Assembly (NCBI RefSeq): GCF_030013205.1
Contig: NZ_CP122648.1
DNA length: 64,000 nucleotides
Strand: one strand, 5' to 3'
DNA from: Escherichia coli
Lineage (GTDB): Bacteria > Pseudomonadota > Gammaproteobacteria > Enterobacterales > Enterobacteriaceae
Part shown: piece after piece, positions 1 through 64,000 of the stretch
Numbering within the stretch: position 1 is the first letter of the stretch
Layout of the letters: the number at the start of each line of letters is the position of its first letter
Notes under the pieces: model-generated
Told to the model about the DNA's origin: nothing
Databases searched by the model: none
What the model saw: only the letters and a program-made list of their open reading frames with translations
Translations under genes and position numbers: made by a program

Positions 1-490
1 AGTTTTTGCGCCAAAATACCGAAGACAAGTGTTCTACAGAGAGAAGCGTAGAGCAATAGGCAGTATTTTGAGAAAGCTGTGTGAGTGGAAAAGCGTACGG
101 ATTCTTGAAGCTGAATGCTGTGCAGATCATATCCATATGCTTGTGGAGATCCCGCCCAAAATGAGCGTATCCGGCTTTATGGGATATCTGAAAGGGAAAA
201 GCAGTCTGATGCTTTACGAGCAGTTTGGTGATTTGAAATTCAAATACAGGAACAGAGAGTTCTGGTGCAGAGGGTACTACGTCGATACGGTGGGTAAGAA
301 CACGGCGAAGATACAGGATTACATAAAGCACCAGCTTGAAGAGGATAAAATGGGAGAGCAGTTATCGATTCCCTATCCGGGCAGCCCGTTTACGGGCCGT
401 AAGTAACGAAGTTGGATGCAAATGTCAGATCGTGTGCGCCTGTTAGGGCGCGGCTGGTAAGAGAGCCTTATAGGCGCATTTGAAAAACCT
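1..490 (+). mobile_element. IS200 copy, partial (left part lies off the window); right boundary approximate
   Basis: Contains 5'-truncated IS200 tnpA; right end placed before hairpin at 488-506 from recalled IS200 length, not seen directly. Confidence 0.6.
2..406 (+). CDS. tnpA: IS200 transposase TnpA (Y1 HuH family), 5' end truncated by window edge
   Basis: Frame open to window start (VFAPKYRRQVFYREKRRAIGS...); HuH motif HIHMLVEIPP and catalytic-Tyr region RGYYVDTVG; near-identical to recalled IS200 TnpA. Confidence 0.85.
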   Translation, partial: VFAPKYRRQVFYREKRRAIGSILRKLCEWKSVRILEAECCADHIHMLVEIPPKMSVSGFMGYLKGKSSLMLYEQFGDLKFKYRNREFWCRGYYVDTVGKNTAKIQDYIKHQLEEDKMGEQLSIPYPGSPFTGRK

Positions 491-543
491 CCGGCTATGC
501 CGGAGGATATTTATTTCAGTTTCGCGGCGGGTGGCATCAGCAA

Positions 544-570
544 TAAAGTTTCCCCCTTCCTTGCCGATAA
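544..570 (+). promoter_or_regulatory. Sigma-28 (FliA) promoter of the tar-tap-cheRBYZ operon
   Basis: TAAAGTTT (544-551), 11-nt spacer, GCCGATAA (563-570); matches the sigma-28 consensus, about 30 nt upstream of tar. Confidence 0.8.
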
Positions 571-601
571 CGAGATCAACTTGTTTTCAGGAAGGTGCCT
601 T

Positions 602-2263
602 ATGATTAACCGTATCCGCGTAGTCACGCTGTTGGTAATGGTGCTGGGGGTATTCGCACTGTTACAGCTTATTTCCGGCAGTCTGTTTTTTTCTTCCCTT
701 CACCATAGCCAGAAGAGCTTTGTGGTTTCCAATCAATTACGGGAACAGCAGGGCGAGCTGACGTCAACCTGGGATTTAATGCTGCAAACGCGCATTAACC
801 TGAGTCGTTCAGCGGTGCGGATGATGATGGATTCCTCCAATCAACAAAGTAACGCCAAAGTTGAATTGCTCGATAGCGCCAGGAAAACATTGGCCCAGGC
901 CGCGACGCATTATAAAAAATTCAAAAGCATGGCACCGTTACCTGAAATGGTCGCTACCAGTCGTAATATTGATGAAAAATATAAAAACTATCACACAGCG
1001 TTAACTGAACTGATTGATTATCTTGATTATGGCAATACTGGAGCTTATTTCGCTCAGCCAACCCAGGGAATGCAAAATGCAATGGGCGAAGCGTTTGCTC
1101 AGTACGCCCTCAGCAGTGAAAAACTGTATCGCGATATCGTCACTGACAACGCAGATGATTACCGATTTGCCCAGTGGCAACTGGCGGTTATCGCGCTGGT
1201 GGTGGTATTGATTCTGCTGGTGGCGTGGTACGGCATTCGCCGTATGTTGCTTACACCGCTGGCAAAAATTATTGCTCACATTCGCGAAATCGCCAGTGGT
1301 AACCTGGCGAATACCCTGACCATTGACGGGCGCAGTGAAATGGGCGACCTGGCGCAGAGCGTTTCACATATGCAACGCTCTTTGACTGACACCGTCACTC
1401 ATGTGCGTGAAGGTTCAGATGCCATCTATGCCGGTACCCGTGAAATTGCGGCGGGCAACACCGATCTTTCCTCCCGTACTGAACAGCAGGCATCTGCGCT
1501 GGAAGAAACTGCCGCCAGCATGGAGCAGCTCACCGCGACAGTGAAGCAAAACGCCGATAACGCCCGCCAGGCCTCGCAACTGGCGCAAAGTGCCTCCGAT
1601 ACTGCCCAGCACGGCGGAAAAGTAGTGGATGGTGTAGTGAAAACGATGCATGAGATCGCCGATAGTTCGAAGAAAATTGCCGACATTATCAGCGTTATCG
1701 ATGGTATTGCCTTCCAGACTAATATCCTCGCGTTGAATGCCGCTGTTGAAGCCGCGCGTGCGGGTGAACAGGGCCGTGGTTTTGCCGTGGTGGCGGGCGA
1801 AGTGCGTAATCTTGCCAGTCGCAGCGCCCAGGCGGCAAAAGAGATCAAAGCCCTCATTGAAGACTCCGTCTCGCGCGTTGATACCGGTTCGGTGCTGGTC
1901 GAAAGCGCCGGGGAAACAATGAACAATATCGTCAATGCTGTCACTCGCGTGACTGACATTATGGGCGAGATTGCATCGGCATCGGATGAACAGAGCCGTG
2001 GCATCGATCAAGTCGCATTGGCGGTTTCGGAAATGGATCGCGTCACGCAACAGAACGCATCGCTGGTGCAGGAATCAGCTGCCGCCGCAGCTGCGCTGGA
2101 AGAACAGGCCAGTCGTTTAACGCAAGCGGTTTCCGCGTTTCGTCTGGCAGCCAGCCCACTCACCAATAAACCGCAAACACCATCCCGTCCTGCCAGTGAG
2201 CAACCACCGGCACAGCCACGACTGCGAATTACTGAACAAGATCCAAACTGGGAAACATTTTGA
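602..2263 (+). CDS. tar: Methyl-accepting chemotaxis protein II (aspartate/maltose chemoreceptor Tar)
   Basis: 553 aa from ATG 602 (MINRIRVV) with RBS AGGAAGG; matches recalled K-12 Tar; six-frame ORF starts earlier at 497. Confidence 0.95.
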
Positions 2264-2308
2264 CGAGTTTTTACTAACGCGGTCATTGCCGCCTGATGGG
2301 GAGCGTTG

Positions 2309-3910
2309 ATGTTTAATCGTATTCGAATTTCGACCACGCTGTTTTTAATTTTGATTCTCTGCGGGATCTTGCAGATTGGCAGTAACGGCATGTCTTTTTG
2401 GGCATTTCGCGACGATTTGCAACGACTGAATCAGGTCGAGCAGAGCAATCAGCAACGTGCGGCATTAGCGCAAACTCGGGCGGTAATGTTACAGGCCAGT
2501 ACCGCGCTGAACAAAGCGGGCACTCTGACGGCGCTTAGCTATCCGGCGGATGACATTAAAACGTTGATGACGACGGCGCGCGCCAGTCTGACGCAATCCA
2601 CCACGCTGTTTAAAAGTTTTATGGCGATGACTGCGGGCAATGAGCACGTCAGGGCGTTGCAAAAAGAGACGGAGAAAAGTTTTGCCCGCTGGCACAACGA
2701 TCTCGAACATCAGGCGACCTGGCTTGAAAGTAATCAACTTTCGGATTTCCTCACTGCGCCGGTGCAGGAATCACAGAATGCGTTTGACGTTAACTTTGAG
2801 GCCTGGCAGCAGGAGATCAACCATGTGCTGGAAGCTGCCAGTGCGCAAAGCCAGCGTAACTATCAGATTTCGGCGCTGGTGTTTATCAGCATGATTATTG
2901 TTGCGGCGATCTACATCAGCAGTGCGCTGTGGTGGACGCGCAAGATGATTGTTCAACCACTGGCCATTATCGGTAGCCATTTTGACAGCATTGCTGCGGG
3001 TAATCTGGCGCGTCCGATTGCGGTATATGGTCGCAATGAGATCACCGCCATTTTTGCCAGTCTGAAGACCATGCAGCAGGCTTTGCGTGGGACGGTAAGT
3101 GATGTGCGTAAGGGAAGCCAGGAGATGCACATTGGTATCGCGGAGATTGTCGCAGGCAATAACGATCTCTCAAGTCGTACCGAACAGCAGGCGGCATCGC
3201 TGGCACAAACGGCCGCCAGTATGGAGCAATTAACCGCCACGGTAGGGCAAAACGCCGATAACGCGCGCCAGGCGTCGGAACTGGCAAAAAATGCCGCGAC
3301 AACGGCGCAGGCGGGCGGTGTTCAGGTCAGTACCATGACTCACACCATGCAGGAGATCGCCACCAGCTCGCAAAAAATTGGCGACATTATCAGCGTTATC
3401 GACGGCATTGCTTTCCAGACCAATATTCTGGCCCTGAATGCGGCAGTGGAAGCGGCTCGCGCCGGAGAGCAGGGGCGTGGTTTTGCGGTAGTGGCAGGTG
3501 AAGTGCGCAATCTTGCCAGCCGTAGCGCGCAGGCAGCAAAAGAGATCAAAGGGCTGATCGAAGAGTCAGTCAATCGTGTCCAGCAGGGGGCGAAACTGGT
3601 GAATAACGCCGCCGCGACCATGACTGATATTGTCAGTTCGGTGACCCGCGTGAACGACATTATGGGAGAAATTGCTTCGGCCTCGGAAGAACAACGGCGG
3701 GGGATTGAGCAGGTTGCACAGGCTGTCAGCCAGATGGATCAGGTGACTCAGCAGAACGCCTCCCTGGTAGAAGAAGCGGCGACGGCAACGGAACAACTGG
3801 CGAACCAGGCTGACCATCTTTCGTCGCGTGTGGCGGTATTTACCCTTGAAGAACATGAAGTAGCACGACATGAGTCGGCGCAATTACAAATTGCGCCAGT
3901 GGTATCCTGA
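2309..3910 (+). CDS. tap: Methyl-accepting chemotaxis protein IV (dipeptide/pyrimidine chemoreceptor Tap)
   Basis: 533 aa from ATG 2309 (MFNRIRIS); Tar paralogue with conserved signalling domain. Confidence 0.93.
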
Positions 3911-3928
3911 AGTGATTGAGAAGGCGCT

Positions 3929-4789
3929 ATGACTTCATCTCTGCCCTGTGGGCAAACGTCTTTATTGTTACAGATGACCGAGCGCCTGGCGCTTTCCGAC
4001 GCGCATTTTCGGCGGATAAGTCAATTGATCTATCAACGAGCCGGGATCGTTCTGGCTGACCATAAACGCGACATGGTTTACAACCGACTGGTTCGTCGTT
4101 TGCGTTCGCTGGGGCTGACGGATTTCGGCCATTACTTGAACTTGCTTGAATCTAATCAGCACAGCGGTGAGTGGCAGGCGTTTATCAATTCGCTGACCAC
4201 GAATCTGACGGCTTTTTTCCGTGAGGCGCATCATTTTCCTCTGCTCGCGGATCACGCCCGGCGTCGTTCTGGCGAGTATCGCGTATGGAGCGCGGCGGCT
4301 TCGACCGGCGAAGAGCCGTACAGCATTGCGATGACGCTGGCTGACACATTGGGCACCGTGCCCGGACGCTGGAAAGTGTTTGCCAGTGATATCGACTCCG
4401 AAGTGCTGGAAAAAGCCAGAAGCGGTATTTATCGCCATGAAGAGTTGAAAAACCTGACGCCGCAGCAACTGCAACGGTATTTCATGCGAGGGACGGGACC
4501 GCATGAAGGGCTGGTACGCGTGCGTCAGGAGCTGGCGAACTATGTTGATTTTGCCCCGCTGAATTTACTGGCGAAACAGTACACCGTGCCGGGGCCGTTT
4601 GATGCGATCTTCTGTCGTAACGTCATGATCTACTTCGATCAAACTACCCAGCAGGAGATTTTGCGCCGCTTTGTTCCGCTCCTTAAACCCGACGGATTGC
4701 TGTTTGCGGGTCACTCTGAAAACTTTAGCCACCTTGAGCGCCGCTTCACGCTGCGTGGTCAGACGGTGTATGCGCTAAGTAAGGATTAA
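3929..4789 (+). CDS. cheR: Chemotaxis protein methyltransferase CheR
   Basis: 286 aa; SAM-dependent MCP methyltransferase; operon position. Confidence 0.95.
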
Positions 4790-4791
4790 CG

Positions 4792-6245
<1,454 letters not shown>

Positions 6246-6255
6246 GGATGCGACT

Positions 6256-6900
6256 ATGATGCAACCATCAATCAAACCTGCTGACGAGCATTCAGCTGGC
6301 GATATCATTGCGCGCATCGGCAGCCTGACGCGTATGCTGCGCGACAGTTTGCGGGAGCTGGGGCTGGATCAGGCCATTGCCGAAGCGGCGGAAGCCATCC
6401 CCGATGCGCGCGATCGTTTGTACTATGTTGTGCAGATGACCGCCCAGGCTGCGGAGCGGGCGCTGAACAGTGTTGAGGCGTCACAACCGCATCAGGATCA
6501 AATGGAGAAATCAGCAAAAGCGTTAACCCAACGTTGGGATGACTGGTTTGCCGATCCGATTGACCTTGCCGATGCCCGAGAACTGGTAACAGATACGCGG
6601 CAATTTCTGGCAGATGTCCCCGCGCATACCTGCTTTACTAACGCGCAACTGCTGGAAATCATGATGGCGCAGGATTTTCAGGATCTCACCGGGCAGGTCA
6701 TTAAGCGGATGATGGATGTCATTCAGGAGATCGAACGTCAGTTGCTGATGGTGCTGTTGGAAAACATCCCGGAACAGGAGTCGCGTCCAAAACGTGAAAA
6801 CCAGAGTTTGCTTAATGGACCTCAGGTCGATACCAGCAAAGCCGGTGTGGTAGCCAGTCAGGATCAGGTGGACGATTTGTTGGATAGTCTTGGATTTTGA
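6256..6900 (+). CDS. cheZ: CheY-P phosphatase CheZ
   Basis: 214 aa from ATG 6256 ([11 protein letters not shown]); six-frame ORF starts 10 codons earlier. Confidence 0.93.
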
Positions 6901-6908
6901 TTTGTATT

Positions 6909-6971
6909 GCCTGATGTGGCGTGACTACGTCATATCAGGCGGTCGGATAACGCGATGACGCCGCATCCGAC
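6909..6971. repeat. REP/BIME element (two REP units) between cheZ and flhB
   Basis: Imperfect palindromes gcctgatgtggcgtgactacgtcatatcaggc and cggataacgcgatgacgccgcatccga. Confidence 0.7.
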
Positions 6972-7101
6972 AAACGCATACTATGCTTGATGTGTGGCAG
7001 CAAAAGCCCTAAATCCCGCCTGTTTTGCCCCTTACTCAAACCATTGAACGCTTTGCGCTCTGGCATCATTTACGCTTAATACTCTTTCCAGGATTGGCGA
7101 C

Positions 7102-8250
7102 GTGTCTGACGAGAGCGACGACAAAACAGAAGCCCCCACACCTCACCGACTAGAAAAAGCGCGGGAAGAGGGGCAAATCCCGCGTTCCCGTGAACTGACT
7201 TCACTGCTGATTTTGCTGGTGGGCGTTAGTGTTATCTGGTTTGGCGGTGTGTCGCTGGCCCGTCGATTGTCGGGCATGCTCTCCGCTGGGCTGCATTTTG
7301 ATCACAGTATTATCAATGACCCGAATCTGATCCTCGGGCAAATTATTCTGCTGATCAGAGAAGCCATGCTGGCGCTGCTGCCACTGATTAGCGGCGTGGT
7401 GCTGGTGGCGCTCATTTCTCCGGTCATGCTGGGAGGGCTGGTATTTAGCGGCAAATCCTTGCAGCCGAAGTTTTCCAAACTCAACCCGCTACCGGGCATT
7501 AAACGGATGTTCTCGGCACAGACTGGCGCGGAGTTGCTTAAAGCAATTTTGAAAACCATCCTGGTTGGCAGCGTGACGGGATTTTTTCTCTGGCATCACT
7601 GGCCGCAGATGATGCGCTTAATGGCCGAGTCTCCGATTACCGCCATGGGTAATGCGATGGATCTGGTAGGGCTGTGCGCGCTGCTGGTGGTACTTGGTGT
7701 TATTCCGATGGTGGGATTTGACGTCTTTTTCCAAATCTTCAGCCACCTGAAAAAGCTGCGTATGTCGCGGCAGGATATTCGTGATGAGTTCAAACAAAGC
7801 GAAGGCGACCCCCATGTTAAAGGGCGGATCCGTCAGATGCAGCGAGCGGCTGCACGGCGTCGGATGATGGCCGATGTGCCGAAAGCGGATGTCATTGTCA
7901 ATAACCCGACCCACTATTCGGTAGCGTTGCAGTATGACGAAAACAAAATGAGCGCACCGAAAGTGGTCGCTAAAGGTGCAGGGCTGGTCGCGCTGCGCAT
8001 TCGTGAAATTGGCGCTGAAAATAACGTCCCTACGCTTGAAGCGCCGCCGCTGGCGCGAGCGCTGTATCGACATGCGGAGATCGGTCAACAAATCCCGGGT
8101 CAACTGTACGCCGCAGTGGCGGAAGTGCTGGCCTGGGTCTGGCAACTGAAACGCTGGCGTCTGGCTGGTGGACAGCGCCCTGTACAACCTACTCATCTTC
8201 CGGTGCCGGAAGCCCTGGATTTTATTAACGAGAAACCGACCCATGAGTAA
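7102..8250 (+). CDS. flhB: Flagellar export apparatus protein FlhB
   Basis: 382 aa, GTG start; (M)SDESDDKTEAPTPHRLEKAREEGQIPRSRE... Confidence 0.95.
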   Translation: MSDESDDKTEAPTPHRLEKAREEGQIPRSRELTSLLILLVGVSVIWFGGVSLARRLSGMLSAGLHFDHSIINDPNLILGQIILLIREAMLALLPLISGVVLVALISPVMLGGLVFSGKSLQPKFSKLNPLPGIKRMFSAQTGAELLKAILKTILVGSVTGFFLWHHWPQMMRLMAESPITAMGNAMDLVGLCALLVVLGVIPMVGFDVFFQIFSHLKKLRMSRQDIRDEFKQSEGDPHVKGRIRQMQRAAARRRMMADVPKADVIVNNPTHYSVALQYDENKMSAPKVVAKGAGLVALRIREIGAENNVPTLEAPPLARALYRHAEIGQQIPGQLYAAVAEVLAWVWQLKRWRLAGGQRPVQPTHLPVPEALDFINEKPTHE

Positions 8251-10321
8251 TCTGGCCGCGATGCTGCGCCTGCCCGCAAACCTGAAATCGACACAATGGC
8301 AGATCCTTGCCGGACCGATTTTGATCTTGCTGATTTTGTCGATGATGGTGCTGCCATTGCCTGCATTCATTCTCGACCTGCTGTTTACCTTTAATATCGC
8401 CTTGTCGATCATGGTGTTGCTGGTGGCGATGTTTACCCAGCGCACGCTTGAGTTTGCTGCGTTTCCGACGATTCTGTTGTTTACCACGTTGTTGCGTCTG
8501 GCACTTAATGTGGCTTCAACCCGTATCATTTTGATGGAAGGGCATACCGGCGCGGCGGCGGCTGGGAAGGTGGTCGAAGCGTTCGGTCACTTCCTCGTTG
8601 GTGGCAATTTCGCTATCGGTATCGTGGTGTTCGTCATTCTCGTGATCATCAACTTTATGGTCATTACCAAAGGTGCCGGGCGTATTGCGGAAGTGGGCGC
8701 GCGCTTTGTTCTCGATGGTATGCCGGGTAAGCAGATGGCGATTGACGCCGACCTTAACGCCGGATTGATTGGTGAAGATGAGGCGAAAAAACGCCGCTCC
8801 GAAGTGACTCAGGAAGCCGATTTTTACGGTTCAATGGACGGGGCAAGTAAGTTTGTTCGCGGCGATGCCATCGCCGGGATCCTCATCATGGTCATAAACG
8901 TTGTCGGTGGGTTGCTGGTCGGCGTGCTGCAACATGGCATGAGCATGGGACACGCCGCGGAAAGTTATACGCTATTGACCATTGGCGACGGTCTGGTGGC
9001 ACAAATTCCGGCGTTGGTGATTTCTACCGCCGCGGGGGTCATCGTTACGCGTGTCAGCACCGATCAGGATGTTGGCGAGCAGATGGTGAATCAGCTTTTC
9101 AGTAACCCAAGCGTTATGTTGTTAAGCGCCGCCGTGCTCGGTTTACTCGGCCTGGTGCCTGGAATGCCGAACCTGGTATTTTTGCTGTTCACTGCCGGAT
9201 TGCTGGGACTGGCCTGGTGGATCCGCGGACGTGAACAAAAAGCGCCTGCCGAACCAAAACCAGTAAAAATGGCAGAGAATAATACCGTTGTCGAAGCGAC
9301 GTGGAACGATGTACAACTGGAAGATTCTCTGGGAATGGAAGTGGGTTATCGACTGATCCCGATGGTCGATTTCCAGCAGGATGGTGAGTTGTTGGGCCGT
9401 ATACGCAGTATCCGCAAGAAATTTGCCCAGGAGATGGGGTTTCTGCCGCCGGTGGTGCACATTCGTGACAATATGGATCTGCAACCTGCCCGCTATCGCA
9501 TTTTGATGAAAGGCGTAGAGATTGGCACTGGCGATGCCTATCCGGGGCGCTGGCTGGCAATTAACCCAGGTACCGCTGCCGGGACGTTACCTGGTGAGGC
9601 GACCGTCGATCCGGCATTTGGCCTGAATGCTATCTGGATTGAAAGTGCGCTTAAAGAACAGGCGCAGATTCAGGGGTACACCGTGGTTGAGGCCAGCACG
9701 GTGGTGGCAACGCATCTTAACCACCTCATTAGCCAGCATGCCGCAGAGCTGTTTGGTCGTCAGGAGGCGCAACAGCTGTTGGATCGCGTCGCCCAGGAGA
9801 TGCCAAAGCTGACGGAAGATCTCGTTCCTGGCGTCGTCACGCTCACCACACTGCATAAAGTGCTGCAAAATCTCCTCGATGAAAAAGTACCGATTCGCGA
9901 TATGCGCACCATTCTCGAAACGCTGGCGGAACATGCGCCCATCCAAAGCGATCCACATGAATTAACCGCCGTCGTGCGCGTGGCGTTGGGACGGGCGATT
10001 ACCCAGCAGTGGTTTCCTGGCAAAGATGAAGTCCATGTTATTGGCCTTGATACGCCGCTGGAACGTTTGTTACTACAGGCGTTGCAGGGTGGGGGCGGAC
10101 TGGAGCCAGGGCTGGCGGATCGTTTGCTGGCGCAAACTCAGGAAGCGCTATCCCGTCAGGAGATGTTGGGTGCGCCGCCTGTATTGTTGGTGAACCACGC
10201 GCTGCGACCATTATTGTCTCGTTTCCTGCGCCGCAGCCTGCCGCAGTTAGTGGTGCTGTCGAATCTGGAACTATCTGATAACCGACATATCCGCATGACG
10301 GCGACAATTGGCGGTAAATGA
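8243..10321 (+). CDS. flhA: Flagellar export apparatus protein FlhA
   Basis: 692 aa from ATG 8243 (MSNLAAMLRL); overlaps flhB end by 8 nt; six-frame ORF starts at 8168. Confidence 0.95.
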   Translation: MSNLAAMLRLPANLKSTQWQILAGPILILLILSMMVLPLPAFILDLLFTFNIALSIMVLLVAMFTQRTLEFAAFPTILLFTTLLRLALNVASTRIILMEGHTGAAAAGKVVEAFGHFLVGGNFAIGIVVFVILVIINFMVITKGAGRIAEVGARFVLDGMPGKQMAIDADLNAGLIGEDEAKKRRSEVTQEADFYGSMDGASKFVRGDAIAGILIMVINVVGGLLVGVLQHGMSMGHAAESYTLLTIGDGLVAQIPALVISTAAGVIVTRVSTDQDVGEQMVNQLFSNPSVMLLSAAVLGLLGLVPGMPNLVFLLFTAGLLGLAWWIRGREQKAPAEPKPVKMAENNTVVEATWNDVQLEDSLGMEVGYRLIPMVDFQQDGELLGRIRSIRKKFAQEMGFLPPVVHIRDNMDLQPARYRILMKGVEIGTGDAYPGRWLAINPGTAAGTLPGEATVDPAFGLNAIWIESALKEQAQIQGYTVVEASTVVATHLNHLISQHAAELFGRQEAQQLLDRVAQEMPKLTEDLVPGVVTLTTLHKVLQNLLDEKVPIRDMRTILETLAEHAPIQSDPHELTAVVRVALGRAITQQWFPGKDEVHVIGLDTPLERLLLQALQGGGGLEPGLADRLLAQTQEALSRQEMLGAPPVLLVNHALRPLLSRFLRRSLPQLVVLSNLELSDNRHIRMTATIGGK

Positions 10322-10713
10322 TGAGAACCTTATTAGCAATATTATTGTTTCCGCTGCTGGTGCAAGCCGCCGGGGAGGGGATGTGGCAGGCGAGTAGTGT
10401 GGGCGTTACGCTGAATCACCGTGGTGAGTCGATGTCGTCAGCGCCTCTTTCTACTCGACAACCTGCTGCAGGATTGATGACGCTGGTGGCGTGGCGTTAT
10501 CAGCTTATCGGCCCGACACCTGCAGGACTGCGGGTTCGCTTGTGTTCGCAATCTCGTTGTGTCGAATTAGAAGGGCAAAGTGGAACCACCGTGGCCTTTT
10601 CCGGTATACCGGCGATAGAACCGTTGCGATTTATCTGGGAAGTACCTGGCGGTGGGCGGTTAATTCCGCCGCTAAAGGTACAACGGAATGAAGTGATTGT
10701 GAATTATCGTTAA
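10321..10713 (+). CDS. flhE: Flagellar protein FlhE
   Basis: 130 aa from second ATG (MRTLLAILLF); ATG at 10318 is an alternative start; signal peptide. Confidence 0.9.
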   Translation: MRTLLAILLFPLLVQAAGEGMWQASSVGVTLNHRGESMSSAPLSTRQPAAGLMTLVAWRYQLIGPTPAGLRVRLCSQSRCVELEGQSGTTVAFSGIPAIEPLRFIWEVPGGGRLIPPLKVQRNEVIVNYR

Positions 10714-10718
10714 TGATA

Positions 10719-10752
10719 AAAAAGCCGATGTCTGCCATGACATCGGCTTTTG
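10719..10752. terminator. Bidirectional rho-independent terminator between convergent flhE and argS
   Basis: aaaagccgatgtc-tgccat-gacatcggctttt hairpin flanked by A and T runs. Confidence 0.8.
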
Positions 10753-10765
10753 CCGTATAACGCGA

Positions 10766-12499
10766 TTACATACGCTCTACTGTCTCAATACCCAGCGTAT
10801 CCAGACCCAGTTTCAGCGTCTTCGCCGTCAGTTGTGCCAGTTTCAGACGGCTGTTACGCACTTCTTCGTTTTCTGCGCTGAGGATCGGGCAGTGCTCGTA
10901 GAAGCCAGAGAACAGACCAGCCAGATCGTACAGGTAAGCACACATCACATGCGGCGTGCCTTCACGGGCAACCACGGTGAGGGTTTCTTCAAACTGCAGC
11001 AGGCGAGCTGCCAGTTGCGCTTCACGATCTTCACGGATGATAACCGGAGCTGCAGCCAGTTGCTCTTCGTCAATTTCTGCTTTACGGAACACGGACAATA
11101 CACGCGTGTATGCATACTGCATGTATGGCGCGGTATTACCCTCAAACGCCAGCATGTTGTCCCAGTCGAAGATGTAGTCCGTGGTGCGGTTTTTGGAGAG
11201 ATCCGCATATTTCACCGCACCAATACCAACCGCGTTAGCCAGTTTTTCCAGCTCGTCGGCTGGCATATCCGGGTTCTTTTCTGCCACCAGACGACGTGCA
11301 CGCTCCAGGGCTTCATCCAGCAGATCGGCCAGTTTCACTGTACCACCCGCGCGGGTTTTGAACGGTTTGCCGTCTTTGCCCAGCATCATGCCGAACATGT
11401 GGTGTTCCAGCGGTACGGATTCCGGTACATAGCCTGCTTTACGGACGATAGCCCACGCCTGCATCAGGTGTTGATGCTGACGGGAGTCGATGTAATACAG
11501 CACGCGATCGGCATGCAGTGTTTCATAACGATATTTCGCACAGGCGATATCAGTGGTGGTGTAGAGATAGCCACCATCTTTCTTCTGAATGATCACGCCC
11601 ATCGGTTCGCCTTCCTTGTTTTTGAACTCATCAAGGAATACGACGGTCGCGCCTTCACTTTCTACTGCCAGACCTTTGGCTTTCAGGTCCGCCACGATAC
11701 CCGGCAGCATTGGGTTGTAGAGACTTTCACCCATGACGTCATCGCGGGTCAACGTCACGTTCAGACGATCGTAGGTGATCTGGTTCTGCGTCATGGTGAT
11801 GTCGACCAGTTTGCGCCACATCTCGCGGAAATATTCGTCACCGCTTTGCAGTTTGACTACGTAGTTACGTGCACGCTCGGCAAACTCTTCATCTTCGTCG
11901 TAATGCTTTTTCGCATCGCGGTAGAAACCTTCAAGGTCAGCCAGCTCCATTTCACCGGCGTTTTCTTGCTGCTGCTTTTCCAACCACGCAATCAGCATAC
12001 CGAACTGAGTACCCCAGTCGCCGACGTGGTTCGCGCGAATCACTTTGTGACCGAGGAACTCCAGAGTACGCACTGCCGCGTCACCAATAATGGTAGAGCG
12101 CAGGTGACCGACGTGCATCTCTTTCGCCACGTTCGGAGCGGAGTAGTCAACCACAATGGTCTGTTTTTCTGGCGTAGCAACACCGAGACGATCGGACGCC
12201 AGCGCCTGCTGAACATGATCAGCCAGGAAGGCTGGATCAAGAAAAATGTTGATAAAGCCTGGACCGGCGATCTCAACTTTGCTGGCGATACCGTTAAGAT
12301 CCAGATGAGTCAGCACCTGCTCTGCTAATTGTCGCGGTGCCATACCCAGTTTTTTAGCAACTGCCATCATGCCGTTAGCCTGATAGTCGCCGAACTGAAC
12401 TTTTGCTGACTGACGAACCTGCGGTTCGCAATCCGCAGGCGCGCCTGCCGCAATCATGGCCTGACGGACTTTTTCTGAGAGAAGAGCCTGAATATTCAC
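10766..12499 (-). CDS. argS: Arginine--tRNA ligase
   Basis: 577 aa; class I aaRS with HVGH motif ([14 protein letters not shown]). Confidence 0.97.
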
Positions 12500-12714
12500 C
12501 GGAATACCTTACATTGATGAAGCGAGCAAAAATTGCCCGCACCAGTTAAAGAAATTAGGGCGGGAGTATACTGCAAATGGCTGTTTTCGTCAGCAACGTG
12601 CGCGTGGCGTATTGCCGTTTTCACTATTGCATCAGAAGCGGCGTGAAATCAGCGGTTGGTTGGCGCAGGGCAACAGGGTAAATTAACGCTTTTACTGAAA
12701 GACGAAGAGTGATT

Positions 12715-13281
12715 ATGGCGAACTGGCAATCTATCGACGAGTTGCAGGATATTGCATCGGATTTACCGCGATTTACCCACGCATTAGATGAACTTTCCCG
12801 CCGTCTGGGGTTGGATATCACTCCGCTGACTGCCGATCACATTTCCTTGCGTTGCCATCAAAACGTCACCGCTGAACGCTGGCGTCGCGGGTTTGAACAG
12901 TGCGGCGAGCTTTTGTCAGAAAATATGATCAATGGCAGACCGATTTGTCTGTTTAAATTGCATGAACCGGTACAGGTTGCGCACTGGCAGTTTTCCATTG
13001 TGGAGCTACCGTGGCCCGGGGAAAAACGTTACCCGCACGAAGGTTGGGAACATATTGAAATCGTTCTGCCGGGCGATCCAGAAACGCTGAATGCCCGTGC
13101 GCTGGCATTGCTTTCTGATGAAGGACTCAGCCTGCCGGGGATCTCAGTTAAAACCAGTTCGCCAAAAGGTGAGCATGAGCGATTACCGAACCCGACGCTG
13201 GCGGTCACCGATGGCAAAACGACCATTAAATTTCATCCGTGGTCCATTGAAGAGATCGTTGCCAGCGAGCAGTCAGCGTAA
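12715..13281 (+). CDS. yecM: Uncharacterized protein YecM (VOC/glyoxalase-like fold)
   Basis: 188 aa from ATG 12715 (MANWQSIDELQ); six-frame ORF starts at GTG 12709. Confidence 0.9.
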   Translation: MANWQSIDELQDIASDLPRFTHALDELSRRLGLDITPLTADHISLRCHQNVTAERWRRGFEQCGELLSENMINGRPICLFKLHEPVQVAHWQFSIVELPWPGEKRYPHEGWEHIEIVLPGDPETLNARALALLSDEGLSLPGISVKTSSPKGEHERLPNPTLAVTDGKTTIKFHPWSIEEIVASEQSA

Positions 13282-13285
13282 TTAA

Positions 13286-14041
<756 letters not shown>

Positions 14042-14087
14042 TTTTTACCGTTGCATCATGTCGCCCAATATGATGCTTGCTCGTACC

Positions 14088-14120
14088 AGGCCCCTGCAAT
14101 TTCAACAGGGGCCTTTTTTT
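14088..14120 (+). terminator. Rho-independent terminator downstream of cutC
   Basis: aggcccctg-caatttcaa-caggggcc followed by a T7 run. Confidence 0.8.
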
Positions 14121-14426
14121 ATCCCTGAATAGTATAAAAAATGAACGATTACCGCGATCTGTTGAGCGGGTGACAGTGCACATAGCGTTGTGCTAAAAAT
14201 TTTTATATATTCATATTAATTATGTAATTTAAATTACTAAAACTGACAAATATGTATTCTAAATAACAACTGGGTTATTCCTTAGCAATTAATGATTACA
14301 TTGTAATAAATCATATTCTTTATCGATTATTTCAGGCAGTGTTGTGCCGAATTATGCAAGCGGTCAATTCGTTGTATATTTAATTATACAATGATTTCGG
14401 TGTTCTGGAATTAATTAGAGGAATCT

Positions 14427-15527
14427 ATGCGAGGGAAAAAACGCATTGGGTTAATGTTTTTGCTGATAGCGGTTGTGGTTGGTGGCGGCGGGTTATTGCT
14501 GGCGCAAAAAGCCTTACATAAAACGTCGGATACAGCATTTTGCCTTTCCTGCCACTCGATGAGTAAACCTTTTGAGGAATATCAGGGAACTGTCCACTTT
14601 TCGAACCAGAAAGGGATACGTGCGGAATGTGCCGATTGCCATATTCCAAAGTCAGGGATGGATTATTTATTTGCTAAATTAAAAGCATCTAAAGATATTT
14701 ATCATGAATTTGTTAGCGGCAAAATAGACAGTGACGATAAGTTCGAAGCGCATCGTCAGGAAATGGCCGAAACAGTATGGAAAGAATTAAAAGCCACTGA
14801 CTCTGCAACGTGCCGTAGTTGCCATTCTTTTGATGCCATGGATATTGCCTCGCAAAGTGAATCTGCGCAGAAAATGCATAACAAAGCACAAAAGGGCGGC
14901 GAAACCTGTATCGATTGTCATAAAGGCATTGCTCATTTTCCGCCAGAAATAAAAATGGATGACAACGCGGCGCATGAGCTGGAAAGTCAGGCCGCTACTT
15001 CAGTGACTAATGGCGTACATATTTATCCTTTCAAAACTTCTCGCATAGGCGAGCTGGCTACCGTGAATCCTGGTACCGATCTCATCGTCGTTGATGCCAG
15101 TGGCAAACAGCCGATCGTTCTGTTGCAGGGTTATCAAATGCAGGGCAGTGAAAACACGCTCTACCTGGCGGCAGGTCAACGGCTGGCACTAGCCACATTA
15201 AGTGAAGAAGGTATCAAGGCGCTCACGGTAAACGGGGAATGGCAGGCTGACGAATACGGCAATCAATGGCGTCAGGCGTCTTTACAGGGTGCGCTTACCG
15301 ATCCCGCATTAGCGGACCGTAAACCGCTATGGCAATACGCTGAAAAACTTGACGATACCTATTGCGCTGGTTGCCATGCCCCTATTGCCTCCGACCATTA
15401 CACCGTCAATGCATGGCCGTCCATTGCCAAAGGAATGGGGGCGCGAACCAGCATGAGCGAAAACGAACTGGACATTTTGACGCGGTACTTCCAGTACAAC
15501 GCCAAAGATATTACCGAGAAACAGTGA
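14427..15527 (+). CDS. torY: Pentahaem c-type cytochrome TorY (NapC/NirT family)
   Basis: 366 aa; several CxxCH haem motifs; N-terminal membrane anchor. Confidence 0.93.
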
Positions 15528-15551
15528 TCCTCGTTGATCAGGGAGGAAGTT

Positions 15552-17981
15552 ATGACATTAACAAGACGTGAATTTATTAAACACAGCGGTATTGCCGCTG
15601 GGGCGCTGGTGGTGACATCGGCTGCACCGCTACCCGCATGGGCAGAAGAGAAGGGTGGCAAAATCCTCACCGCGGGCCGTTGGGGAGCGATGAACGTAGA
15701 AGTGAAGGACGGCAAGATTGTTTCTTCAACAGGCGCGCTGGCGAAAACTATACCGAACTCCTTACAGTCTACGGAGGTGGATCAGGTACACACCACGGCG
15801 CGTATTCAGCATCCGATGGTGAGAAAAAGCTATCTCGATAATCCACTGCAACCGGCGAAAGGTCGTGGCGAAGATACCTATGTACAGGTGAGCTGGGAAC
15901 AAGCATTAAAACTGATTCATGAGCAACACGATCGTATTCGTAAAGCTAACGGACCATCGGCCATTTTTGCCGGATCTTACGGCTGGCGATCTTCTGGCGT
16001 GTTGCATAAAGCGCAAACCTTACTGCAACGTTATATGAACCTTGCGGGCGGTTATTCCGGGCATAGCGGCGATTATTCAACCGGTGCGGCACAGGTGATC
16101 ATGCCGCATGTGGTGGGTTCCGTGGAGGTGTATGAACAGCAGACCTCCTGGCCGCTGATTCTGGAAAACAGCCAGGTTGTGGTGCTGTGGGGGATGAACC
16201 CGCTGAATACCTTGAAAATTGCCTGGAGCAGTACCGATGAGCAAGGGCTGGAATACTTCCATCAGCTGAAAAAATCTGGCAAACCCGTGATTGCCATTGA
16301 TCCTATCCGCTCCGAAACCATCGAGTTCTTTGGCGATAACGCGACCTGGATCGCGCCGAATATGGGGACCGACGTGGCGCTGATGTTAGGGATTGCGCAC
16401 ACCTTGATGGTACAAGGTAAGCACGATAAGGCCTTCCTGGAAAAATACACCACCGGCTACCCGCAGTTTGAAGAGTATCTGGCAGGCAAGAGCGATAATA
16501 CGCCGAAGAGCGCGGCCTGGGCGGCGGAAATTTCTGGCGTACCGGAAGCGCAGATAGTCAAACTCGCTGAACTGATGGCGGCGAATCGCACAATGCTGAT
16601 GGCAGGCTGGGGAATTCAGCGCCAGCAATATGGTGAACAGAAACACTGGATGCTGGTGACGCTGGCGGCAATGTTAGGGCAGATTGGTACACCGGGCGGC
16701 GGTTTTGGTTTCTCTTATCATTACTCCAACGGTGGCAACCCGACGCGTGTTGGCGGCGTGCTGCCGGAAATGTCTGCGGCGATTGCCGGACAGGCCAGCG
16801 AGGCCGCTGATGATGGCGGAATGACGGCGATTCCTGTTGCCCGTATCGTCGATGCGCTGGAAAATCCTGGTGGTAAATATCAGCATAACGGTAAAGAACA
16901 AACGTATCCGAATATCAAAATGATCTGGTGGGCGGGTGGCGGTAACTTTACCCATCACCAGGATACTAATCGTCTGATTAAAGCATGGCAGAAACCGGAG
17001 ATGATCGTCGTTTCTGAATGCTACTGGACCGCAGCTGCTAAACATGCAGATATCGTATTACCGATCACCACATCGTTTGAGCGCAATGACTTAACGATGA
17101 CCGGTGATTACAGCAACCAGCATATTGTGCCGATGAAGCAGGCTGTCGCTGCGCAATTTGAAGCGCGTAACGATTTTGACGTGTTTGCCGATCTTGCTGA
17201 ATTACTCAAACCTGGCGGAAAAGAGATCTATACCGAAGGTAAAGATGAGATGGCGTGGCTGAAATTTTTCTATGATGCCGCTCAGAAAGGTGCCCGTGCG
17301 CAACGCGTGACTATGCCGATGTTTAATGCCTTCTGGCAGCAAAATAAACTGATCGAAATGCGCCGCAGCGAGAAGAACGAACAGTACGTTCGTTATGGTG
17401 ATTTCCGCGCCGATCCGGTGAAAAATGCGCTGGGTACGCCAAGCGGCAAAATTGAGATTTACTCCAAAACGCTGGAAAAATTTGGCTATAAGGATTGCCC
17501 GGCACACCCAACCTGGCTTGCGCCTGATGAGTGGAAGGGTACCGCCGACGAGAAGCAGTTGCAGCTTCTGACCGCACATCCGGCACATCGTTTACACAGT
17601 CAGCTTAACTATGCGGAACTGCGCAAAAAATATGCGGTTGCCGATCGTGAACCGATCACTATTCACACCGAAGATGCTGCTCGCTTTGGTATTGCGAATG
17701 GCGATCTGGTGCGTGTCTGGAACAAACGTGGTCAGATTCTGACAGGCGCGGTGGTGACTGACGGGATCAAAAAAGGCGTGGTATGCGTGCATGAAGGTGC
17801 ATGGCCAGATCTGGAAAATGGCTTGTGTAAAAACGGCAGTGCGAACGTGTTAACGGCGGATATCCCCAGCTCTCAGCTGGCAAATGCCTGTGCCGGTAAC
17901 TCTGCGCTGGTGTATATCGAAAAATATACGGGTAACGCACCGAAGTTAACGGCGTTTGATCAGCCAGCTGTTCAGGCATAA
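15552..17981 (+). CDS. torZ: TMAO/biotin sulfoxide reductase TorZ (molybdoenzyme, Tat-exported)
   Basis: 809 aa from ATG 15552; twin-arginine signal [10 protein letters not shown]; six-frame ORF starts 6 codons earlier. Confidence 0.93.
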
Positions 17982-17989
17982 GACGTGAA

Positions 17990-18009
17990 AAGCGCCCGGA
18001 AACGGGCGC
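17990..18009. terminator. Hairpin between convergent torZ and cmoB (probable bidirectional terminator)
   Basis: agcgcccg-gaaa-cgggcgct perfect 8-bp stem. Confidence 0.6.
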
Positions 18010-18015
18010 TAATCT

Positions 18016-20163
<2,148 letters not shown>

Positions 20164-20215
20164 ACAAACTCCCTTTAAAATGGCCGATGGCACCTGTCTA
20201 TGATAGGTGGCAAAT

Positions 20216-21034
20216 TCAGAAAAGAGAAGATTGCTGTGGAATAGCCGGAACTGCTCCGATCTCTGGAAGCGTTTTACGTAAGTCTTCCCACAGGATATGT
20301 ACCAGTTCCGGGGCCTGGGCAATATCTGGCGTATGTAAAAAAAGATAAGGCGTAGTGGTCTGATGCCACTGCGCTAATTTTTGTAACCAGACCTGAAATA
20401 ATTCCCGGTTTTGCGTCATATCATCACTACCGATAAAACGGATCAGCGGATTTGTCGCCGTCAGTACAGCATGTACCGGAACTTTAGGTTTTTTTCGTTG
20501 AGCGTCGCGAATAGCTTCACTGTGTGGACGTGCTGCATGAACCGGGCGGCTGTCTAAAATCACCCGATTAACGCCGCGCTGATGTAAACCGCGATTAAGC
20601 GTTTGTTCCTCTTCCCCTTTGGCGAAAAACTGTGGATGGCGGACTTCCACACCATAATTAAATTCGCCGGGAAGAGAATCGAGAAAATGCCAAAGCGCAG
20701 GCAGATCCCGTGGGCCAAATGTGGCAGGCAGTTGCAGCCAGTATTGCCCAATGCGCGGCGCTAACGGTGACATGCGGGTCAAAAATTCAGTCACTAAATC
20801 ATCGCAATGCCGTAATGCTGCCTGATGCGAAATGGTCGCCGGAAACTTAAAACAGAAGCGAAAATTATCTGTGGGTTGCTCACGCCAGCGCAGGACAACC
20901 TCGGATTTCGGCAGGGCGTAAAGCGTGGTATTGCCCTCCACACAGTTAAAGTGGCGGGCATACTCTTCAAGGCTGGTGATCCCCAACCGCACCCATTTAG
21001 GATGCGACCATTGCGGCAGACCGATGTAAATCAT
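20216..21034 (-). CDS. yecE: Uncharacterized protein YecE (DUF72)
   Basis: 272 aa; [29 protein letters not shown]... Confidence 0.9.
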
Positions 21035-21597
21035 AATGCGTTGAGGATCTCTTCCACACTGCGCACACGGGCGATGCGTGGGTAGATATGGTTGATGCTG
21101 TTATTGTGCTGCTCGGCGCTGGCGGCGCTGCAGGCGTCTTCGGCAATCACCAGATTAAAACCGAGTTCCCAGGCATTGCGGGCGGTGGATTCAACACCGA
21201 TATTGGTCGAGATCCCACATAATACTATTGTATCGATACCCCGGCGGCGTAATTGCAACTCCAGATCCGTACCGTAAAACGCACCCCATTGACGTTTGAT
21301 GATTTCGATATCGCTGTCGGTTGCACCTAATGCAGCAGGATGTTGCCACCAGTTTTCGGGTAACACTTTAGCGGGGGAAGGGGCATCAACCGGCTGTTTT
21401 AATGCTTCGGCGTAATCGGCAGACCAGCCAACGCGCACCAGAAACACGGGCTGACCGCTGGCGCGAAATTTTGCCGCCAGCTTCCCGGCGCGATTAACCA
21501 CCTCATCGGCAGTATGTGGACCACCGGCAAAAGGTAAGATGCCTTCTTGTAAATCGATCACCACCAGCGCAGTGGTTTTAGCATTAAGTTCAAGCAT
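21031..21597 (-). CDS. yecD: Isochorismatase-family hydrolase YecD
   Basis: 188 aa from ATG at 21597 ([17 protein letters not shown]); overlaps yecE by 4 nt. Confidence 0.88.
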
Positions 21598-21906
21598 GCT
21601 GACTCCTGACAAAACAAAATCGTGCCTCACACCTTAATGCGATTAGCCGATGGCGGAACGACAAATTTTGTTAATTTTTATGAGTTCGGGCAACACCTTT
21701 ATAGCAAACTGGCGTAGAGTCTGATTTCAGGCCCGATATAAAGTGGTAACGAGGCGTTCCAGCGCGGGCCAGGCTCTTACGGTGCGGCAGAATTTCCAGT
21801 ATAATAGCCGCCTTTTTTCATTCAGTTGTGACATACAGCTAACGCTGCGACTTGGTCACCTGCGCAGCAGGGGGCATCCGCCGGCAGCTAAGTTAAGGGA
21901 TATCTC

Positions 21907-23679
21907 ATGCGTACAGAATATTGTGGACAGCTCCGTTTGTCCCACGTGGGGCAGCAGGTGACTCTGTGTGGTTGGGTCAACCGTCGTCGTGATCTTGGTA
22001 GCCTGATCTTCATCGATATGCGCGACCGCGAAGGTATCGTGCAGGTATTTTTCGATCCGGATCGTGCGGACGCGTTAAAGCTGGCCTCTGAACTGCGTAA
22101 TGAGTTCTGCATTCAGGTCACGGGCACCGTACGTGCGCGTGACGAAAAAAATATTAACCGCGATATGGCGACCGGCGAAATCGAAGTGCTGGCGTCCTCG
22201 CTGACTATCATCAACCGCGCAGATGTTCTGCCGCTTGACTCTAACCACGTCAACACCGAAGAAGCGCGTCTGAAATACCGCTACCTCGACCTGCGTCGCC
22301 CGGAAATGGCTCAGCGCCTGAAAACCCGCGCTAAAATCACCAGCCTGGTGCGCCGTTTTATGGATGACCACGGTTTCCTCGACATCGAAACTCCGATGCT
22401 GACCAAAGCCACGCCGGAAGGCGCGCGTGACTACCTGGTACCTTCTCGTGTGCACAAAGGTAAATTCTACGCACTGCCGCAATCCCCGCAGTTGTTCAAA
22501 CAGCTGCTGATGATGTCCGGCTTTGACCGTTACTATCAGATCGTTAAATGCTTCCGTGACGAAGACCTGCGCGCTGATCGTCAGCCTGAATTTACTCAGA
22601 TCGATGTGGAAACTTCTTTCATGACCGCCCCGCAAGTGCGTGAAGTGATGGAAGCGCTGGTGCGTCATCTGTGGCTGGAAGTGAAGGGCGTGGATCTGGG
22701 TGATTTCCCGGTAATGACCTTTGCGGAAGCAGAACGCCGTTATGGTTCTGATAAACCGGATCTGCGTAACCCGATGGAACTGACCGACGTTGCCGATCTG
22801 CTGAAATCCGTTGAATTCGCGGTATTTGCGGGGCCGGCGAACGATCCGAAAGGCCGTGTTGCCGCTCTGCGCGTTCCGGGCGGTGCGTCGCTGACCCGTA
22901 AGCAGATCGACGAATACGGTAACTTCGTTAAAATCTACGGCGCGAAAGGTCTGGCTTACATCAAAGTTAACGAACGCGCGAAAGGTCTGGAAGGTATCAA
23001 CAGCCCGGTAGCGAAGTTCCTTAATGCAGAAATCATCGAAGCCATCCTGGATCGTACTGCCGCGCAAGATGGCGATATGATTTTCTTCGGTGCCGACAAC
23101 AAGAAAATTGTTGCCGACGCGATGGGTGCACTGCGCCTGAAAGTGGGTAAAGACCTTGGTCTGACCGACGAAAGCAAATGGGCACCGCTGTGGGTTATCG
23201 ACTTCCCGATGTTTGAAGACGACGGTGAAGGCGGCCTGACGGCAATGCACCATCCGTTCACCTCACCGAAAGACATGACGGCAGCAGAACTGAAAGCTGC
23301 ACCGGAAAATGCGGTGGCGAACGCTTACGATATGGTAATCAATGGTTACGAAGTGGGCGGTGGTTCTGTGCGTATCCATAATGGTGATATGCAGCAGACG
23401 GTGTTTGGTATTCTGGGTATCAACGAAGAGGAACAGCGCGAGAAATTCGGCTTCCTGCTCGACGCCCTGAAATACGGTACTCCGCCGCACGCAGGTCTGG
23501 CATTCGGTCTTGACCGTCTGACGATGCTGCTGACCGGCACCGACAATATCCGTGACGTTATCGCCTTCCCGAAAACCACGGCGGCGGCGTGTCTGATGAC
23601 TGAAGCACCGAGCTTTGCTAACCCGACTGCACTGGCTGAGCTGAGCATTCAGGTTGTGAAGAAGGCAGAGAATAACTGA
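21907..23679 (+). CDS. aspS: Aspartate--tRNA ligase
   Basis: 590 aa; class II aaRS; [31 protein letters not shown]... Confidence 0.97.
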
Positions 23680-23796
23680 TATGACTCAAATACACGAAAT
23701 CATTCGCGTTGCATCGAGGCGGCAACTGAGTGAACTCCCATGAGCATAGATAACTATGTGAATGGGATGAGCGAAGGCAGTCAACGAAGAGGCAGC

Positions 23797-24249
23797 GTGA
23801 AGGATAAAGTGTATAAGCGTCCCGTTTCGATCTTAGTGGTCATCTATGCACAAGATACGAAACGGGTGCTGATGTTGCAGCGGCGTGACGATCCCGATTT
23901 CTGGCAGTCGGTAACCGGCAGCGTGGAAGAGGGGGAAACCGCGCCGCAAGCTGCCATGCGCGAAGTAAAGGAAGAGGTCACCATTGATGTTGTCGCTGAA
24001 CAACTGACCTTAATTGACTGTCAGCGCACGGTAGAGTTTGAAATTTTTTCACATTTACGTCATCGCTATGCGCCGGGCGTGACGCGTAATACGGAATCAT
24101 GGTTCTGTCTTGCGCTTCCGCACGAGCGCCAGATCGTTTTCACTGAACATCTGGCTTACAAGTGGCTTGATGCGTCTGCTGCGGCGGCGCTCACTAAGTC
24201 CTGGAGCAACCGGCAGGCGATTGAACAGTTTGTAATTAACGCTGCCTGA
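23797..24249 (+). CDS. nudB: Dihydroneopterin triphosphate pyrophosphatase NudB (Nudix)
   Basis: 150 aa from GTG 23797 ((M)[10 protein letters not shown]); Nudix box [21 protein letters not shown]. Confidence 0.9.
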
Positions 24250-24277
24250 ACAGGCAGGGCTATCTGGAGATATTTTT

Positions 24278-25018
24278 ATGGCAGGTCATAGTAAATGGGC
24301 CAACACCAGACATCGTAAAGCTGCGCAGGATGCTAAGCGCGGTAAAATCTTCACTAAAATCATTCGTGAGCTGGTAACCGCGGCTAAGCTGGGCGGTGGT
24401 GATCCGGACGCTAACCCGCGTTTGCGTGCAGCAATTGATAAAGCACTGTCTAACAACATGACCCGTGACACTCTGAACCGCGCAATTGCACGAGGTGTGG
24501 GCGGTGATGATGATGCAAACATGGAAACCATCATCTACGAAGGTTACGGTCCTGGCGGCACGGCAATCATGATTGAATGTCTGTCTGACAACCGCAACCG
24601 TACCGTTGCTGAAGTGCGTCATGCATTCAGCAAATGTGGCGGTAACCTCGGTACTGATGGTTCCGTAGCTTATCTGTTCAGCAAAAAAGGCGTGATCTCC
24701 TTCGAGAAAGGCGATGAAGACACCATCATGGAAGCAGCGCTGGAAGCAGGTGCTGAAGACGTTGTGACCTATGATGACGGCGCAATTGATGTCTACACTG
24801 CATGGGAAGAAATGGGTAAAGTGCGCGACGCTCTGGAAGCGGCAGGTCTGAAAGCAGACAGCGCGGAAGTTTCCATGATCCCGTCCACCAAAGCTGATAT
24901 GGATGCAGAAACCGCACCGAAACTGATGCGTCTGATCGATATGCTGGAAGATTGCGACGACGTGCAGGAAGTCTACCATAACGGTGAAATCTCTGATGAG
25001 GTTGCAGCGACTCTCTGA
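24278..25018 (+). CDS. yebC: YebC/PmpR-family transcriptional regulator
   Basis: 246 aa; [27 protein letters not shown]... Confidence 0.95.
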
Positions 25019-25052
25019 TGGGGCCTGCTAAACAGCAAAACGGAGACGCGTG

Positions 25053-25574
25053 ATGGCTATTATTCTCGGCATTGACCCGGGTTCGCGCGTGACCGGCTAT
25101 GGCGTCATCCGCCAGGTAGGCAGGCAACTCTCCTACCTGGGTAGCGGATGCATACGCACCAAAGTGGATGATTTACCGTCTCGTCTGAAGCTCATCTATG
25201 CGGGCGTGACGGAAATCATTACCCAGTTCCAGCCTGATTATTTCGCCATTGAACAAGTCTTTATGGCGAAGAACGCTGACTCAGCCCTGAAACTGGGGCA
25301 GGCACGCGGCGTGGCGATTGTGGCGGCGGTGAATCAGGAATTGCCGGTATTTGAATATGCGGCACGTCAGGTAAAGCAAACGGTGGTAGGTATTGGTAGT
25401 GCTGAAAAAAGCCAGGTGCAGCATATGGTCCGCACCTTGCTGAAACTGCCCGCTAATCCACAAGCGGACGCCGCCGATGCGTTAGCTATCGCGATTACCC
25501 ATTGTCACGTCAGTCAGAATGCGATGCAGATGAGCGAATCGCGGCTGAACCTGGCGAGAGGGCGACTGCGTTAA
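25053..25574 (+). CDS. ruvC: Holliday junction resolvase RuvC
   Basis: 173 aa from ATG 25053 ([17 protein letters not shown]). Confidence 0.95.
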
Positions 25575-25575
25575 G

Positions 25576-26211
25576 TTATACCGCCTCGGTCAGTTCCGGC
25601 TGAGGCGTTTCTACTCCCTCCGCATGAATCAACACCAAACCCGGATGATGCCACAAACTGGCTGGCGTGACGGTTTTACGCTCCCACGGAATAGAACCCA
25701 GGAACCAGAATTTCCAGAAAGTGAGTTTTGCATTCGGATTGCTATTTAACAATTCTCCAAACGTCTCTATTTCACCCACCGGAATACATAGCGCCTCTTT
25801 ATAAATATCAAAAACAAATTTTGAACAGAACTGGCGCGAAGATTCGTATTTAAAACCGGTGTGGTAAAGTTTGCGTAGCCGGGAGGGAACCTGTTCAACA
25901 ATTCGTTGTTTTTGTTGTTCTGTAAGCCCGGCGTCTAATCGCTTTATAGCATAGCGTTGATTAGAAGAACGTTTAATAAAACGAGATAGCGTGGTGATGG
26001 TTGAAAGGGGAACCCGGCTTTCTGCAACCAGGAAGTCTTCACCGTTATGACCGATAATGATCCCGACGTGATTACTCCAGCAATTTGATGCAGCTGATAT
26101 TTGACCAAATAAGGCAGCACCTATACATGTAAAGACGATATCACCAATTTCATATTCAGCAGGATAATTAATATTCACGTTGTCATTCCATTGAAATAGA
26201 TACGAATACAC
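25576..26211 (-). CDS. yebB: Uncharacterized protein YebB
   Basis: Syntenic ORF between ruvC and ruvA; start codon uncertain, longest ORF given (211 aa). Confidence 0.7.
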
Positions 26212-26385
26212 GTAATAGCATAAAAAATTTATTTTTTCAGGAGTCGCAATGTATATTTTTATTACGCATTTCTTCGCTGAATATGTAATATTTAAATATT
26301 TGCTTCCAATATAACCTGTAGAATAAATTATACTGCGCCATTTTTCAGATCATCGGGACGCCTCGCAAGTTTTCTTCATCCTTCG

Positions 26386-26401
26386 CTGGATATCTATCCA
26401 G
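26386..26401. promoter_or_regulatory. LexA (SOS) box upstream of ruvAB
   Basis: CTGGATATCTATCCAG, a perfect CTG-N10-CAG palindrome about 50 nt upstream of the ruvA start. Confidence 0.8.
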
Positions 26402-26452
26402 CATTTTTTTATCATACAGCATTATCTTTGATTCATTACGCAGGAGCGTCAT

Positions 26453-27064
26453 GTGATAGGCAGACTCAGAGGCATCATCATTGAAAAACAACCCCCGCTG
26501 GTGTTAATTGAAGTGGGCGGCGTAGGCTATGAAGTGCATATGCCGATGACCTGTTTTTATGAACTCCCTGAAGCGGGTCAGGAAGCGATCGTTTTCACCC
26601 ACTTTGTGGTGCGTGAAGACGCGCAATTGCTGTACGGTTTTAACAATAAACAAGAGCGCACGTTGTTCAAAGAGTTGATCAAAACCAACGGCGTCGGCCC
26701 GAAGTTGGCGCTGGCGATCCTCTCCGGAATGTCAGCGCAGCAGTTCGTTAATGCCGTTGAGCGTGAAGAAGTGGGGGCGCTGGTGAAACTGCCGGGTATT
26801 GGCAAAAAAACCGCCGAACGCTTGATTGTTGAAATGAAAGACCGATTTAAAGGTTTGCATGGCGATCTCTTTACGCCAGCCGCCGACCTGGTACTCACGT
26901 CTCCTGCCAGCCCGGCGACCGACGATGCTGAACAGGAAGCGGTTGCTGCGCTGGTGGCGCTGGGCTATAAACCACAAGAAGCAAGCCGCATGGTGAGCAA
27001 AATCGCTCGCCCTGACGCCAGCAGTGAAACATTAATTCGCGAAGCCCTACGCGCCGCGTTATGA
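26453..27064 (+). CDS. ruvA: Holliday junction branch-migration protein RuvA
   Basis: 203 aa, GTG start; (M)[20 protein letters not shown]... Confidence 0.96.
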
Positions 27065-27069
27065 GGTAA

Positions 27070-28083
<1,014 letters not shown>

Positions 28084-28212
28084 GTCGGATCGGTCGCTCG
28101 CGGCGCATCCGACACTGGCAGTGTTGCCTGATGCGCCGCCGTTCGCGTCTTATCAGGCCAGCCAGAGATAGCGAACCGTAGGTCGGATAAGGCGCTCGCG
28201 CCGCATCCGACA
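28084..28212. repeat. BIME: cluster of three REP units between ruvB and znuB
   Basis: gtcggatcggtcgctcgcggcgcatccgac; tgcctgatgcgccgccgttcgcgtcttatcaggcc; gtaggtcggataaggcgctcgcgccgcatccgaca. Confidence 0.75.
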
Positions 28213-28230
28213 AATGTGTTCAGCGACAGA

Positions 28231-29016
28231 TTAGCTGGCCTGCTTTTTCATCATACTGATAATAAATAACAGTGCCGCACATAGCACCACCGACGGACCT
28301 GCAGGTGTATCATAAAATGCGGAAAAGGTTAAACCGCCAGTCACTGCCACCATCCCCACCAAAACAGCGATACCAGCCATCTGTTCCGGCGTGCGGGCAA
28401 AGCGACGCGCAGTAGCTGCAGGAATAATTAGCAACGAAGTAATAATCAACGCGCCGACAAATTTCATCGCTACACCAATCGTCAATGCCGTCACCAGCAT
28501 CAACAACAATTTCACGCGCTGTAATTTCACACCATCAACAAACGCCAGATCCGGGCTAATCGTCATCGACAGCAAATTGCGCCATTGCCAGAACAAAATC
28601 GCCACCACGATGACCACGCCAATTGCAATAGAGATGAGATCTTCTGGTGTCACTGCCAGCAAATCACCGAACAGGTAAGCCATCAAATCAACACGAATAT
28701 TAGACATCAGACTAACGACCACCAGGCCCAGCGACAGGGCACTGTGCGCCATAATCCCTAATAACGTGTCGATCGCCAGCTGTGGACGCTTCTCCAGCCA
28801 TACCAGACCGCCCGCCAGCAGCAGCGTAACGGCAATTACCGCATAGAATGGATTCACGTCCAGCAACAAACCAAACGCGACGCCAAGTAATGAGGCATGA
28901 GCCAGCGTATCACCGAAATAAGACATACGACGCCAGACCACAAACGAACCCAGCGGACCCGCGGCACAGGCGAGCATGATCCCGGCTAACCAACCGGGAA
29001 ATAATAATTCAATCAT
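28231..29016 (-). CDS. znuB: Zinc ABC transporter permease ZnuB
   Basis: 261 aa; polytopic membrane protein. Confidence 0.95.
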
Positions 29017-29768
29017 GAGCGATCATTTCCCCGACGCAAAACAATTCGTCCCTGTAAATCGTGACGATGATTATGATGATGGCGATAGATACCCAGTTGT
29101 TCAGCACCACGAGGACCAAACATAGAAATAAACTCCGGATGCAGGGAAACAACTTCCGGTGTACCGGAACAACAAATGTGGTGATTCAGGCAAAGCACTT
29201 CATCGGTTTTTGCCATTACCAGATGCAGATCGTGAGAGACCATTAAAACGCCACAATCCAGTTCGCGACGCAACTGGTCAATAAGGTCATATAACGCCAC
29301 CTGACCATTCACATCAACGCCTTGAGTGGGTTCATCCAGCACTAATAATTGCGGTCGATTTAACAATGCTCGCGCTAACAATACACGCTGTGTTTCGCCA
29401 CCCGAGAGCTTTTGCATCGGTGCGTTAATCAGATGCCCGGCCTGGACACGTTTCAGTGCAGGCAAAATATCTTCTTTATGTGTGCCAGGGCGTAAGCGTA
29501 AAAAACGGTTTACGGTAAGTGGCAACGTGGTGTCGAGATACAGCTTCTGCGGTACATAGCCGATGCGCAGTTTTCCGTTGCGCTTGATAACCCCTTCATC
29601 GGGTGTTACCAGCCCGAGCACTACCCGTACCAGTGTCGACTTACCTGCGCCATTTGGCCCAAGTAAAGTCAAAATTTTTCCAGGTTTAAGTTCCAGCGAC
29701 ACATCAGAGAGGACGCGGCGTTGGCCAAAAGAAACCGAGACATTTTCCAGGGAAACCAGACTTGTCAT
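29013..29768 (-). CDS. znuC: Zinc ABC transporter ATPase ZnuC
   Basis: 251 aa; Walker [13 protein letters not shown] signature LSGGETQR. Confidence 0.95.
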
Positions 29769-29794
29769 GTTAATTTTAGTCTTGCAGTAGTCAT

Positions 29795-29817
29795 GAAATG
29801 TTATAATATCACACTTC
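29795..29817. promoter_or_regulatory. Zur box in the divergent znuA / znuCB promoter region
   Basis: GAAATGTTATAATATCACACTTC centred between the divergent znuC and znuA starts. Confidence 0.7.
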
Positions 29818-29846
29818 TCATATTCATTACGATGATTGGTCGCATT

Positions 29847-30779
29847 ATGTTACATAAAAAAACGCTTCTTTTCGCAGCATTATCCGCCGCTCTCTGGGGC
29901 GGTGCAACACAGGCCGCAGATGCTGCCGTTGTCGCTTCGCTTAAACCCGTTGGGTTCATCGCTTCTGCCATTGCTGATGGGGTAACAGAAACGGAGGTTT
30001 TACTACCTGACGGCGCTTCAGAACATGATTATTCACTGCGTCCATCAGATGTAAAACGCTTACAGAACGCGGACTTAGTCGTTTGGGTTGGCCCGGAGAT
30101 GGAAGCGTTCATGCAAAAACCGGTAAGTAAATTACCTGAAGCGAAACAGGTAACGATTGCGCAGCTAGAGAATGTGAAACCGCTGCTGATGAAAAGTATT
30201 CACGGCGATGATGATGATCACGACCACGCGGAAAAAAGTGACGAAGATCACCATCACGGCGATTTCAACATGCATCTTTGGCTTTCCCCAGAGATAGCGC
30301 GGGCTACAGCGGTTGCAATCCATGGAAAATTAGTGGAACTTATGCCGCAAAGTCGAGCCAAACTTGACGCCAACCTGAAGGATTTTGAGGCACAATTAGC
30401 CTCAACCGAAAAGCAGGTTGGTAACGAGCTCGCGCCGCTCAAGGGGAAAGGTTATTTCGTTTTTCACGATGCTTACGGCTATTTCGAAAAACAGTTCGGA
30501 CTGACACCGCTTGGTCATTTTACCGTTAACCCTGAGATTCAACCTGGCGCGCAGCGTTTACATGAAATAAGAACACAGTTGGTTGAGCAAAAAGCAACCT
30601 GCGTTTTTGCTGAGCCACAGTTCAGGCCAGCGGTCGTTGAGAGCGTCGCACGAGGGACATCCGTTCGTATGGGAACGTTGGATCCCCTGGGGACGAATAT
30701 CAAACTGGGTAAAACAAGCTATTCAGAATTCCTGAGTCAATTAGCCAACCAGTATGCGAGCTGCCTGAAAGGAGATTAA
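29847..30779 (+). CDS. znuA: Periplasmic zinc-binding protein ZnuA
   Basis: 310 aa from ATG 29847 ([15 protein letters not shown]); His/Asp-rich loop [21 protein letters not shown]; six-frame ORF starts at 29721. Confidence 0.93.
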
Positions 30780-30794
30780 TGAGGAAGTGATTAC

Positions 30795-32117
30795 GTGCAA
30801 CAGATAGCCCGCTCTGTCGCCCTGGCGTTTAATAATTTACCGCGACCACACCGCGTTATGTTGGGGTCGCTCACCGTTCTTACTCTGGCCGTCGCTGTCT
30901 GGCGGCCCTATGTTTATCACCGCGATGCCACGCCAATTGTCAAAACCATTGAGCTGGAACAGAACGAAATTCGTTCGCTCTTACCTGAAGCCAGTGAGCC
31001 GATTGATCAAGCTGCACAAGAAGATGAAGCCATTCCCCAGGATGAACTGGATGACAAAATCGCCGGTGAAGCGGGCGTGCATGAATATGTTGTTTCCACT
31101 GGCGATACGCTAAGCAGCATTCTCAATCAGTATGGTATTGATATGGGTGATATCACCCAACTGGCTGCTGCCGACAAAGAATTGCGTAACCTGAAAATCG
31201 GTCAACAACTCTCCTGGACATTAACCGCGGACGGCGAACTGCAGCGCCTCACCTGGGAAGTGTCTCGTCGTGAAACCCGAACCTATGACCGTACTGCCGC
31301 TAACGGTTTTAAAATGACCAGCGAAATGCAGCAAGGAGAGTGGGTCAACAATCTGCTGAAAGGTACCGTCGGGGGAAGCTTTGTTGCCAGCGCCAGAAAC
31401 GCCGGTTTAACCAGCGCCGAAGTGAGCGCAGTGATTAAAGCCATGCAGTGGCAAATGGATTTCCGCAAACTGAAAAAAGGCGATGAATTTGCGGTGTTAA
31501 TGTCACGAGAAATGCTTGATGGTAAACGTGAGCAAAGCCAACTGCTGGGCGTACGTTTGCGTTCAGAAGGTAAAGATTATTACGCAATCCGCGCTGAAGA
31601 TGGCAAATTCTACGATCGTAACGGTACTGGTCTGGCGAAAGGATTCTTGCGATTCCCGACGGCGAAACAGTTCCGTATCTCGTCTAACTTTAACCCACGT
31701 CGTACTAATCCGGTGACCGGCCGCGTTGCGCCACACAGAGGTGTTGATTTCGCCATGCCACAAGGTACGCCAGTGCTTTCAGTGGGTGACGGTGAAGTGG
31801 TGGTTGCCAAACGCAGTGGCGCAGCAGGTTATTATGTGGCTATTCGTCATGGTCGCAGCTACACCACGCGTTATATGCACTTGCGCAAGATTCTGGTGAA
31901 ACCGGGACAGAAGGTGAAACGTGGCGACCGTATCGCGCTTTCCGGTAATACCGGACGTTCAACCGGGCCGCATCTGCACTATGAAGTATGGATAAACCAG
32001 CAGGCCGTAAACCCGCTGACGGCAAAACTGCCGCGTACCGAAGGGCTGACCGGCTCCGATCGTCGCGAATTCCTGGCGCAGGCCAAAGAGATTGTGCCGC
32101 AGCTACGGTTTGATTAA
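30795..32117 (+). CDS. mepM: Murein DD-endopeptidase MepM (YebA), LysM + M23 peptidase
   Basis: 440 aa, GTG start; M23 motifs HRGVDFA and GPHLHYEV. Confidence 0.94.
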
Positions 32118-32236
32118 TTAACATCCATTCGCAGCCGGTACGCAGTCAGTACCGGCTTTTTTTATTTGGTGCGGGGCAAGTTGCGCCGCTACACTATCAC
32201 CAGATTGATTTTTGCCTTATCCGAAACTGGAAAAGC

Positions 32237-33208
32237 ATGGAAACGAAAAAAAATAATAGCGAATACATTCCTGAGTTTGATAAATCCTTTCGCCACCCGC
32301 GCTACTGGGGAGCATGGCTGGGCGTAGCAGCGATGGCGGGTATTGCTTTAACGCCGCCAAAGTTTCGCGACCCCATTCTGGCACGGCTGGGACGTTTTGC
32401 CGGACGCCTGGGAAAAAGCTCACGCCGTCGTGCGTTAATCAATTTGTCGCTCTGCTTTCCAGAACGTAGTGAAGCTGAACGCGAAGCGATTGTTGATGAG
32501 ATGTTTGCCACTGCGCCGCAAGCGATGGCAATGATGGCTGAGTTGGCAATACGCGGGCCGGAGAAAATTCAGCCGCGCGTTGACTGGCAAGGGCTGGAGA
32601 TCATCGAAGAGATGCGGCGTAATAACGAGAAAGTGATCTTTCTGGTGCCGCACGGTTGGGCCGTCGATATTCCTGCCATGCTGATGGCCTCGCAAGGGCA
32701 GAAAATGGCAGCGATGTTCCATAATCAGGGCAACCCGGTTTTTGATTATGTCTGGAACACGGTGCGTCGTCGTTTTGGCGGTCGTCTGCATGCGAGAAAT
32801 GATGGTATTAAACCATTCATCCAGTCGGTACGTCAGGGCTACTGGGGATATTATTTACCCGATCAGGATCATGGCCCAGAGCACAGCGAATTTGTTGATT
32901 TCTTTGCCACCTATAAAGCGACGTTGCCCGCGATTGGTCGTTTGATGAAAGTGTGTCGTGCGCGCGTTGTACCGCTGTTTCCGATTTATGATGGCAAGAC
33001 GCATCGTCTGACGATTCAGGTGCGCCCACCGATGGATGATCTGTTAGAGGCGGATGATCATACAATTGCGCGGCGGATGAATGAAGAAGTCGAGATTTTT
33101 GTTGGTCCGCGACCAGAACAATACACCTGGATATTAAAATTGCTGAAAACTCGCAAACCGGGCGAAATCCAACCGTATAAGCGCAAAGATCTTTATCCCA
33201 TCAAATAA
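32237..33208 (+). CDS. lpxM: Lipid A myristoyltransferase LpxM (MsbB)
   Basis: 323 aa; [25 protein letters not shown]... Confidence 0.94.
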
Positions 33209-33298
33209 AAAAAGCCTCTCGCGAGGAGAGGCTTCCGCCTTGTGATAAGTTCAAGTTTGCTTCAGAAGATTCGAAATCTGTTGAACTATAATTGAACT

Positions 33299-33336
33299 GT
33301 AGGCCGGATGAGGCGTTTTCGCCGCATCCGGCAACG
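33299..33336. repeat. REP element between lpxM and pykA
   Basis: gtaggccggatgaggcgttttcgccgcatccggcaacg. Confidence 0.7.
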
Positions 33337-33339
33337 TAC

Positions 33340-34782
33340 TTACTCTACCGTTAAAATACGCGTGGTATTAGTAGAACCCACGGTACTCATCACGTCGCCC
33401 TGGGTGACAATCACCAGGTCACCAGACATCAAGTAACCTTTATCGCGCAGCAGATTAACCGCTTCGCTGGCAGCTGCTACGCCGTCATTAGCGCTATCGA
33501 AGTGCACCGGCGTAACGCCGCGATAGAGAGCAGTCAGGTTCAGCGTACGTTCATGGCGTGACATGGCGAAAATTGGCAGACCAGAGCTGATACGGGAGGT
33601 CATCAGCGCGGTACGACCCGATTCGGTCATGGTGATGATCGCCGTAACGCCTTTCAGGTGGTTAGCCGCGTACATTGCTGACATGGCAATAGCTTCTTCC
33701 ACATTGTCGAACTGAACGTCCAGACGGTGTTTAGAAACGTTGATGCTCGGGATTTTTTCCGCACCCAGGCAAACGCGCGCCATGGCTGCAACAGTTTCTG
33801 AAGGATACTGACCAGCAGCAGTTTCTGCAGACAGCATCACAGCGTCAGTACCATCCAGAACGGCGTTTGCTACGTCCATGACTTCTGCACGCGTCGGCAT
33901 CGGGTTAGTAATCATTGACTCCATCATCTGGGTCGCCGTGATTACTGCGCGGTTAAGCTGACGCGCACGACGGATCAATGCTTTCTGAATGCCGACCAGT
34001 TCCGGGTCGCCAATTTCCACACCGAGGTCGCCACGTGCAACCATTACCACGTCAGAGGCGAGGATGATGTCATCCATTGCATCCTGGCTGCAAACGGCTT
34101 CCGCACGTTCAACCTTGGCAACAATTTTCGCATCACAGCCTGCATCGCGTGCCAGGCGACGGGCATAGTTCAGATCTTCGCCGCAGCGTGGGAAGGAGAC
34201 AGCCAGGTAATCTACGCCAATTAACGCCGCAGTCTTAATGTCTGCTTTGTCTTTTTCGGTCAGCGCTTCAGCCGACAAACCGCCGCCAAGTTTGTTGATA
34301 CCTTTATTGTTGGAGAGGGGACCACCGACGGTGACTTCGGTGAACACTTTCATGCCCTGAACTTCCAGTACTTTTAACTGGACGCGACCATCGTCCAGCA
34401 GCAGGATGTCACCAGGCACGACGTCAGCAGGCAGGCCTTTGTAGTCGATACCGACTTTTTCTTTGTCGCCTTCACCTTTACCCAGGTTGGCGTCGAGCAG
34501 GAATTTATCCCCAATATTGAGGAAAACTTTGCCTTCTTTAAAGGTGGATACACGAATTTTGGGCCCCTGGAGGTCACCCAGAATAGCCACATGACGCCCC
34601 AGTTTTGCGGCAATTTCACGAACTTTATCCGCGCGCATTTTGTGATCTTCAGGCGAGCCGTGAGAAAAGTTCATACGTACAACGTTGGCACCCGCTGCGA
34701 TAACTTTTTCAAGATTATTATCGCGATCTGTTGCTGGGCCTAACGTGGTAACGATTTTTGTTCTGCGAAGCCTTCTGGACAT
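33340..34782 (-). CDS. pykA: Pyruvate kinase II
   Basis: 480 aa from ATG at 34782 ([19 protein letters not shown]); six-frame ORF has a 55-codon extension. Confidence 0.95.
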
Positions 34783-34909
34783 GTAATACTCCGTTGACTG
34801 AAACAACCAGGTGTTGCTTGAACATGAAATCCGAATGAAATAACGCCGCGATGGCGATAAATTAATCTCATTCGGATGTCGTATAAGATTAGGACAGTGA
34901 CAGTCGTTT

Positions 34910-35779
34910 TTAGCGATCGTCACATAAATTAAGTAACTGCTTATCAAAACGCGATTCCTTCAGCGCTTCCTTGACCCGCTTCAAGTTATCTCTGAATTTT
35001 GCACCGCGTCGCAAAGTAAATCCTGTCGCCAGCACATCTATCACGGTCAGCTGTGCAAGTCGAGAAACCATGGGCATATAAATGTCAGTATCTTCCGGTA
35101 CGTCGAGGGTAATTGCTAGCGTGGCTTCCCGGGCGAGCGGGGTACCTGCAGAGGTGAGGGCAATCACCATGGCGTCGTTTTCGCGTGCCAGCTGCGCCAG
35201 CTCGACCAGATTTTTTGTTCTTCCCGTGTGAGAAATCAGCACCACCACGTCTCCGTCGCTACAATTCATACAACTCATGCGTTGCAGCACAATATCATCG
35301 GAGTACACCACCGGAACATTAAAACGAAAGAACTTATTCATCGCATCGTGGGCAACGGCGGCTGAAGAGCCTAATCCGAAAAAGGCGATTTTTTTTGCCT
35401 GAGTGAGCAAGTCGACGGCGCGGTTGATGGCAGATTTATCCAGTGAATGACGGACATGATCGAGCGTTGCCATTGCGGACTCAAATATTTTCCCCGTGTA
35501 TGATTCAACGCTGTCATCTTCATTGACGTTGCGATTAACATAGGGAGTGCCATTCGCCAGACTTTGTGCCAGATGAAGTTTAAAATCAGGAAAACCGCGC
35601 GTGTCCATGCTGCGACAGAAACGATTCACCGTCGGTTCGCTAACATTGGCTTCCAGCGCCAGAGCAGCAATACTCGAATGGATCGCGTTATCGGGCGAAG
35701 CCAGAATGACCTCGGCAACTTTGCGCTCTGATTTGCTCAAATGTTCCAGCTGAGACTGGATTTTTTCCAGCATATTCAT
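34910..35779 (-). CDS. hexR: RpiR-family transcriptional regulator HexR (HTH + SIS domain)
   Basis: 289 aa; divergent from zwf. Confidence 0.93.
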
Positions 35780-36054
35780 GATGTAAAGAGACTCACGGGT
35801 AATGACGATTTCCGCACTGAAAGAAATCGAAATGCAGTTTTGTCAGATATTACGCCTGTGTGCTGTGTTAATGACAAAAGCAGATAAAAAAGTTGTTATT
35901 TTTTTTCATAACATGATCAGTGTCAGATTTTTACCCAATGGAAAACGATGATTTTTTTATCAGTTTTGCCGCACTTTGCGCGCTTTTACCGTAATCGCAC
36001 GGGTGGATAAGCGTTTACAGTTTTCGCAAGCTCGTAAAAGCAGTACAGTGCACC

Positions 36055-36070
36055 GTAAGAAAATTACAAG
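36055..36070. promoter_or_regulatory. Candidate HexR operator upstream of zwf
   Basis: GTAAGAAAATTACAAG, an imperfect GTAA-N7-TTAC palindrome about 50 nt upstream of the zwf start. Confidence 0.4.
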
Positions 36071-36116
36071 TATACCCTGGCTTAAGTACCGGGATAGTTA
36101 ACTTAAGGAGAATGAC

Positions 36117-37592
36117 ATGGCGGTAACGCAAACAGCCCAGGCCTGTGACCTGGTCATTTTCGGCGCGAAAGGCGACCTTGCGCGTCGTAAATTGCTGCCT
36201 TCCCTGTATCAACTGGAAAAAGCCGGTCAGCTCAACCCGGACACCCGGATTATCGGCGTAGGGCGTGCTGACTGGGATAAAGCGGCTTATACCAAAGTTG
36301 TCCGCGAGGCGCTCGAAACTTTCATGAAAGAAACCATTGATGAAGGTTTATGGGACACCCTGAGTGCACGTCTGGATTTTTGTAATCTCGATGTCAATGA
36401 CACTGCTGCATTCAGCCGTCTCGGCGCGATGCTGGATCAAAAAAATCGTATCACCATTAACTACTTTGCCATGCCGCCCAGCACTTTTGGCGCAATTTGC
36501 AAAGGGCTTGGCGAGGCAAAACTGAATGCTAAACCGGCACGCGTAGTCATGGAGAAACCGCTGGGGACGTCGCTGGCGACCTCGCAGGAAATCAACGATC
36601 AGGTTGGCGAATACTTCGAGGAGTGCCAGGTTTACCGTATCGACCACTATCTTGGTAAAGAAACGGTGCTGAACCTGTTGGCGCTGCGTTTTGCTAACTC
36701 TCTGTTTGTGAACAACTGGGACAATCGCACCATCGATCATGTTGAGATTACCGTGGCAGAAGAAGTGGGGATCGAAGGGCGCTGGGGCTATTTTGATAAA
36801 GCCGGTCAGATGCGCGACATGATCCAGAACCACCTGCTACAAATTCTCTGCATGATTGCGATGTCTCCGCCGTCTGACCTGAGCGCAGACAGCATCCGCG
36901 ATGAAAAAGTGAAAGTACTGAAGTCTCTGCGCCGTATTGACCGCTCCAACGTACGCGAAAAAACCGTACGCGGGCAATATACTGCGGGCTTCGCCCAGGG
37001 CAAAAAAGTGCCGGGATATCTGGAAGAAGAGGGCGCGAACAAGAGCAGCAATACAGAAACCTTCGTGGCGATCCGCGTCGACATTGATAACTGGCGCTGG
37101 GCCGGTGTGCCATTCTACCTGCGTACTGGTAAACGTCTGCCGACCAAATGCTCTGAAGTCGTGGTCTATTTCAAAACACCTGAACTGAATCTGTTTAAAG
37201 AGTCGTGGCAGGATCTACCGCAAAATAAACTGACTATCCGTCTGCAACCTGATGAAGGCGTGGATATCCAGGTACTGAATAAAGTTCCTGGCCTGGACCA
37301 CAAACATAACCTGCAAATCACCAAGCTGGACCTGAGCTATTCAGAAACCTTTAATCAGACGCATCTGGCGGATGCCTATGAACGTCTGCTGCTGGAAACC
37401 ATGCGTGGTATTCAGGCACTGTTTGTTCGTCGTGATGAAGTGGAAGAAGCCTGGAAATGGGTAGACTCCATTACTGAGGCGTGGGCGATGGACAATGATG
37501 CGCCGAAACCGTATCAGGCCGGAACCTGGGGACCTGTTGCCTCAGTGGCGATGATCACCCGTGATGGTCGTTCCTGGAATGAGTTTGAGTAA
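36117..37592 (+). CDS. zwf: Glucose-6-phosphate 1-dehydrogenase
   Basis: 491 aa; motifs [11 protein letters not shown] and RIDHYLGKE. Confidence 0.97.
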
Positions 37593-37670
37593 TATCTGCG
37601 CTCATCCTTTATGGTTATTTTACCGGTAACATGATCTTGCACAGATTGTAGAACAATTTTTACACTTTCA

Positions 37671-37707
37671 GGCCTCGTGCGGATTCACCCACGAGGCTTT
37701 TTTTATT
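37671..37707 (+). terminator. Rho-independent terminator-like hairpin downstream of zwf
   Basis: gcctcgtg-cggattcaccc-acgaggc followed by a T7 run. Confidence 0.7.
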
Positions 37708-37826
37708 ACACTGCCTGAAACGTTTTTGCCCTATGAGCTCCGGTTACAGGCGTTTCAGTCATAAATCCTCTGAATGAAACGCGTTGTGAATCATCCTGCT
37801 CTGACAACTCAATTTCAGGAGCCTTT

Positions 37827-39638
37827 ATGAATCCACAATTGTTACGCGTAACAAATCGAATCATTGAACGTTCGCGCGAGACTCGCTCTGCTTACCTCGC
37901 CCGGATAGAACAAGCGAAAACTTCGACCGTTCATCGTTCGCAGTTGGCATGCGGTAACCTGGCACACGGTTTCGCTGCCTGCCAGCCAGAAGACAAAGCC
38001 TCTTTGAAAAGCATGTTGCGTAACAATATCGCCATCATCACCTCCTATAACGACATGCTCTCCGCGCACCAGCCTTATGAACACTATCCAGAAATCATTC
38101 GTAAAGCCCTGCATGAAGCAAATGCGGTTGGTCAGGTTGCAGGCGGTGTTCCGGCGATGTGTGATGGTGTCACCCAGGGGCAGGATGGAATGGAATTGTC
38201 GCTGTTAAGCCGCGAAGTGATTGCGATGTCTGCGGCGGTGGGGCTGTCCCATAACATGTTTGATGGTGCTCTGTTCCTCGGTGTGTGCGACAAGATTGTC
38301 CCGGGTCTGACGATGGCAGCCCTGTCGTTTGGGCATTTGCCTGCGGTGTTTGTGCCGTCTGGACCGATGGCAAGCGGTTTGCCAAATAAAGAAAAAGTGC
38401 GTATTCGCCAGCTTTATGCCGAAGGTAAAGTGGACCGCATGGCATTACTGGAGTCAGAAGCCGCGTCTTATCATGCGCCGGGAACATGTACTTTCTACGG
38501 TACTGCCAACACCAACCAGATGGTGGTGGAGTTTATGGGGATGCAGTTGCCAGGCTCTTCTTTTGTTCATCCGGATTCTCCGCTGCGCGATGCTTTGACC
38601 GCAGCCGCTGCGCGCCAGGTTACACGCATGACCGGTAATGGTAATGAATGGATGCCGATCGGTAAGATGATAGATGAGAAAGTGGTAGTGAACGGTATCG
38701 TTGCACTGCTGGCGACCGGTGGTTCCACTAACCACACCATGCACCTGGTGGCGATGGCACGCGCGGCCGGTATTCAGATTAACTGGGATGACTTCTCTGA
38801 CCTTTCTGATGTTGTACCGCTGATGGCACGTCTCTACCCGAACGGTCCGGCCGATATTAACCACTTCCAGGCGGCAGGTGGCGTACCGGTTCTGGTGCGT
38901 GAACTGCTCAAAGCAGGCCTGCTGCATGAAGATGTCAATACGGTGGCAGGCTTTGGTCTGTCTCGTTATACCCTTGAACCATGGCTGAATAATGGTGAAC
39001 TGGACTGGCGGGAAGGGGCGGAAAAATCACTCGACAGCAATGTGATCGCTTCCTTCGAACAACCTTTCTCTCATCATGGTGGGACAAAAGTGTTAAGCGG
39101 TAACCTGGGCCGTGCGGTTATGAAAACCTCTGCCGTGCCGGTTGAGAACCAGGTGATTGAAGCGCCTGCGGTTGTTTTTGAAAGCCAGCATGACGTTATG
39201 CCGGCCTTTGAAGCGGGTTTGCTGGACCGCGATTGTGTCGTTGTTGTCCGTCATCAGGGGCCAAAAGCGAACGGAATGCCAGAATTACATAAACTCATGC
39301 CGCCACTTGGTGTATTATTGGACCGGTGTTTCAAAATTGCGTTAGTTACTGATGGACGACTCTCCGGCGCTTCAGGTAAAGTGCCGTCAGCTATCCACGT
39401 AACACCAGAAGCCTACGATGGCGGGCTGCTGGCAAAAGTGCGCGACGGGGACATCATTCGTGTGAATGGACAGACAGGCGAACTGACGCTGCTGGTAGAC
39501 GAAGCGGAACTGGCTGCTCGCGAACCGCACATTCCTGACCTGAGCGCGTCACGCGTGGGAACAGGACGTGAATTATTCAGCGCCTTGCGTGAAAAACTGT
39601 CCGGTGCCGAACAGGGCGCAACCTGTATCACTTTTTAA
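37827..39638 (+). CDS. edd: Phosphogluconate dehydratase (Entner-Doudoroff)
   Basis: 603 aa; IlvD/Edd family. Confidence 0.96.
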
Positions 39639-39674
39639 GACGACAAATTTGTAATCAGGCGAGAGAAAACTCTG

Positions 39675-40316
39675 ATGAAAAACTGGAAAACAAGTGCAGA
39701 ATCAATCCTGACCACCGGCCCGGTTGTACCGGTTATCGTGGTAAAAAAACTGGAACACGCGGTGCCGATGGCAAAAGCGTTGGTTGCTGGTGGGGTGCGC
39801 GTTCTGGAAGTGACTCTGCGTACCGAGTGTGCAGTTGACGCTATCCGTGCTATCGCCAAAGAAGTGCCTGAAGCGATTGTGGGTGCCGGTACGGTGCTGA
39901 ATCCACAGCAGCTGGCAGAAGTCACCGAAGCGGGTGCACAGTTCGCAATTAGCCCGGGGCTGACCGAGCCGCTGCTGAAGGCTGCTACCGAAGGGACTAT
40001 TCCTCTGATTCCGGGGATCAGCACTGTTTCCGAACTGATGCTGGGTATGGACTACGGTTTGAAAGAGTTCAAATTCTTCCCGGCTGAAGCTAACGGCGGT
40101 GTGAAAGCCCTGCAGGCGATCGCGGGTCCGTTCTCCCAGGTCCGTTTCTGCCCGACAGGTGGTATTTCTCCGGCTAACTACCGTGACTACCTGGCGCTGA
40201 AAAGCGTGCTGTGCATCGGTGGTTCCTGGCTGGTTCCGGCAGATGCGCTGGAAGCGGGCGATTACGACCGCATTACTAAGCTGGCGCGTGAAGCTGTAGA
40301 AGGCGCTAAGCTGTAA
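39675..40316 (+). CDS. eda: KDPG / KHG aldolase
   Basis: 213 aa; [23 protein letters not shown]... Confidence 0.96.
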
Positions 40317-40322
40317 AAGTCA

Positions 40323-40350
40323 AAATGCCCGATCCTCGATCGGGCATTTT
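40323..40350. terminator. Bidirectional terminator between convergent eda and purT
   Basis: aaaatgcccgatc-ctc-gatcgggcatttt perfect hairpin. Confidence 0.85.
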
Positions 40351-40370
40351 GGTAGCGTTTTTCGCCGGGG

Positions 40371-41549
40371 CTAAGCTTGTACTTTTATCTGTGCTGCGGC
40401 GTGCTTTGCGCGCTCAATCGCTTCATCAACACTCTCTGCAGTAGCCAGTGCCACCCCCAGACGACGGCTGCCATCAATTTCCGGCTTACCAAATAAACGA
40501 ATCTGCAAACCTGCGCCTACGGCATTCTGCACATTATCAAACGTGACATTCTCACTGGTCAGTTGTGGCAGGATAACGGCAGAAGCTGCAGGACCATACT
40601 GACGGATCCCGCCAACCGGAAGTCCGAGAAAGGCTCGCACATGCAGGGCAAACTCCGAGAGATCCTGAGAAATTAACGTCACCATCCCGGTATCATGTGG
40701 GCGAGGGGAGACCTCACTGAAAATCACCTCATCACCACAGACAAACAGCTCGACACCAAACAGACCATAACCGCCCAGTGCCAGCACCACTTTACGGGCA
40801 ATCTCCTGCGCACGTTCCAAAGCCAGCTGGCTCATTTGCTGTGGTTGCCAGGATTCACGATAGTCGCCATCTTCCTGGCGATGACCTACCGGTGCACAGA
40901 AATGGACGCCATCCACCGCGCTGACGGTTAGCAGGGTAATTTCGAAATCAAACTTAACGACGCCTTCAACAATTACGCGGCCCGCACCGGCGCGACCGCC
41001 TTGCTGAGCGTACTCCCATGCATGAGCAAGTTGCTCTGCAGAACGAATAAACGTCTGCCCCTTGCCGGAGGAACTCATCACCGGTTTAACAATGCAGGGA
41101 TAGCCGATTTCAGCAACCGCCTCGCGGAAAAGGTTTTCGTTATCGGCAAAACGATAAGTGGAAGTGGGCAGCTGCAGCTCTTCTGCCGCCAGGCGACGGA
41201 TACCCTCGCGATTCATCGTTAATTTCGTTGCGCGCGCGCAGGGGACAACATTCAGTCCTTCCTCTTCAAGTTGGATCAGCATATCGGTGGCAATAGCTTC
41301 GATCTCCGGCACGATATAATGTGGTTTTTCCAGTTCAACCACACGGCGTAATGCATCACCATCAAGCATATTAATGACATGGGAGCGATGCGCGACATGC
41401 ATGGCTGGTGCGTCGGCATAGCGATCGACGGCAATCACCTCTACGCCGAGACGCTGACACTCGATTGCCACTTCTTTACCCAGTTCACCGGAGCCTAATA
41501 ACATCACGCGAGTTGCTGCCGGACGCAGCGCAGTGCCTAATAACGTCAT
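40371..41549 (-). CDS. purT: Formate-dependent GAR transformylase PurT
   Basis: 392 aa; ATP-grasp. Confidence 0.96.
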
Positions 41550-41586
41550 AACGAATATCCCCTGATTAATTCCGCGCGCAGTATAA

Positions 41587-41602
41587 ACGAAAACGTTTGC
41601 GC
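41587..41602. promoter_or_regulatory. PurR box upstream of purT
   Basis: ACGAAAACGTTTGCGC matches the recalled PurR operator ACGCAAACGTTTGCGT at 14 of 16; 38-53 nt upstream of purT. Confidence 0.7.
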
Positions 41603-41647
41603 GTGTCTTTATTGCTGATGTTGATTTCCCAACCGAAAAGAAATATA

Positions 41648-41663
41648 CTGTATAAAATCACAG
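41648..41663. promoter_or_regulatory. LexA (SOS) box upstream of yebG
   Basis: CTGTATAAAATCACAG (CTGT-N8-ACAG) 20 nt upstream of the yebG start. Confidence 0.85.
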
Positions 41664-41682
41664 TTATTATGAGAGGCTGCAA

Positions 41683-41973
41683 ATGGCGGTTGAAGTTAAA
41701 TACGTAGTCATTCGTGAGGGCGAAGAGAAAATGTCGTTTACCAGCAAAAAGGAAGCCGATGCTTATGACAAAATGCTTGATACGGCGGATCTGCTTGACA
41801 CCTGGCTGACAAATTCTCCAGTGCAAATGGAAGACGAGCAACGTGAAGCCCTTTCGCTATGGCTGGCAGAACAAAAAGATGTGCTGAGCACCATTCTGAA
41901 AACCGGCAAATTACCGTCCCCACAGGTCGTCGGTGCTGAATCCGAAGAGGAAGATGCCTCACACGCGGCCTGA
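41683..41973 (+). CDS. yebG: SOS-inducible protein YebG
   Basis: 96 aa; MAVEVKYVVIREGEEKMSFTSKKEADAYDKML... Confidence 0.92.
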   Translation: MAVEVKYVVIREGEEKMSFTSKKEADAYDKMLDTADLLDTWLTNSPVQMEDEQREALSLWLAEQKDVLSTILKTGKLPSPQVVGAESEEEDASHAA

Positions 41974-41991
41974 AGCAACTTGCGCTCCTGA

Positions 41992-42396
<405 letters not shown>

Positions 42397-42420
42397 TGGC
42401 CTCTGATAATTCGATTGACC

Positions 42421-42508
42421 GTCGGCGGATGCGGCGCGAATGCCTTGTCCGCCCCACAACGCACCACAATCGTAGGCCTGAGAAGACGCAACAGCGTCGC
42501 ATCGGGCA
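42421..42508. repeat. BIME (two REP units) between yebF and yebE
   Basis: cggcggatgcggcgcgaatgccttgtccgcc and gtaggcctgagaagacgcaacagcgtcgcatcgggca. Confidence 0.6.
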
Positions 42509-42722
42509 ATCAGCGTCAAACAGTGCCACTCAAAACGTCAAACTACTTTCACCTAAAATACCCTTATCACCTGATATACAGTAAACACCTTACCTGGCGC
42601 GAATTTCTTTGAATAACGGTCTACCGCCCCGCTTATTTTCGCATCTTTTGTCTCGATATACATTTTCTGACATCCTCATCCGCTATGCTACAGGCACTAA
42701 AAATGGTTATTGAGGAGCAAAT

Positions 42723-43382
42723 ATGGCTAACTGGTTAAATCAACTGCAATCCCTGCTTGGGCAAAGCAGTTCTTCTGCCTCCTCGTCTGCGGATCAGGGA
42801 TTGGGCAAACTTTTAGTGCCAGGCGCATTAGGCGGACTGGCTGGGCTGCTGGTCGCAAATAAATCAGCACGTAAATTTCTTACGAAATATGGCACCAACG
42901 CGTTACTGGTTGGCGGCGGAGCGGTCGCGGGTACGGTGCTGTGGAATAAATACAAAGATAAAATTCGCGCGGCGCATCAGGACGAACCGCAGTTTGGCGC
43001 GCAAAGTACGCCGCTGGATGAGCGTACGGAACGTTTGATCCTTGCGCTGGTCTTTGCCGCTAAAAGTGATGGTCATATTGATGCCAAAGAACGTGCGGCA
43101 ATCGATCAGCAATTGCGTGAAGCCGGTGTGGAAGAACAGGGGCGTGTACTCATTGAGCAGGCAATCGAACAACCGCTGGATCCACAACGCCTGGCTACCG
43201 GGGTCCGCAATGAAGAAGAGGCGCTGGAAATCTATTTCCTGAGCTGCGCGGCTATTGATATTGACCATTTTATGGAACGCAGTTACCTGAATGCACTGGG
43301 TGACGCGCTGAAAATCCCCCAGGACGTTCGTGAAGGCATTGAACGCGATCTCGAACAACAAAAACGCACTTTGGCGGAATAA
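42723..43382 (+). CDS. yebE: Inner membrane protein YebE (DUF533)
   Basis: 219 aa; [25 protein letters not shown]... Confidence 0.9.
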
Positions 43383-43545
43383 TTCCGCTCTCTGGATAGC
43401 CTGAAGTTGACTATTTCGGGCTATCCAGAACCGCACAGCCATTTGAGCAGGCTGATTTTCTCTGTCTGCATAACATTCGATATCCGCGCCATTACCTGTC
43501 ATCATGTGACTGCTCCCCGCCCTGTCGGGTGAGGCTTCCCACTTC

Positions 43546-44715
43546 TTAAGCCGCAACCGTCTGTGTGACGGATTTACGCTGGCCTCCATGGGCAGAAACG
43601 ACGAGTCCCGCCGCTTGTAATTCCAGTATGCCCTTGCGTTTGATGTTGAGCGCCGCGTTGATATCGCGGTCATGTTCAACTCCACACTCTGGACACTGCC
43701 AGATGCGCTTATGTAATGGCATCTCCGACATTTTGTGACCGCAGCAGTGGCAGGTCTTCGAACTGGCGAACCATTGATCCAGTTTCACCAGATGCACACC
43801 TTTCTCTGTTGCTTTGTATTCCAGTTTTGTGATGAATCCAGACCATCCAGCATCGCCTATCGCACGAGCCAGATGGTGATTTTTCATCATATTTGCCGTT
43901 TTCAATGTCTCGACAATTACCGCTTGGTTTTCGTCAACAATTGCGCGAGATAACTTGTGCTGGAAATCGGCACGGGCACTGGCTACCCGTTCGTGAACGG
44001 CTGCAAGTTGTATTCTGGCTTTGCGCCTGTTTGCGCTCCCTTTTTTCTTACGGGACAGTGCTTTCTGCTTCCGGCGCAGGTTGCGACTTGCATTGATTAG
44101 GTGGCGGGGACTGGCAATTTTATTGCCGTCCGATTTGATGACAAAATGCGCCAGCCCCATATCCAGCCCTGTCACATTTGATATCAGTGCGGGCTTTGCC
44201 GGCGCTTCCATCCCGTCGTCACAGAGTAACGACGCGTAGTATTTCCCGGTTGCGCTGCGGCTCAACGTGATACTTTTCAGCATTCCCGTAATTTCACGAT
44301 GTAAACGCGCCTCAATCGGCAAGATTTTCGGTATTTTTATCGCACCATCAAGGACTTTTATGCCAACACAATGATAGCTCGATTGTCTGCCGTGTTTACT
44401 TTTAAAGGTTGGTTTACCTGCTTTCAGTTTCGGATTGAAAAAGTTAGAAAAAGCCACGTCGAGGTTAATTACCGCCTGCTGCAACGCAATAGAATCATAT
44501 TCTTTAAGCCATCCATACCGGCGGGATTTCTTCGCCACTGCAAGCAGTGGTTTGAGGTCTTTACGCGGGTTTAAATTTACGCGGTGCCGCTGGTAAGAAT
44601 GTTTCTTGATATGCAGAGCTTTGTTGTACGCAAAACGCACTGCACCGAACTGGGCGTTGATAAATTCAGCCTGTTCTGGTGTCGGGTAGATGCGTACTTT
44701 TGTTGCTCTTAACAT
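43546..44715 (-). CDS. tnpB: IS605-family TnpB (RuvC-like RNA-guided endonuclease, OMEGA effector)
   Basis: 389 aa; RuvC-I GLDMGLAHF, RuvC-II AVIVETL, zinc finger CHCC...CPEC, RuvC-III HDRDINAALNI; looks intact. Confidence 0.85.
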   Translation of the reverse strand: MLRATKVRIYPTPEQAEFINAQFGAVRFAYNKALHIKKHSYQRHRVNLNPRKDLKPLLAVAKKSRRYGWLKEYDSIALQQAVINLDVAFSNFFNPKLKAGKPTFKSKHGRQSSYHCVGIKVLDGAIKIPKILPIEARLHREITGMLKSITLSRSATGKYYASLLCDDGMEAPAKPALISNVTGLDMGLAHFVIKSDGNKIASPRHLINASRNLRRKQKALSRKKKGSANRRKARIQLAAVHERVASARADFQHKLSRAIVDENQAVIVETLKTANMMKNHHLARAIGDAGWSGFITKLEYKATEKGVHLVKLDQWFASSKTCHCCGHKMSEMPLHKRIWQCPECGVEHDRDINAALNIKRKGILELQAAGLVVSAHGGQRKSVTQTVAA

Positions 44716-44771
44716 AATCAGCGCTCATTGATATAATGCTTTTATTTTAACACTTTAGGTGAATATATCAA

Positions 44772-45197
44772 TTGAGTAATCATGATGATTTACTGGCGGG
44801 ATTTCTCCGCAAACGACACAGTGTCAGTAAGCTGGTTGTGCACCTTATTTTTACGACAAAGTATCGACGCAAACTATTCGACAGTCAGATGATCGCTCAG
44901 TTGCGTGAGGCTTTTGGCTCCGCTGCGGCAAAGCTTGAATGCGAAATTATTGAGATGGACGGGGAGCCAGACCATGTACACCTGCTGGTTGCCTACCCGC
45001 CAAAACTGGCGGTCAGTGTGATGGTCAATAATTTAAAATCGGTATCATCACGTTTGCTACGCCAGCAGAACGCGCATTTACGTATGCAGAGTAAAACGGG
45101 GCTTTTGTGGTCGAGATCGTACTTTGTCTGTAGCACCGGAGAGGCAACGATTGAAACGCTCAGAGCCTACGTTCAGAGTCAGTCAACACCTGATTGA
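44772..45197 (+). CDS. tnpA: IS200/IS605-family transposase TnpA (Y1 HuH)
   Basis: 141 aa; HuH motif HVHLLV, catalytic-Tyr region WSRSYFVCSTGEA; first in-frame start is TTG, so start uncertain. Confidence 0.8.
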   Translation: MSNHDDLLAGFLRKRHSVSKLVVHLIFTTKYRRKLFDSQMIAQLREAFGSAAAKLECEIIEMDGEPDHVHLLVAYPPKLAVSVMVNNLKSVSSRLLRQQNAHLRMQSKTGLLWSRSYFVCSTGEATIETLRAYVQSQSTPD

Positions 45198-45326
45198 TCT
45201 TTAAAGCCCTGCGGGCTTTTCGCCTTATATCCCCGCCCGCATTGGGCGAGGGTTTACGGCGTTTTTCGCTAAGCAATGACTACCCTGTTTCGCTTGCATC
45301 TCCGGTGAGTTTTGCCACCCTTATAA

Positions 45327-48073
<2,747 letters not shown>

Positions 48074-48096
48074 GGCATGCTCCAGGCCGAAAAAGC

Positions 48097-48753
48097 CTAG
48101 CGTAATGGAATGATATCGCCTTGCCAACCCTGTGATGAACGCTGACCGACTAACAATAATGAACCACGATCGGCGCGAACGATGAGACGACCATGTTCAT
48201 CCCATAGTGCACTGTTACCACGGGCATTTGCCATCAGCACAGCAATCGAGTACTGATGTGAAAAAAATTGTAAGCGACGGGCCGACGCCAGCAGGTCGGG
48301 TTCTCCCAGACATTGCCCTGTCGTAAACAGTGAACAGGTCGGGTCCATATCCATACCTTCCGGTTGTTCATCGACCACCGTGATGGTTCTGGAACGACGG
48401 CCCAGACATGCACCATGACTCTGATGGTAGATCCCTGGTGTTTTTCGCCACGGTGCGAACACCGCAATTCCACGAATAAAGCGATCGTTATATTCAACGG
48501 GAAGGCCGGCAATGATGGTCATTCGCCAGGTCGTTGCAGCATAACAAAGCGGGTCTAACAGCGAGAGATCGGGTGGGGCAGGAAGGGCACGTCGCGAATA
48601 ATCACACCCCAGTAAAGAAAGCGATGGAAAAACTAACAGCTGACATTGTTGCCTGGCGGCGGCCCTCACAAACTCCAGATGATGAGCTACCTGTTCGGTC
48701 AGTGAGGTTTTACGAGGCTCATATTGCGCTGCTGCAACTTTCCAGAACGACAT
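48097..48753 (-). CDS. yobB: C-N hydrolase (nitrilase superfamily) protein YobB
   Basis: 218 aa; syntenic position. Confidence 0.85.
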   Translation of the reverse strand: MSFWKVAAAQYEPRKTSLTEQVAHHLEFVRAAARQQCQLLVFPSLSLLGCDYSRRALPAPPDLSLLDPLCYAATTWRMTIIAGLPVEYNDRFIRGIAVFAPWRKTPGIYHQSHGACLGRRSRTITVVDEQPEGMDMDPTCSLFTTGQCLGEPDLLASARRLQFFSHQYSIAVLMANARGNSALWDEHGRLIVRADRGSLLLVGQRSSQGWQGDIIPLR

Positions 48754-48854
48754 AATGACTTCCTTTTCAAAATGACTGCAAATTATGGGTGCGGTTTAGA
48801 AAATACTCATAATTTAGCAGGCGTTATGTAAGAAAGTGTAACTCTGTATAAGTT

Positions 48855-49085
48855 TTATTTAAGTTTGGGCTCGTAAGGTAAACGTGACAGATTGACCGAA
48901 GCCAAACGGTGGGCGATAAGCCGCTCGCGAAACCAGCTGCGCAAATGTTCAGGCTGTTCACGTTCAACCGCTTCAGCGATCACCGGCATATTGTAGCGTT
49001 CTTTAAATGCCACCCCGGCCGCCGCCAAATCGACATTCACTTTATCCATTTCTGTTTGATCCAGTTTAGCCAGATTCTTCAGCAT
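48855..49085 (-). CDS. holE: DNA polymerase III theta subunit
   Basis: 76 aa from ATG at 49085 ([35 protein letters not shown]). Confidence 0.92.
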
Positions 49086-49223
49086 TCTTAATCTCCTCAT
49101 CATTCGCGGGCAAAAGTTACTAAGAGTGAGCCTGGATGGCAAGCCGGAATTGATGATCCTCGACTCAGACATTAGACAAGGTTATGCTCTGTAAAAAAGT
49201 TATTACAAAAAGGAATAGATAAT

Positions 49224-49598
49224 ATGACTTCAACTGCACGCACCCTTCGCTACGCGCTGGCAATCCTGACCACTTCGTTGGTGACACCTTCCGTCTGGGC
49301 ACATGCGCATTTAACGCATCAGTATCCTGCGGCAAACGCGCAAGTGACAGCTGCCCCGCAGGCAATTACTTTAAACTTCTCGGAAGGCGTTGAAACAGGA
49401 TTCAGTGGTGCAAAAATCACGGGGCCAAAAAACGAAAATATTAAAACATTACCGGCGAAGCGGAATGAGCAGGACCAAAAGCAACTGATTGTTCCACTGG
49501 CCGATTCGCTGAAACCCGGAACCTACACCGTTGACTGGCATGTTGTTTCGGTGGACGGGCATAAAACGAAAGGACACTACACCTTTAGCGTGAAATAA
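49224..49598 (+). CDS. yobA: Periplasmic copper-binding protein YobA (CopC family)
   Basis: 124 aa; signal peptide, then mature N-terminus HAHLTHQYPAANAQV. Confidence 0.9.
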   Translation: MTSTARTLRYALAILTTSLVTPSVWAHAHLTHQYPAANAQVTAAPQAITLNFSEGVETGFSGAKITGPKNENIKTLPAKRNEQDQKQLIVPLADSLKPGTYTVDWHVVSVDGHKTKGHYTFSVK

Positions 49599-49601
49599 AT
49601 C

Positions 49602-50474
49602 ATGCTGGCGTTTACCTGGATCGCGCTGCGATTTATCCATTTCACCTCGCTGATGCTGGTCTTTGGCTTCGCAATGTACGGTGCCTGGCTGGCTCCCTTA
49701 ACGATTCGTCGCTTGCTGACGAAGCGTTTTCTGCGTTTACAACAGCACGCTGCCGTCTGGAGTTTGATCAGTGCCACTGCAATGCTCGCCGTTCAGGGCG
49801 GGTTGATGGGAACGGGATGGACAGATGTATTTTCGCCAAACATTTGGCAGGCTGTTTTGCAAACGCAGTTTGGTGGCGTCTGGTTATGGCAAATTGTTCT
49901 CGCCCTCGTAACGTTGATCGTCGCCCTTATGCAACCGCGGAATATGCCACGTTTGCTGTTTATGCTCACTACCGCGCAATTTATTCTGCTGGCGGGAGTC
50001 GGCCATGCGACGCTGAATGAAGGGGTAACGGCGAAAATCCATCAGACTAATCACGCGATTCACCTGATTTGTGCGGCGGCGTGGTTTGGGGGATTACTGC
50101 CGGTGCTCTGGTGTATGCAACTCATCAAAGGCCGTTGGCGACACCAGGCTATTCAGGCGCTGATGCGTTTTTCCTGGTGCGGGCATTTTGCGGTGATCGG
50201 CGTACTGGCAAGCGGCGTGCTTAATGCATTGTTGATTACCGGATTTCCCCCCACGCTTACGACTTACTGGGGCCAACTCTTATTGCTCAAAGCCATCCTG
50301 GTGATGATTATGGTGGTCATCGCGCTGGCTAATCGTTATGTTCTTGTACCGCGCATGAGGCAGGATGAAGATCGTGCGGCACCCTGGTTTGTGTGGATGA
50401 CTAAACTCGAATGGGCGATAGGTGCGGTAGTGCTGGTGATCATCAGCCTGCTTGCGACTCTCGAACCTTTTTGA
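49602..50474 (+). CDS. yebZ: Inner membrane protein YebZ (CopD family)
   Basis: 290 aa; polytopic; immediately downstream of the copC homologue. Confidence 0.9.
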   Translation: MLAFTWIALRFIHFTSLMLVFGFAMYGAWLAPLTIRRLLTKRFLRLQQHAAVWSLISATAMLAVQGGLMGTGWTDVFSPNIWQAVLQTQFGGVWLWQIVLALVTLIVALMQPRNMPRLLFMLTTAQFILLAGVGHATLNEGVTAKIHQTNHAIHLICAAAWFGGLLPVLWCMQLIKGRWRHQAIQALMRFSWCGHFAVIGVLASGVLNALLITGFPPTLTTYWGQLLLLKAILVMIMVVIALANRYVLVPRMRQDEDRAAPWFVWMTKLEWAIGAVVLVIISLLATLEPF

Positions 50475-50486
50475 TGGATTACGAAA

Positions 50487-50828
50487 ATGATGAAAAAAAG
50501 TATTCTGGCGTTTCTGTTACTCACCAGTTCTGCAGCGGCGCTGGCTGCACCGCAGGTGATTACCGTTAGCCGTTTTGAAGTGGGTAAAGACAAATGGGCG
50601 TTTAATCGCGAAGAGGTGATGCTGACTTGCCGACCGGGTAATGCTTTGTATGTCATCAACCCAAGTACCCTCGTGCAGTATCCTTTAAACGATATCGCAC
50701 AAAAGGAAGTTGCCAGTGGGAAGACTAAAGCCCAACCCATTTCGGTGATTCAGATTGATGATCCTAACAATCCCGGCGAAAAAATGAGTCTGGCACCGTT
50801 TATAGAACGAGCTGAAAAACTCTGTTAA
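50487..50828 (+). CDS. yebY: Uncharacterized periplasmic protein YebY (DUF2511)
   Basis: 113 aa; signal peptide [20 protein letters not shown]. Confidence 0.88.
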
Positions 50829-50863
50829 TTACCTAAAATAGCCTTTTGATTTCCAATAAAAAA

Positions 50864-50899
50864 ACCGCCTCAGTTCTTTCACCAGAACGGGCGGTTTTT
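50864..50899. terminator. Bidirectional terminator (yebY on +, ryeA on -)
   Basis: aaaaaaaccgcctcagttctttcaccagaacgggcggttttt. Confidence 0.7.
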
Positions 50900-51140
50900 A
50901 ACATTTAAGCTGATGGCCACCGCGCTTTTTATTGACCATTTTGCACGCAAACTGGAAAACCTGGCGTCGTCATCTATTCTTAAAGGGCAAGGCAACTAAG
51001 CCTGCATTAATGCCAACTTTTAGCGCACGGCTCTCTCCCAAGAGCCATTTCCCTGGACCGAATACAGGAATCGTGTTCGGTCTCTTTTTATCTGTTAAAA
51101 GCCAGAAGCATTCCCTTCGCTGACTTTATAGTCAACCATA
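50870..51140 (-). ncRNA. ryeA: Antisense small RNA RyeA (SraC) overlapping sdsR; ends approximate
   Basis: Known antisense partner of SdsR at this locus; 3' end assigned to the 50864-50899 terminator read on the minus strand; 5' end not determined. Confidence 0.4.
50987..51089 (+). ncRNA. sdsR: Sigma-S-dependent small RNA SdsR (RyeB)
   Basis: gcaaggcaactaagcctgcattaatgccaac...gaatcgtgttcggtctcttttt matches the SdsR sequence as I recall it; sigma-S-like -10 ctattcttaa just upstream; intrinsic terminator at 3' end. Confidence 0.7.
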
Positions 51141-51223
51141 ACACACACTCTACTGTCTGAGTCCAGCGTTTTTTAACATTCTTGTTAAGATTATGTGATC
51201 TTTAGCGCGGGAGGAAAATATTG

Positions 51224-51880
51224 ATGAAACAGCCTGCGCCCGTTTATCAGAGAATTGCGGGTCATCAATGGCGACATATCTGGCTTTCAGGCGATATACA
51301 CGGTTGTCTTGAGCAGTTGCGCCGCAAATTATGGCATTGTGGTTTTGATCCGTGGCGAGATTTACTTATCTCAGTGGGAGACGTTATCGATCGTGGGCCG
51401 CAAAGTTTACGTTGCCTGCAGTTACTGGAACAACATTGGGTTCGTGCGGTAAGAGGCAATCATGAACAGATGGCGATGGATGCGCTGACATCTCAGCAGA
51501 TGTCTTTGTGGTTGATGAATGGCGGCGACTGGTTTATTGCGCTGGCAGATAATCAACAGAAACAAGCGAAAACGACGCTGGAAAAATGTCAGCATTTGCC
51601 CTTTATTCTTGAAGTACACAGTCGCACCGGCAAACATGTTATTGCTCATGCCGATTATCCAGATGATGTTTATGAATGGCAAAAGGACGTTGATTTGCAT
51701 CAGGTCTTGTGGAGCCGCTCGCGATTAGGTGAACGCCAAAAAGGGCAGGGAATTACAGGTGCTGATCATTTCTGGTTTGGTCATACACCGTTGCGCCATC
51801 GCGTGGATATTGGCAACCTGCATTATATTGATACCGGCGCTGTCTTTGGGGGCGAACTGACTCTTGTGCAACTGCAATAA
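51224..51880 (+). CDS. pphA: Serine/threonine protein phosphatase 1 (PphA/PrpA)
   Basis: 218 aa from ATG 51224 (MKQPAPVYQRIAG); metallophosphatase motifs GDIHG and GDVIDRG, GNHE. Confidence 0.93.
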   Translation: MKQPAPVYQRIAGHQWRHIWLSGDIHGCLEQLRRKLWHCGFDPWRDLLISVGDVIDRGPQSLRCLQLLEQHWVRAVRGNHEQMAMDALTSQQMSLWLMNGGDWFIALADNQQKQAKTTLEKCQHLPFILEVHSRTGKHVIAHADYPDDVYEWQKDVDLHQVLWSRSRLGERQKGQGITGADHFWFGHTPLRHRVDIGNLHYIDTGAVFGGELTLVQLQ

Positions 51881-52072
51881 TTAAAAATCACCATACTCCT
51901 GTGCTGGTCGCCAGAAACCATCTATAAAATCCTCAATCGGAAAACAACCGCCATGGCGGATCCGTTGATCGCTCATAGAATAAAGACACTGCTGTTCCGT
52001 GTTGTAGACATCCACAACAATATCTTCACAACCGCCATCCAGGTAGCAAACAAAAAGTACCAGCGCGAACAT
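51881..52072 (-). CDS. yebW: Uncharacterized protein YebW
   Basis: 63 aa from ATG at 52072 (MFALVLFVCYLDGG); six-frame ORF is longer. Confidence 0.75.
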   Translation of the reverse strand: MFALVLFVCYLDGGCEDIVVDVYNTEQQCLYSMSDQRIRHGGCFPIEDFIDGFWRPAQEYGDF

Positions 52073-52176
52073 TTCATCCCCGAAGTGTGGTGCCGTACCG
52101 TTAAGTTTAGGAGAGATTTTACAACGGGGGAATAACCAGGACAAATAACCCGCCATGCCGACGGGTTCTTTTTGGA

Positions 52177-52413
52177 TTAGGCAAGACGCATAATCCAGGC
52201 ATCAGATTGTTGATCGTAACGGGTACGGTAAAGGACAGAGTGTTCGCCATTTAGCAGGGCAGGAATACTGGTTTCAGCATCCCAGGCATCCAGTTGCATA
52301 CATAAATCGGGGTCTGATTTACAAGGAATGGTTAACGTTCGATCACCCGGCGATTCGCCGTGTAATTCGCCGTCGTCGATTTCAAAAGCGCCTATGCGCA
52401 CACTGGTTTTCAT
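52177..52413 (-). CDS. yebV: Uncharacterized protein YebV
   Basis: 78 aa from ATG at 52413 (MKTSVRIGAFEIDDGELHGESPGD). Confidence 0.85.
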   Translation of the reverse strand: MKTSVRIGAFEIDDGELHGESPGDRTLTIPCKSDPDLCMQLDAWDAETSIPALLNGEHSVLYRTRYDQQSDAWIMRLA

Positions 52414-52530
52414 CTTCGTGCTCTCCATTTAGCTGCCGATTGTGGTACGACCAGTCCGATCGCACCATTTTTCAGCCTAGTTGAGGCAGCCGAATGTGCC
52501 AGTCAAAAAGTGCGCTTTTTTTGTGCGCTG

Positions 52531-53970
52531 TCAGGCGTTACCGGTAAAAAGTTTCCCGTCTCGCACCAGTTCACGCGGGTAGCTGTTTTTCAGTCGCGAA
52601 CCAATTCGTTTGGCTAAACCAATCGGCTGATGCTGGAAAGTAACCAATACATCATCCGCTACTGGCGCGGCTTGCGGGTAAACATCGCGCCCGCGATACC
52701 ACTCTTCCGCTTCCTGCGGTGTCAGTTCAAAAGCGTTCACATTGTCGGGGGAGGCAAGGGCAATAACCGCTTCATGCTGCCAGCGATAACCTTTGTTATG
52801 CGTTTCGGCAAGTTTAATCCCCAGGCGAGAAAATCGGACTTTACCGATCAGGGCTTCAATGCCTACCGGGAACAACCACAGTTCTTTGTCGCGTTGCCAG
52901 AGTCGCAGGTTTCCATCCCAGTTTAAGCCAACACTTGCAGCCGCCTGACGAATTTGACCGGCTTCGCGATCTTTCACCGGGCTAAACGGGAAATTGCCCA
53001 CTTTGTATTTTGGGGCGGGTAAGACGGGGATCGCCTGAGTTTTACGCAGACGAGCAACGAAGAAGCCTTCGCAGTCGTAAATTTGTGGGAAAACATGCAA
53101 AAAGCCGTCTTCGGTCAGCGCCTTATTTGCACCAGGGAAGAGATCGCCAAGCGGTAAAAACTCTACTGCGTCGGGGTAAGTCTCTTTCAGCCACCGGCAG
53201 ACGGCTTCATTTTCTTCCTGGTTTAAGGTACAGGTCGAGTAAACCAGCGTACCGCCAGGGCGTAATGCATGAAAGGCGCTGTCGATCAGTTCCCGTTGGG
53301 TAGCTGCGATTTCCTGATTGCTTTCGGGTGACCAGTTTTTTAGCGCATCGGGATCTTTACGCACCACGCCTTCGCCGGAGCAGGGAGCGTCCAGCAAAAT
53401 GGCATCGAACATTTCTGGCAATGCCGCACCAAACACGCGGCCATCAAAATGTGTGAGCGCAACATTACGGATGCCACAGCGGCTGATATTGGCATGTAAC
53501 ACTTTTACCCGACTGGCGGAAAACTCATTGGCAAGGATAGCCCCTTCGTTATTCATCCGCGCGGCAATTTGCGTCGTTTTGGAGCCTGGCGCAGCAGCGA
53601 CATCCATCACCCGCTGTGGTGCATTACCGTCAGCAAACAAGGCGGCGACGGGCAACATTGAACTGGCTTCCTGAATATAAAACAGGCCACTTAAATGCTC
53701 GGCGGTACTACCCAACGGCAATGCATCTTCATCGTCGCGTTCAATCCAGAAACCTTCTTCACACCACGGAATTGGCGTAAGCGTCCAGCCATAAAAAGCG
53801 GTTAATTGCAGGAAATCAGCAACAGAGATTTTCAGCGTATTAACGCGAATGCTGCGGCGCAACGGGCGCTGACAGGCGGCAAGAAAATCATCAAATGAGA
53901 GCGTCGAAGGCATAGCTTCGCGCATTTGTGTCAGAAAGGCGTCCGGGAAATAAACGGTGTGTTGGGCCAC
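52531..53970 (-). CDS. rsmF: 16S rRNA m5C1407 methyltransferase RsmF
   Basis: 479 aa from GTG at 53970 ((M)[14 protein letters not shown]); ATG at 53976 is an alternative start; SAM-binding motif [10 protein letters not shown]. Confidence 0.92.
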
Positions 53971-54049
53971 GAGCATGTACCACTGGCAAAAAAACAGGCG
54001 CGCAGTTTAGCATAAACGCTCCGGCGCAGGCACGCCGGAGCAGTGGGCA

Positions 54050-56683
54050 TTATTTGGGAAGCGCAGTTCCCCATTCACGCCACTCTTTCGGTTCACTTTC
54101 CTGCAACAGGAAGTGCTTGCCTTCCTGGGCTTTCGGTGCCAGCGGCGTACCCGGAGGCGTAGCGAAGGCGATGCCGCCACGGATAAACTGGTTAAAGGTG
54201 CCGGTTTTCACGACGCCGCCCGTCAGACCAAAGTCCAGACTGTAACCCGATGCCAACCAGAAGACGGAATTGTTACGCACCAGGTGTTGATAGCGTTTAC
54301 TGATGCGCATCGCAATCATCACGCGATCTGACAATGTCCCCAGCGTCATTCCGGTAACCGTACCGACTTCCAGACCACGGAACAGCACAGGCGTACCGAT
54401 GCCTAACGAACCGGCTTCCGGCGCTTCAACAATAATGCTTAAGCCATCCAGGTAACGCGAATCAGTTATGGTGGCCTCTTGTAATTCAAAGTCGCGGCGA
54501 GGGTTGCCCCGTCCTGGTTCGACGTTGATATACGGCTGGAGGATAGTATCAAGATGCTCAACGCCAGCTGCCGAAATTTGCGGTGTGACAACTGAGAAGC
54601 GCGTACCACCGCGAGCAAAGGTCTGGACATATTCCGGATAGAGCACCGCCTTTGCCTGTACTTCATTGCGCGCGGTAATCAGATCCAGCGTCTGGATTTG
54701 CCCGATATCAATACCGAGATAGCGAATTGGCATCCCGACCGCCAGTTTTCCGGCATCGAAAGCGTGAAGCGTAATCTGCCCGCCAACCGCACGGGCTGCT
54801 GTTTCGGAAGCATACAGAATACGCTTATCGCCTTTACGCTGACTGGCGCTGGCACCGCTGAGGTTATCGAAGCTAATAGCCCCCTTTAATGCTCTGGAGA
54901 GCGGGGATGCCTGTACGGTCAGGCCACTACCATTCAGCTGAACTTTCGCCCCACCTTCTGCCCAGAACACGCTGTTGCTGGTCAGAAGGTTGCGATACTC
55001 CGGCTTAATATGCAGATCGATATCAAACGCGTTAGCTCGCGGACGCACGGTAATAACTTCACCAACTTCAAATTTACGGTACAGCACTACCGATCCTGCC
55101 TGCACATCCGGCAGCGTCTCTGCACTCAAACTCACGGTTGTGGTGGGTAAATCGCTAAGGCTGTTCTCCAGCGCTTTTTCCAGATTGGCATACAGTGGAT
55201 AGCTGGCTTTCATCTCGCCTTTATCGCCTGGCAGAATACGTATCCCGCCGTTAATCCATTCTGAGGCGCTGGCACCGAGAAACTCAACGCCATCCAGCCC
55301 CACCTTCACGTCGACACGGCTGTTGACGACAAATTTGCTATCGCCTTTTACCAGTTCGCGATGCTGAGGCTCGATGGCGACGGTAAAGGTGACGCCTTTG
55401 CTGGTGAGTTTACGATCAATAACCTGGCCTACCTGCACGCCGTGAAGAATGAGCGGTTGACCAGCATCAATACCGTAACTTTCCGGCGCGGTCAGGGTCA
55501 GTGTCAGAACATCCGGCTCTTGCAGTAGGGCTTTTTCGCCGGGCACAACAACGAACTCTTTGCGTGGCTCGCCATCGCCGGGCACCAACTCAAAGGTTTT
55601 TCCGGTCAGCAGGGCGCTGAGATTGGCATCGCTAAGGGATAATTTCGGGTTGCGTAATTCGATGCGGGTATTTTCACGAAGCAGGGTGACGACGCTGGGA
55701 TCAACGGTCATTTCCCCAGTGACTTTACCACCAGGATTTAAATCCAGTTTAGTCAGCTGTCCGACTTCCAGCCCCTGATACATTAACGGCGTCGAGTCGG
55801 CGGTTAATCCGGCCCCACTCGGCAGTTCCAGTTTGATTATTACGCCACGCTGGCTGTGGGCGAGATCTTCATACAGACCAAAGGTATCTTCCGCCTCGGC
55901 AGGTTTCGACTCTTCAGGTGAATCGAAGGCAATCGCACCGTTAACCAGTGCCGCCAGACTTTCCAGTTTCACCTTCGCGCCACTGATACTGACGTTGGCA
56001 TCAACGCCGGAAACGTTCCAGAAACGGCTACCTTTTTTCACCAGGTCGGTAAAACGCCGCTCGATCAGGACATCAATCACCACGCCTTGCTTGTTGGGAT
56101 TGATGGCATAGTCGTAGACTTTTCCGACCGGGATCTTGCGGAAATAGACCAATGAACCGCTGTTCAGCGAACCGAGATCGGGGGCTTGCAGGTGGATCAT
56201 CAGATCGCCATTGTCCAGCCGATATTTCGGTTGGGTATCGAGTGCGACAAAGTGATCCTGCTCTTTACCTTTACCCGGCATCATGCCGATATAGTTACCA
56301 CCGACGAGGGCATCCAGCCCGGAGACACCTGCCAGCGAGGCCTTTGGCGTCACCAGCCAGAACTGTGTCTCTTCGCGCAGCGCATCTTTCATATCAGACT
56401 TGATGCTGACCTTGACTTCAATCTTACGAAGATCGTCGCTCAGGCTGATATCCTGCACAGTTCCGACTTCAACGCCCTGATAACGAACAGGGGTGCGGCC
56501 CGGGACAATACCATCCGCCGACATAAAGTCGATGGTGACGGTATTACCCCGGTCCTGATAACTATCCCAAATCAGCCAACCGGCAATCATTAGCGCGATG
56601 AATGGCAGCAGCCAGAAAGGTGAGATACGGCGTTTATTTTTAATCTGCGCTTCAGTCGTCGAAGCGGGCGTTTCCTGACTCAT
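54050..56683 (-). CDS. letB: Lipophilic envelope-spanning tunnel protein LetB (YebT), multi-MCE-domain
   Basis: 877 aa from ATG at 56683 ([28 protein letters not shown]); repeated MCE domains. Confidence 0.93.
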
Positions 56684-57935
56684 GTGCATCCCAAAGTAAG
56701 CGGCTGTCCAGCCATTCCACAGCAAGAATAGTCAAAATTACCGCTGCGCCGAAATAAAACGCAGCCGGTCCCATAGTAAAAGCGAGGATCTGATCGCGAT
56801 TAATCAGCGACATGGTTAAAGATATGACAAACAGGTCGAGCATCGACCAGCGACCAATCCAGGTCACCATCCGCAGTAACAGAATGCGTGTGCGTAAACC
56901 TTGCTGGCATTTAAAATGAATACTCAACAGTAAAGTGAACATGACGATCACTTTAGTAAACGGTACCAGAATACTGGCGATAAACACGATTCCCGCAACG
57001 GCAATGTTGCTACTTGCCAGCGACATAATTCCGGAAAGAATTGTATCTTCCTGCCGTCCTCCGTTCAGATAAATGATAGAAATAGGCAACAGGTTGGCAG
57101 GTAACAACAAAACGATTGACGCTAACAGCGCCGCCCAGCATTTTTGCAGACTATGACGGCGACGCAGGCGTAGCGGGATATGGCAACGCGGGCAGCGACC
57201 ACGCTGATCAGGATAGCCGGTAAAATGGCACCCAAGACAGACACGGAGTTTCTCGTCCCTACGCGTAGCGGGGCGCTGCGGATAAAATCGCTCCCACAGT
57301 TCTTCGACATTGAGATGTGACAACGTCACCGTCGTTAAAATCACCAACGCCACAAAAGAGAACAAGCCGACACCCGTCTGGATATGGGCATAATCCTGCA
57401 CCTTTATAGAAGCAACGCCAATGCCGACCAGGTAGATATCGAGCATTACCCACTCTTTCAGTCGCTCAAGCATCAGCAGTACCGGACGTAGATTCATTCC
57501 CAGTCGGTTACCAAACCATAAATAAGCTATGGAGGTCACCAGAATGAGGGGGGCACCAATAACGCAAAAAAAGACCATTGATCCCGTTATCGCATCGCCC
57601 TGTTTGGTCATTTGCCAGATGCCTTGCATGACGTTGGCGTCAATACGAATGCCTAACAGCCAGATATGCAACAGCGGTTCGCCCCAGGCAAACGGCATCA
57701 GCAACAGCATGGTGAAGGCCATTGCCGCCAGGCGCGTTAGCGACCAGTCGCGCCCGTCACGAATTTTTGCCTGACAGCGCGGACAATAGGCACTTTGATG
57801 AGAATTTATCTCGGGCAGGCTAAACAGCATGTCACATTGCGGGCAACGTTGGTAATCACCACGCGGCAGTTCCTCGCCCATAGCCCTCACTGTTATCTTT
57901 TTTGTCGGCGTAATTTGTGGTGTGTTAAGAGCCAT
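56652..57935 (-). CDS. letA: Inner membrane protein LetA (YebS), PqiA-like
   Basis: 427 aa; zinc-ribbon-like CPQC...CPRC motifs; overlaps letB start by 32 nt. Confidence 0.93.
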
Positions 57936-58064
57936 GACGTGCCAAATGTAATAAGAATTAACATTAATCTTAACCCATGATGGGAATGATCTTGAGCATT
58001 AACGCATTTAATGCTTATTTTAATAGGCTGGCAGTTCCAGGTAAGACAACCAAGTGATTATATA

Positions 58065-58562
58065 ATGAACAAAACAGAATTTTACGCGGATTTAAATCGC
58101 GACTTTAACGCGCTGATGGCAGGAGAAACCAGTTTTCTGGCAACGCTTGCGAACACCAGTGCGTTGTTATATGAGCGTCTCACTGACGTAAACTGGGCAG
58201 GTTTTTATTTGCTTGAGGACGATACACTGGTGCTCGGACCATTTCAGGGCAAAATTGCCTGTGTCCGGATACCCGTCGGGCGCGGCGTGTGCGGCACTGC
58301 GGTTGCCCGCAATCAAGTGCAGCGTATCGAGGATGTTCATGCGTTTGACGGGCATATTGCCTGTGATGCGACGAGTAATTCTGAAATTGTTCTGCCGCTG
58401 GTGGTGAAAAATCAGATTATTGGTGTTCTCGACATCGATAGTACCGTCTTCGGTCGCTTTACAGACGAGGACGAGCAAGGCTTACGTCAGCTTGTGGCAC
58501 AGCTTGAAAAGGTGCTTGCAACGACGGATTACAAAAAATTCTTTGCGAGCGTCGCAGGATAA
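58065..58562 (+). CDS. msrC: Free methionine-(R)-sulfoxide reductase MsrC (GAF domain)
   Basis: 165 aa from ATG 58065 (MNKTEFYADLNRDF); six-frame ORF starts at 58011. Confidence 0.92.
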   Translation: MNKTEFYADLNRDFNALMAGETSFLATLANTSALLYERLTDVNWAGFYLLEDDTLVLGPFQGKIACVRIPVGRGVCGTAVARNQVQRIEDVHAFDGHIACDATSNSEIVLPLVVKNQIIGVLDIDSTVFGRFTDEDEQGLRQLVAQLEKVLATTDYKKFFASVAG

Positions 58563-58658
58563 TCAACGGATAACGTAGCATTTACTGATAGCGTCATTAT
58601 AATGACGCCTGTTCATGCCTGCGCTTGTTGGCTACGTCCGTTGTAATCAGGAAATTTC

Positions 58659-59357
58659 ATGGAAAATCAACCTAAGTTGAATAGCAGTAAAGAAGTAATC
58701 GCGTTTCTGGCCGAACGTTTTCCCCACTGTTTCAGTGCGGAAGGTGAAGCGCGTCCGCTGAAAATCGGTATTTTTCAGGATTTGGTCGATCGTGTTGCCG
58801 GGGAAATGAACCTGAGCAAAACGCAATTACGATCCGCTTTACGTCTCTACACTTCGAGCTGGCGTTATCTTTACGGTGTTAAACCCGGCGCAACGCGTGT
58901 CGATCTTGACGGCAACCCATGCGGTGAGCTGGACGAGCAACATGTAGAGCATGCTCGCAAGCAGCTTGAAGAAGCGAAAGCGCGTGTTCAGGCACAGCGT
59001 GCTGAACAGCAAGCGAAAAAACGCGAAGCTGCCGCAGCTGCTGGTGAGAAAGAAGACGCACCGCGCCGCGAACGCAAGCCACGTCCGACCACGCCACGCC
59101 GCAAAGAAGGCGCTGAACGTAAACCTCGTGCGCAAAAGCCGGTAGAGAAAGCGCCAAAAACAGTAAAAGCACCTCGCGAAGAACAGCACACCCCGGTTTC
59201 TGACATTTCAGCTCTGACTGTCGGACAAGCCCTGAAGGTGAAAGCGGGTCAAAACGCGATGGATGCCACCGTATTAGAAATCACCAAAGACGGCGTCCGC
59301 GTCCAGCTGAATTCGGGTATGTCTTTGATTGTGCGCGCAGAACACCTGGTGTTCTGA
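58659..59357 (+). CDS. proQ: RNA chaperone ProQ
   Basis: 232 aa; [25 protein letters not shown]...; Lys/Arg/Ala-rich linker. Confidence 0.96.
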
Positions 59358-59376
59358 AACGGAGGCCGGGCCAGGC

Positions 59377-61425
59377 ATGAACATGTTTTTTAGGCTTACC
59401 GCGTTAGCTGGCCTGCTTGCAATAGCAGGCCAGACCTTCGCTGTAGAAGATATCACGCGTGCTGATCAAATTCCGGTATTAAAGGAAGAGACGCAGCATG
59501 CGACGGTGAGTGAGCGCGTAACGTCGCGCTTCACCCGTTCTCATTATCGCCAGTTCGACCTCGATCAGGCATTTTCGGCCAAAATCTTTGACCGCTACCT
59601 GAATCTGCTCGATTACAGCCACAACGTGCTGCTGGCAAGCGATGTTGAACAGTTCGCGAAAAAGAAAACCGAGTTAGGTGATGAACTGCGTTCAGGAAAA
59701 CTCGACGTTTTCTACGATCTCTACAATCTGGCGCAAAAGCGCCGTTTTGAGCGTTACCAGTACGCTTTGTCGGTACTGGAAAAGCCGATGGATTTTACCG
59801 GTAACGACACTTATAACCTTGACCGCAGCAAAGCGCCCTGGCCGAAAAACGAGGCTGAGTTGAACGCGCTGTGGGACAGTAAAGTCAAATTCGACGAGTT
59901 AAGCCTGAAGCTGGCAGGAAAAACGGATAAAGAAATTCGTGAAACCCTGACTCGCCGCTACAAATTTGCCATTCGTCGTCTGGCGCAAACCAACAGCGAA
60001 GATGTTTTCTCGCTGGCAATGACGGCGTTTGCACGTGAAATCGACCCGCATACCAACTATCTTTCCCCGCGTAATACCGAACAGTTCAACACTGAAATGA
60101 GTTTGTCGCTGGAAGGTATTGGCGCAGTTCTGCAAATGGATGATGACTACACCGTTATCAATTCGATGGTGGCAGGTGGTCCGGCAGCGAAGAGTAAAGC
60201 TATCAGCGTTGGTGACAAAATTGTCGGTGTTGGTCAAACAGGCAAGCCGATGGTTGACGTGATTGGCTGGCGTCTTGATGATGTGGTTGCCTTAATTAAA
60301 GGGCCGAAGGGCAGTAAAGTTCGTCTGGAAATTTTACCTGCTGGTAAAGGGACCAAGACCCGTACTGTAACGTTGACCCGTGAACGTATTCGCCTCGAAG
60401 ACCGTGCGGTTAAAATGTCGGTGAAGACCGTCGGTAAAGAGAAAGTCGGCGTGCTGGATATTCCAGGTTTCTATGTGGGTTTGACAGACGATGTCAAAGT
60501 GCAGTTGCAGAAACTGGAAAAACAGAATGTCAGCAGTGTCATCATCGACCTGCGTAGCAATGGCGGTGGGGCGTTGACCGAAGCGGTATCGCTCTCCGGT
60601 CTGTTCATTCCATCCGGTCCGATTGTTCAGGTCCGTGATAACAACGGTAAAGTTCGTGAAGACAGCGATACTGATGGGCAGGTTTTCTATAAAGGCCCGC
60701 TGGTGGTGCTGGTTGACCGCTTCAGTGCTTCGGCTTCAGAAATCTTTGCCGCGGCAATGCAGGATTACGGTCGTGCGCTGGTTGTGGGTGAACCGACGTT
60801 TGGTAAAGGCACTGTTCAGCAATACCGTTCATTGAACCGTATCTACGATCAGATGTTACGTCCTGAATGGCCAGCGCTGGGTTCTGTGCAGTACACGATC
60901 CAGAAATTCTATCGCGTTAACGGCGGCAGTACGCAACGTAAAGGCGTAACGCCAGACATCATCATGCCGACGGGTAATGAAGAAACGGAAACGGGTGAGA
61001 AATTCGAAGATAACGCGCTGCCGTGGGATAGCATCGATGCCGCGACCTATGTGAAATCGGGAGATTTGACGGCCTTTGGACCGGAGCTGCTGAAGGAACA
61101 TAATGCGCGTATCGCGAAAGATCCAGAGTTCCAGAACATCATGAAGGATATCGCGCGCTTCAACGCTATGAAGGACAAGCGCAATATCGTTTCTCTGAAT
61201 TACGCTGTGCGTGAGAAAGAGAATAATGAAGATGATGCGACGCGTCTGGCGCGTTTGAACGAACGCTTTAAGCGCGAAGGTAAACCGGAGTTGAAGAAAC
61301 TGGATGATCTACCTAAAGATTACCAGGAGCCGGATCCTTATCTGGATGAGACGGTGAATATCGCACTCGATCTGGCAAAGCTTGAAAAAGCCAGACCCGC
61401 GGAACAACCCGCTCCCGTCAAGTAA
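59377..61425 (+). CDS. prc: Tail-specific protease Prc (Tsp)
   Basis: 682 aa from ATG 59377 (MNMFFRLTALAGLLAIAG, signal peptide); six-frame ORF starts at 59329. Confidence 0.95.
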   Translation: MNMFFRLTALAGLLAIAGQTFAVEDITRADQIPVLKEETQHATVSERVTSRFTRSHYRQFDLDQAFSAKIFDRYLNLLDYSHNVLLASDVEQFAKKKTELGDELRSGKLDVFYDLYNLAQKRRFERYQYALSVLEKPMDFTGNDTYNLDRSKAPWPKNEAELNALWDSKVKFDELSLKLAGKTDKEIRETLTRRYKFAIRRLAQTNSEDVFSLAMTAFAREIDPHTNYLSPRNTEQFNTEMSLSLEGIGAVLQMDDDYTVINSMVAGGPAAKSKAISVGDKIVGVGQTGKPMVDVIGWRLDDVVALIKGPKGSKVRLEILPAGKGTKTRTVTLTRERIRLEDRAVKMSVKTVGKEKVGVLDIPGFYVGLTDDVKVQLQKLEKQNVSSVIIDLRSNGGGALTEAVSLSGLFIPSGPIVQVRDNNGKVREDSDTDGQVFYKGPLVVLVDRFSASASEIFAAAMQDYGRALVVGEPTFGKGTVQQYRSLNRIYDQMLRPEWPALGSVQYTIQKFYRVNGGSTQRKGVTPDIIMPTGNEETETGEKFEDNALPWDSIDAATYVKSGDLTAFGPELLKEHNARIAKDPEFQNIMKDIARFNAMKDKRNIVSLNYAVREKENNEDDATRLARLNERFKREGKPELKKLDDLPKDYQEPDPYLDETVNIALDLAKLEKARPAEQPAPVK

Positions 61426-61433
61426 TATCAATC

Positions 61434-61461
61434 AGGCACAAGAAATTGTGCCTTATTTTTT
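61434..61461 (+). terminator. Rho-independent terminator downstream of prc
   Basis: aggcacaa-gaaa-ttgtgcct followed by a T-run. Confidence 0.8.
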
Positions 61462-61616
61462 AACAGCGGCAAGATGCCGTAAATCAGATGCTACAAAATG
61501 TAAAGTTGTGTCTTTCTGGTGACTTACGCACTATCCAGACTTGAAAATAGTCGCGTAACCCATACGATGTGGGTATCGCATATTGCGTTTTGTTAAACTG
61601 AGGTAAAAAGAAAATT

Positions 61617-62498
61617 ATGATGCGAATCGCGCTCTTCCTGCTAACGAACCTGGCCGTAATGGTCGTTTTCGGGCTGGTACTGAGCCTGACAGGGATACAG
61701 TCGAGCAGCGTTCAGGGGCTGATGATCATGGCCTTGCTGTTCGGTTTTGGTGGTTCCTTCGTTTCGCTTCTGATGTCCAAATGGATGGCATTACGATCTG
61801 TTGGCGGGGAAGTGATCGAGCAACCGCGTAACGAAAGGGAACGTTGGCTGGTCAATACTGTAGCAACCCAGGCTCGTCAGGCGGGGATCGCTATGCCGCA
61901 AGTGGCTATCTACCATGCGCCGGACATCAACGCTTTTGCAACCGGTGCGCGCCGTGATGCCTCTCTGGTTGCTGTCAGCACCGGTTTGCTGCAGAACATG
62001 AGCCCGGATGAAGCCGAGGCGGTAATTGCTCACGAAATCAGCCACATCGCCAATGGTGATATGGTCACCATGACGCTGATTCAGGGCGTGGTGAACACCT
62101 TCGTTATCTTTATTTCCCGTATTCTGGCGCAGCTTGCCGCGGGTTTTATGGGCGGAAATCGTGATGAAGGTGAAGAGAGCAACGGCAACCCGCTGATCTA
62201 CTTTGCGGTTGCAACGGTTCTGGAACTGGTGTTTGGTATTCTGGCGAGCATTATCACCATGTGGTTCTCGCGTCATCGTGAATTCCACGCCGATGCGGGT
62301 TCAGCAAAACTGGTTGGTCGCGAGAAAATGATTGCCGCGCTGCAGCGCCTGAAAACCAGCTATGAACCGCAAGAAGCAACCAGCATGATGGCTTTCTGCA
62401 TTAACGGTAAGTCGAAATCGCTCAGTGAGTTGTTCATGACTCACCCGCCGCTGGATAAACGTATTGAAGCTCTGCGTACGGGTGAATACCTGAAGTAA
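61617..62498 (+). CDS. htpX: Membrane zinc metalloprotease HtpX (M48)
   Basis: 293 aa; HEISH zinc motif ([10 protein letters not shown]); transmembrane segments. Confidence 0.96.
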
Positions 62499-62513
62499 TA
62501 TGAAGTAAATACT

Positions 62514-62546
62514 AAAAAGCGCGTCCTGAACGACGCGCTTTTTTTA
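62514..62546. terminator. Bidirectional terminator between convergent htpX and yebQ
   Basis: aaaaagcgcgtc-ctgaac-gacgcgcttttttt. Confidence 0.85.
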
Positions 62547-63917
62547 TGCCCTGGATCGTGGCTGAGTGATACGTAAACCACTGACACAGGCAGCAATCAC
62601 TGCCAGAATAGCCGCAGCCATCAGCGAGACGTGCGTACCATTATCACCAAACTGATTTAGCATTAGCGCCACCAGCGCCGCGCCACTACTCTGACCCAAT
62701 AGACGAGCCGTCCCTAACATGCCACTGGCCCCACCGCTACGTTCGCGCGGAGCGGAGGTAATAATGGTGTGGTTATTGGGTGACTGAAATAAGCCAAATC
62801 CAGCGCCACATAAGATCATCGGCCAGATAATATTGATATCCGCAGGTGACGCGGGCAGCAGAACCAGGGAAAAAAGCCCCGCAGCCATGATGAATAATCC
62901 TAAAGCACCCAGCAATCCTGCATGTACGCGTTCAATCAAATAGCCTGCCAGCGGAGCCATCACCATCGTTGCTAACGGCCACGGTGTCAGAAGTAAACCT
63001 GTTTCGACTTCACTACGCCCGAGCACGGTTTGCAGGTAAAAGGGCAGGGAAACCATTGCCAGCATTTGTGCGCAGAAAGAGCAAACAGATGTGCAAATAG
63101 AAAGTGAAAACAGCGGGATACGCAGTAAATCCACCGGTAGCAGCGGTACGGGAAGAGAAAGCTGGCGGCGAATAAAGAAAATACCAACGACAACCATTAC
63201 CACCAGTTCCGCACCAATCAACGTCAGCGATTGCCCCTGAGCGAAACCACTCAACGCAGTGATAAGCAGGCCGAAGGTTAACGCGTTCATCACGGCGCTG
63301 GGCAGGTCGAAACGGGGTTTACTGGCGCGAGAACCATTGGGTGGCAGAAAACGCATCGCCAGAAGCAGGGCGATAATACCCAACGGTACGTTGATTAAAA
63401 ATAACCATTTCCAGGATGCGATGGAGAGGATTGCTGCAGCAATTGTCGGCCCGGCAGCAGAAGATACGGCAACAATAAACGAGTTTATGCCCATCCCTCT
63501 ACCCAGAAAACGTTGTGGATAGATCAGGCGGATAAGTGCGGTATTAACGCTCATCAACGCTGCACCGCCGAAACCTTGTATGACACGCGCAAGGGTGAGC
63601 ATTTGCAGCGAATCAGAAAGGGCGCAGAACAGTGAAGACAACAGAAAAACGACCAGACCGCATTTATAAATACGTCGATAGCCAAACATATCGCCCAGAA
63701 ACGAAAATGAGAGCAGGGAGATGACAATGGCGATTTGATAGGCGTTCACTACCCAGATGGAACTGGCTGGCGTGGCATGAAGGTCCGTGGCGATTGTTGG
63801 CAGTGCGACGTTGGCGATTGCGCCGTCAAGGACAGCCATCGAAATACCAATCACAATGGTTAATATCGCACCGTATCGCTGGGGCAATGGCAGGCCGTCG
63901 GCCTGAACTTTTGGCAT
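62544..63917 (-). CDS. yebQ: MFS-family efflux transporter YebQ
   Basis: 457 aa from ATG at 63917 (MPKVQADGLPLPQRYGAIL); six-frame ORF has a 20-codon extension. Confidence 0.9.
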   Translation of the reverse strand: MPKVQADGLPLPQRYGAILTIVIGISMAVLDGAIANVALPTIATDLHATPASSIWVVNAYQIAIVISLLSFSFLGDMFGYRRIYKCGLVVFLLSSLFCALSDSLQMLTLARVIQGFGGAALMSVNTALIRLIYPQRFLGRGMGINSFIVAVSSAAGPTIAAAILSIASWKWLFLINVPLGIIALLLAMRFLPPNGSRASKPRFDLPSAVMNALTFGLLITALSGFAQGQSLTLIGAELVVMVVVGIFFIRRQLSLPVPLLPVDLLRIPLFSLSICTSVCSFCAQMLAMVSLPFYLQTVLGRSEVETGLLLTPWPLATMVMAPLAGYLIERVHAGLLGALGLFIMAAGLFSLVLLPASPADINIIWPMILCGAGFGLFQSPNNHTIITSAPRERSGGASGMLGTARLLGQSSGAALVALMLNQFGDNGTHVSLMAAAILAVIAACVSGLRITQPRSRA

Positions 63918-64000
63918 AGGAATTTTATATCTTTGGTGAATAATCAACAGGGGTATGATTCTAGCACTGATATTCACGGTGGATGTCGCAGAATTGTAAC

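Follow-up and report, generated by a model that had tools for sequence, protein, structure and literature searches.

The sdsR/ryeA small-RNA locus of an Escherichia coli genome: a K-12-like sense–antisense pair and an unoccupied prophage attachment site

Introduction

In Escherichia coli K-12 MG1655, the genes sdsR (b4433) and ryeA (b4432) lie on opposite strands between yebY and pphA and specify two small RNAs (sRNAs) of 103/104 and 272 nt. In vitro, the σS holoenzyme produces only SdsR and the σ70 holoenzyme almost only RyeA (Choi et al. 2019, PMC6610125). RyeA, which is produced in growing cells, pairs with SdsR and the duplex is degraded with RNase III; in addition, activity of the ryeA promoter hampers transcription from the sdsR promoter facing it (PMC6610125). 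In K-12, pphA mRNA derives mainly from an sdsR-pphA transcript formed by read-through of the SdsR terminator; pphA is lowered by ryeA transcription and not by RyeA RNA supplied in trans (PMC6610125). E. coli SdsR represses tolC, yhcB and, less certainly, mutS, whose response in the K-12 promoter mutants was not as expected (PMC6610125). Excess SdsR is toxic in K-12 through repression of yhcB (PMC6610125), and because this repression stops growth the pair has been classed as a type VIII toxin–antitoxin (TA) system. SdsR-RyeA is one of the two validated founding examples of that type in TADB 3.0. The other, CreT-CreA, is associated with CRISPR-Cas and has an antitoxin that works via Cascade, whereas SdsR-RyeA relies on direct antisense pairing, RNase III and transcriptional interference.

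The second well-described pair is SdsR/SraC of Salmonella enterica (Frohlich et al. 2012, 2016). Probing with lead and RNase T1 showed that nucleotides (nt) 18–42 of Salmonella SdsR are single-stranded, and full-length and RNase E-processed SdsR have two pairing domains with differing target sets (PMC5137417). SdsR acts in trans; its RpoS-dependent rise in stationary phase and its association with Hfq have been demonstrated for the K-12 sequence and in Salmonella (PMC6610125, PMC3333887, PMC5137417). The cytosine at −13, the −35 region and the spacer layout of its promoter are σS-selective features, and RyeA/SraC is regarded as poorly conserved (PMC3333887). E. coli lacks ompD, which is the principal target in Salmonella.

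A third property of the locus concerns mobile elements. According to later summaries of Balbontin et al. (2008), the last 23 bp of ryeB (sdsR) are an integration site for phages and islands in Salmonella (PMC7380047, PMC3333887). For phage PhiW104, these summaries place the recombination core in the last ~23–26 bp of SdsR; the phage supplies a replacement 3' end, so that SdsR is rebuilt at attL, and the 5' part of RyeA and its promoter go to attR.

Here, we analyze the corresponding locus in a 64,000-nt stretch of E. coli DNA (assembly GCF_030013205.1, contig NZ_CP122648.1), hereafter the window. A preliminary description, made from the sequence alone, had recognized an SdsR/RyeA pair between yebY and pphA.

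Results and Discussion

Identification of the Locus and Its Elements

Judging from its sequence, the yebY–pphA spacer of the window is almost certainly an ordinary E. coli sdsR/ryeA locus that carries no prophage. It is collinear with the curated K-12 annotation and 99% identical to it, which agrees with the placement between yebY and pphA in the preliminary description. SdsR starts 159 nt past yebY, and pphA 134 nt past SdsR. The elements that we delimited are as follows.

50487–50828, plus strand: yebY coding sequence (CDS), from the ORF and the RefSeq annotation of 100%-identical genomes; last gene of yobA-copD(yebZ)-yebY.
50858–50899, both strands: two-way intrinsic terminator, with a GC-rich stem core at 50865–50894, a T-run at 50895–50899 for yebY (plus) and a U-run at 50864–50858 for RyeA (minus).
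50953–50981, plus strand: sdsR σS promoter, with a −35-like TGGAAA at 50953–50958, a 16-bp spacer, C(−13) at 50974, the −10 hexamer TATTCT at 50975–50980 and an A/T-rich discriminator.
50987–51089, plus strand: SdsR (RyeB) sRNA, 103 nt, from Rfam family RF00111, K-12 identity and fold.
50987–51005, plus strand: SdsR 5' hairpin in the minimum free energy (MFE) fold; structure kept, sequence variable.
51004–51028, plus strand: single-stranded target-pairing region of SdsR (nt 18–42), unpaired in the fold and defined by probing and mutagenesis in Salmonella.
51029–51046, plus strand: SdsR stem-loop 2 (GGCUCU/AGAGCC), from the Rfam alignment and the MFE fold.
51055–51089, plus strand: SdsR Rho-independent terminator, an 11-bp stem (51055–51083) and CUUUUU, from fold and covariation; leaky in K-12.
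51064–51089, no strand: prophage attachment site (attB core) in the SdsR 3' end, unoccupied, from the O26:H11 prophage junctions.
50856–51127, minus strand: RyeA (SraC) antisense sRNA, 272 nt, from the gap-free K-12 alignment and RF00101.
51135–51143, minus strand: ryeA σ70 −10 box TATGGT (51140 to 51135) with an upstream TGn (51143–51141), from a K-12 mutagenesis primer.
51224–51880, plus strand: pphA (PrpA) serine/threonine phosphatase CDS, from the ORF and RefSeq annotation.

The whole window was scanned against Rfam at curated thresholds, which gave four matches: SdsR_RyeB, SraC_RyeA, MicL and C0465. The SdsR_RyeB family (RF00111, gathering threshold 38 bits) matches 50990–51089 on the plus strand over model positions 1–100 of 100, with 114.4 bits. 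The preliminary description had placed SdsR at 50987–51089 (+) and named the lack of a significant Rfam SdsR match over that interval as the observation that would tell against it; the scan returned a strong match there (E 1.8e-21). The SdsR start proposed there, 50987, is also the one published from primer extension, 1 nt past the start in the older annotation (Choi et al. 2019, PMC6610125). The MG1655 annotation of sdsR (1923104–1923207, 104 nt) maps by gap-free alignment to 50986–51089 (+), and the K-12 3' ends at +100 to +102 correspond to 51086–51088 (PMC6610125).

The segment 50700–51300 (601 nt) has a match in 5,425 of 5,426 complete E. coli genomes, and in many of them the match is perfect (100%). 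SdsR is at least 99% identical in 5,208 of the 5,425. The remaining genome gave no match whatever to the locus, and one copy of the SdsR region was found on a plasmid. SdsR, the sdsR and ryeA promoters, and the SdsR and yebY/RyeA terminators are 100% identical to those of MG1655 in the gap-free alignment. Four single-nucleotide differences separate the spacer from that of K-12 (window/K-12: 51113 C/T, RyeA +15; 50922 G/A, +206; 50916 G/A, +212; 50907 A/C, +221). All fall in RyeA-only parts, and none in the segment complementary to SdsR, in any promoter box or in any terminator stem. That the likeness to SdsR/RyeA might be a decayed or chance match, devoid of function in this strain, is so improbable as to be negligible: the two Rfam matches have E values of 1e-21 and 1e-40, SdsR is wholly identical to that of K-12 with intact promoters and terminators, and the locus occurs in nearly every complete genome. 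We found no support for such a reading, and no observation speaks against the identification. The pair is real and already known, a textbook locus in its standard form.

Promoter and Structure of SdsR

A σS-type −10 element for sdsR had been proposed, and we find it as TCTATTCTT at 50973–50981, with C(−13) at 50974. The hexamer at 50975–50980 is exactly the one that primer PM_SdsRR replaces with CTCGAG in the K-12 promoter mutant (PMC6610125). The sdsR and ryeA promoters both escaped a generic promoter scan, since they diverge from the σ70 consensus, and the positions given here rest on the K-12 mutagenesis primers. Salmonella sdsR has the same σS promoter layout, including C(−13) and the 16-bp spacer.

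The predicted fold of SdsR has an MFE of −35.2 kcal/mol (z −3.8), and none of 200 shuffled sequences folded as well. From the 5' end, the fold comprises a hairpin, a long unpaired stretch, stem-loop 2 and the terminator. This three-hairpin fold, with a single-stranded stretch between hairpins 1 and 2, is the published probed shape (PMC5137417). The predicted intrinsic terminator is also present, as the 11-bp stem at 51055–51083 followed by CTTTTT (−15.8 kcal/mol, z −3.8). The single-stranded nt 18–42 of Salmonella SdsR map to 51004–51028 of the window. The residues tested in Salmonella, C15, G26 and C38, fall on C51001, G51012 and C51024 (PMC5137417, PMC3333887), and the RNase E cut, mapped from Salmonella, falls between 51016 and 51017. 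Salmonella SdsR has the same three-hairpin fold, single-stranded nt 18–42, RNase E site and C15/G26/C38 bases. It differs by a few substitutions in the loop of the 5' hairpin and by one in the terminator stem (GUGUUCGG in the window vs GUAUUCGG).

RyeA and the Two-Way Terminator

RyeA had been expected on the minus strand, overlapping SdsR. The SraC_RyeA family (RF00101, gathering threshold 37 bits) matches 51093 to 50949 on that strand over the full model, with 175.1 bits (E 2.9e-40), and MG1655 ryeA (1923066–1923337, 272 nt) maps by gap-free alignment to 51127–50856 (−). Two refinements follow: RyeA, 272 nt long, begins at 51127, and the Rfam model is confined to the central 145 nt of this RNA. 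SdsR (50987–51089) lies wholly inside RyeA, which also spans the sdsR promoter. The two genes thus overlap on opposite strands, as the type VIII definition of TADB 3.0 specifies. In K-12, RyeA has three starts, of which the most downstream corresponds to 51127 and the others to 51128 and 51129, and its 3' RACE ends at +261 to +270 correspond to 50867–50858 (PMC6610125).

The plus-strand ACCATA (TATGGT on the RyeA strand, 51140–51135) is the hexamer that primer PM_RyeAF replaces with CTCGAG in the K-12 ryeA promoter mutant, and mutating this −10 hexamer abolishes RyeA in K-12 (PMC6610125). At the other end, a shared terminator had been proposed near 50864–50899. The hairpin at 50860–50899 does fold on both strands (−19.8 kcal/mol, z −6.6 on the plus strand; −20.0 kcal/mol, z −5.3 on the minus strand) with a T-run after each, and on the minus strand it carries a run of 7 U. 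The element at 50858–50899 terminates yebY in one direction and RyeA in the other. The range 50864–51140 first proposed for the pair ends exactly at the ryeA −10 box (51135–51140) on its right side, but on its left side it misses the last ~6–8 nt of the RyeA U-tail. Beyond its terminator, RyeA as a whole is weakly structured (z −2.05).

The SraC_RyeA model is largely the reverse complement of SdsR and scores 51–170 bits in loci of Shewanella, Erwinia, Yersinia and Serratia; an Rfam match by itself therefore does not show that RyeA is made. In the window, the case for RyeA rests on a promoter and a terminator identical to the K-12 elements proven by mutation, RACE and in vitro transcription.

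Conservation and Covariation across Species

We searched a collection of one genome per species with a pattern of the SdsR core and obtained at least 120 loci, mostly from Enterobacterales. Conservation was computed on the 111 Enterobacterales loci with full flanks among the matches listed; positions 51022–51034 and 51041–51048 were fixed by the search pattern and carry no conservation information. Among these loci, mean identity to the window is 77% for the sdsR promoter, 85% for SdsR nt 1–35 and 96% for nt 36–103, compared with 38% for the RyeA-only 3' part, 34% for the RyeA-only 5' part and 42% for the ryeA promoter. The conservation footprint in these 111 loci extends from the sdsR −35 box to 51089–51091, and the RyeA-only flanks are at background. 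Within the footprint, again in the 111 loci, positions 50953–50955 are conserved at 98–99% and C(−13) with the adjacent TA (50974–50976) at 100%; the single-stranded region 51004–51028 is conserved at 90–100%, its part from 51022 onward being fixed by the pattern.

Structure is conserved as well. Across a set of 44 diverse sequences, every cell of the terminator helix is paired (100%), and three of its pairs show changes on both sides (15 cells). This covariation score was reached by none of 500 shuffles, and slid controls pair in only 21–46% of cells. The 5' hairpin varies in sequence, yet a hairpin starts within the first 8 nt in all 44 homologues (mean z −1.9). For stem-loop 2, invariance across species is imposed by the search pattern, which fixes both arms, and covariation is uninformative. 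Terminator covariation and the 5' hairpin independently support SdsR as a structured RNA under selection.

We also considered whether the spacer hides a small protein gene, the RNAs being in reality mRNAs. The spacer (395 nt) contains short, overlapping ORFs: 38 codons on the RyeA strand (50995–50879), 28 codons at 50913–50999 and 63 codons at 50932–51123, all of which stay open in E. albertii and in a second E. coli. However, the aligned regions outside Escherichia contain stops or lack a start codon, and on these grounds we rejected the three ORFs. Moreover, two of them start with TTG, the conservation of the spacer tracks RNA structure and promoter boxes rather than codons, and the curated K-12 annotation has no CDS there. 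A protein-coding spacer is therefore very improbable.

In contrast to SdsR, RyeA appears from these alignments to be a lineage-variable add-on rather than a conserved partner: its exclusive parts are at background (34–38% vs 85–96% for SdsR), and the distance of the antisense −10 box varies by genus. The published view of RyeA/SraC as poorly conserved (PMC3333887) agrees with these figures. An exact antisense TATGGT lies within 95 nt downstream of SdsR in 36 of the 111 loci listed, where ~2% would be expected by chance. It sits 17–88 nt away from SdsR, and at 45 nt in E. coli only.

These data bear on a rival view of the locus, in which the functional unit is SdsR alone, as a conserved σS/Hfq core sRNA, and RyeA is a lineage-specific tuner of timing rather than a true antitoxin, so that the TA label is overstated. 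It is favored by the end of conservation at the SdsR boundaries, by the presence of the antisense box, at variable distance, in just 36 of the 111 listed loci, and by the prophages that separate RyeA from SdsR in ~4% of E. coli genomes (see below), in which the locus is not lost. Conversely, mutation of the ryeA promoter in K-12 leads to earlier SdsR, higher pphA and lower tolC and yhcB expression, the mutual degradation of the two RNAs has been demonstrated (PMC6610125), and TADB 3.0 lists the pair as an experimentally validated type VIII system. We consider this view a credible one, though we lean against it. The toxin label itself rests on overexpression phenotypes. The two views differ in framing and share the same anatomy: every element listed above is common to both.

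Gene order provides further context. Among the matches listed, 95 of 102 related loci have a yebY homologue no more than 400 nt upstream of SdsR and in the same orientation, but only 5 of 97 have pphA at most 400 nt downstream. Homologues of pphA are found further downstream in ~25 other listed loci, 135–6,170 nt from SdsR. For this reason pphA looks like the ancestral right-hand neighbor and not cargo, and we dropped the idea that the E. coli yebY-sdsR-pphA arrangement is a derived state. We likewise rejected a genomic island bounded by att repeats and carrying pphA, as no second copy of the SdsR 3' end with up to three mismatches exists in the 64-kb window.

SdsR homologues were also detected in three Shewanella loci (L015, 9643–9745; L028, 9565–9667; L085, 6865–6966) and in an Erwinia metagenome-assembled genome (MAG; L120, 4861–4955), with scores of 82–90 bits, above the Rfam gathering threshold. 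They keep stem-loop 2, the linker and the terminator, and their 5' half is unrelated, corresponding to a different pairing region. No yebY match was found upstream of SdsR in the three Shewanella loci.

A Prophage Attachment Site in the 3' End of SdsR

In E. coli O26:H11 strain 11368, the match to the window breaks at 51090. There, a 49-kb Rac-like lambdoid prophage (region 2532300–2582200 of NC_013361.1) parts SdsR and pphA. Its genes include those for an integrase and an excisionase, ralR, recET, kilR, nleG7 and genes for the head and the tail; among its products are NleG7, a type III effector, RalR, RelBE and a protein of the Hok/Gef family. The attB core is duplicated at the two prophage ends. 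Window positions 51064–51089 are identical to the pphA-proximal junction and differ by two mismatches from the yebY-proximal one. The pphA-proximal junction retains the native ACAGGAATCGTGTTCGGTCTCTTTTT (window 51064–51089), the 5' part of RyeA and its promoter; at the yebY-proximal junction, a substitute SdsR 3' end brought in by the phage is followed by a repeat element. With the prophage in place, SdsR no longer adjoins the ryeA promoter or pphA. The arrangement resembles that described for PhiW104; the occupant differs, being a Rac-like prophage with nleG7, as does the window, where the site is empty. Indeed, the window has a single copy of the core and no integrase before pphA, which indicates an unoccupied attachment site.

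Among the 5,425 E. coli genomes, ~234 matched the junction query (51040–51140) in two places, and the 235 partial matches to the 601-nt query are consistent with this number. The attachment site thus appears to be occupied in ~4% of complete E. coli genomes. Two strains show other breaks. In strain 2017-03-3CC (NZ_AP027783.1), the best match to the 601-nt query covers only 50994–51300 and breaks inside the SdsR 5' hairpin; in strain 17MR471 (NZ_CP051158.1), the junction query matches only to 51094. These may be other insertions or deletions.

Traces of integration were also found beyond E. coli. An integrase homologue or fragment lies within 600 nt downstream of SdsR in 20 of 83 other-species loci among the matches listed. 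The Salmonella downstream flank differs from that of the window; in S. enterica arizonae, a fragment of an integrase is present there. In loci L006, L058, L003, L022 and L033 and ~20 others, two to four direct CCGAAAT-like repeats followed by a second TATTCGGTCTTTT occur 40–90 nt downstream of SdsR; they are also present at 9392–9480 of locus L124, from the O26:H11 strain. No Rfam family matches this element. It tracks with nearby integrase homologues and is present at the O26:H11 prophage junction; we rejected it as a new RNA element, as it corresponds to phage-side att-arm DNA. When a phage database was searched for attP versions of the SdsR 3' end, just two short, weak matches came up, one in Salmonella phage ZC-S1_prp (37 nt, 89%, E 9e-5) and one in an Actinobacillus phage (E 4e-3).

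The attB core lies between SdsR on one side and the ryeA promoter and pphA on the other. An insertion should therefore both free SdsR from its antisense brake and cut pphA off the sdsR promoter, and the SdsR locus could be viewed as a detachable module. We offer this reading as speculative, and on balance we think it unlikely. Its RyeA/SdsR half was reported for a Salmonella phage in 2008 (Balbontin et al., as summarized in PMC7380047 and PMC3333887), and we infer its pphA half and its extent in E. coli. If true, lysogeny would rewire a σS-controlled circuit, a situation that does not apply to the window, whose site is empty. This role is the part of the SdsR locus least covered in the literature that we consulted.

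Other RNA Matches in the Window

The pair had been described as the only RNA gene in the window, which is incorrect: two further RNAs pass the Rfam gathering thresholds. MicL (RF02654) matches full-length at 13813–14120 (+) with 368 bits (E 5e-111); in the homologous region of K-12, micL is annotated as an ncRNA located within cutC. C0465 (RF00116) matches 554–481 (−) with 65.8 bits for a threshold of 40. The C0465 match overlaps DNA (within 1–600) that resembles an IS200/IS605-like IS200C tnpA element, which is multicopy in many E. coli genomes and also occurs on plasmids. No tRNA was found in the window. Below threshold, naRNA4 matches occur on both strands at 28083–28240 and 33302–33339 (38–51 bits vs 59.5) and look like REP-type repeats. 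A match to the Vibrio antisense RNA V_AS5 at 23688–23811 (+) (44.5 bits vs 96, E 2e-6) is probably conserved coding sequence.

Expected Function and Implications

The identity, boundaries, signals, structure and conservation of the elements are observed here; expression timing, targets, toxicity and read-through in this strain would be as in K-12 and Salmonella. By analogy, SdsR should be transcribed in stationary phase by σS polymerase from the promoter with C at −13, accumulating in an RpoS-dependent manner. It would bind Hfq and pair through 51004–51028 with many mRNAs, lowering their expression. The targets expected from the known systems are tolC, yhcB and mutS in E. coli, all of which lie outside the window, and ompD, crp, stpA and others in Salmonella. 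Cleavage by RNase E at 51016/51017 would give a shorter SdsR with a different target set. RyeA, perfectly complementary to the whole of SdsR, would be made by σ70 polymerase during growth. With some sdsR transcripts reading through into pphA, as in K-12, this gene should be under the same control by σS and by ryeA interference. Growth arrest by SdsR and its neutralization by RyeA are probable in this strain, given the 100% identity of SdsR to that of K-12.

The locus in the window leaves the current understanding of SdsR and RyeA unchanged. Its value is mainly for annotation. In 100%-identical genomes, PGAP annotates only yebY and pphA and leaves the spacer blank, where two characterized regulatory RNAs, the main pphA promoter and an empty prophage attachment site are located. 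Since the locus is intact, prophage-free and identical to that of K-12 in SdsR, promoters and terminators, results obtained in K-12 should be transferable to this strain. In stationary phase, SdsR would then affect the efflux of drugs through tolC, the biogenesis of the envelope through yhcB and, possibly, mismatch repair through mutS.

Follow-up and report, generated by a model that had tools for sequence, protein, structure and literature searches.

A perfect 18-bp palindrome between msrC and proQ probably forms the core of the σ70 promoter of proQ-prc

The msrC–proQ intergenic region of the analysed stretch of Escherichia coli DNA (64,000 nucleotides, hereafter the window) contains a perfect 18-bp palindrome, GCGTCATTATAATGACGC, at 58591–58608, confirming what the first-pass annotation had read from the letters alone. 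We conclude that this inner palindrome is probably the core of a σ70 promoter that drives proQ-prc, and that its symmetry is itself probably not under selection. The proQ start is already known from published genome-wide maps, and the feature belongs with ordinary σ70 promoters. Recognizing the palindrome as the mapped proQ promoter removes a false lead, that of an operator or riboswitch. The sequence, geometry and conservation that support the promoter assignment come from the present analysis, and the mapped starts are taken from the literature.

The palindrome is flanked by msrC (yebR; ORF 58065–58562, stop at 58562) and by proQ (58659–59357, ATG at 58659), both in agreement with the RefSeq annotation, with prc next downstream. 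Window coordinates are converted to K-12 NC_000913.3 by subtraction (K-12 position = 1974193 minus window coordinate). The 141 nt surrounding the palindrome are retained at ≥99% identity, with the annotation msrC | proQ, in 5404/5426 complete E. coli genomes. SMRT-Cappable-seq mapped an msrC start at K-12 1916166, corresponding to window 58027, and detected tricistronic msrC-proQ-prc read-through from the same position (Yan 2018). This mapped start falls within a program-made msrC ORF that begins at 58011 (183 aa), which supports the RefSeq msrC start at 58065 (165 aa). The msrC-proQ-prc order is shared by Vibrio cholerae, where a single proQ promoter lies ~50 bp upstream of the start codon, and in Dickeya a promoter is located between yebR and proQ.

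Two published maps place the primary transcription start at G58611 on the + strand, giving a 48-nt leader. For E. coli, the proQ start was reported at NC_000913.2 1913606 (18 reads, 48-nt UTR), and the listed upstream sequence ends in ...TATAATGACGCCTG, that is, at G58611 (Kim 2012, suppl. file 2). For Salmonella SL1344, the sequence listed from −50 to +1 has this G as its last base, and the start, assigned to operon proQ-prc with a 49-nt UTR, is labelled primary and 'Sigma 70 (-10)' (Ramachandran 2012, Table S1); the longer UTR reflects one extra leader base in Salmonella. The −10 hexamer TATAAT (58598–58603, +) matches the consensus at 6/6 positions, is invariant in the aligned sequences and precedes the mapped start by 7 nt, within the 6–9 nt expected for a σ70 promoter. 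The earlier proposal that TATAAT serves as the proQ −10 therefore holds in both E. coli and Salmonella. Upstream, across a 17-bp spacer, is a −35-like hexamer, GTAGCA (58575–58580, +), which matches at 3/6 positions and reads GTGGCA (4/6) in some genera; a promoter scan requiring 4/6 in the −35 accordingly made no call here. Between the −10 box and the start lies a GC-rich, 7-nt discriminator, GACGCCT (58604–58610, +), invariant save for A/T at 58605 and in three genera.

Relative to G58611, the palindrome spans −20 to −3. Its left arm is spacer (−20 to −14) and contributes GCGTCAT, its centre is the −10 box, and its right arm is discriminator. The start at G58611 thus leaves the palindrome upstream of the main proQ-prc transcript. 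A proQ start upstream of the palindrome, an arrangement that the first-pass annotation had considered, is not what the maps give, the main start being downstream. Two further details of that annotation can be made more precise. The proQ ATG follows the end of the palindrome by 51 nt, close to the 50 nt given, and TATAAT was placed at the palindrome centre; the hexamer is indeed present, but the symmetry centre falls between 58599 and 58600, so its position is near-central and not exact.

A promoter that combines a consensus −10 with a weak −35 and a GC-rich discriminator would be expected to be ppGpp/DksA-sensitive and growth-linked. This expectation agrees with the Salmonella map, in which the proQ start had 6 reads in the wild type and 36 in ppGpp0 (6-fold) and was classed as ppGpp-repressed, on low counts from a single experiment in one species (Ramachandran 2012). 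The proQ promoter resembles the stringently controlled σ70 promoters of rRNA and ribosomal-protein genes in its TATAAT, 17-bp spacer, 7-nt GC-rich discriminator and purine start, as well as in the higher ppGpp0 signal on those low Salmonella read counts. It differs in that neither an UP element nor Fis sites were identified at proQ, and in that conservation reaches the spacer, the 17 nt upstream, the leader and codons 1–13.

Around the palindrome lies the outer imperfect inverted repeat described previously, CAACGG-ATA-ACGTAGC (58564–58579) and GCTACGT-CCGTTG (58631–58643), comprising 6 + 7 pairs and a 3-nt bulge; like the palindrome, its arms are unstranded features. The left arm occupies −47 to −32, reaching into the −35 from its upstream side, and shows no variation within Enterobacteriaceae; the right arm occupies +21 to +33, within the proQ leader. 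With these positions, the two arms do not occur together on the primary transcript; only RNA that reads through from the msrC promoter carries both.

We compared the repeats with chance expectation. The single perfect palindrome of ≥18 bp in the window compares with a mean of 0.33 over 200 dinucleotide-preserving shuffles of the 64-kb sequence, and 30% of these shuffles contained at least one, so the 18-bp palindrome alone is unremarkable. Two other perfect palindromes, each of 16 bp, occur in the window, TGGGTGATATCACCCA (31144–31159) and TTGTTACGCGTAACAA (37839–37854). The minimum-energy RNA fold of 58555–58665 pairs both the palindrome and the outer repeat on both strands, with z = −1.8 on the + strand (6/200 shuffles fold equally well) and z = −2.9 on the − strand. 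The repeats are thus borderline on sequence statistics, and the striking part is the conservation of the whole region rather than the repeats. A plausible origin for the palindrome is its self-complementary core, ATTATAAT, to which the conserved spacer and discriminator would by chance add five further pairs. The outer repeat, likewise, may be a conserved upstream promoter segment that happens to pair with a conserved leader segment, the two co-occurring only on msrC read-through RNA.

To follow the symmetry across species, we aligned the proQ loci of 80 species from about 25 Enterobacteriaceae genera (81 sequences, 52 distinct); beyond this family, ProQ cluster representatives supplied four usable distant loci, with Yersinia, Serratia and Erwinia outside the sample. 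The perfect 18-mer is present in 39/81 Enterobacteriaceae sequences and extends to 20 bp, GGCGTCATTATAATGACGCC, in Salmonella and Citrobacter. It is imperfect in the other 42/81, in all cases through one-sided changes. Across the 52 distinct sequences, none of the 20 pairs in the nested structure of the first-pass annotation changed on both sides, and the observed pairing equalled that of the shuffled control (500/500 shuffles). Pair 58594–58605 is broken in 19/52 distinct sequences, with T58594 invariant and A58605 replaced by T, and the G–C pair 58591–58608 is broken in 7/52. In the outer repeat, pair A58577–U58633 is broken in 34/52 and formed in just 17/52. The first-pass annotation had named conservation in related genomes as a check; among these 81 sequences, the palindrome is conserved as sequence but not as symmetry.

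The distant loci give a similar picture. At L082 (70% ProQ identity), excerpts around the palindrome region read GCCTCATTATAATGTCGC and GCCTCATTATAATGTCGCCTGTTCATGCC. At L083 (63% ProQ identity, no msrC upstream), it reads GCGTGTTTATAATGACGC, with GTAGCA, the 17-nt spacer and TATAATGACGCCTGTT retained and GCGTGTT as the left arm. The −10 box and GCCTGTT persist in both loci, and the left outer arm is absent from both. At L085, from a 1.15-Mb symbiont genome, the region reads GCTCATTATACTGAAAT and TATACT alone is kept. Judged from these alignments, promoter elements persist in the distant loci while the palindrome arms drift independently, which suggests that inverted-repeat symmetry is not itself the selected property.

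These patterns bear directly on the proposal, made in the first-pass annotation, of an operator overlapping the proQ −10. On that account a dimeric DNA-binding regulator would sit on the palindrome and block access to the −10 box, and it might, for example, mediate the negative feedback on proQ mRNA observed with ProQ deficient in RNA binding. The account draws on the perfect 18-bp symmetry in E. coli and 20-bp symmetry in Salmonella and Citrobacter, centred on the −10 box, on the invariance of the left-arm CGTCAT in the spacer, which has no obvious σ70 reason, and on the higher level of proQ mRNA produced from the native promoter in ProQ mutants (El Mouali 2021). However, the paired positions are conserved asymmetrically (T58594 invariant opposite a T at 58605 in the 19/52), compensatory changes are absent, the two arms have changed independently of each other in L082, L083 and L085, more than half of the Enterobacteriaceae sequences carry an imperfect version, and a palindrome of this length arises by chance in 30% of windows like this one. 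No second copy with ≤3 mismatches was found in the 64-kb window, and the literature yielded neither a cognate protein nor a known motif for the palindrome. To our knowledge, it resembles no recognized E. coli operator consensus, and by eye we know of no convincing match to those of Fur, Pho, LexA, Zur, PurR, ArgR, DnaA, sigma-E or sigma-32. The operator proposal is therefore unsupported, and we regard it as very unlikely.

The conservation of the surrounding block is far more pronounced than that of the symmetry. In the msrC–proQ spacer (58563–58658), mean column identity is 0.96 with 70% invariant columns, as against 0.75 and 7% in the letA–msrC spacer used as a control, 0.64 and 4% at msrC third codon positions, and 0.69 and 7% at third positions of proQ codons 14–124. 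The constraint continues into the gene: third positions of proQ codons 1–13 (58659–58697, +) reach 0.96 with 62% invariant columns, compared with 7% over the remainder of the N-terminal domain, so that nucleotide-level invariance here includes third codon positions. Together these segments form a conserved block of ~135 nt (58563–58697, +) that extends from the stop of msrC as far as codon 13 of proQ and comprises promoter, leader and translation initiation region. As its identity is far above that of the letA–msrC spacer and of synonymous sites, the block points to strong purifying selection at the nucleotide level.

Within the block, no indel occurs between the −35 and +9 in any of the 81 sequences, with TATAAT invariant, and the spacer CGTCAT is invariant within Enterobacteriaceae. 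The invariance of CGTCAT is not accounted for by known σ70 contacts and counts against a plain promoter. In the Enterobacteriaceae alignment, the leader and the 17 nt that precede the −35 are just as invariant, suggesting that the block encodes more than a simple promoter. The invariance of CGTCAT, these 17 nt, the leader and codons 1–13 exceeds core-promoter needs. As a separate observation, L047, L048 and L050 (Pseudescherichia and relatives) carry GTATAA in place of GGATAA at the stop of msrC, ~95 nt upstream of the proQ ATG, and thereby gain an extra TATAAT ahead of the conserved one.

The proQ 5′ leader (58611–58658, +) is nearly invariant and predicted to be weakly structured. It carries a strong ribosome-binding site, with the Shine–Dalgarno AGGA at 58649–58652, and the 48-nt leader together with the early coding region folds worse than shuffles (z = +1.4), a result more in keeping with an initiation region that is open and efficiently translated than with a structured leader. 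The alternative in the first-pass annotation, a structured 5′ leader, accordingly finds no support: the palindrome lies upstream of the start, the outer arms are not on the same primary transcript, the leader itself folds poorly, and RNAalifold on the 52 distinct sequences did not recover the nested repeat and returned 0 compensatory pairs. The palindrome does not lie within the primary proQ-prc transcript, being transcribed only in msrC read-through or from a second reported 5′ end at 58588.

This second 5′ end of proQ-prc (58588, +) comes from SMRT-Cappable-seq (Yan 2018, suppl. file 4, TSS 1915605 reverse strand). It lies 3 nt before the palindrome and 23 bp upstream of 58611, as the exact mirror of 58611 about the palindrome centre, and is absent on either strand from the E. 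coli map of Kim 2012. Its candidate −10, TAGCAT (58576–58581), is not conserved, reading TAGCAA or TGGCAT in many genera. If the 58588 start is real, the palindrome would be a 5′-proximal hairpin on a minor E. coli transcript. Downstream, Term-seq detected a strong RNA 3′ end at 58634 (+24, + strand), 25 nt before the ATG (Adams 2021; 1915559(−), class 'orphan'). It was scored at 103591 and 41034 in at least two conditions, with 'No' in the field following the Rho score, and there is no U-tract at the site. A further 3′ end from the same dataset lies inside proQ at 58752, in codon 31.

These RNA ends raise the alternative that the repeats act as RNA, either in the msrC-proQ-prc read-through or in the 58588-started transcript. 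The palindrome would then fold into a 5′-proximal or 3′-UTR hairpin nested within the outer stem, and this structure would stabilize the RNA or direct its processing, yielding the abundant 58634 3′ end. Both transcripts have been reported (Yan 2018), the hairpin has a predicted stability of −8.2 kcal/mol, a nested fold is predicted for 58555–58665, the 58634 end falls within the right outer arm, and the predicted fold of 58540–58634 terminates 2 nt past a long-range helix. That helix, CGCAGG (58553–58558, last msrC codons) with CCUGCG (58618–58623), would put the 58634 end just past its stem; as a conserved element it was rejected, since coding-side variation breaks the pairs.

Comparative evidence, however, runs against this alternative. 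The inner stem, the outer stem and the long-range helix show 0 compensatory pairs, in a test whose power is limited by the high conservation, and the variation that does occur breaks pairs. In roughly one-third of species, one-sided substitutions weaken the hairpin to −4.2 or −1.9 kcal/mol. No Rfam match with E ≤ 1 was found on either strand of 57000–60500, Term-seq shows no 3′ end in the left arm (Adams 2021), the candidate −10 of 58588 varies among genera, and the primary start at 58611 leaves the palindrome out of the transcript. An intrinsic msrC terminator was likewise rejected because the palindrome is followed by CTGTTCATGCC, with no U-tract, and no terminator-like site was found on the + strand of 57900–59500. 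We therefore consider an RNA role for the repeats unlikely.

The near-symmetric −10 also invites comparison with a bidirectional promoter, in which the complementary TATAAT (58601 to 58596) would fire antisense into the msrC 3′ end from ~58588. TATAAT is present on both strands, the mirrored positions 58611 and 58588 are 23 bp apart, inside the 7–29 bp expected of such promoters and among the spacings enriched for divergent starts in E. coli (Warman et al. preprint), and a 5′ end has been reported exactly at 58588, though on the proQ strand. Against this, Kim 2012 lists no opposite-strand start near 58588, the opposite-strand −35, GCGCAG, matches at 1/6 positions by eye, the mirrored +1 is T, and the symmetry is lost in half of species. 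The proQ promoter is thus like the symmetric promoters of Warman et al. in its self-complementary −10 region and in mirrored positions 23 bp apart, and unlike them in that no divergent start is mapped and that their commonest spacing is 18 bp. Antisense firing from this site is very unlikely, and a σ70 promoter directed toward proQ-prc remains the preferred reading.

ProQ is one of three global RNA-binding regulators of enteric bacteria, and the control of its level is largely unstudied. More proQ mRNA accumulates from the native promoter when ProQ cannot bind RNA, suggesting autogenous control (El Mouali 2021). The block 58563–58697 could conceivably be the cis-element of a feedback or attenuation circuit on proQ-prc, a proposal that we consider unlikely. 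In such a circuit, RNA synthesis begun at G58611 would stop at +24 (58634), or the RNA would be cleaved there, in a manner neither intrinsic nor, apparently, Rho-dependent, and the balance between short and full-length RNA would be governed by ProQ, either directly or via a small RNA. On read-through transcripts from msrC, a duplex formed by the nested repeats might be recognized by a double-strand-RNA-binding protein, through the ProQ FinO domain or by RNase III, which would uncouple msrC from proQ. The 58588 start, the 58634 end, the proQ mRNA feedback and the extreme invariance keep a regulatory reading alive at low probability; none of the four depends on the inverted repeats.

Autoregulated leaders are known for other global RNA-binding proteins: the hfq 5′ UTR is bound by Hfq, and a hairpin in the pnp leader is cut by RNase III. 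The proQ locus resembles these in encoding a global RNA chaperone with a hint of negative mRNA feedback and in that its leader is unusually well conserved and contains an RNA 3′ end, but differs in that its leader is predicted to be unstructured. ProQ has been reported to prefer structured RNA 3′ ends. The 135-nt promoter–leader block thus offers a mildly interesting entry point to ProQ homeostasis, whereas the inverted-repeat finding is itself ordinary.

Several minor features were noted around the proQ start. A CsrA site (GGA at 58650 and 58661, in a predicted loop) was considered and rejected, as proQ is listed No/No/No/No and not significant by Potts 2017. An ORF at 58615–58680 opens with an invariant ATG 4 nt past the start site; it is 21 codons long in E. 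coli and runs into the beginning of proQ in a different frame. As a conserved peptide it was rejected, because indels of 1–2 nt place it in any of the three frames, depending on the genus. At 58659, the A of the proQ initiation codon, a leaderless 5′ end was reported with 12 reads in E. coli and 28 in Klebsiella pneumoniae (Kim 2012); it has no convincing −10 at a suitable distance and may be a processing site. A direct repeat, GGATAATCAAC (58557–58567) and GGAAAATCAAC (58661–58671), has its copies 104 bp apart at the msrC stop and the proQ start with the promoter between them, and may be due to chance. Finally, RNAalifold identified an invariant 5-bp hairpin, UCAAC-CUAA-GUUGA, at 58667–58680 in proQ codons 3–8, which is kept in L082, L083, L085 and L089 and contains a U–G wobble in L088.
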